A stretch of 22,922 nucleotides of DNA, taken from Candidatus Wukongarchaeum yapensis (lineage in GTDB: Archaea > Asgardarchaeota > Wukongarchaeia > Wukongarchaeales > Wukongarchaeaceae). Below the pieces are notes generated by a model. The model was not told the origin of the DNA. It saw only the letters and a program-made list of their open reading frames with translations, and did no database searches. Both the position numbers and the translations under genes were made by a program. Shown here in pieces: positions 1 to 22,922 of the stretch. The number at the start of each line of letters is the position of its first letter. The stretch's first letter is position 1. The stretch is taken from the NCBI GenBank assembly GCA_016840425.1, contig JAEOSI010000009.1, positions 1 through 22,922 on the forward strand. The letters are read 5' to 3'.

Positions 1-256
1 ATAAAAAATTAGAGAAACCATTCTATTAATGATAAAATATCATATATAAATCAATAATACTTAAATAAAAATTTAAGCTTCATTTCATGAAAAAAATGAG
101 AGAAAACCATTAAAGTTGTTAAAGAAGAGATGCTTTAGAGGCGAATCTTGAGCTTTCTTAAATAACTTTAAAGAGGCGATATTCATAAAACGATAAATAA
201 CAAGAGTTTAAGAAACCTTCCATACTTGCCGTGGAAGATTTTTTAGGGGAAAACCT

Positions 257-1507
257 ATGAAAGTTTATTCAACGGGTATAAAAGAACTTGATAAGATTTT
301 GGGAGGAGGTATTCCGCATAGCTGTTCTGTTCTTTTGCTTGGAGAGACGGGGACAGAGCCTGAAACGTTAGCCTTTGAAATCTTGTATTTTCACCTTAAA
401 CAGGGGGGACAGGGAGTGCTTTATGTTTTCGATCACCCTCCTTCAGAAGTTAGGCATAAAATGAAGAGCTTTGGGCGGGACATTAAAAAGTTTGAGAAGA
501 ATGAAGAAAAACTCATTTTGGCCGATTTTTTCACCCATGCCTTTAGTTTAGAAGAGTTTTATGAGCCTGAGAAATATTTTTGTAAAAGACCGACAGACTA
601 CACTTATATCACGGACTACTTTGATAATATTTGGCAAATATTACTACAAAAATTAGGAGATAATAGGGGTTATTTGGGCGTTGTTTTTTCCCTTACTACG
701 GTGGCTCATTGGTGTGGTGAGAGAGAAGCTTTAAGACTTGCTTATTTAATAGCTACGAAATATAGGCCTTTGGGATGCACTATTTTTGTTTTGGATCCAT
801 CCACTGTGAATGAAAGTACTTTGGGCATGTTAAAAAACAGGAGCGAAGTCGTGATAAACCTCTCCATTGAAGAATTTAAAGGGGTTTCAGAGAAGAGGAT
901 AATGGTTTTAAAGTCGCCTCTACCCGCATGGTTAAACAAACCCCTAACTTACACATCTTTACCAGAAAAAGGTTTCTTTATCAGGGAGTCCATTATCCAA
1001 GAATTCGAGGCTTTTAAAGAGACTATAAAATTCGACGAAGATACTGACGAATTAAAGGTTTATGGCGCACCAAGTGTTTTGATAACACGTCGCCTTGTTT
1101 TAGAACTTTTGGAAAATATGAATAACAAGAAAGTTGAGGAGATATTAGTAGAGGCTATGATTCGTTACCTAAAAATTTTGGAGGTAAATACCCATTTAAA
1201 AGGAGAAAAGCTTTTAGAATACTATCTTAAAAGCTTGCCTGTTCGGGGTTGGGGCTTTATTGAGCTTGTTGAATTCAGAAAAAACAAATTTACTTTACGC
1301 AAAAATCCTACAGACTTTGCAGGCGAATACAAGGAAGGTCTTGAAGGGTTTAAAGCGCTTGTTAAAGGCATTGTAAAAGGTGCGGGGTTCTATTTTTTTG
1401 GCAATAAGGTAAGAGTAAAAGAGAAAAAATGCATTTTGAAAGGTGATCCTTTTTGCGAGTACGAGGTAGTTAAGTTGTCTCCCAAGAGAACAGTAAATGA
1501 AACCTAA
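257..1507 (+). CDS. KaiC/RAD55-like (RecA-fold) protein with degenerate Walker motifs, fused to a C-terminal V4R domain
   Basis: N-terminus STGIKELDKILGGGIP is typical of archaeal KaiC/RAD55. The Walker A position reads GETGTEPE (no GKT). The C-terminal ~150 aa carry GWG and end in CILKGDPFCEY, the V4R signature. Confidence 0.8.
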   Translation: MKVYSTGIKELDKILGGGIPHSCSVLLLGETGTEPETLAFEILYFHLKQGGQGVLYVFDHPPSEVRHKMKSFGRDIKKFEKNEEKLILADFFTHAFSLEEFYEPEKYFCKRPTDYTYITDYFDNIWQILLQKLGDNRGYLGVVFSLTTVAHWCGEREALRLAYLIATKYRPLGCTIFVLDPSTVNESTLGMLKNRSEVVINLSIEEFKGVSEKRIMVLKSPLPAWLNKPLTYTSLPEKGFFIRESIIQEFEAFKETIKFDEDTDELKVYGAPSVLITRRLVLELLENMNNKKVEEILVEAMIRYLKILEVNTHLKGEKLLEYYLKSLPVRGWGFIELVEFRKNKFTLRKNPTDFAGEYKEGLEGFKALVKGIVKGAGFYFFGNKVRVKEKKCILKGDPFCEYEVVKLSPKRTVNET

Positions 1508-1620
1508 AAGCTTTAGGGAAGTTTTTGTAGAAGTTTTGCAAAATGTTTTTAAAGGTTTGAAGCGTTTCTTCTAATTGTCTTTTAATCTTAAGAGGTGGAA
1601 AGATTTGGTATGGCGGGATC

Positions 1621-3159
1621 GTGTTCTTCTCAGAACCTAAGGTTAGCCTGCCAGCCTATGTTGCTATTTTTGATACCACTTTGAGGGACGGGGAGCAAAT
1701 GCCTGGGTGCGCTCTACGCCCAGAAGAGAAGACTGAAATTGCTCATCAGCTTGACATGCTGGGAGTAGACGTTATCGAGGCAGGTTTCCCCATAGCAAGC
1801 GAGGGCGAAAGGCAGGCAATAAAATCTATCACGAAAGAAGGTTTGAATAGCGAAATTTGTGGTTTAGCAAGGTCCAACAAGGCAGATATTGATGCAGTAA
1901 TATCTTGTAACGTGGACAGAGTGCACACTTTTATTGCTACAAGTGCTTTACACATGGAAAAAAAGTTGAAGATGACGCCAGAAGAAGTGATTGAACACGC
2001 TGTTTCCGGCGTTGAGTACGTGAAGGATCATGGGTTAAAGTCGGAATTTTCTGCAGAAGATGCTACTCGAAGCGATATAGAGTTCTTGAAGAAGGTTTTT
2101 GCAAGCGCTGTTGAAGCAGGAGCGGACGTTGTGGATATCCCAGACACAGTTGGGGTTGCTATCCCAAGAACAATGTTTCACATAGTTCGAGAAGTTAAAA
2201 GCGCTGTAAATGTTCCAGTAGCTGTACACTGCCATGATGATTTCGGTTTAGCGGTAGCTAATAGTCTGGCTTCTGTTGAAGCAGGAGCAGAACAAGTTCA
2301 TGTGTGCGTTAATGGGATAGGGGAGAGGGCTGGAAACGCTTCGTTAGAAGAGGTAGCCTTGGCGCTTCAAGTCCACTACGGTATACAGACAGGTATAAGG
2401 ACGGAAGAAATATACAAAACATCTCAACTTGTTATGCGGTTAATGCGTGTACCTATAGCTCCTAACAAGGCAATAGTTGGCGCTAACGCTTTTGCTCACG
2501 AATCGGGTATACATTCCCACGGTGTCTTAGTATCTCCCAAAACTTACGAACCAATCGCTCCAGAAATGGTGGGGGCTCGAAGAAAGTTTGTTGCAGGTAA
2601 ACATGCAGGAAAACATGGTGTTAAGGCGATTCTTGAAAGTATGGGGATCTATCCCACGGAAAACCAGTTGGATGAGATAATTTATCGCGTAAAAGAACTT
2701 GGAGACAAAGGCATAAAGGTGAGCGATGCCGACCTTGAAGGCGTTGCTAGGGCTTTAATTGGAGAAATACCCAGCGAAGAAAAATCTTTGGAGCTCATCG
2801 ACGTTACAGTTGTTTCAGGAAATAAGGTGCAACCTTTTGCCGTTGTCAGGTTGAAGGTTAACAGTGATGTTAAAACTTACACGAATTTTGGAGTAGGACC
2901 TATTGATGCCAGTGTAAGGGCCGTGAAGATGGTGGCAAAAGATCTTGTGAACTTCGATTTGACTGGTTTTGAATTGCGGAGTATAGGTAAAGGTACTGAA
3001 GCTTTAGGCGAGGTTACCGTAGATATTGAGGATGACGAGCGTAACGTTGTTTCTTCGAGAGCTGTAAGAGAAGATATAGTTCTGGCAGGAATAGAAGCAG
3101 TTATTGACGCTGTAAACAGGTTAATCCTTACACGCAAAGGAAAAACAGGAGCAAAATAA
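1621..3159 (+). CDS. leuA: 2-isopropylmalate synthase (archaeal LeuA/CimA family, LeuA-like) with C-terminal regulatory domain
   Basis: Motifs DTTLRDGEQ, EAGFP, CGLAR, HTFIATS, EFSAEDATR, PDTVG, HCHDDFGLA, NGIGERAGNA and HESGIH. These residues fit archaeal LeuA better than CimA. Adjacent to leuC/leuD. GTG start is uncertain. Confidence 0.85.
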   Translation: MFFSEPKVSLPAYVAIFDTTLRDGEQMPGCALRPEEKTEIAHQLDMLGVDVIEAGFPIASEGERQAIKSITKEGLNSEICGLARSNKADIDAVISCNVDRVHTFIATSALHMEKKLKMTPEEVIEHAVSGVEYVKDHGLKSEFSAEDATRSDIEFLKKVFASAVEAGADVVDIPDTVGVAIPRTMFHIVREVKSAVNVPVAVHCHDDFGLAVANSLASVEAGAEQVHVCVNGIGERAGNASLEEVALALQVHYGIQTGIRTEEIYKTSQLVMRLMRVPIAPNKAIVGANAFAHESGIHSHGVLVSPKTYEPIAPEMVGARRKFVAGKHAGKHGVKAILESMGIYPTENQLDEIIYRVKELGDKGIKVSDADLEGVARALIGEIPSEEKSLELIDVTVVSGNKVQPFAVVRLKVNSDVKTYTNFGVGPIDASVRAVKMVAKDLVNFDLTGFELRSIGKGTEALGEVTVDIEDDERNVVSSRAVREDIVLAGIEAVIDAVNRLILTRKGKTGAK

Positions 3160-3268
3160 GAGAAATAGCGGGGAAAATAAAGGTTTAAAAAAGGTTTTTA
3201 CTAATTTTTCATCCCCAGTCTTTTTTTTCTTTCATTTTATCTTGTAGGAAAGTAGTTGGTGGTCTTTT

Positions 3269-4519
3269 TTGGGAAAAACGATAGTGGAAAAAATATTGGG
3301 AAGAGCTTCGGGTAAAGAAAACGTTTCTGCAGGAGAAATAGTTAATGCTAAAATCTCATTTCTCATGACAAATGATGCCGTTGGAGAACTTACTGTAAAA
3401 GCTTTTGAAGAGCTTGGAACAGAGGTTTGGGACAGAGAAAGAGTTGCAGTTATTTTAGACCATTTTGTTCCTGCTACTACAGAGAATGCGGCAAGGGTTC
3501 ACAGTTTGCTCAGAGCTTTTGCTAAAAAAAACGGGACTCATCTTCTTGATCAAGAAGGGGTTTGCCACCAAGTAATGATTGAAAAATTTGTAGTACCAGG
3601 AGACGTGGTAATAGGTACAGATTCACATACATGCACTTATGGAGGTATAGGAGCTTTTGCTACAGGCATAGGGTCCACAGACGGAGCAGCAGCAATGGCT
3701 ACGGGAGAACTTTGGTTTAAAGTGCCTGAAACTATAAACATAGAGCTTTCAGGGACGTTAAAAGAACATGTTTATCCAAAAGATGTGATTTTAAAAATAA
3801 TCGGCGACTTAGGGGCAGACGGAGCAACTTATAAAGCATTACAGTTCAGTGGAAAAAGCGCTAAAACCATAACAAATGCAGGCAGATTTACGATGTGTAA
3901 CATGGCCATCGAAGCAGGGGCAAAGGTCGGCATATTTGAACCAGATGAAATTACTCAAAAATTCCTTAAAGAGCGGGGGAAAGAAGACGGGGGAGAATTT
4001 TTTGAAAGCGATCTGGATGCAGAATATTGCGATTTTATCCCCATAAACCTTCAAGAAATTGAACCAAAAATCGCATGTCCTTGGTCGGTTGACAATGTTA
4101 AGCCGGTAGCAGAAGTGGAAGGGATAGAGATAAACCAAGCTTTTGCAGGATCTTGCACAAACGGTAGGCTGGAAGATCTGGAAGTAGTTGCCAAAATATT
4201 AAAGGGAAAAAAGGTGAACCCAGATATTCGTTTTTTAATCGCTCCAGCCTCAAGAAAAGTGTACCAACAAGCTTTGAAAGCTGGATTCATAAACGTTTTT
4301 CTCGAAGCAGGAGTCACTGTTTGTAATCCCAGCTGTTCTGCCTGTTTTGGAGGACAAGGAACGCTTTGGAAAGACGAAGTATGTATCGGTAGCCATAACA
4401 GAAACTTTCGAGCTAGAATGGGGCATAAAGATTCAAAAGTATATTTAGCCTCTCCAGAAACTGTAGCAGTCTCTGCCATAACCGGAAAAATAACAGATCC
4501 AAGAAGATTAAAAAAATAA
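3269..4519 (+). CDS. leuC: 3-isopropylmalate dehydratase large subunit (LeuC/HacA family)
   Basis: DHFVP, GVCHQV, DSHTCTYG, GSCTNGR, CSAC and NRNFRARMG aconitase-family motifs with three cluster cysteines. TTG start. Confidence 0.85.
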   Translation: MGKTIVEKILGRASGKENVSAGEIVNAKISFLMTNDAVGELTVKAFEELGTEVWDRERVAVILDHFVPATTENAARVHSLLRAFAKKNGTHLLDQEGVCHQVMIEKFVVPGDVVIGTDSHTCTYGGIGAFATGIGSTDGAAAMATGELWFKVPETINIELSGTLKEHVYPKDVILKIIGDLGADGATYKALQFSGKSAKTITNAGRFTMCNMAIEAGAKVGIFEPDEITQKFLKERGKEDGGEFFESDLDAEYCDFIPINLQEIEPKIACPWSVDNVKPVAEVEGIEINQAFAGSCTNGRLEDLEVVAKILKGKKVNPDIRFLIAPASRKVYQQALKAGFINVFLEAGVTVCNPSCSACFGGQGTLWKDEVCIGSHNRNFRARMGHKDSKVYLASPETVAVSAITGKITDPRRLKK

Positions 4520-4556
4520 ACAAAAAAAAGGTTGAATAATAATTATAAGCGGGGTT

Positions 4557-5063
4557 TTGAAAATGGCGGTTATACATGGAAAGGTTTGGAAATTTGGCGA
4601 TAACATAGACACTGACATAATTATTCCTGCACGCTACCTTATCTTACCCATAGAAGAGGCAAAAGAAAAAGCTATGGAACCAATAAGGCCAAGCTTCTCT
4701 AAAGAGTTTGAGAAGAGTGGCATCATAATAGCTGGAAGAAATTTTGGTTGCGGTTCAAGCAGAGAACAAGCACCAGCAGTCTTAAGGGCTTTAGGAGTAA
4801 GCGCGATCGTGGCGAAAACTTTTGCAAGGATCTTTTTTAGAAACACGATAAACCTAGGAATACCCGCAATAGAATGCAAAGAAGCATGCGATAAAATCGA
4901 GGAAGGAGAAGAGATCGAGATAGAACCAGAAACAGGAAAAATAAAACTACTAAAACAAGCCATCACTTTACAAGGTTCAAAACTCCCCCCATTTTTGCTT
5001 GAAATCATAAAAGATGGCGGATTAATACCTCATTTGAAAAAACGATTAATTATAGGCGTATAA
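4557..5063 (+). CDS. leuD: 3-isopropylmalate dehydratase small subunit (likely start at ATG 4563)
   Basis: GDNIDTDIIIPARYL, AGRNFGCGSSREQA and FARIFFRN motifs. The specificity loop YLIL is hydrophobic (IPMI-like rather than the homoaconitase YLRT). Confidence 0.85.
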   Translation: MKMAVIHGKVWKFGDNIDTDIIIPARYLILPIEEAKEKAMEPIRPSFSKEFEKSGIIIAGRNFGCGSSREQAPAVLRALGVSAIVAKTFARIFFRNTINLGIPAIECKEACDKIEEGEEIEIEPETGKIKLLKQAITLQGSKLPPFLLEIIKDGGLIPHLKKRLIIGV

Positions 5064-5944
5064 TTGTTTTTACACCTAAAAACCCTCATTTAATTTTTTT
5101 CTTTACACCTCTTTTTATTTCGAAAGAAGAATTAATTCGCGGATCGTCCTTCCTAATAAACGTTCTTTACACCGTTATTTTTTAATTTCAGGATCAACTA
5201 AGTAAAAACAAATTAAAATAAAAGGTTTCCAAAGAGATAACAAAAAACAAAAGCAGAAAACATTTAATAAACAAAAAGTCCCCAAAAAATAAGCAAAAAA
5301 AGCTAATAAACAGGTCTCCATAGGAAAAAAGAAAACAAAGGAAAATAAAAAGAGAAAAAACAACAAAAGTATAAAGATCAAGAAAAACACGAATTCAACC
5401 AGCTAAAACCACCAGAATCCCATTTAGCTACCCTTAAAAGAAACACCGAACAAACACACTTTAAGCAAGACAACAAAAAACAAAAACAGGTCTCCACACA
5501 GAAAAACAAAACGGAAACCCGTCCCAACAGCAAGAACGTATTAAAAAAACGGTTAAACCCATAACACTCCTCCTGCCATCTAAAACAACTCCAAAAACCT
5601 ACTTCTTACTGCTAGGATGAGCTCTATCGACTTTTGAAACGGAAAAGCAACTTTTTCCTTCATTCAGTAGATCCAAAAGCAAAAATTTTCGATTTTAATT
5701 TGTCAGTTGGTCTGATTTTAGTAATATTCAGTATGGATACAATTTTCTTAAACTGTGATCCGCTTGATACGAACTCCTATGCGCCTAAATCTGAATGTAC
5801 CCCCCATGGGGGCATTCACGAAGCCTCAGCCTACTTTCGGAAGTAATGTCATTTATAAAACTTTTAATAAGCGTTAATATCACTTCTCTAAAACTTTAAA
5901 ATTAGTGAAGAAAAGCCTGAAATAATCATGATAGAGGTTAAAAA

Positions 5945-6610
5945 ATGTTAGATGAAGAGTTTTCTAGGACAGAATTTAAAGAACTATTTGACGCCATAAT
6001 GGAAGGGAACCGAGAAAAAGGAAAATTTATAGCCAACGCCTTAGTTGAACAGCAAATAAACCTAAAAGATGCACTCCTTGAAGGAGTAATGAGAACAGTA
6101 GTCAGGCTAGGAAACATGCTCAGTAGCAAAAACCCTGAAGACGTGAAAAAGTGGTCCGAATGCCTGATCACTATCTATGACGTATTAAACATCTTTAACA
6201 AAAACATTAAACCATCTGAAAAACCAGTAGGAAAAATTATCCTCGCATGCCTAAAAGGAGAAGGACACGCCATCGTTAAAGACATCCTTGCACCCGCATT
6301 CCGTGCAGAAGGCTTCGAAGTATACAACTTTAGATCACCAGCAACACCCCAACAAATCATGGAAAAAATCAAAGAAACAAAAGCAGACATCCTAGCCATC
6401 TCTGCAAGCATGAGAACGATGATAGAAGAAATAAAGAACCTCGACCAAGCATTAAAAACCGCAGGATTAAGGGAAAAAATCAAAATCCTAGTAGGAGGTT
6501 GGCTGGTTAGAAGAACATTCTTCGAAGAACTCAAGCCAGATCTAGACGCGTGGGCAAAAGACGCTTCAGAAGGTGTTGAAATAGTAAAAAGCTTAGCCCA
6601 GCAAGCCTAG
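5945..6610 (+). CDS. Corrinoid/cobalamin-binding protein (MtbC/MtaC-like cap plus B12-binding Rossmann domain), divergent motif
   Basis: Helical cap followed by GKIILACLKGEGHAIVK (canonical GDIHDIGK), GFEVY, ISASM and KILVGG. Confidence 0.75.
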   Translation: MLDEEFSRTEFKELFDAIMEGNREKGKFIANALVEQQINLKDALLEGVMRTVVRLGNMLSSKNPEDVKKWSECLITIYDVLNIFNKNIKPSEKPVGKIILACLKGEGHAIVKDILAPAFRAEGFEVYNFRSPATPQQIMEKIKETKADILAISASMRTMIEEIKNLDQALKTAGLREKIKILVGGWLVRRTFFEELKPDLDAWAKDASEGVEIVKSLAQQA

Positions 6611-6657
6611 ACCAGATAACTGTTAAGCTGTTAAAATTTCAATACTTAAATGAAGTT

Positions 6658-6727
6658 AAACGTAGTCGCCATGACCAAAACAAAAAAAGGGATTTTATGA
6701 GGAGAGACCGTTCAGACGACTACGTTT
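6658..6727. repeat. 70-bp element bounded by an 11-bp perfect inverted repeat; core recurs at 14727-14810
   Basis: AAACGTAGTCG at 6658-6668 and CGACTACGTTT at 6717-6727. The 18-mer TTTTATGAGGAGAGACCG is identical at 6693-6710 and 14748-14765. Confidence 0.7.
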
Positions 6728-6938
6728 GTCAACGATCATAGGTTTGATATCCTAATATAAATATTTTTCCTTTTACATATATAAAATTCTTCCACCCAAA
6801 ACCGTGGCAAAAACAACTATAAGCCCTCCAATCACCTCCCCCAACAGGCTAGAACCTACACCACAAAAATCATGAAAAGCCCTTACTAAAAGATTAAGAA
6901 GATTTAGAAAAATGACAAAAGTTATTTATATATAGTTC

Positions 6939-7188
6939 GTGGAAGGGCTGGTGGAGCTAGTGGGAGAGATCTCTAACGTCAACATTGACGACTTCATCGC
7001 TCACCAGCATCTAGGTGAGAAGCGGAACTACTACGTCGTAAATTACGGCACAGGCGAGTACGTGAGAGAGGCAATGCCCGTATCAGTACGGTGAAGGGTC
7101 TGTTGCAGGATTCAAGGCGCTAGTTAGACTCCTAAAAGAGAGTCAGCAAGAAAAACCTACACCTCTTCATCTCCATTTTCTCAGTTAA
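6939..7188 (+). pseudogene. Unidentified frameshifted coding relic
   Basis: The stretch is visibly more GC-rich than its flanks and follows a TATA-like TTATTTATATA. A 51-aa frame (6939-7094) continues plausibly in another frame (7078-7188) after a 1-nt shift at ATGCCCG. Confidence 0.3.
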
Positions 7189-7330
7189 AGTACAGCCTAG
7201 AAATCTAAATCCAAAGGGCAACTTCACAGAACTTCTACTTACAATGCTTTGCACAACATTAGAAATATAAAGGCAAAGAACATCATTTCTTTTACCAAAC
7301 AAAAGAGCACGATCAGCAGGTGGTATTTCC

Positions 7331-8173
7331 TTGGAAAATGAAGTTAGAAGACGAATTATGGATGAACGCTTAAAAAAGGTTAAGGATAGAATGAGTAAAG
7401 TGAAGCATAAGATCGCTGTGATCAGTGGGAAGGGAGGTGTTGGCAAAAGTGTCGTAACCGTGAACCTCGCCATGGCTTTTGCAGTACACGGTTATGATAA
7501 TAGAGTAGGTATTCTTGATGCAGACATAACTGGTCCCTCTGTACCTAAGATAATTGGTTTACAGGGTGAGAGGCTTGTAGCCGAGCCTCAGGGCACAGTA
7601 ATTCCAGCGGTAGGCCCCTTAGACATCAAGGTTGTATCCATGGGCTTTCTGCTTCAAACTGAAGAAACACCAGTCATCTGGCGCGGTCCCCTAAAGGCAA
7701 GGGCAATCAACCAATTTTTATCGGATATTCTTTGGGGTGAACTGGACTTTTTGTTTATAGATCTTCCTCCAGGAACTGGTGATGAGCCCTTGAGCATTAT
7801 GCAACTCCTACCAGAGATGGATGGCGTGGTAATAGTTACAATACCTTCAGAAGTTTCACAAATTGTTGTCAAGAAGGCAGTTACTTTTGCTAAGCATCTG
7901 AAGATTCCTATCATAGGCATCATAGAGAATATGAGCGGTTTCATCTGCCCAAAATGCGGCGAGGAGATCGACATCTTCAAAAGAGGAGGAGGACAAAAGA
8001 TATCTGAGGATATGAACGTTCCTTTTCTGGGAAGAATCCCTATAGACCCTGAAATATGCGAATACTCTGATAAAGGCTTGTCCTTCATAGTTGAACATAA
8101 AAATTCACCAGCAGCAAAAGCTTTTATGGAGATTGTAAAAAAGATAGAAGAATTCTTAAAATCAAAAGAATGA
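7331..8173 (+). CDS. mrp: Mrp/ApbC/NBP35 family Fe-S cluster carrier ATPase
   Basis: SGKGGVGKS, LDADITGPS, VIWRGP, DLPPGTGD, ENMS and CPKC motifs. Confidence 0.9.
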   Translation: MENEVRRRIMDERLKKVKDRMSKVKHKIAVISGKGGVGKSVVTVNLAMAFAVHGYDNRVGILDADITGPSVPKIIGLQGERLVAEPQGTVIPAVGPLDIKVVSMGFLLQTEETPVIWRGPLKARAINQFLSDILWGELDFLFIDLPPGTGDEPLSIMQLLPEMDGVVIVTIPSEVSQIVVKKAVTFAKHLKIPIIGIIENMSGFICPKCGEEIDIFKRGGGQKISEDMNVPFLGRIPIDPEICEYSDKGLSFIVEHKNSPAAKAFMEIVKKIEEFLKSKE

Positions 8174-8572
8174 GAAACCTGCTGAGTGAACTGTTCCTGC
8201 CTTATTACTCTTTTCTGAAACTACTAATCTGAATTAAAGCCGATAATAGGGCTTTAATATTGAATTCTTCACTGTAATGCTTAGTAGTAGAATCAAAAGA
8301 CAAAATAGTGTAACAATAACTTATAACAGGACGAAAACGGTTCTGGATAAGAGTTTCTGAAAAACCTATTATTGAACGCGAAATCCTTTGCAACTAAGTT
8401 TAAAAGATACATTCTACGAAGTAAAAAATCAAGAACTTTTCTTCTTACAAAAAGTCGCTAAGAAAGCTCAAATCCTCCAGGGTTGAGATGAATTAGGGGA
8501 GGTGGGTGGGAGTATATACAAATTTGAAATATATTAAAAAATGTATACGTTATTTTGTTTTATATTGTTTAT

Positions 8573-8704
8573 ATGAGGGTAGAGAATCCTGTCAAACGAA
8601 AGCGTCTTCCAACTTTGTGGACTCACTCGAAGTTTATATCCTCTGTCGGGGCTGTAACTCTTGAAGTTGTTAAAAAATACATTGAAGAGCAGAAGGGGAA
8701 ATAG
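8573..8704 (+). pseudogene. tnpA: C-terminal 43-aa stub of an IS200-type Y1 transposase
   Basis: MRVENPVKRKRLPTLWTHSKFISSVGAVTLEVVKKYIEEQKGK matches the TnpA C-terminus (LPTLW..S.F...VG; catalytic Y in KYIEEQ). The HUH region is absent. Not in the ORF track. Confidence 0.8.
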
Positions 8705-8706
8705 AG

Positions 8707-9960
8707 ATGAAGAGGACCAACATCTTCAAGTTAAAGCCAGCAATTAAGGAGCAGGAGCAAAGACTGTTCGAGTTAGCCGATAACTGTGCAAGGATGTTTA
8801 ACGAGATAAACTATAAGCGTAGACAGTCCTTTTTCTCGCGAAACTTCGACTGGAACACCGACGAATCCTACCACAAGTATAAGAAGGTTATAGGCTCTGC
8901 TACAGCTCAACAAGTAACAAGGAAGAACAACGAGGCTTGGAAGTCTTTCTTCGCTTTGTTAAGGTTGAAAAAGCAGGGAAAACTCCCAAGGCAGATAAGA
9001 AAGGTTTCTCCTCCAGGCTACTGGAAAGACAGGAAAACGGGGAAAAGGGTTTTAATGATTCTTATAAGGTGTAACTGTTATAAGCTTTCCGAGAAGTATC
9101 TAAAACTCCCCTTCGGGCTAAAAGTTAGGTGGAAAGGAAAGAACAGGTGGGAGGGGAAAAAGCAGGGAAGGTTAGAGATACGTTACGATGACCTCTCAAG
9201 CCGATGGTATGCTTATATGCCGGTAGAGGTAGAAAGAAAACCGCTACATCAACCAACAGGAGACAAGAAAAAGAAGGCATACGTCGACTTGGGGATCATA
9301 AACATCATAACCAGTTGGATAGAAGGAGAAAAAAGACCGGGGATATATTCTGGTAGTACTGTTTTAAGCGATTGGTGGTATTGGAACGAAAAAATAGGAG
9401 AATATCAAAGCAACATGGAGAAAAACGGGAAAAGGAAAACATCAAAAAGGTTAAGAAAATTGTTTAGGAAGAGGAAGAAAAGGTTTAGACATTTGATAAA
9501 CACGATAATAGCGAGGTTTGTGAAAAACTGCTGGGAAAAAGGAGTTTCAGAAATCGTTATAGGAGACGTAAAAAACATAAGAGAGAACAGTAGAAAGAAA
9601 AAGAAAGGTAGAAAAGCTAACGCTATGATAAACAACTTCTGGTCTTTTAACTACATCTACGAAAGACTAAGAACAACGGTGGAAAACTACGGGATAAAGA
9701 TGAGGAAAAAGGAGGAGAAATACACGTCTAAAACATGTTCTCTCTGCGGGAAAGTGCACAGAAACGGTAGAAAACACAGGGGACTATACGTTTGTAAAAC
9801 GCACGGGGTAACAATGAACGCTGATGTTAACGGTGTTGCAAACATAGCTAACCCCATATTCCCGAAGCCCTACTGGCGGGATAGGGATAACTGGCTGGTG
9901 ACACAGCCATCAGTTGTGAAAGCTCTAATTTTCACAACCGTAAAACCTCCAACCCTTTAG
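8707..9960 (+). CDS. tnpB: TnpB RNA-guided endonuclease (IS605 OrfB family)
   Basis: RuvC-I VDLG, RuvC-II position IGD, E-x-YTS followed by CSLCG...CKTH zinc finger, and RuvC-III NADVNGVANI. The stop codon lies inside the right-end hairpin. Confidence 0.92.
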   Translation: MKRTNIFKLKPAIKEQEQRLFELADNCARMFNEINYKRRQSFFSRNFDWNTDESYHKYKKVIGSATAQQVTRKNNEAWKSFFALLRLKKQGKLPRQIRKVSPPGYWKDRKTGKRVLMILIRCNCYKLSEKYLKLPFGLKVRWKGKNRWEGKKQGRLEIRYDDLSSRWYAYMPVEVERKPLHQPTGDKKKKAYVDLGIINIITSWIEGEKRPGIYSGSTVLSDWWYWNEKIGEYQSNMEKNGKRKTSKRLRKLFRKRKKRFRHLINTIIARFVKNCWEKGVSEIVIGDVKNIRENSRKKKKGRKANAMINNFWSFNYIYERLRTTVENYGIKMRKKEEKYTSKTCSLCGKVHRNGRKHRGLYVCKTHGVTMNADVNGVANIANPIFPKPYWRDRDNWLVTQPSVVKALIFTTVKPPTL

Positions 9961-10084
9961 GGTGGAGAGTATGTCAGTGAATTTAAATAAGGTTTTGGTA
10001 TTTCTCGTCTTTGTAGATGTTTCCTAGTTGTTTGGTAGTAAACGTAATGATGGTGTTTTTAGAAAGCTGTTTGCTGAAGATCTT

Positions 10085-10849
10085 TTAAATGAAATGTATT
10101 TCCCTTAGTATGGCTGTGATGTCTACTAAGGCTTCTTTAGCCGTTAATGGGACGCCCTCTAGGGAAGACTTAAAGACCTCTTCATCAAACCGCACAACCC
10201 CTGCCACTTCTAATCCCATATTCCTAGCTTTTGACATTACTATGTCAGCTGTTTCCGGCGTTACCTTATTTATCACGAGCCAAAATTTCTTTTTCATTTT
10301 CGTTAATTCTTCTTTGAGGATTTTAGCTAACATAAGCGACTCAGCTGTTGGGTCAACTATTGCTAAAGCTGCATCGCATCCCTCCTCAACCCCTCGACCT
10401 AAATGCTCTAGACCAGCATCTGCATCAACGAGGATCATTTCTCTATCCTCTAACAACAGATTCTTGAGAAGAGTTTTAGCTAGAAAATTGAAAGGACAGG
10501 CGCATCCTTCCCCTAACTCTCTCACCTTACCTATGGTTACTAACTTGATGTCCTCAGGCGATGAGGATACATACTCGCTGGGCAAATTGGCTAATTTAAT
10601 GCCTTCTCCAGCTTCTATTAATGCATTTACTATGTTGACTTCTCCTCTTTTGAATATATCTTTCTTACCTCCAAGATATTCAACAAGAGGTTTCGGCGAC
10701 CCTGCACCGAGAATCTGAGGAAGCAAGGTATTAGACTCATCGGAGTCTACTACATAAACTTCATAATTTTTAGATAACACCTTGGCTATGAGAACTGTTA
10801 AAGCTGATTTCCCTGAACCGCCCTTACCGCAAATCATAACCTTCATCAA
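10085..10849 (-). CDS. cooC: CooC/AcsF-type nickel-insertion ATPase
   Basis: CGKGGSGKS, DSDES, EGCACP nickel-binding motif and DADAGLEHLGRG. Confidence 0.85.
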   Translation of the reverse strand: MMKVMICGKGGSGKSALTVLIAKVLSKNYEVYVVDSDESNTLLPQILGAGSPKPLVEYLGGKKDIFKRGEVNIVNALIEAGEGIKLANLPSEYVSSSPEDIKLVTIGKVRELGEGCACPFNFLAKTLLKNLLLEDREMILVDADAGLEHLGRGVEEGCDAALAIVDPTAESLMLAKILKEELTKMKKKFWLVINKVTPETADIVMSKARNMGLEVAGVVRFDEEVFKSSLEGVPLTAKEALVDITAILREIHFI

Positions 10850-10861
10850 AACATCACCTCT

Positions 10862-11059
10862 TCAAGCTTTAGGCTTAAGAATCATAACGGAGTTAAGCGT
10901 GTCTATTAAAGACACATCGACTTCTTCTAACGTTGCCACTTCCTCAAGTTCTATGCTCTTCAAACTAACTATGTTTCCTTCCTTGACTATAAGGGCAACA
11001 TCCCTAGCAATAAGCTTCCTGCCCGTATATTCCTCTAGATAGACCTTAAGTAGACACAT
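10862..11059 (-). CDS. cooT: CooT-family nickel-binding protein (start reassigned to the second ATG)
   Basis: 65 aa beginning Met-Cys (MCLLKVYL), the CooT hallmark; ends 12 bp upstream of cooC. Confidence 0.7.
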   Translation of the reverse strand: MCLLKVYLEEYTGRKLIARDVALIVKEGNIVSLKSIELEEVATLEEVDVSLIDTLNSVMILKPKA

Positions 11060-11508
11060 TTGTTTTCCCATTTGATAGAAGAGCTACTCCAATAAATTTT
11101 TTTTCCATTGAGACTTGTCGTAATTTTTCAATCAATTGCTAGAGTATTACCTAAGCTAATACTTTTTCGCCCAACTTTACATCTAACTCAACAAAAGGAT
11201 TTAAATGAAAGCTTACCCCAATTTTATCCTCATGTAGCAAGAAGACCCTTCCGCAACACTCTACCCACATATTAACTGTTTTTTTGTTTTTTAGCCGTTT
11301 TGGGAAAAGTTAAGTAAGTTAAACCTAGTGTAAAAACTGTTTTGTTTTTAGGTTTTTGTTTTCTTTTTTGCAGGTTGATTTTCCTTGATGTTTTTCGTTG
11401 TTTTAGGTTTTGCTTTCCTTCTACAGCTGTTAGTTAATCATACGGCTTCTCTATTCCCGGCTTCTCATCGAAAATCTTATTGCGATTGTAATTTATTATA
11501 GTGTATCT

Positions 11509-11533
11509 TCACAATGGGTTTAGCAAATTGTGA
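11509..11533. promoter_or_regulatory. 7-11-7 inverted repeat (TCACAAT-N11-ATTGTGA) upstream of the TATA-like box of mtaA
   Basis: Perfect 7-bp arms about 20 bp upstream of TTTTATAA (~11554-11561) and about 60 bp before the ATG. Confidence 0.35.
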
Positions 11534-11595
11534 GAAACCTAAGAGCTAAATATTTTTATAATGGATTTAACTAGGAGAGAATAGGATGTGTAAAC

Positions 11596-12624
11596 ATGGT
11601 TGAAATGACGCCTAGAAGAAGGGTTCTTGCTGCGTTAATGGGAGGTAAAGTTGACAGGGTGCCGGCAACCTGTATCGGTGGTTGCGGTGGATCTGTTTGT
11701 GTGGAAATACAAGAGGCTGTGGGAATCTATTGGCCAGAAGCCCATAGGGATGCCGAAAAGATGGCTAAGCTCTCATCAGCGGCTCAGAAATTGACAGGAC
11801 TTGAGAATTTAAGGGCTCCTTATGACTTCGCTATTATGCCCGAAGCTTTAGGCTGTAAAACTGAATATCGGGATAAGCCTGAGGCTAAGCCCGGGGTTAG
11901 AGAGCACCCGTTTAAAAAACCTGAAGACTTAAGCATGCCGGATGATTTCCTCGAGAAAGGTAGAATACCTGCCGTGCTGGAAGCTCTCAGCCTATTAAAG
12001 GAGGAATCAGACGATTTCCTGCCTGTTTCAAGTTTTGCCCTCGGACCTTTCTCACTTGCAGGACAATTGACAAAACCAGAGGATCTCATAATGTGGACAG
12101 TGACTAAGCCTGACTATGTTGAAGAGTTTGTGAAGTTTTCTACAGAGGTTGTTATTGAGTATGCTAACGCACAGTATCGGGCTGGTTCGGACGTGATAAC
12201 TATCGGCGAGCCTTTAGGGGCGCCAGATATAGCGGGTCCTGATGCTTTTAGGAAGTTTGTTAAGCCGGCTTTAATTAAACTGGCTAATAACTTGCAAGGG
12301 ATAAAGATTTTTCACCCTTGTGGAGATTGGAACCGGTTCGTTTCTGACGTTATTGAGACCGGTTTTGACGGTATAAGTACCAGAGAAGAAATTGATATTA
12401 TGCGCGTTAAACCTCAACTGGGCGATATTAGGATTTTAGGCAATATTTCCTCTAAGGGAGTGCTGACTTTCGGTTCTCCTGAGGAAGTAAAGACCGAGGC
12501 AAGAAAAGCTTTAAAACTAGGTGTAGACCTGCTTGAGCCAGCTTGCGGGGTTGAGCCCTTAATGCCCCTCAAAAACATAAAAGCTCTCGTCGAGGTAGCT
12601 AGAGAGTCTAAAAAGGAAGAATAA
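11596..12624 (+). CDS. mtaA: MtaA/CmuA-family methylcobamide methyltransferase (UroD fold)
   Basis: MTPRRRVLAALMGGKVDRVP start, EALGC, GRIPAVLEA, zinc ligands H-P-C and PACG, and LGNIS. The methyl acceptor is not determinable. Confidence 0.8.
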   Translation: MVEMTPRRRVLAALMGGKVDRVPATCIGGCGGSVCVEIQEAVGIYWPEAHRDAEKMAKLSSAAQKLTGLENLRAPYDFAIMPEALGCKTEYRDKPEAKPGVREHPFKKPEDLSMPDDFLEKGRIPAVLEALSLLKEESDDFLPVSSFALGPFSLAGQLTKPEDLIMWTVTKPDYVEEFVKFSTEVVIEYANAQYRAGSDVITIGEPLGAPDIAGPDAFRKFVKPALIKLANNLQGIKIFHPCGDWNRFVSDVIETGFDGISTREEIDIMRVKPQLGDIRILGNISSKGVLTFGSPEEVKTEARKALKLGVDLLEPACGVEPLMPLKNIKALVEVARESKKEE

Positions 12625-12642
12625 TCCCAATTCTCACATTAA

Positions 12643-12757
12643 AATCGCAGAAAGCCAACGGCTTTAGTCTTTGGATGAATGCGATAAACTAATACACGGT
12701 TAGTAGTATATAAACATCGCTGCCACGCCGAGTAATTAGTGTCTGAGGCACAATTAC
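12643..12757 (+). mobile_element. Solo IS200/IS605 left-end-like scar with TATA box and downstream hairpin
   Basis: TCGCAGAAAG-CCAACGGCTTTAGTCTTTGG-ATGAAT parallels TCGCTAAGAAAG-hairpin-GATGAAT at the 8449 left end. TATATAAA at 12707-12714. No transposase follows. Confidence 0.6.
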
Positions 12758-12860
12758 GGATAGATGACCAGACCCATGCCTAATTTTTTGATATAATTTA
12801 TCTAACTTTTGATTTTTTTATATAACCTATCTTATTTTTTTATTTAAGGAGGTTTTAGGT

Positions 12861-13235
12861 TTAAAATGGGTGTTCGGCTTCTTTACAGGGCTCTTCTAAG
12901 GGCGTGGTTTCATTTTTCAGGAATTCGTTTATGGCTTCTTTTAGGGTTTGTGACTTGCATGTTAATACTTTTATTCCGTGGCTTTTAATCATATTTATTC
13001 CTCGGGGTCCCATATTTTTAACAATTAATGCATTTGCCCCGCTTTCAGCAATGATGATTGCTGGCCGTCCTCGACCTCCGAAGTGTTGACCTTTGTTCTC
13101 CATATAGGTGATTTTTTCGACTTTTCCTTCATCAGATATCTCCACACTAGCGAAGAAGGGAGCTTTTCCAATATGGGGGAATATTCTGGCATTATCGCTA
13201 TCTTTTCCATCTACTGGTATTACTATTTTTACCAT
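12861..13235 (-). CDS. NifB/NifX-family (MTH1175-like) cofactor-binding protein
   Basis: KIVIPV...PHIGKAPFF (H.G.A..F) and IVKNMGPRG...GIKV signature; 124 aa. Confidence 0.8.
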   Translation of the reverse strand: MVKIVIPVDGKDSDNARIFPHIGKAPFFASVEISDEGKVEKITYMENKGQHFGGRGRPAIIIAESGANALIVKNMGPRGINMIKSHGIKVLTCKSQTLKEAINEFLKNETTPLEEPCKEAEHPF

Positions 13236-13265
13236 TATTTCTCATCTCACTTGTCTTATTTTTTG

Positions 13266-13320
13266 GTTTATTTTTAAACGTAATTAAATAGAGTTTTGTT
13301 TATTTTTAAACGTAATTAAA
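13266..13320. repeat. Perfect 23-bp direct repeat, two copies, 32-bp period
   Basis: GTTTATTTTTAAACGTAATTAAA at 13266-13288 and 13298-13320. Confidence 0.9.
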
Positions 13321-13332
13321 AATGTTTGATTT

Positions 13333-13665
13333 TTAGAGGAGCATGCTATGGCACATAAACCACAACCCCCCACAAGGCTCTTCAAAAAACATTATGGTTT
13401 TTGGAAGTAGCGCAATAGCATTATATTGACAGAGATTTGCGCATTTTCCACAAAAGTTGCACCTATATTCATCAAAAACAGGGGTTGGAATAGTTATATC
13501 TTCTACAATTTTTAGGGGTATGTTGAGAAATAAGTGACCGTTTGGCTCCTCTAAGTCACAGTCTATAAGCTGTACCTCTCTTTCATCTGCAAGGGAAAGA
13601 GCAAGATTTACAGCTATAGTAGTTTTTCCTGTTCCTCCTTTTCCGCTAGCTATGGCTATCTTCAC
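13333..13665 (-). pseudogene. Truncated MinD-type P-loop ATPase with inserted ferredoxin domain (COG1149-like)
   Basis: SGKGGTGKTT, DCDLEEPN and CNFCGKCANLC motifs. An extra G in the G6 run (13366-13371) breaks CGGCGLCAIAC, and homology ends right after, so the C-terminal half is missing. Confidence 0.8.
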
Positions 13666-13976
13666 AAAAAATCCCTAAAAAATCTAAAAAAAACTCCATA
13701 CCAAAAATTAAACGATATTTATTTGAATTTACCAAGGACCACCAATTAAACTCATCTTAAACGTTTTAATTTTAGATGTGAGCCGAAAATCCCTTAAAAA
13801 GTATGAGGAAATTACGGTATTTGATGCTGAGAGATGATGAGAAAGAATGAGCAAAAAGTTCGCTTATACTGACCAAATGGGAGATAAGGCAAAGTTCGTA
13901 TATCCTCCTAAATAGGAACAAAAAGCGGAATTTGTATATACCGAGTTAGACGTAAAGTTATTTTGAGGGTTAATAC

Positions 13977-14528
13977 ATGAAAGTTGTGTATATTTCGGGA
14001 AGTCCTAGGAAAAAGAGTAATACAGATTATCTTTTAAAACTTACATTGTCCATAACTGGTGGGCAATTTGTAAAACTTACAGATTATCAAATAGAACCTT
14101 GTAAATCTTGTTGGGCATGTCAAAAGTTAGGTGAATGTGTGATTGATGATGAGATGAGTAATGTTCTTATACCAATGCTCCTCGAGAGTGATGGAATTGT
14201 TTTAGGCAGTCCGGTTTATTTCAATAACGTATCTGCTCAGCTCAAAGCTTTTATTGATCGTACATGGTGTATTAGAGGTAAACTTGAAAATAAGATCGGT
14301 GGTGCCATTGTGGTTGGTCGAAGATATGGTTTGGAAAGTGCTATTGGTGCTATTAATTCTTTGTTTCTTAAACATGAGATGATTCCAGCGAATAGAGGAG
14401 TTTGTGGCATAGCTTTTCTGAAAGAAGAAATAATACAAGATTCCGAAGCCATAGGATCGGCAAAGAAACTCGGTGAGCGTATACTGGAGCTTTGGGGTAT
14501 GTTGAAATATAACAATACACAAAAATAA
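13977..14528 (+). CDS. Iron-sulfur flavoprotein (Isf) / multimeric flavodoxin family
   Basis: GSPRKKSNT FMN loop, CKSCWACQKLGEC (CX2CX2CX5C) and GSPVYF...SAQLKAFIDR. Confidence 0.85.
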   Translation: MKVVYISGSPRKKSNTDYLLKLTLSITGGQFVKLTDYQIEPCKSCWACQKLGECVIDDEMSNVLIPMLLESDGIVLGSPVYFNNVSAQLKAFIDRTWCIRGKLENKIGGAIVVGRRYGLESAIGAINSLFLKHEMIPANRGVCGIAFLKEEIIQDSEAIGSAKKLGERILELWGMLKYNNTQK

Positions 14529-14539
14529 TAATGCAATTC

Positions 14540-14621
14540 GCCTAACATAGCACATACGCTTTGGCTACGCCTTGCTCTTCGAGAGAGGGTCGGAATTATA
14601 TGCAATAAGGGGGCCTTAGCG
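14540..14621. repeat. Degenerate attC-like palindromic element after the Isf gene
   Basis: GCCTAAC (RYYYAAC) 11 bp after the stop codon, GCACATA/TATATGC near-complementary boxes and an internal CTCT-TCG-AGAG hairpin. There is only a poor R-prime box (CTTAGCG). Confidence 0.3.
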
Positions 14622-14726
14622 CAAGCTTTAGAGATCCTTAAAAACCGCCTTAAAACAAGGGTAACACCTAAAAATCTCAACGTTCTGAATTCACCGCTTA
14701 AGAAAATAGGGTTTGTGACCGCATAC

Positions 14727-14810
14727 GACCAAAACGAAAACTAAGGGTTTTATGAGGAGAGACCGAGAGACTATTCGGGTGACTACGAGAGAACCTACCA
14801 CTAAAATCAT
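14727..14810. repeat. Second copy of the dispersed element seen at 6673-6873
   Basis: Shares GACCAAAAC, TTTTATGAGGAGAGACCG, GACTACG, AGAACCT and AAAATCAT in the same order. Confidence 0.7.
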
Positions 14811-15484
14811 ACCACTAACTTGCCGGTACCCCCACAAAACCTCGTCACATAATCAATAGTTATTTTCCCAGCTTTTTCCAGCGTTTTTTCATCTATGCCC
14901 GGTACACCGCATAATAGAAACAGGACATTTTTTGTCCCCATTATTATTTTTGTATTGTCCGCGTCTCTATACGGATAGACGGCTACGAGTTTTTCATCGT
15001 CTGAGATCACGATCTCGTTTCCTTTTAAAACCAAAGGGCTTTTCATACCTATCCCTAAGAAATTTTCTCCCTCATTTGCAAGTCGCATAAAAAGATTTCC
15101 TTTAACCTTGTCGAGGTCAAGGGCTGCTATAGAGATTTCAGAGGTGATTGATGCAAGATTGTAAGCATCAACTAAACTGTTGATTTTTGGAATGGGATTT
15201 CCCCTTAAAATGCGTCTTATTAAAGCTTCAGCAGCTGGCCTGATTTTTGTAGGATCTATTCCTACACGCCAAAAGAAGTCACGATAGGCCCTTAAAACAG
15301 GGATATCCTTTAAAGTTTCGAGGCTATATTTTTCTTTAACAGTTTTTATTAGTTCTTTTTTGAACTCTTCAAGTTCTGGCTTCTTTTTTTCGACGTTTAC
15401 CCCGTTTATATGGCCTACTAAGACGTTTAGACCTGGAAACTTGGCCCTCAACTCTTGATCTATTAAAATCATTTTATTATCCAC
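14807..15484 (-). CDS. Stand-alone B3/B4 (PheRS beta editing-like) domain protein
   Basis: RAYRDFFWRVGIDPTKIRPAAEALIRR, PKINSLVDAYN and DDEKLVAVYPYRD motifs. Confidence 0.85.
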   Translation of the reverse strand: MDNKMILIDQELRAKFPGLNVLVGHINGVNVEKKKPELEEFKKELIKTVKEKYSLETLKDIPVLRAYRDFFWRVGIDPTKIRPAAEALIRRILRGNPIPKINSLVDAYNLASITSEISIAALDLDKVKGNLFMRLANEGENFLGIGMKSPLVLKGNEIVISDDEKLVAVYPYRDADNTKIIMGTKNVLFLLCGVPGIDEKTLEKAGKITIDYVTRFCGGTGKLVV

Positions 15485-15520
15485 ATCCTTTTCTTTTTAA
15501 TAAGGGGCTTAATTGGAGGG

Positions 15521-16144
15521 CTATGTTGTTTCTATTAGTTTTTCTATTTGCTTTTCAATTTCTTCCTTTTGCGGTATTGCACTTTTTGACTCTATTTTTA
15601 GGGGGTTTCCTTTTTTGAAATAGAGTAGGATAGGGGTACTGGTAATACCGTATTCTTCCCAAGTGTTCGTGGACGTTATGTCCATTTGATAAAAACGGAC
15701 TTGGTCTTTAAACCTTTCTTCAACATCTTTTAAATCTTTCTCCAATCTTTTACAGGAAGGACAGTTTTTGGACATAAAAATTAGGGCTACTGGTTTGTTT
15801 GATTTCAAAACTAAAGCTTCAAATTCGTGGTCATTTATCGTTCTTATAAAAGCTTCTCCTTCCTCTTTTTTCGGTTTTATTTTGAATATTTTTAATATTT
15901 TGTCAAAGATGCTTTCATACTTTTTGTATGATATACGGTATCCTAGGTCTTCGATCTTCTTCTCAAGGTCGGGTACGTCGATTTTTTCTGGGTCATATGT
16001 CACTACAACTTTACGTATTAGGAGGTTTATGCGGACATCTTTAACGCCTTCCAGCTTCTTCATCTCTTTTTCTATAGTTAGAGCGCAAGAAGCACAATCC
16101 ATTCGATCAATAGGTATGGTCTTTCTCAAGTAATTTTCCGACAT
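15521..16144 (-). CDS. HMA (CopZ-like) domain fused to a thioredoxin domain
   Basis: N-terminal MDCASC with LEGV...DLGY HMA pattern. C-terminal CPSC with cis-Pro loop ITSTP and FKKG. Confidence 0.8.
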   Translation of the reverse strand: MSENYLRKTIPIDRMDCASCALTIEKEMKKLEGVKDVRINLLIRKVVVTYDPEKIDVPDLEKKIEDLGYRISYKKYESIFDKILKIFKIKPKKEEGEAFIRTINDHEFEALVLKSNKPVALIFMSKNCPSCKRLEKDLKDVEERFKDQVRFYQMDITSTNTWEEYGITSTPILLYFKKGNPLKIESKSAIPQKEEIEKQIEKLIETT

Positions 16145-16316
16145 GAAACCATCTCTTCTTCATTTTGCAGTTTGAACTAACTAAAAAACGAACATAAAAA
16201 TATAGGAAAGGGGTTTGATTTGATTTTCGCTCTCTTTTGTTAATCAGGTATGGTTTAATGCCAAAGATGTTACTACAGTACTTTGATGTTTTTTGGGATG
16301 TTTGGCGTTTTCTTTC

Positions 16317-16460
16317 TTATTTTAAGTATTTTTCAGGGTTTTTCTCGAATTTTTCCTTACATGCTTGACAGCAGAAATAGTAGGTTTCTCTTTCATATTC
16401 TGTTTTATAAGGTGTTTTTTTCTCATCCACTTCCATTCCACAAACAAGGTCTTTTGCCAA
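16317..16460 (-). CDS. Stand-alone YHS/TRASH metal-binding protein, 47 aa (not in the ORF track)
   Basis: TTG start after a GGGTGA ribosome-binding site. Translation MAKDLVCGMEVDEKKTPYKTEYERETYYFCCQACKEKFEKNPEKYLK. Confidence 0.9.
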   Translation of the reverse strand: MAKDLVCGMEVDEKKTPYKTEYERETYYFCCQACKEKFEKNPEKYLK

Positions 16461-16546
16461 CTATTATCACCCTAGTAAAACTTTATTGGCAGTTAATCTT
16501 TTTTATAAATAAAGCCTTCCTTATCTTAAAATCAAGATCTGACAAA

Positions 16547-17293
16547 TTACTCTTTAGATAATACTACTCCCTCTGTTGGTGTGATTGTGTAATGTAATGG
16601 TTCTTTTAAATAACCGAACAAAGGTGATTTAATAACCCTTAAAAATCTATTAAAACGTTTACTAACTTTTTCTACGGAAAATCGAATCACTATATCTGCA
16701 AAGTTCTCAAGCATTGCTAAACCCTTCTCACTAGCGATTCGAGGATCGAGTAGGTACAAAGCAGTACCAAGCGGTTTGTACTTCATCCTCGAGGCATAAA
16801 CAAATTTTAAAGCTTCATCTTCCCCAGTAAAATGGAGTAAACGTCCAGCAGAAAGGATAACGCCGAAATATTCTCCTGGCTGGGTTCTTTGCAAAATCTC
16901 CTCCCTTAATTTATGTGCAAAGTTACCAATATAGGTTATATCAGTAGGGCGTTTACAATAATATTTTTCTTTTGGATAAAAACTTTCAAGATCGAAAGCA
17001 TGTGTAAACATGTCCGCTAAGATAAACTTCCCTTCTTCTTCATATTTTTTCAAATTCCAACCGTAAGTCTTCATTTTTTCTCGCAAATCCATGGGCGGCA
17101 AATCAAAGTCATAAATAACACCTAAGTCCCCTGCCTTCAACCGATTCCACAAAATCTGTAATGCAACAATATCAGATTCAGAACCAATATCTGTTAAAAA
17201 AAGGATCATAGAATTTCGAGGGATACCGCGGCCCAAAATCTCATTAAACTTGTCTATTCCCGTAGAAATAAGGCGTTCAGATTCTCTCTCCAT
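16547..17293 (-). CDS. KaiC/RAD55-like protein with degenerate Walker motifs
   Basis: ISTGIDKFNEILGRGIP start; Walker A position reads TDIGSESD; clear paralog of 257-1507. Confidence 0.8.
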   Translation of the reverse strand: MERESERLISTGIDKFNEILGRGIPRNSMILFLTDIGSESDIVALQILWNRLKAGDLGVIYDFDLPPMDLREKMKTYGWNLKKYEEEGKFILADMFTHAFDLESFYPKEKYYCKRPTDITYIGNFAHKLREEILQRTQPGEYFGVILSAGRLLHFTGEDEALKFVYASRMKYKPLGTALYLLDPRIASEKGLAMLENFADIVIRFSVEKVSKRFNRFLRVIKSPLFGYLKEPLHYTITPTEGVVLSKE

Positions 17294-17386
17294 AGACCGC
17301 CACCATCAACTTTGTTGTAAATAGATAATAAATCTATGATTTATAACACCTAACAACTATTAAAAAGTTCTGTTCTATTGGGCGTT

Positions 17387-19459
17387 TTAAAGCGTTTTTG
17401 GGTTGAATCTTTTGAGTAGTAGGGAGTTTGTGACTACTGTTACTGAGCTTGAAGACATGGCTGCTGCAGCGTAAATTGGGTCTAAGAGTAGGCCTAGTAA
17501 TGGGTATAGTAGACCTGCGGCAATAGGTATTAGGGCGGTGTTGTAGAAGAAGGCCCAGAAAAGGTTTTGTTTAAATTTTCTTACTGTTTGTTTGCTTAGT
17601 TGTATTGCGGCTACTACGTCTCTTAGGTCGTCTTTTACCAGGATTATGTCGCCGGTTTCTACGGCTACGTCTGTTCCGCTCCCGATGGCTATTCCTATAT
17701 CAGCTTGTGCTAGGGCAGGGGCATCGTTTATTCCGTCCCCTACCATGCCTACGATTTTTCCCTCGTCTTGCAACTTTTTTATGACGTTGGCTTTATCTTG
17801 GGGTAGAACCTCTGATAAAACCTTTGTTATTCCAAGTTTTTCCGCTATGGCATCTGCGGTTCTTCTATTGTCGCCTGTGAGCATGATGACTTCGATGCCC
17901 ATTTCTTGGAGTTTTTTCACCGCATCCTTTGAATTTTCTTTTAAAGTATCGGCTACCGCGATAAGCCCCTTGATCATTTTATTTACTGTAAGGATCATTA
18001 TTGTTTTTCCTTCTTTTTCGAGGGCTTGGATTTTTTCTTCTATGTCTTCGTAAGGGATACTGTTATTTTCCATGAGTTTTCGGTTGCCCAAAAGAATTTC
18101 TTCTCCGTCATAAACTGCTTTTACTCCTTGGCCTGGTACTGCTTCAAAAGATTCAGCGTCCGGGATGTCCAAACCTTTTGCTTTTGCTCCTTTTACTATA
18201 GCTTCCCCTAAGGGGTGTTCTGACCCTTTTTCAGCCATGGATGCCAGTTTTAAAACTTCATCCGAGAGTTCGATTGGCACAACGTCTGTTACTGAGGGTT
18301 CTCCTTTGGTGAGAGTTCCTGTTTTGTCAAATACTATTGTTTGTACTTTATAGGCTCTTTCCAGGTATTCTCCGCCCTTGATCAGGATGCCGTTCTCTGC
18401 CCCTTTCCCTGTCCCCACCATGATAGCGGTAGGTGTAGCAATACCTAAAGCACAAGGACAAGCAATTATTAGTACTGCTATGAGTATTGCAAGGGAAAAA
18501 GTAAAGCTTTCATCGCCTATAAAATACCATATAGAGAAGGAGAACAAAGCGATTAATATCACAGAAGGTACGAAGCGGGCGGATATATAATCGGCAAGTC
18601 TCTGCATTGGAGCTTTAGAAAGCTGGGCTTCTTCGACCAAATTTATGATCTGGGAAAGAGTGGTGTCAGATCCAACTTTTATTGCTTTAAATTTTAACAG
18701 TCCCACCTTGTTGAGAGTAGCACCGATAACCTCATCGCCTGGATTTTTCTCTACGGGAATGCTTTCTCCTGTGATCATTGATTCGTCAACAGAAGAATGA
18801 CCTTCAATAACCACCCCATCTACAGGTATCTTTTCTCCAGGCCTAACTACCACTATATCATCAACTTCGACGGATTCTACCGGTATTTCCGTCTCTTCTC
18901 CATCTCTTATAACGTGGGCCATCTTAGGCTGGAGATCCATGAGTTTTATTAAAGCTTCTGAAGCCCTTCCCTTAGCAAGATCCTCTAACAATTTACCTAC
19001 AAGGACTAGGGTTATGATGGCGGCAGCTGTGTCGAAAAATACTTCGGTTTCTTCGAAGATTTCAGGGAAAAATGTTATGATGGTGCTGTAACCATATGCT
19101 GCCGAAGTTCCCATGGCTATTAGGGTGTCCATGTTTGCCGTTCTAACTTTTAAAGCATCAAATGTCCCCTTATAATATCTCCAACCCGCTCCAAACTGTA
19201 CCGGGGTTGCAAATAAGAAAAGCCACTTGTTTTTACTGAAAAAAGGTAAAACATCAAAAAAACTGAAAAAGAAAATAAGAACGGTAAAAGTAAAGCTAAA
19301 AACGACTAACAGCTTTAAATTTCTTAGTTCAACTTCAGGCCTCTCAAAGGTTCTTAAACAAGTCTCACTACAAAAATAATACATTCGCCCCCGAATCTCT
19401 GCTTTAAAAGGAGCCTTTTTTTCATCAACATACATACCGCATACAGGATCTTTTGCCAT
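17387..19459 (-). CDS. copA: Cu(I)-translocating P1B-1 ATPase with an N-terminal YHS domain and no HMA domain
   Basis: KDPVCGM...YFCS..C N-terminus, [24 protein letters not shown], and YN and MxxSS in the C-terminal helices. Confidence 0.92.
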
Positions 19460-19567
19460 ACTGTTTTCTCCTTCTTTTTCTAAATAGTAGCGTAAATATC
19501 TAAGATCATTTCATTATTTTTTTCAACTTTTTATCTACTTATGAACGTTTTCTTTTCATTTAAATCA

Positions 19568-20040
19568 TTAATAATTAAAGATCTCAAAGAGCTTTTCATC
19601 GAGTTTATGATGGCAGTTAGGGCAAACTGCTTTCACTTTAACCCACCCACGAATATGCTTGACGTGAGCTAGTGTCCCACAATAGGGACAGTAGAAAACT
19701 TCATCTCTATACTGTATGTCACGTTGACTTACCACACATTTCACTCTTTCATAACCGCAGACAGGACAAGTTATAAGGTTAGAAGAAAATTCGGTACCGC
19801 ACTTAAAACACTTGATGACGCGGATAGATTGTAAATGTGACGGTTTAATCTTAATGTCCTCATTCGAGGCGGTGTTTTGATCAATTGCAATATCTTGATG
19901 TTTAGCATATGTACTAGAGTGGGTTCTATGGTCATGTCCTCCATAACAACATGATCCTCTTCTGAAGCAGGAAAATACGAAAAATAATGATAAAATTATC
20001 CAAACTACCCAGATAGTAATATATCCTAATCAAATCTCAT
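19568..20040 (-). CDS. Membrane-anchored zinc-ribbon plus RING-like protein, with a 1-nt frameshift after codon 4 (not in the ORF track)
   Basis: Stop-free frame 20029-19568 (153 aa): TM helix, SCCYGGHDHRTH, CFKC-x10-CPVC, then CVVS-x12-CPYC-x4-H-x2-H-x3-W-x6-CPNC. The ATG at 20040 is one base out of frame. Confidence 0.75.
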
Positions 20041-20244
20041 TCTGCTCTAATATATGATAATTTGTTAAATTGTTAATTTATGACATCTTTTAAGTGGGAT
20101 TACTGCAAAATTTGAAAAGATTCTCAATTATTTAATTGCTATTGTTTAGATTTTTATGAAATATTAAGTAAATACTGAAAAATCTTAATTAAAGAAAATA
20201 TCAACTAATTTTTAGAAAAAACTTCAGTCATATCAACCCATGTA

Positions 20245-21348
20245 CTACCTTAAGATGGGTATGGCGCGATCCTTTTTGCGTTTGGCGAGGGCATGAGGAG
20301 TCGTCAACACTTTCTGGCTGACCTCTCTTGTTTCAAGCCATCCGCTATTGCTTGCTATCTCAACCGCTTCTTTACCTATATCTGTACGAGTTATCAAGGT
20401 TGTCCAACCGTTTTTAGTGCCTACCGCTCCTGCAGAAACGTCAGCCATTTCAGAGGCAAAATCTGAACAAAAACGGCAACCTGTGCGGATATAAGGTTCT
20501 GCCTTTTTCATCGAGATATCCACCAAAGAACCTCCATCTAAGGTCAAGACGAAATCGCGTTTAATATTAATTTTCTTGATATTTGAAAGAGATAATTCCA
20601 TTCCTCCCGCAACAACTTCATCTATGAAATCCGTGTGAAAAGCTTCCATACAAAACAAACCAACAACGAGCTTTATTGCTTTCCCACTCTTCTTACTCCT
20701 AGACTGTTGAAGTCTCCTCACTCCTTCAGTTGAACAAGGTCTCGTAACCACGCTAAAAGATTGAAGCTTAAGCTCCTTTGTAGCCTTTTTAAGAACTGAA
20801 AACTCAAAAGGATAATGATACTTTGTACCAGCAGCAGAAATTATCTCCTCTTTCGTAGTAGCGATCATGGGAACAGGTTTCCATGGCCTTTCAGGGTCCA
20901 TCCGAGTAACAATAGCCCCATCTATATAACCGCTCTCAAGACAGGCACAAAGAATCGATGTAACAGCGCCACCATCCTGTGCCTTTTCCAAAATTTCAGT
21001 CTTTGTCGCCTTTCCGGCCAAAATGTTAAGGTAAGACCCTACTAACCCATCTTTAATTGCTTCTTTCTGGGGTTCCATGTTTATTCTTCCCAAGCCGCGG
21101 GGACAAGCATCGCTACAACGACCGCAACTTATACACTCCCCAATAAGCTTAGGTAGAGCTTCATACCCTATCACTTCCACAGGACACACACCGACGCAAA
21201 CACCACAACCGCAACAATAACCTTTTGAAATAACAAGTTTGTCTAAAACCCCATAATCTGGTCTATCCTTTTTTCTCCTGGTTTTTTTCTTCTGTTCTTT
21301 CATCGTACCTTCATTCTTCATAACTAATTCTTCCGCCAAAATTTTCAT
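20245..21348 (-). CDS. FrhB/FdhB-family (F420 hydrogenase beta-like) protein with N-terminal 2x[4Fe-4S] ferredoxin
   Basis: CCGCGVCVGVCP and CISCGRCSDACP, GGAVTSIL, AAGTKY, GLFCME and CRFCSDFASEMADVSAG. The true start is probably one of the downstream ATGs. Confidence 0.85.
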   Translation of the reverse strand: MKILAEELVMKNEGTMKEQKKKTRRKKDRPDYGVLDKLVISKGYCCGCGVCVGVCPVEVIGYEALPKLIGECISCGRCSDACPRGLGRINMEPQKEAIKDGLVGSYLNILAGKATKTEILEKAQDGGAVTSILCACLESGYIDGAIVTRMDPERPWKPVPMIATTKEEIISAAGTKYHYPFEFSVLKKATKELKLQSFSVVTRPCSTEGVRRLQQSRSKKSGKAIKLVVGLFCMEAFHTDFIDEVVAGGMELSLSNIKKINIKRDFVLTLDGGSLVDISMKKAEPYIRTGCRFCSDFASEMADVSAGAVGTKNGWTTLITRTDIGKEAVEIASNSGWLETREVSQKVLTTPHALAKRKKDRAIPILR

Positions 21349-21389
21349 TCGACATAAAAATAAAACACTAAAATTATTTGGATTTATTT

Positions 21390-21650
21390 TTATCTTATTT
21401 TAGTGTTTTTATAAAACACTGCTATAGCACTGATCCATAAAACTATGAAATAGATTACTGTCAAGACTATATTTAGTCCTATGTCGAAAGTTTTTGTGAA
21501 AGAAACGTCTATTAAGATCTCGGTTGGATGATAGCTTGGTAAAGTCTTCATCCATAGCAGAATAGAATTATAGTAAATAAAAATAGAAAATGCGAAGGAT
21601 GCGAATCTAATGATGGTATCAAAGTTTGTTAGCTTAATCAATAATTTCAA
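21390..21650 (-). CDS. Small hypothetical protein with two predicted TM segments
   Basis: 86-aa ORF with two hydrophobic stretches; fills the intergenic gap; no recognised motif. Confidence 0.4.
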   Translation of the reverse strand: MKLLIKLTNFDTIIRFASFAFSIFIYYNSILLWMKTLPSYHPTEILIDVSFTKTFDIGLNIVLTVIYFIVLWISAIAVFYKNTKIR

Positions 21651-21671
21651 GCTTAATGAGAATCATCATGA

Positions 21672-21752
21672 TGTAGGGAAAATCCTGATTGTAGGGCTGT
21701 AAACGCTCCAAACACGCGGTTTTGCCCTTATTGCAGGGCAAGACTATGGTAG
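21672..21752 (+). pseudogene. 3-prime remnant of a zinc-ribbon membrane paralog
   Basis: Translates to ...CRAVNAPNTRFCPYCRARLW*. Shares AAACGCTCCAAACACGC with ~22865-22881 and is followed by the same TAGAATTTAAGGGTTTT spacer start as at 22343. Confidence 0.75.
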
Positions 21753-21973
21753 AATTTAAGGGTTTTTTATGGCTTTTATTATGGTGTCTACTTTTTCATT
21801 GCTTTTCACAGTGCCTTCTAGGTCTTTTGTAACTGTTTTCCCTCTTTTAGTAAGAAGTGATAAATTCTTCAGCCGAATCTCTTCTCTAAAAAAGGAAAGT
21901 TAAAAATAGTGAGAGATAATTTTTTATTCTGTTTTTATGGTAATTGAAATGAAAAAATAGGAGGATATGCTTT

Positions 21974-22345
21974 TTGGTTGGTTTTTTAAATTTAAACATA
22001 ACTGCTTTGCCTCGCTTTTTAGCCCAGTATCACCCTTGGGGGCGTGATGAGTGGATTGTGGGATTTATAATTTCACTTATATTGGTTTCGCTTATTATTG
22101 TCGTACTTATAGGCCTTTGGATTTATCGTGATGCTGAGAGTAGGGGAGAAAACGGAGTTTTATGGCTACTAATAGTGTTTTTTTTGAATATCATAGGGTT
22201 AATTATTTGGTTGTTAGTAAGGCCTCCTAAAAAAGAGTTAGCAGAAAGAAAGGTTGTTGAGAAGGTTCTCGTATGCCCTTATTGCAGGTTTGAAAATCCT
22301 CCAGATATACGTTTTTGTTCGAATTGTGGTGCAAGCCTAGAATAG
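21974..22345 (+). CDS. Membrane protein with two TM helices (PLDc_N-like) and a C-terminal zinc ribbon
   Basis: WIYRDAESRGENGVLWLLIVFF...WLLVRPP and CPYC-x10-CSNC; GGAGG ribosome-binding site upstream. Confidence 0.8.
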   Translation: MVGFLNLNITALPRFLAQYHPWGRDEWIVGFIISLILVSLIIVVLIGLWIYRDAESRGENGVLWLLIVFFLNIIGLIIWLLVRPPKKELAERKVVEKVLVCPYCRFENPPDIRFCSNCGASLE

Positions 22346-22532
22346 AATTTAAGGGTTTTATCTGGAGTGATAAAGGTTTATTATGGCTCTCTTTTGTAAG
22401 AGTTTTTCTCTCTTTTAAAAAAGTGATACAATCTTTGCTGAATACTCTCTTATCAAAAAAGAAAAGGTAAAAATAGAGGTTTGATTTTCTAATTGTTTCA
22501 TTGTTGATTGAAAATTGGGATAAATTAGGAGG

Positions 22533-22916
22533 ATGTGTTTTTTGGATAAGTTTCTAAATTTAAATATTACAGATTTACTTACCTTGTTAGGACACGATAC
22601 TAGAGGTAGAGTGCCAGGTTGGGAGGTTGGATGGATAGTTTTTGGAGTGGTTATTTGGGTCTTTTTTGTCTTGTTTTTGAGCGTTTTGGTTTATAATGAT
22701 GCAGAGAGGAGGGGAGCAAATGGACTTTTATGGTTTATAGTGGTGTTTTTTACGATGCTTTTAGGTTTAATTATTTGGTTGATAGTAAGACCTCCCAAAA
22801 AAGAGAGAGTAGAAAGAAGAGTTATGGTTGAAAAGGTTCTTGTATGTCCTTATTGTAGGACTGAAAACGCTCCAAACACGCAATTTTGCTCAAATTGTGG
22901 TTCAAGTCTAGAGTAG
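22533..22916 (+). CDS. Paralogous membrane zinc-ribbon protein (likely start TTG 22542)
   Basis: VYNDAERRGANGLLW...WLIVRPP and CPYC-x10-CSNC. The start aligns with the TTG of the upstream paralog. Confidence 0.8.
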   Translation: MCFLDKFLNLNITDLLTLLGHDTRGRVPGWEVGWIVFGVVIWVFFVLFLSVLVYNDAERRGANGLLWFIVVFFTMLLGLIIWLIVRPPKKERVERRVMVEKVLVCPYCRTENAPNTQFCSNCGSSLE

Positions 22917-22922
22917 ATTTAT

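Follow-up and report, generated by a model that had tools for sequence, protein, structure and literature searches.

A narrow clade of inactivated KaiC-like paralogues in an Asgard archaeal genus shares an ancestral loop segment and occupies three conserved gene neighbourhoods

The DNA analysed here, referred to as the window, is a 22,922-nucleotide stretch (positions 1 to 22,922 of contig JAEOSI010000009.1, assembly GCA_016840425.1) from Candidatus Wukongarchaeum yapensis, a member of the Asgard archaea, the archaeal group closest to eukaryotes. It encodes two KaiC-like proteins, P0001 and P0002, which we refer to as the type C and type A paralogues, respectively. The type C gene is followed by leuA and the type A gene sits within a string of genes for copper handling (Table 1). 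KaiC-like proteins are proposed to be main signalling hubs of archaea and, to our knowledge, almost none of them has been characterized, the inactive ones least of all.

Table 1 Features of the window that bear on the two KaiC-like proteins.
Feature	Position	Strand	Description
P0001 (type C)	257..1507	+	iKaiC-like domain (residues 1-245) plus V4R-like C-terminal domain, 416 aa
P0001 degenerate Walker A	341..364	+	GETGTEPE: third Gly to Glu, Lys to Pro, Thr to Glu
P0001 block D90-I118	524..610	+	DFFTHAFSLEEFYEPEKYFCKRPTDYTYI, with His94 and Cys109; strand-loop-helix, putative equivalent of the KaiC CI B-loop
P0001 linker and V4R-like domain	1001..1504	+	
leuA	1621..3159	+	2-isopropylmalate synthase; immediately downstream of type C, same direction
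HMA-thioredoxin fusion	15521..16144	-	last conserved member of the copper cluster
YHS/TRASH protein	16317..16460	-	stand-alone, 47 aa; directly downstream of type A
P0002 (type A)	16547..17293	-	stand-alone iKaiC-like protein, 248 aa
P0002 block D94-I122	16928..17014	-	DMFTHAFDLESFYPKEKYYCKRPTDITYI, with His98 and Cys113
P0002 degenerate Walker A	17171..17194	-	TDIGSESD: first Gly to Thr, third Gly to Glu, Lys to Ser, Thr to Asp
CopA-type P1B ATPase	17387..19459	-	N-terminal YHS domain; directly upstream of type A

Both proteins score above the cut-off of the Pfam KaiC model (PF06745; 59.3 bits for P0001 and 69.7 bits for P0002, cut-off 26.6) and are 44% identical to each other over 238 amino acids (E 5e-69). 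For both, the nearest NCBIfam model is TIGR03877 (thermo_KaiC_1, the PH0284 type), but their scores of 64.5 bits (P0001) and 72.3 bits (P0002) place them well outside that family, the cut-off of which is 307 bits. Scores against the archaellum protein ArlH/FlaH were 23-33 bits, compared with an NCBIfam cut-off of 215.

Structure prediction, which the preliminary description of this DNA had proposed as a check, gave a confident AF2 model for P0002 (pLDDT 94.7, pTM 0.92) with the RecA-like alpha/beta fold of KaiC-like proteins. Its best match among solved structures is PH0284 of Pyrococcus horikoshii (2dr3; TM 0.82-0.87), and SSO2452 and the CI domain of KaiC are also among the top matches. PH0284 is the best match in sequence as well (E 1.1e-17), and has the same length and fold and the same D-x-F-T...EKY...D block that is described below. 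The AF2 model of P0001 has a mean pLDDT of 80.4; its N-terminal domain superposes on 2dr3 with a Z score of 27.7 and an r.m.s.d. of 2.2 over 225 residues, and the matches listed for the full-length model in a fold search are all to the KaiC domain. P0001 and P0002 are RecA/KaiC-fold proteins in which the fold is intact.

A third paralogue with the same features, type B, is encoded on another contig of the same genome (G000:C110:9563-10288, 244 amino acids). Its P-loop is GNMGADPE, and its block reads DFYTHAF...EKYFCKKPTD. In the phylogenetic tree, types A, B and C form a clade with support of 100/100, within which type A separates from types B and C.

The loss of catalytic residues in these proteins is extensive. 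The preliminary description held that P0001 and P0002 lack both the Walker A lysine and the Walker B aspartate, and alignment bears this out. When GETGTEPE and TDIGSESD are aligned to GxxGxGK[ST], the lysine is replaced by proline in P0001 and by serine in P0002, the threonine by glutamate and aspartate, respectively, and the third glycine by glutamate in both. At Walker B, where hhhD-S is expected, the two proteins read VVFS and VILS, with phenylalanine and leucine at the aspartate position. The catalytic glutamate pair is also gone: the 'LEEHP' of PH0284 aligns to 'FDLPP' (Asp64-Leu65) in P0002, and the same position reads FDYPP in type B and FDHPP in type C. Finally, the arginine finger is missing, as K-M-R-G aligns to K-S-P-L or K-A-P-L in every member of the clade. 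All four catalytic elements are thus absent in 11 of 11 clade sequences, and the proposal of a pseudo-ATPase subfamily holds for each member found. PH0284, by contrast, has both GPGTGKT and the glutamate pair, and its close active relatives keep hhhDS and KMRG, neither of which is found in the clade. Because two P-loop positions are acidic in the clade proteins, we infer from the chemistry of the P-loop that they would not hydrolyse ATP and probably do not bind it.

The inactivation appears to be old. The sister group of the clade (100/96) consists of KaiC+V4R proteins of 410-430 amino acids (P0008-10) with ETGSM.E in the P-loop, and clade and sister are nested in a wider group (98/92) of 21 rows, none of which has the Walker A lysine. 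Since all sampled members of the sister and the wider group are without this residue, its loss would predate the A/B/C clade. In the tabulation of Walker residues that had been suggested, 25 of 56 homologues outside the clade keep GK[ST].

The clade is narrow. A profile built from it and run against 1.8 billion representative proteins retrieved only 4 clusters at <1e-30. Across the 400 Asgard genomes scanned, it was found solely in the genus of the window (2 of 2 genomes), and the sister clade solely in one other genus (5 of 6 genomes). A word-index homologue search returned five relatives for P0002 and five close relatives for P0001. DNA matches occur in sequencing runs from marine-sediment, marsh, mangrove, seawater and soil metagenomes, and no RNA run is listed among them.

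Inactivated KaiC-like proteins (iKaiC) have already been published as adaptors by Makarova, Galperin and Koonin (2017, mBio 8:e01959-17), whose work is cited and used in Galperin et al. 2018 (PMC5847659). As the latter source presents it, iKaiC proteins, including iKaiC-REC, DUF835 and MEDS, belong to the signalling hub proposed for KaiC in archaea. Having KaiC homology and having lost the catalytic motifs, the clade described here is iKaiC and represents a new, narrow branch of that known group. Like the iKaiC proteins outlined in PMC5847659, its members have one KaiC/RecA-fold domain in which the ATPase motifs are degraded. This domain either stands by itself or is joined to sensor or output domains, and is encoded beside varied signalling partners; type B, for instance, directly follows a PAS-DUF835 protein. 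Compared with that outline, what sets the clade apart is its restriction to one genus, the histidine and cysteine on a B-loop-like segment and the location of type A in a copper-efflux cluster.

P0001 and P0002 were initially reported to share a near-identical block, D[FM]FTHAF...EKY[FY]CKRPTD.TYI. The block is there, with 22 of 29 positions identical (76%, compared with 44% overall). However, it is not the insert that it had been called: it aligns residue for residue with active PH0284 and is only five residues longer, the P0002 sequence 'LADMFTHAFDLESFYPKEKYYCKRPTDITYI' pairing with the corresponding PH0284 segment. Nor is it peculiar to this subfamily: the skeleton of the block, D..[FY][ST]...EK[YF]...P.D, is generic in single-domain KaiC-like proteins of archaea, whether active or inactive, and active homologues from other Asgard genomes carry 'VDGFTGGIGEAAKREKYVVRAPDDVQSL' together with GTGKT and VIDS. 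In P0002 numbering the skeleton consists of D94, an aromatic residue at 96, S/T97, E109, P116 and D/N118, all common with or without GK[ST]. The counts come from the 56 non-clade relatives in which P-loop and block are both covered; 25 of these keep GK[ST] and 31 have lost it. D94 is present in 22/25 sequences with GK[ST] and 29/31 without, an aromatic residue at 96 in 23/25 and 24/31, E109 in 15/25 and 13/31, and P116 in 14/25 and 13/31, respectively.

What is specific to the clade are two residues within the block, His98 and Cys113 of P0002. Both are invariant in 11 of 11 clade members; outside the clade, the histidine occurs in 5/56 sequences, the cysteine in 2/56 and both together in 1/56, a member of an unrelated branch. 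As a mark of the subfamily, the block therefore stands for these two residues and falls for its skeleton, which also occurs in relatives with GK[ST]. Invariance as such is frequent in the clade (48 of 248 columns), and the invariant positions cluster to a modest degree. The densest 32-residue segments start at residues 63-91 (spanning approximately 63-122) and contain 13-14 invariant columns (permutation p ~0.03), and the block is thus no more conserved than the stretch preceding it. The region of residues ~63-122 is the best-conserved part of KaiC-like proteins generally.

In the AF2 model of P0002, residues 90-94 of this part of the protein form a strand, 97-100 a short helix, 101-118 a loop and 119-136 a second helix. 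Profile alignment to KaiC lays the block over 'LDASPDPEGQEVVGNFDLSAL' of the CI domain (residues ~115-130), with Asp118 of P0002 aligned to D123. By its alignment, the block is the ancestral strand-3/loop/helix element of single-domain archaeal KaiC-like proteins, and in sequence position it would be equivalent to the B-loop of KaiC CI, lying on the same strand-to-helix excursion. The B-loop (residues 116-123) binds KaiB (PMC12084410); the thioredoxin-like domain of SasA docks on it too, and substitutions of F122 and D123 make KaiB and SasA bind less tightly (bioRxiv 10.1101/2020.06.17.158394). Cyanobacterial KaiC differs in being a double-domain active ATPase and kinase, and the loop is approximately 15 residues longer in the proteins described here. 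The proposed equivalence favours partner docking as the role of this surface.

Archaeal cop clusters comprise CopA, a TRASH/YHS chaperone and the regulator CopR. The neighbourhood of type A resembles such a cluster in that a CopA P-type ATPase and small YHS and HMA metal-binding proteins are encoded in one co-directional string. On the minus strand of the window the order is CopA, iKaiC, the 47-amino-acid YHS protein, the HMA-thioredoxin fusion and a B3_4 protein; no CopR-like regulator was seen within the window. The copper-cluster context noted for type A at the outset is real and is kept in relatives: the order CopA, iKaiC, YHS, HMA recurs in contigs in which the iKaiC protein is 64-67% identical, type A lies between CopA and the YHS protein in every sufficiently long contig, and orthologues of the YHS protein (77-83% identical) occupy the same place in L028, L031 and L051. 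The dead KaiC-like gene between CopA and YHS, on the other hand, departs from the usual cop cluster and is found only in the lineage of the window. Genus g3, which belongs to a different Asgard lineage, has the fusion in 4 of 4 genomes; in the two of these that were checked, the HMA-thioredoxin gene adjoins CopA and no KaiC-like gene lies between them. The copper cassette therefore works without iKaiC, which is a lineage-specific addition to a known cassette. Prediction of a complex between P0002 and its HMA-thioredoxin neighbour gave a score of 0.00, which amounts to no verdict and is evidence neither way.

The metal- or ligand-binding site suggested initially would here mean that the loop carries a metal or redox site built from His98 and Cys113, to which Met95 or Asp64 may contribute and which may bridge two subunits or a subunit and its partner. 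Type A would then be a copper sensor or chaperone within the cop cluster. Consistent with this are the invariance of both residues and their rarity at these columns outside the clade, the fact that Cys113 is the only cysteine of P0002 and of 4/6 type A proteins overall, the presence of Met95 in 5/6 type A sequences and the position of the gene between CopA and YHS. However, types B and C adjoin no metal genes and yet keep the same histidine and cysteine with equal invariance, and this argues against a copper-specific role, making it unlikely as the primary explanation of the two residues. Each chain moreover offers only two candidate ligands and has no CxxC, Met-rich or His-rich motif, two invariant residues are unexceptional among 48 invariant positions, and the g3 cassette dispenses with the KaiC-like gene. 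We thus regard a metal or redox site with type A as copper sensor or chaperone as unlikely, although the histidine and cysteine may serve as a more general redox or metal switch.

The neighbourhoods of types B and C are conserved as well. Type B follows a multi-PAS protein with a C-terminal DUF835 domain and faces a gene for a low-molecular-weight phosphatase, an arrangement kept in five contigs. Type C lies directly upstream of leuA, with the same order in L033; the identity of leuA is supported by Pfam and by NCBIfam NF002085 (650 bits, cut-off 517), and in a relative ilvE adjoins type C. In addition, type C carries a C-terminal domain of its own. The fusion reported for this protein, to what is probably a V4R domain, is real and conserved in relatives. 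The Pfam V4R model (PF02830) matches the C terminus of P0001 weakly (17-18.7 bits, cut-off 31). Along its entire length, however, this region shows homology to the sister clade's V4R domains (BLAST E 2e-8 and alignment), which themselves score 39.7-62.1 bits for V4R. In the ESM Atlas, too, automatic clustering groups KaiC+V4R fusions into sizeable clusters, under the name 'KaiC/V4R domain-containing protein' (Chloroflexota and Methanobacteriota). P0001 shares with these and with P0008-10 the order of the two domains and a homologous linker and V4R-like domain, but differs in its sub-threshold Pfam V4R score and in lacking the first conserved V4R cysteine: in the Cys/Glu cluster C...E..C.......C, three of four columns are kept (E..C.......C), whereas the first is occupied by Phe/Ala. 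The copy of type C in L033 has lost the N-terminal three quarters of its KaiC domain (~185 residues) and kept the V4R part, and at least one lineage can therefore do without the KaiC domain of type C. A 245-amino-acid protein with 81% identity (P0158) was considered as a V4R-less orthologue of P0001 and rejected, as it is a truncated copy consisting of the C-terminal end of the KaiC domain and V4R.

Type A is under purifying selection. Its dN/dS is 0.25-0.27 (window compared with three relatives), and it is thus not a decaying gene. Its dN of ~0.20 nevertheless exceeds the 0.03-0.09 of CopA, the HMA-thioredoxin fusion, B3_4, leuC and leuD by 2.5-8 times, which suggests weak or shifting constraint. 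Accordingly low identities, 64-67% for type A compared with 84-94% for its neighbours, are paralleled in the sister genus, where iKaiC-V4R proteins are 60-75% identical and panB and the amidohydrolase 85-88%. Together with the truncated type C copy in one relative, this fast divergence is what would be expected if the proteins were evolutionary leftovers of little or no function, the block being kept for folding alone. Such an origin is highly improbable given a dN/dS of ~0.25, intact reading frames in all contigs, conserved synteny, the confidence of the AF2 model and the persistence of the three types from a time before the species split. The iKaiC genes are functional yet fast-evolving.

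Another possibility is that the paralogues assemble into mixed rings, either among themselves or together with the genome's active KaiC-like ATPases, in the manner of the pseudo-ATPase rings of eukaryotic Elp4/5/6 or Rad51 paralogues, so that the block would be a ring or client contact. The solved homologues 2dr3 and KaiC are hexameric, and three further KaiC-like proteins of the genome (on contigs C232, C140 and C273) retain both GxGK[ST] and the K-M-R finger. Elp456 is also found as a structural match (Z 19.1), and there is a match to the Pfam PAXNEB (Elp4) model at the N terminus. However, Elp456 ranks far below KaiC-like proteins, which reach Z 27, and the PAXNEB match is weak (E 0.004, 16.6 bits, cut-off 28) and covers a generic N-terminal motif only. 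The three genes moreover reside in three unrelated, separately conserved neighbourhoods. We consider mixed rings distinctly unlikely.

The explanation that we prefer, and hold to be reasonably probable on positional grounds only, is that types A, B and C are nucleotide-independent adaptor or scaffold subunits of the iKaiC kind. The B-loop-like surface would dock one partner common to all three paralogues, and each paralogue would link this shared partner to a different module. For type A the module would be the CopA/YHS/HMA copper-efflux cluster, for type B the PAS-DUF835 sensor and the low-molecular-weight phosphatase, and for type C its own V4R-like domain, a presumed small-molecule sensor, next to ilvE and leuA. 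We count in favour of adaptor subunits that the synteny is type-specific and conserved across independent contigs. Counting against them are the L033 truncation, the raised dN of type A and the positional nature of the putative B-loop equivalence.

The clade does not define a new kind of system, and the main result is a correction: what had been called an insert is a loop of ancestral origin, and the pseudo-ATPase state, itself old, belongs to an already described group. Its value lies in being a compact case, with three paralogues, one conserved surface and three clean, conserved contexts (copper efflux; PAS-DUF835; leuA/ilvE with V4R). The set is thus suited to testing whether partners dock at the B-loop position throughout the KaiC family.

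A variant that joins docking to the chemistry of the loop is that the histidine and cysteine on the B-loop-like excursion form a Cu(I)- or redox-sensitive docking switch, either within the chain or bridging to the partner, with type A acting as a copper-responsive regulator and the other paralogues reporting redox state. We regard this as very doubtful. If true, type A would be a copper-responsive regulator of a new kind, with a pseudo-ATPase as its basis, and types B and C would report redox state to the PAS-DUF835 sensor and to branched-chain amino-acid genes, respectively.

The window also contains MtaA-like, corrinoid and FrhB-like genes.

Some of the iKaiC genes, which encode inactivated KaiC-like proteins, also encode a V4R domain. 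In the sister genus, a tandem pair of iKaiC-V4R genes always follows panB (L071, G037:C1:2743500-2755500, and loci L044 and L047-L050), the gene for ketopantoate hydroxymethyltransferase; the window copy, type C paralog P0001, lies upstream of leuA, and a relative has its copy adjoining ilvE. The enzymes encoded by panB, leuA and ilvE share 2-ketoisovalerate as a metabolite on which they act, which may link the iKaiC proteins with a V4R domain to this branch point. In relative L033 (a contig of GCA_976553735.1), the type C ortholog is truncated (L033 positions 5098-5835), leaving only the last ~60 residues of the KaiC domain and the V4R domain; nucleotide similarity to the window begins at window position 811.

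In relatives L028 and L031, leuD is immediately beside the copper cluster, at its HMA or B3_4 end, and the window therefore contains ~9.7 kb of extra DNA at this point, the gene content of which is tabulated below. The 110-residue ORF within it resembles a piece of a longer gene of the MinD/Fer4 type. Without this insertion, P0001 and the type A paralog of the copper cluster, P0002, would be only ~6 kb apart in opposite orientation, a spacing that fits local duplication.

Features of the extra DNA (window 5064-14806) and of the copper-cluster middle
Feature	Window position	Strand	Location or content
TnpB	8707-9960		extra DNA
Corrinoid B12-binding protein			extra DNA
MtaA-like URO-D methyltransferase			extra DNA
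Mrp/NUBPL- and CbiA-type P-loop proteins			extra DNA
NifB/X-like protein			extra DNA
FMN reductase			extra DNA
110-aa ORF	13333-13665	-	~first 50 residues of CbiA/ParA P-loop domain and a single 4Fe-4S motif
Stand-alone YHS/TRASH protein, 47 aa	16317-16460	-	between KaiC-like and HMA-thioredoxin genes

The YHS/TRASH gene, which is below the size of the default ORF list, is conserved, its product being 77-83% identical in relatives. Together with the adjacent iKaiC gene (window 16317-17293) it has dS values against relatives of 0.5-0.9, whereas those of the flanking CopA, HMA-thioredoxin and B3_4 genes are lower (0.15-0.5). Possible causes are recombination that swapped this central part of the cluster and a higher mutation rate there.

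Dead KaiC-like genes and domains also occur elsewhere. In a small-genome Asgard lineage, one such gene (FDPGSGE, DFDHGP and VVKNQF motifs) heads a tight co-directional string on the minus strand (L058, G003:C1:1362000-1376000, locus positions 4687-13978), followed in order by genes for a 539-residue protein that matches nothing in Pfam, a tubulin (Pfam Tubulin, 1.4e-46), a 484-residue protein whose sole Pfam signal is a weak, sub-threshold ATG16 match, an HMA-thioredoxin protein and CopA. The second genome checked (L059) also has a dead KaiC-like gene, ~4 kb from its HMA-thioredoxin gene. Finally, dead KaiC-like domains from an unrelated branch, with the P-loop GPPGVERD, are found inside very large proteins (P0146, 2848 residues; P0037, 515 residues). 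Both carry Cys at the same loop column as the window clade, and P0146, with His at the other column, was the sole case to have both among the 56 relatives compared outside that clade.

Follow-up and report, generated by a model that had tools for sequence, protein, structure and literature searches.

The TnpB nucleases whose RuvC-II glutamate has been relocated form a class that is already published, described as TnpB2 (PMC10530073), as Ealt (PMC10711439) and as the RIIr clades (PMC10691335). Membership of Ealt is defined by a Glu placed six residues ahead of the first CxxC, in the pattern ExxxxxxCxxC (PMC10711439), and a canonical Glu exchanged for Gly and compensated by another Glu is on record, as are branches specific to archaea (PMC10691335). 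TvTnpB of Thermoplasma volcanium, an Ealt protein, performs TAM-dependent DNA cleavage on targets flanked by NTGAC, and cleavage by Fanzor2 is lost when its equivalent Glu is mutated (PMC10530073); for Fanzor2 the solved catalytic triad is D324-143-E467-34-D501 (PMC11832414).

On the RNA side, the sot0042/HgcC-type RNAs are transcripts that overlap the 3' end of archaeal tnpB genes of the IS1341 type; they carry a characteristic 8-bp stem and a UUCA tetraloop and have been detected experimentally in Halobacterium (PMC4615843). The known route of omegaRNA biogenesis is the processing of tnpB mRNA by TnpB itself (PMC10278001).

The present study concerns one such locus in an Asgard genome. The window, i.e. 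the whole 22,922-nt stretch of DNA that was analysed, corresponds to contig C117 in an archaeal MAG of 2.16 Mb and 277 contigs. We consider it probable that it holds a non-autonomous IS200/IS605 element with an intact tnpB, encoding an RNA-guided endonuclease of the alternative-glutamate type, and an omegaRNA at its 3' end. The features on which this reading is built are collected in Table 1.

Table 1. Features of the element and its insertion site, in window coordinates.
Feature	Position	Strand	Basis
TTAC target tetranucleotide (TAM), host DNA directly 5' of the left end	8445-8448	+	Nine junctions, empty sites
Non-coding left end (LE), IS200/IS605-family element	8449-8572	+	Copy similarity, empty sites
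tnpA remnant, 43-codon in-frame ORF	8573-8704	+	Pfam Y1_Tnp C-terminal part, sibling copies
tnpB, 417 aa, full length	8707-9960	+	ORF, Pfam, family alignment, AF2 model
tnpB RuvC-I D194 codon	9286-9288	+	
tnpB G286 codon, canonical RuvC-II position	9562-9564	+	
tnpB alternative E337 codon	9715-9717	+	
tnpB RuvC-III D373 codon	9823-9825	+	
Predicted omegaRNA scaffold	9853-9977	+	RNA fold, sub-threshold Rfam, compensatory changes
Helix A	9853-9886	+	Predicted in the window sequence only
Hairpin B	9892-9909	+	Compensatory changes
Helix C	9913-9938	+	Compensatory changes
Terminal hairpin D, UUUA loop	9947-9967	+	Compensatory changes
Right end (RE): subterminal imperfect hairpin and cleavage-site tail ending TCAG	9947-9977	+	Nine copies, L035, empty sites
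Predicted omegaRNA tail AGUAUGUCAG, after the four helices	9968-9977	+	
Native guide (predicted), host DNA 3' of RE	9978-9997	+	First base past the RE boundary, empty sites

Element boundaries, the TTAC target and the loss of tnpA

The element is an IS200/IS605 insertion sequence that spans exactly positions 8449-9977 (1,529 bp), as fixed by sibling copies and two empty sites, and it lies between convergent host genes for a Mrp/NBP35-type ATPase and a CooC-like ATPase, the latter gene ending at 10085. The left edge (8448/8449) reads TTAC/AAAAAGTCGC, and from there on the sequence is common to two other copies, one on contig C70 of the source genome and one at locus L035 of another genome (GCA_976602455.1). 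Similarity to these copies, at about 92% identity, begins near 8445, with TTAC present in both flanks, and it is the empty sites that set the edge at 8449. At the right edge (9977/9978), which reads GTCAG/TGAATTT, the element closes with ...AGTATGTCAG, its last bases being TCAG. Nine right ends among the copies in the source genome stop at ...GAGAGTATGTCAG, their flanks differing from the next base on; two of the nine carry one substitution each, in the hairpin arm. The L035 copy stops likewise, and its flank differs beyond that point. The RE hairpin is distinct and covarying, and the same DNA also serves as the 3' stem of the predicted omegaRNA. As single-stranded DNA, LE folds weakly (z -0.21) and shows no convincing hairpin, and an RE-like hairpin is present in the LE of a sibling subfamily.

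The empty sites were located in the related genomes L120 and L121, by way of proteins almost identical to the Mrp-type ATPase encoded upstream of the element, and they read ...TTCTTCTTAC/TGAATTTAAATAAG..., i.e. CTTAC/TGAATTT. The intergenic DNA of both is colinear with window positions 8130-8448 and 9978-10120 at 96-99% identity, and the distance from the Mrp gene to the convergent CooC-like gene is 380 bp. Empty and occupied flanks agree base for base at the junction, the insertion lying 3' of TTAC with neither a target duplication nor terminal inverted repeats. When metagenome contigs were scanned for the exact pattern of the empty site, no match was obtained, and in the same-genus genome G001 the left-flank query returned a weak 53-base match within the Mrp gene (E 1.2e-5). 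Contig C147, which has an 86%-identical Mrp gene, was rejected as an empty site, being a paralogous locus with unrelated DNA downstream.

TTAC precedes the left end in all nine junctions inspected, which represent three subfamilies: the copies on C5, C2 and C268 (about 87% TnpB identity) have a left end of their own with TTAC before it, and those on C235 and C91 (57% TnpB identity) have a distinct left end, again after TTAC. The base at position -5 across the nine junctions is C, T, G, T, A, T, T, T and T; since it varies, the TAM is TTAC and not CTTAC. This call is based on junctions from the source genome and L035, because the family-wide search for left ends, in which RE-like left-end hairpins were sought in 55 related loci, yielded a single locus (L041). 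An earlier reading made from the DNA letters alone (the sequence-only reading) had placed the element boundaries exactly where the sibling copies and empty sites put them, and had named CTTAC/TGAATT as the empty site to look for, which is what the two related genomes contain. Of its proposed TAM, "TTAC (possibly CTTAC)", the tetranucleotide stands and the five-base form falls with the variable fifth base. The TCAA terminus that it cited does not apply here, since the window element ends in TCAG and TCAA is a variant of more distant relatives.

The tnpA gene, the remnant of which had been missed by that reading, has suffered an in-frame internal deletion of 282 bp that removed residues 10-103, including the HUH motif; Pfam Y1_Tnp accordingly covers what is left at profile positions 84-121 only, the C-terminal part. 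At the same position, the C70 and L035 copies encode a full 137-aa Y1 HUH TnpA (Y1_Tnp E 8.9e-41). Because of the deletion the window copy is non-autonomous, and as a transposon it is decaying. At least six further assemblies or samples contain the identical deleted insertion, and such sharing implies that the window insertion has not moved recently. More broadly, tnpA lies directly upstream of tnpB in about 20 of 69 related loci, and the copies of the element in the source genome are numerous, though mostly interrupted by a contig end.

A full-length TnpB with a relocated glutamate

The window TnpB exceeds the Pfam cutoffs for both OrfB_IS605 (61.4 bits, cutoff 30.5) and the zinc-ribbon family Cas12f1-like_TNB (51.4 bits, cutoff 26.3). 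When aligned by phmmer to AsCas12f (8j12), its RuvC-I motif D194-L-G falls on the DLG of that protein and its NADVNG on the RuvC-III NADYNA, and its IVIGDV pairs with IQMEDL, setting Gly286 opposite the Glu of the EDL motif; from this last pairing, the canonical RuvC-II Glu is replaced by Gly286. The Glu of E-K-Y-T-S, E337, follows 51 residues C-terminal to G286 and stands six residues before the first CxxC of the zinc finger (E337-KYTSKT-C344-SL-C347), the ligands of which are C344, C347, C363 and H366. In a family alignment of 26 relatives with 93-49% identity, D194, G286, E337, C344, C347, C363 and D373 are invariant (26/26 sequences). By this residue pattern, the window TnpB is a member of the alternative-glutamate class (TnpB2/Ealt/RIIr).

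The spacing D194-143-E337-36-D373 points to these three residues as the probable active site. In the AF2 model (mean pLDDT 80.3), G286 lies inside strand 280-287; strand 331-336 comes next in the RNase H sheet and is directly followed by E337, an arrangement in which E337 would be close in space to the two Asp residues. The model has the overall WED-REC-RuvC fold, and full-length Foldseek comparison retrieved AsCas12f (E 1.8e-19), ISDra2 TnpB (E 1.8e-16) and ApmFz2 (E 1.9e-14), with TM scores of 0.52-0.58. Nuclease activity, with a catalytic role for E337, is predicted for the window protein.

Between copies, tnpB evolves with a dN/dS of 0.16-0.27 (0.16 against the L035 copy), the D, G, E and D positions being kept in all of them, and the gene is under purifying selection. 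In L037, a close relative at 87% identity, the reading frame is already interrupted by a stop. The fourth zinc ligand differs among subfamilies: the window has His366, the C5 subfamily Gln and the C235 subfamily Cys, and with His or Gln in this place the zinc finger may be weakened. Degenerate fingers of the form CxxC...CxxH or CxxQ may be tolerated in the TnpB family.

The TnpB family comprises 471 hits, and every name attached to them is archaeal, the hosts including Asgard lineages, Archaeoglobi, Alkanophagales, Thermococci, Bathyarchaeia and others. The family profile scores Cas12f above Fanzor2. The protein had been correctly described throughout by the sequence-only reading, namely as a full-length TnpB with a Gly in place of the RuvC-II glutamate (IVIGDV), a Glu about 51 aa downstream in E-K-YTS, and intact RuvC-I and RuvC-III aspartates. 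Its wording of a candidate archaeal RNA-guided nuclease is fair, the type itself not being new, as an active archaeal member has been published. Its link to a rearranged type shared with Fanzors holds for the relocated Glu; the DPG motif of the Fanzor-ancestral subgroup is absent. A pro-Fanzor identity was considered and rejected, given a RuvC-I motif of DLG rather than DPG, an archaeal host, and a Y1 TnpA partner outside any cyanobacterial or IS607 context.

Predicted omegaRNA scaffold and native guide

The fold of positions 9788-9977 is better than that of shuffled sequence (z -2.89), and the 5' end of the omegaRNA may lie near 9800. A scan of GTDB genomes yielded 79 related loci, in 55 of which the right end could be placed, and across about 50 archaeal relatives a three-helix 3' scaffold (9892-9967) keeps its pairing. 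Compensatory changes affect three of the five pairs of hairpin B in the loci with placed right ends. For hairpin D, 54 sequences contained 36 different inner 4-bp stems, and in 43 of them the loop was UUUA or UUCA. In helix C, the two arms pair with a mean energy of -13.8 kcal/mol within a locus versus -7.9 kcal/mol between loci (Mann-Whitney p ~1e-12, a value that overstates the evidence because the sequences are related). RNAalifold, applied to a MAFFT alignment of the terminal 42 nt, predicted no pairs, since the arm that carries the bulge is not the same in all subgroups and the register is shifted as a result; per-sequence folds were used instead.

The Rfam models sot0042 (RF02656) and HgcC (RF00062) align to this region at 26.5 bits, against a gathering threshold of 88, and at 20.1 bits, against a threshold of 50, so that the window RNA is a formal member of neither family. 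The consensus of both ends in the same terminal hairpin, followed by the ...GUCAG tail. The omegaRNA is predicted to be transcribed and processed. The sequence-only reading had let the omegaRNA overlap the 3' end of the ORF and stop at 9977, in agreement with the right ends and the empty sites, and had begun the guide at 9978, which is indeed the first base after RE.

In the empty sites the guide sequence stands directly after TTAC. The guide length, 16-20 nt, is assumed from other TnpBs. The only perfect match to the guide in the source genome is the occupied site itself, which has TCAG in front of it in place of TTAC, as would be expected for self-protection.

Proposed mechanism, rival explanations and known systems

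If the reading favoured here is correct, the window element would move only with a Y1 transposase supplied in trans by a sibling copy, for which the C70 sibling, with its full TnpA, is a possible source in the same genome. Its tnpB would encode an RNA-guided DNA endonuclease with D194/E337/D373 as the active site, and the 3'-terminal part of its transcript, between about 9800-9850 and 9977, would fold into the omegaRNA scaffold and read through into host DNA to provide the guide UGAAUUUAAAUAAGGU(UUUG). Following the established homing model of TnpB, the complex would cut the empty donor site left by excision, in which TTAC adjoins the guide match, and recombination with the sister chromosome copy would then restore the element; the occupied site would be spared because TCAG, not TTAC, precedes its guide match.

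The window copy could instead be a decaying relic, fixed and immobile, with tnpB and the omegaRNA intact merely because insertion was recent and neither any longer expressed or useful. The internal deletion of tnpA, the recurrence of the same insertion in six or more further assemblies or samples and the in-frame stop carried by L037 at 87% identity all fit such a history. We nevertheless judge it unlikely, since the ORF is full-length with every invariant residue in place, the dN/dS against the L035 copy is 0.16, both transposon ends are intact, and the tnpA deletion, being in frame, leaves the upstream start in place and tnpB still translationally coupled to it.

There is very little to be expected from the idea that Gly at RuvC-II inactivates the nuclease and leaves an RNA-guided DNA binder or repressor like TldR. 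The canonical catalytic Glu is absent and nuclease-dead TnpB derivatives are known (PMC10705468), but all 26 sequences of the family alignment keep E337, D194 and D373, the elements are mobile, occur in multiple copies and have ends of their own, and TvTnpB and the Fanzors are catalytically active in the Ealt configuration (PMC10530073, PMC11832414). Recruitment of the window copy by the host, for instance through a read-through RNA regulating the convergent CooC-like gene, appears extremely improbable: the guide and any read-through do fall 3' of that gene, which ends at 10085, and the insertion is kept in several samples, yet in close relatives both of these genes are present around an empty site, and the window copy is indistinguishable from its mobile siblings.

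On the preferred reading of a non-autonomous element with an intact alternative-glutamate nuclease, the locus is a fully specified Asgard TnpB system, with the protein, the TAM, exact ends, a covarying predicted omegaRNA core and a native guide. It brings no new principle, as the relocated-Glu active site, its activity and the link to Fanzors have all been published. Its value is that of a clean example for comparative biochemistry, e.g. of collateral cleavage, which Ealt proteins are predicted to lack, or of the His/Gln zinc-finger variants, and it adds to the picture of a heavy IS200/IS605 load in Asgard genomes. In a sibling subfamily of the source genome, found at several distinct sites, a VapB-like ribbon-helix-helix (RHH) gene replaces tnpA. 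We put forward, as a tentative and rather doubtful suggestion, that the archaeal family gained its relocated Glu independently of the cyanobacterial pro-Fanzors and that this sibling is a mobile RHH-TnpB pairing; if so, the subfamily would exemplify in mobile form a pairing so far described as immobile. The RuvC-I DLG, the Y1 TnpA partner and a score nearer to Cas12f than to Fanzor2 are pointers towards independent gain.

Among described systems, TvTnpB (PMC10530073) and the RIIr clades (PMC10691335) resemble the window element in being archaeal, of about 400 aa and associated with an IS605-type Y1 TnpA, in having an inert residue for the RuvC-II Glu and a conserved Glu some 45-51 residues downstream, and in deriving the omegaRNA from the right end. 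The differences are the TAM, NTGAC for TvTnpB and the inferred TTAC here, and the His at the fourth zinc ligand of the window protein; the likeness to TvTnpB is drawn from its published description. Fanzor2 of Acanthamoeba polyphaga mimivirus (PDB 9b0l; PMC11832414) and the cyanobacterial pro-Fanzors (PMC10711439) share the same relocation of the Glu, six residues before the zinc finger. The D-E-D spacing of Fanzor2 is almost identical to that of the window TnpB (143/34 versus 143/36), and 9b0l is matched by the family profile (E 4.8e-13) and by Foldseek (TM 0.52). Fanzor2 and the pro-Fanzors have DPG where the window has the RuvC-I DLG and are partnered by a serine recombinase or eukaryotic transposase rather than the Y1 TnpA of the window family; the window TnpB has no N-terminal extension and, by both sequence and fold, is nearer to Cas12f, which retains the canonical Glu, than to Fanzor2. 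As for the RNA, the Halobacterium sotRNAs (RF02656) and HgcC (RF00062) overlap the tnpB 3' end as the window RNA does (PMC4615843) and share with it an 8-bp stem, a UUCA or UUUA tetraloop and a ...GUCAG-like tail, where both Rfam models align; the window differs in scoring far under the gathering thresholds of sot0042 and HgcC.

In layout, ISDra2 of Deinococcus radiodurans and IS608 of Helicobacter pylori correspond to the window element throughout, with LE, tnpA, tnpB, an omegaRNA over the tnpB 3' end and RE in that order, and with insertion 3' of a TAM tetranucleotide without target duplication. TTAC is the target of IS608 as well. What sets the window element apart from these two is its right end finishing in TCAG and its deleted tnpA and, in the nuclease itself, a catalytic Glu that is canonical in ISDra2 TnpB and relocated in the window TnpB.

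Insertion polymorphism and probable decay among relatives

Close relatives are polymorphic for the window insertion: one related genome, GCA_976602455.1, is empty at this locus (L120) and carries a full autonomous copy of the element elsewhere (L035). The autonomous copy encodes both TnpA and TnpB (94% DNA identity), and adjoins a flavin reductase-like gene and a gene of the AP-endonuclease family. The closest GTDB relative, L037 in the Hodarchaeota MAG DZ1B.339 (87% identity), is a copy probably in decay, with an in-frame stop at about codon 54 of tnpB and a right end terminating in GCCAG. In three further loci (L049, L052, and L053), from Archaeoglobaceae and an uncultured archaeon, an insertion of about 45 nt separates the arms of the terminal hairpin. 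The insertion is itself hairpin-forming. The arrangement points either to an element nested in the predicted omegaRNA 3' hairpin or to expansion of that hairpin's stem.

Zinc-finger variation and partial elements in the host genome

Coordinates are collected in the table below. In the second half of the TnpB zinc finger, the C5 subfamily has CxxQ, while the C235 subfamily and most relatives have CxxC. Given this variation, together with the form found in the window's subfamily, the predicted fourth ligand is not conserved among otherwise intact TnpB copies.

Features of the window and of other host-genome contigs
Feature	Location	Remark
Left end, tnpA-bearing subfamily	window 8449-8520	
Zinc finger second half, C363...H366	window 9793-9804	CxxH in the window's subfamily
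51-aa ORF replacing tnpA	C5, L002:1387-1539	Pfam VAPB_antitox (ribbon-helix-helix), E 5.9e-7
Second Mrp/NBP35-type ATPase gene	C147, 4737-6120	86% identity to window 7331-8173
Mini-element	C181, ~3929-3979	
Lone right end	C54, ~15620-15654	

Contig C181 holds a mini-element of roughly 51 nt, in which TTAC is followed by a C5-type left end fused via the hairpin straight to the right-end tail (...GAGAGTATGTCAG), with neither an ORF nor an omegaRNA body. On C54, a right-end hairpin and tail of 35 nt stand alone. The terminus of C147 resembles the opening bases of another tnpB (…AAGAAGAACC).

A sibling subfamily with a ribbon-helix-helix ORF

The copies on C5, C2, and C268 share the right end and TTAC of the window element and encode a TnpB about 87% identical to its own; tnpA is absent from this subfamily. 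The 51-aa ORF in its place, which overlaps the start of tnpB, matches VAPB_antitox at 30.6 bits (cutoff 27.9). The left end of this subfamily contains a near-copy of the right-end hairpin, whereas that of the tnpA-bearing subfamily is without a strong hairpin of this kind (z -0.21, DNA fold). Flanks differ among three left-end and several right-end junctions, so that, judged from these sequences, the ribbon-helix-helix-bearing subfamily looks mobile, in contrast to the published pairing of RHH/MazE with TnpB, which is described as immobile.

Follow-up and report, generated by a model that had tools for sequence, protein, structure and literature searches.

Gene content of the locus

The window analysed here is the whole 22,922-nucleotide stretch of contig JAEOSI010000009.1 from Candidatus Wukongarchaeum yapensis. 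Six genes lie in the same orientation on its minus strand between positions 14807 and 20040: a TM/zinc-ribbon/RING-like frame, a YHS-type copA, a KaiC-like gene, a free YHS gene, an HMA-thioredoxin fusion and a B3/B4 gene. From the first of these to the last, the intergenic gaps are 108, 93, 86, 172 and 36 bp. Coordinates and domains agree with those named in the first-pass annotation, which had described six co-oriented genes with gaps of 36-172 bp, and the six-gene order is identical in a congener. Co-orientation of six genes is, taken alone, within chance expectation.

The pump gene (17387-19459, minus strand) encodes 690 aa and matches the family HMM TIGR01511 at 651 bits against a cut-off of 397 (1.4e-195). 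CPC (TM4), YN (TM5) and MSSS (TM6; MxxSS) are present in its transmembrane segments, and DKTGT, TGES and GDGxND are also readable in the translation. Judged by these motifs and its family scores, YHS-CopA is a P1B-1 Cu(I)-exporting P-type ATPase. Its N-terminus carries a YHS/TRASH domain (PF04945 at residues 3-42) and no HMA domain. The protein is 92% identical to its congener counterpart, 89-92% identical among very close relatives and 67-72% identical to YHS-CopA of Bathyarchaeia.

The HMA-thioredoxin gene (15521-16144, minus strand; 207 aa) contains two Pfam domains that both exceed their cut-offs, PF00403 (5e-17, 62 bits) and PF00085 (3e-15, 56 bits). A conserved linker joins a CopZ-like MxCxxC domain to a thioredoxin fold that carries CPSC and a cis-Pro; both CxxC pairs (C17, C20, C128 and C131) and the cis-Pro P171 are invariant in 18 sequences. 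As CopA itself lacks an HMA domain, a CopZ-like Cu(I)-binding domain is most likely supplied in trans by the fusion. The thioredoxin CxxC may keep the metal-binding cysteines reduced, or may reduce Cu(II) ahead of hand-over, a redox step suggested by analogy with the redox-active N-terminal domain of Archaeoglobus CopZ. Literature searches for an HMA-thioredoxin fusion with CopA returned nothing relevant, and no description of such a form of copper chaperone was found in them.

The free YHS gene (16317-16460, minus strand) has a TTG start and encodes only 47 aa (PF04945, 1.8e-16, 60 bits). Its Cys triad C7/C30/C34 is invariant, and by sequence the protein is a YHS/TRASH chaperone of the CopM/CopT type. 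The earlier statement that two of the six genes are invisible to ORF calling holds only in part for this gene, as ORF calls on two of four related contigs include it.

The KaiC-like gene (16547-17293, minus strand) encodes a single-domain KaiC/RAD55-like RecA fold. It matches PF06745 at 69.7 bits against a cut-off of 26.6 (3e-19; model positions 1-226 of 231) and PH0284 (2dr3) at 1e-17, and its Atlas model (pTM 0.89) has TM scores of 0.84-0.89 to archaeal KaiC-like clusters. TDIGSESD stands at the P-loop site in place of GxxxxGK[ST], and VILS at the hhhhD site. None of the orthologs or close paralogs has the Walker A lysine or the Walker B aspartate, which justifies the label "pseudo" and makes ATP hydrolysis and autophosphorylation unlikely; P0009, a homolog further removed, retains GVGKT and VLDS. 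At 50% identity, pseudo-KaiC falls into one cluster among 1.84 billion representatives; five close matches turned up in 5.8e9 proteins, and it occurs in very close relatives only. No match at E<=1e-20 was found in the order's sister family. Two further Walker-A-less paralogs occur in the same genome in non-copper contexts, at 257-1507 of the window and at C110; one follows a PAS-PAS-PAS-DUF835 gene and the other lies beside leuA. Long relatives bear a V4R sensor domain. Pseudo-KaiC is read as a signalling-adaptor paralog, and a link to copper is possible but doubtful.

A conserved His/Cys block in pseudo-KaiC was considered as a copper-specific site and rejected, as paralogs away from copA have the same block. 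Complex prediction for pseudo-KaiC with the 47-aa YHS protein gave a score of 0.00, a "no answer" that counts neither for nor against binding. Nothing relevant came from literature searches on KaiC together with CopA.

The most upstream gene (19568-20040, minus strand) encodes a TM helix, a Cys/His patch, a zinc ribbon and a RING-like domain. Its open frame spans 19568-20029, with no in-frame ATG, GTG or TTG before 19744. An ATG-AGA-TTT at 20040, in a different frame, corresponds to the GTG-AGA-TTT start of the congener; about 14 extra bases after this start shift the frame, so the 5' end is disrupted in the window copy. The congener ORF is intact (152 aa; 69% identical to the window copy; dN/dS 0.26). 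All Pfam RING and zinc-ribbon matches fall below their cut-offs (zf-RING_2, 21.5 bits against 27.3; Prok-RING_1, 21.5 bits against 29.1). The AF2 model has pLDDT >90 over residues 70-145. Foldseek matches this predicted fold to RING-H2 domains and to the zinc-finger/RING domains at the C-termini of IFT-A and GATOR2/SEA subunits, with E values between 4e-5 and 2e-2 and a TM (by target) that reaches 0.73 with EL5 RING-H2. The family is like them in its ligand spacing too, C-x2-C ... CPxC-x4-H-x2-H ... CPxC. The window protein differs from them in its predicted membrane anchor, its Cys/His patch and its second RING ligand, which is Ser in both copA-linked copies. The juxtamembrane CC..HDH patch is restricted to the same two copies.

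The B3/B4 gene (14807-15484, minus strand) encodes a standalone protein of 225 aa (PF03483, 99 bits, 2.7e-28). Like CtdA and other standalone B3/B4 proteins (9f7e, 9mkl), it has one B3/B4 domain within about 225-230 aa. Its nearest solved relative is the canavanyl-tRNA deacylase CtdA (9f7e), although the sequence similarity is low (1.6e-8).

Gene neighbourhoods in other archaea

Outside the window's genus, YHS-CopA adjoins an HMA-thioredoxin or HMA gene in all 11 independent contexts, namely four Odinarchaeia genomes and seven Bathyarchaeia or metagenomic contigs (including five metagenomic contigs and Hecatella). The neighbours of this pair are otherwise unrelated across the 11 contexts, and a free YHS gene lies between the pump and the HMA gene in one of them. 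Candidatus Hecatella has the order CopA > free YHS > HMA, and free YHS genes are also found near CopA in two genomes (G002 and G023). In the 301-genome sample of the phylum, the HMA-thioredoxin fusion is confined to two genera, with YHS-type CopA beside it. The linkage of HMA-thioredoxin to YHS-type CopA outside the genus gives comparative backing to the idea of thiol and HMA functions supplied in trans. Bathyarchaeia, Odinarchaeia and the window's genus have the cassette in common, probably through lateral transfer.

No KaiC-like, B3/B4 or RING-like gene stands beside the pump in any of the 11 contexts. The first-pass annotation had proposed a copper-handling and signalling module. Its copper-handling part is supported, given a P1B-1 CopA and its linkage to HMA-thioredoxin or HMA; the signalling part is not, as the KaiC-like, RING-like and B3/B4 genes are unlinked to copA in all genomes outside the genus, which is part of the outcome that the annotation had itself named as refuting it. 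In Odinarchaeia, a KaiC-like gene lies about 5 kb upstream of the cassette. It was considered as a parallel and set aside: it is only 25% identical, and three genes intervene (one tubulin and two without a Pfam family).

Among close relatives, the CopA > pseudo-KaiC > YHS > HMA core is intact on four of four related contigs, with both flanks rearranged. One relative (L025) retains the pump together with pseudo-KaiC, YHS and HMA; it lacks B3/B4, the thioredoxin domain and the RING-like gene. Within-genus divergence is low (dS <1), which is too little for synteny within the genus to be counted as evidence.

Regulation and likeness to known systems

In Archaeoglobus fulgidus CopZ, an HMA domain is reportedly fused to a Zn/[2Fe-2S] domain, which is redox-active and reduces Cu(II). 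The window fusion is similar in that an HMA copper chaperone with a second, redox-capable domain is encoded with CopA; its partner domain differs, being by sequence a thioredoxin fold with CPSC and not an iron-sulfur/zinc domain, and the HMA domain comes first. Archaeal KaiC-like ATPases are said to have been proposed as signal-transduction hubs. Pseudo-KaiC shares with the KaiC-like/RAD55 family (PF06745) a full-length match, the predicted fold and an architecture of one RecA-like domain (about 250 aa), but has neither the Walker A lysine nor the Walker B aspartate, and its copA-adjacent subfamily is limited to one genus.

In PMC7830388, A. fulgidus CopZ is cited after Sazinsky 2007, and the archaeal cop gene cluster is described as CopA, a CopM/CopT TRASH chaperone and CopR (Ettema et al. 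2006, via PMC7830388). Like this cluster, the window locus combines a Cu(I) P1B-ATPase with two metallochaperones, one small and of TRASH/YHS type, the other of HMA type. It differs in the YHS domain that replaces HMA at the N-terminus of the pump, in the fusion of the HMA chaperone to thioredoxin and in having no HTH-TRASH CopR. A search bore out the earlier remark that the window has no CopR/CsoR-type regulator: no ORF in the window has an HTH domain, no HTH/TRASH CopR or CsoR was found in the genome (92% complete) either, and the only YHS/TRASH matches genome-wide are the two at this locus. This leaves a regulatory gap that one extra gene could fill. A 220-aa gene divergent from copA in L025 was considered as a regulator and rejected; its product is a surface-type protein rich in repeats, of which the genome has many copies.

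The spacers in front of the KaiC-like gene, the YHS gene and the HMA-thioredoxin gene are AT-rich and TATA-like and lengthen to 223-251 nt in the congener; these genes likely have separate promoters. A promoter and terminator scan gave nothing above chance, using a bacterial consensus that is inapplicable to archaea. The sole operon-like spacer is the 36 nt before B3/B4, which is conserved in the congener; B3/B4 is probably co-transcribed with HMA-thioredoxin.

Interpretation of the locus

The locus is probably a composite, in which a variant archaeal cop core stands together with three neighbour genes that are found beside it in this genus only. The core would comprise the Cu(I) exporter CopA of the YHS type, the free 47-aa YHS/TRASH metallochaperone and the HMA-thioredoxin fusion. 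Because only three genes travel together elsewhere, the locus is classed with the known archaeal copper-resistance cluster, as a variant form, rather than as a new six-gene signalling module. In the window's genus alone, a Walker-A-less KaiC-like paralog would have been inserted between copA and the YHS gene, and one member of a large phylum-wide TM-zinc-ribbon-RING family would have come to lie upstream. A widespread standalone B3/B4 gene would have come to lie downstream, where it is probably read through from the HMA-thioredoxin promoter.

It is highly improbable that all six genes form one integrated module, coupling copper export to control by a pseudo-ATPase hub and a RING-like E3, thiol repair and tRNA proofreading. 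Co-orientation with short gaps, the shared order in the congener and the conserved spacer placing B3/B4 behind HMA-thioredoxin speak for such integration. The distribution of the outer genes speaks against it. B3/B4 occurs in 128 of the 301 phylum genomes; outside the genus it was never near CopA, and where both positions are known the two lie on different contigs or 166 kb to 1.3 Mb apart. The RING-like domain is present in 206 of the 301 genomes, in up to 12 or more copies, and was never found beside CopA outside the genus. L025 dispenses with both, and the second RING ligand is Ser in the copA-linked copies. B3/B4 and the RING-like gene are read as bystanders at the copper locus, and B3/B4 is probably unrelated to copper.

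The role of pseudo-KaiC is harder to place. It might be part of a lineage-specific copper-sensing or regulatory add-on that replaces a CopR-type factor and may also involve the free YHS and the membrane-bound RING-like protein; the dead ATPase scaffold would sense chaperone loading and control CopA or its expression. The missing CopR and CsoR, the core order held constant in four relatives between rearranged flanks, the maintenance of pseudo-KaiC under purifying selection (dN/dS 0.25-0.30), the ties of its paralog family to sensors (V4R fusions and the PAS-DUF835 neighbour) and the patch particular to copA-linked RING-like copies are consistent with this. The retained core and the purifying selection make a copper-linked role possible. 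The association is, however, confined to genomes with dS <1 and may be mere inheritance; comparison with the paralogs found no ortholog-specific Cys/His residues in pseudo-KaiC; the RING-like gene is missing at one relative's locus and frame-disrupted in the window; and Bathyarchaeia and Odinarchaeia have the same cassette without pseudo-KaiC. The add-on is unlikely on this evidence. Still less likely is that pseudo-KaiC is a drifting recent duplicate whose arrival in the cop locus was accidental and which has no role there or in anything important. It has evolved much faster than its neighbours (64-67% amino-acid identity vs 89-94%, with dN/dS 2-3 times that of CopA), its catalytic motifs are gone and two paralogs lie in the same genome, all of which would suit drift. 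Yet its reading frame is intact in every copy examined (the window, G001, P0002 and P0003), its dN/dS is well below 1, and orthologs and paralogs share a strongly conserved block of about 30 residues.

For the composite reading, the pseudo-KaiC insertion is a lineage-specific curiosity and not a general system, and a copper-linked signalling and tRNA-proofreading module is not to be carried forward on current evidence. It is a long shot that this dead KaiC-like protein, from a sensor-associated family, serves with the free YHS as a copper sensor or adaptor for CopA and HMA-thioredoxin that is not a transcription factor; if so, it would be the first KaiC-family pseudo-ATPase wired into metal homeostasis. 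Of the new points, the best supported is a conserved pair of genes, in which a YHS-type CopA would be given its HMA domain in trans by HMA-thioredoxin. If correct, YHS-type CopA would be paired with HMA-thioredoxin across several archaeal phyla. This result is modest, and the fusion would offer a case, open to experiment, in which redox maintenance is part of metal delivery.

Gene layout, spacers and regulators of the locus

The first-pass annotation described six co-oriented genes with gaps of 36-172 bp, and this layout is borne out: all six lie on the minus strand of 14807-20040 with the domains as named. The first, in a frame at 19568-20040, combines a TM helix, a Cys/His patch, a zinc ribbon and a RING-like domain. 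It is followed by genes for CopA (17387-19459, 690 aa, with a YHS domain at its N-terminus), a KaiC-like protein (16547-17293, 248 aa), a YHS protein with a TTG start (16317-16460, 47 aa), an HMA-thioredoxin fusion (15521-16144, 207 aa) and a B3/B4-domain protein (14807-15484, 225 aa), the successive gaps being 108, 93, 86, 172 and 36 bp. Pfam cut-offs are exceeded by five of the six genes, the exception being the RING-like one. The pump belongs to the copper P1B family (NCBIfam), and CPC, YN and MSSS are present in the last transmembrane helices of its translation. An F420-hydrogenase-beta-like gene (20245-21348, minus strand) lies upstream of the six genes and is co-oriented with them. Ras-family GTPases are among the proteins encoded by the 2.16-Mb genome, which is 92% complete.

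TATA-like elements occur in the AT-rich spacers that precede the KaiC-like, YHS and HMA-thioredoxin genes. The element before the HMA-thioredoxin gene is kept in the congener, where the spacers flanking the KaiC-like gene lengthen to 251 and 223 nt. The spacer of 36-37 nt between the HMA-thioredoxin and B3/B4 genes is the sole one that is both conserved and promoter-less. The window had also been said to contain no CopR/CsoR-type regulator, an absence that appears real as far as the queries reach: CsoR has no match in the genome, genomic YHS/TRASH matches are limited to the pair within the cop locus, and no HTH ORF was seen within the window.

A small ORF at 10862-11071 (minus strand), with a product beginning ...MCLLKVYLEE... 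that presumably resembles a CooT-type nickel chaperone, adjoins a CooC/CbiA-like NTPase gene at 10085-10849 (minus strand). In the congener, positions 1-277 (minus strand) of contig L021 encode a YHS domain N-terminal to an apparent alpha-glucan phosphorylase (YSGGLGILAGD motif) that is cut by the contig end.

Conservation of the six genes and the B3/B4 neighbour

Close relatives in the comparison were limited to a single congeneric species and a single further family within the order. All six genes recur in the congener in unchanged order, at 69, 92, 64, 81, 90 and 94% identity from the RING-like to the B3/B4 gene. Two related metagenomic contigs that carry further KaiC-like homologs vary in what flanks the locus: that of P0002 has CopA, pseudo-KaiC, YHS and an HMA protein without the thioredoxin domain, and neither the B3/B4 nor the RING-like gene, while that of P0003 has pseudo-KaiC, YHS, HMA-thioredoxin and B3/B4. 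Since CopA is 89-92% identical among close kin of the locus, with dS of 0.15-0.97, a common gene order is expected from descent alone. The proposal of a conserved six-gene module does not survive comparison outside the genus, where the neighbourhoods compared show no linkage of the pseudo-KaiC, B3/B4 or RING-like gene to copA. The B3/B4 protein is found in 128 of the 301 sampled genomes of the phylum; where both positions are known, its gene lies 166 kb to 1.3 Mb from that of CopA or on a separate contig. The B3/B4 gene in the cop locus is best read as a neighbour by descent.

Synonymous divergence from the congener (16317-17293 against L021) is uneven: dS is 0.8-0.9 in the KaiC-like gene and the YHS gene, and 0.15-0.38 in B3/B4, HMA-thioredoxin and CopA on either side. 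Recombination, or an exchange of the segment in between, could account for this pattern. In two relatives (contigs L025 and L028) leuD-leuC directly adjoin the cop locus, so the stretch of ~9.7 kb between leuD and the cop locus in the present genome is an insertion or rearrangement. It contains a TnpB-like gene (8707-9960, plus strand; OrfB_IS605 and Cas12f1-like TNB). Two tandem genes at 21974-22345 and 22533-22916 (plus strand) encode membrane proteins of ~125 aa whose C-terminus is a zinc ribbon (PLDc_N and Zn_Ribbon_1 matches); in L025 a homolog is found two genes upstream of copA.

The KaiC-like and RING-like genes

The label "pseudo" given to the KaiC-like gene is justified, as TDIGSESD replaces the P-loop and VILS the Walker B motif. 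Both are also lost in its orthologs and in two paralogs of the same genome; the motifs survive as GVGKT and VLDS in one more distant homolog. The product is a predicted pseudo-enzyme. Its fold is KaiC-like, with a PH0284 match at 1e-17 and an Atlas model (pTM 0.89) that aligns with archaeal single-domain KaiC/RAD55 clusters at TM 0.84-0.89. Five relatives, each 65-98% identical, were found among 5.8 billion proteins, and the protein forms one 50%-identity cluster in a search of 1.84 billion representatives. The next matches beyond this cluster are 36% identical proteins of ~420 aa with a C-terminal V4R domain, and in the sister family within the order nothing matches at E<=1e-20. One of the two paralogs in the genome follows a PAS-PAS-PAS-DUF835 gene and the other is beside leuA. 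The pseudo-KaiC is a genus-specific insertion originating in a sensor-associated pseudo-ATPase family; a role in copper handling is conceivable but speculative.

A second Walker-A-less paralog (257-1507, plus strand, 416 aa) is 44% identical to the copA-linked copy, and its C-terminal extension has a V4R match of 18.7 bits, below threshold. Its homologs P0006 and P0007, each ~420 aa long, pass the V4R cut-off (64 and 41.6 bits), which indicates that two Asgard families share a small family of sensor proteins combining pseudo-KaiC with V4R. The third paralog (244 aa), on another contig of the genome (C110 (L022), 7398-10297), comes directly after the PAS-PAS-PAS-DUF835 protein and has a low-molecular-weight phosphotyrosine phosphatase gene downstream, a signalling context unrelated to copper.

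The pseudo-KaiC and RING-like genes are maintained under looser constraint than CopA (dN/dS 0.25-0.30 and 0.26, respectively, versus 0.08-0.11). The RING-like frame is open at 19568-20029 and has no ATG, GTG or TTG before 19744; the congener ORF, 69% identical, is intact at 152 aa. In the DNA alignment, ATG-AGA-TTT at 20040 corresponds to the congener start and ~14 extra bases then shift the frame, which suggests that the window copy is damaged or atypically started. An AlphaFold2 model from nine homologs has high confidence over residues 70-145 and resembles C-terminal zinc-finger/RING domains of IFT-A and GATOR2 subunits, as well as RING-H2 fingers. Both copA-linked copies have Ser as the second RING ligand and a CC..HDH patch after the TM helix; paralogs elsewhere lack the patch. 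Full-length TM-bearing homologs in another family have unrelated neighbours. The RING-like gene, too, is best read as a neighbour by descent in the cop locus.

The zinc-ribbon/RING-like domain itself (19568-19790) is strongly expanded in the phylum, occurring in 206 of 301 genomes, frequently in 10+ copies and in frames that range from 83 to 3558 aa. In predicted fold it comes closest to the RING domains at the C-terminus of IFT-A and GATOR2/SEA subunits of eukaryotes.

The CopA and HMA-thioredoxin cassette

Within the phylum sample the HMA-thioredoxin fusion is confined to two genera, the window's own and one of Odinarchaeia, and in 4/4 Odinarchaeia genomes it adjoins a YHS-type CopA. Five metagenomic homologs (50-59% identity) all lie 30-110 bp downstream of a YHS-CopA, and the other genes around them are unrelated. 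Across 185,579 species genomes, full-length fusions were found only in Hodarchaeota, Bathyarchaeia and Odinarchaeia, beside YHS-CopA. In two additional cases CopA precedes a protein with HMA alone; in one of them, Candidatus Hecatella, the two genes are separated by a free YHS gene, which gives the window order minus the KaiC-like gene. The two CxxC motifs and the cis-Pro of the thioredoxin domain show no variation across 18 homologs.

The window CopA is 67-72% identical to most Bathyarchaeia-type pumps (contigs L039-L044 and L051-L057; 55% to L053) and no more than 62% identical to the remaining Asgard CopAs, the majority with N-terminal HMA domains. This closer likeness to Bathyarchaeia YHS-CopAs hints that the CopA/HMA-thioredoxin cassette may have passed laterally between sediment archaea. 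The core of the locus is a cop-type cassette of pump, YHS chaperone and HMA-thioredoxin, in which the HMA-thioredoxin protein would most plausibly provide the missing HMA domain of the pump in trans and hold metal-binding thiols reduced.
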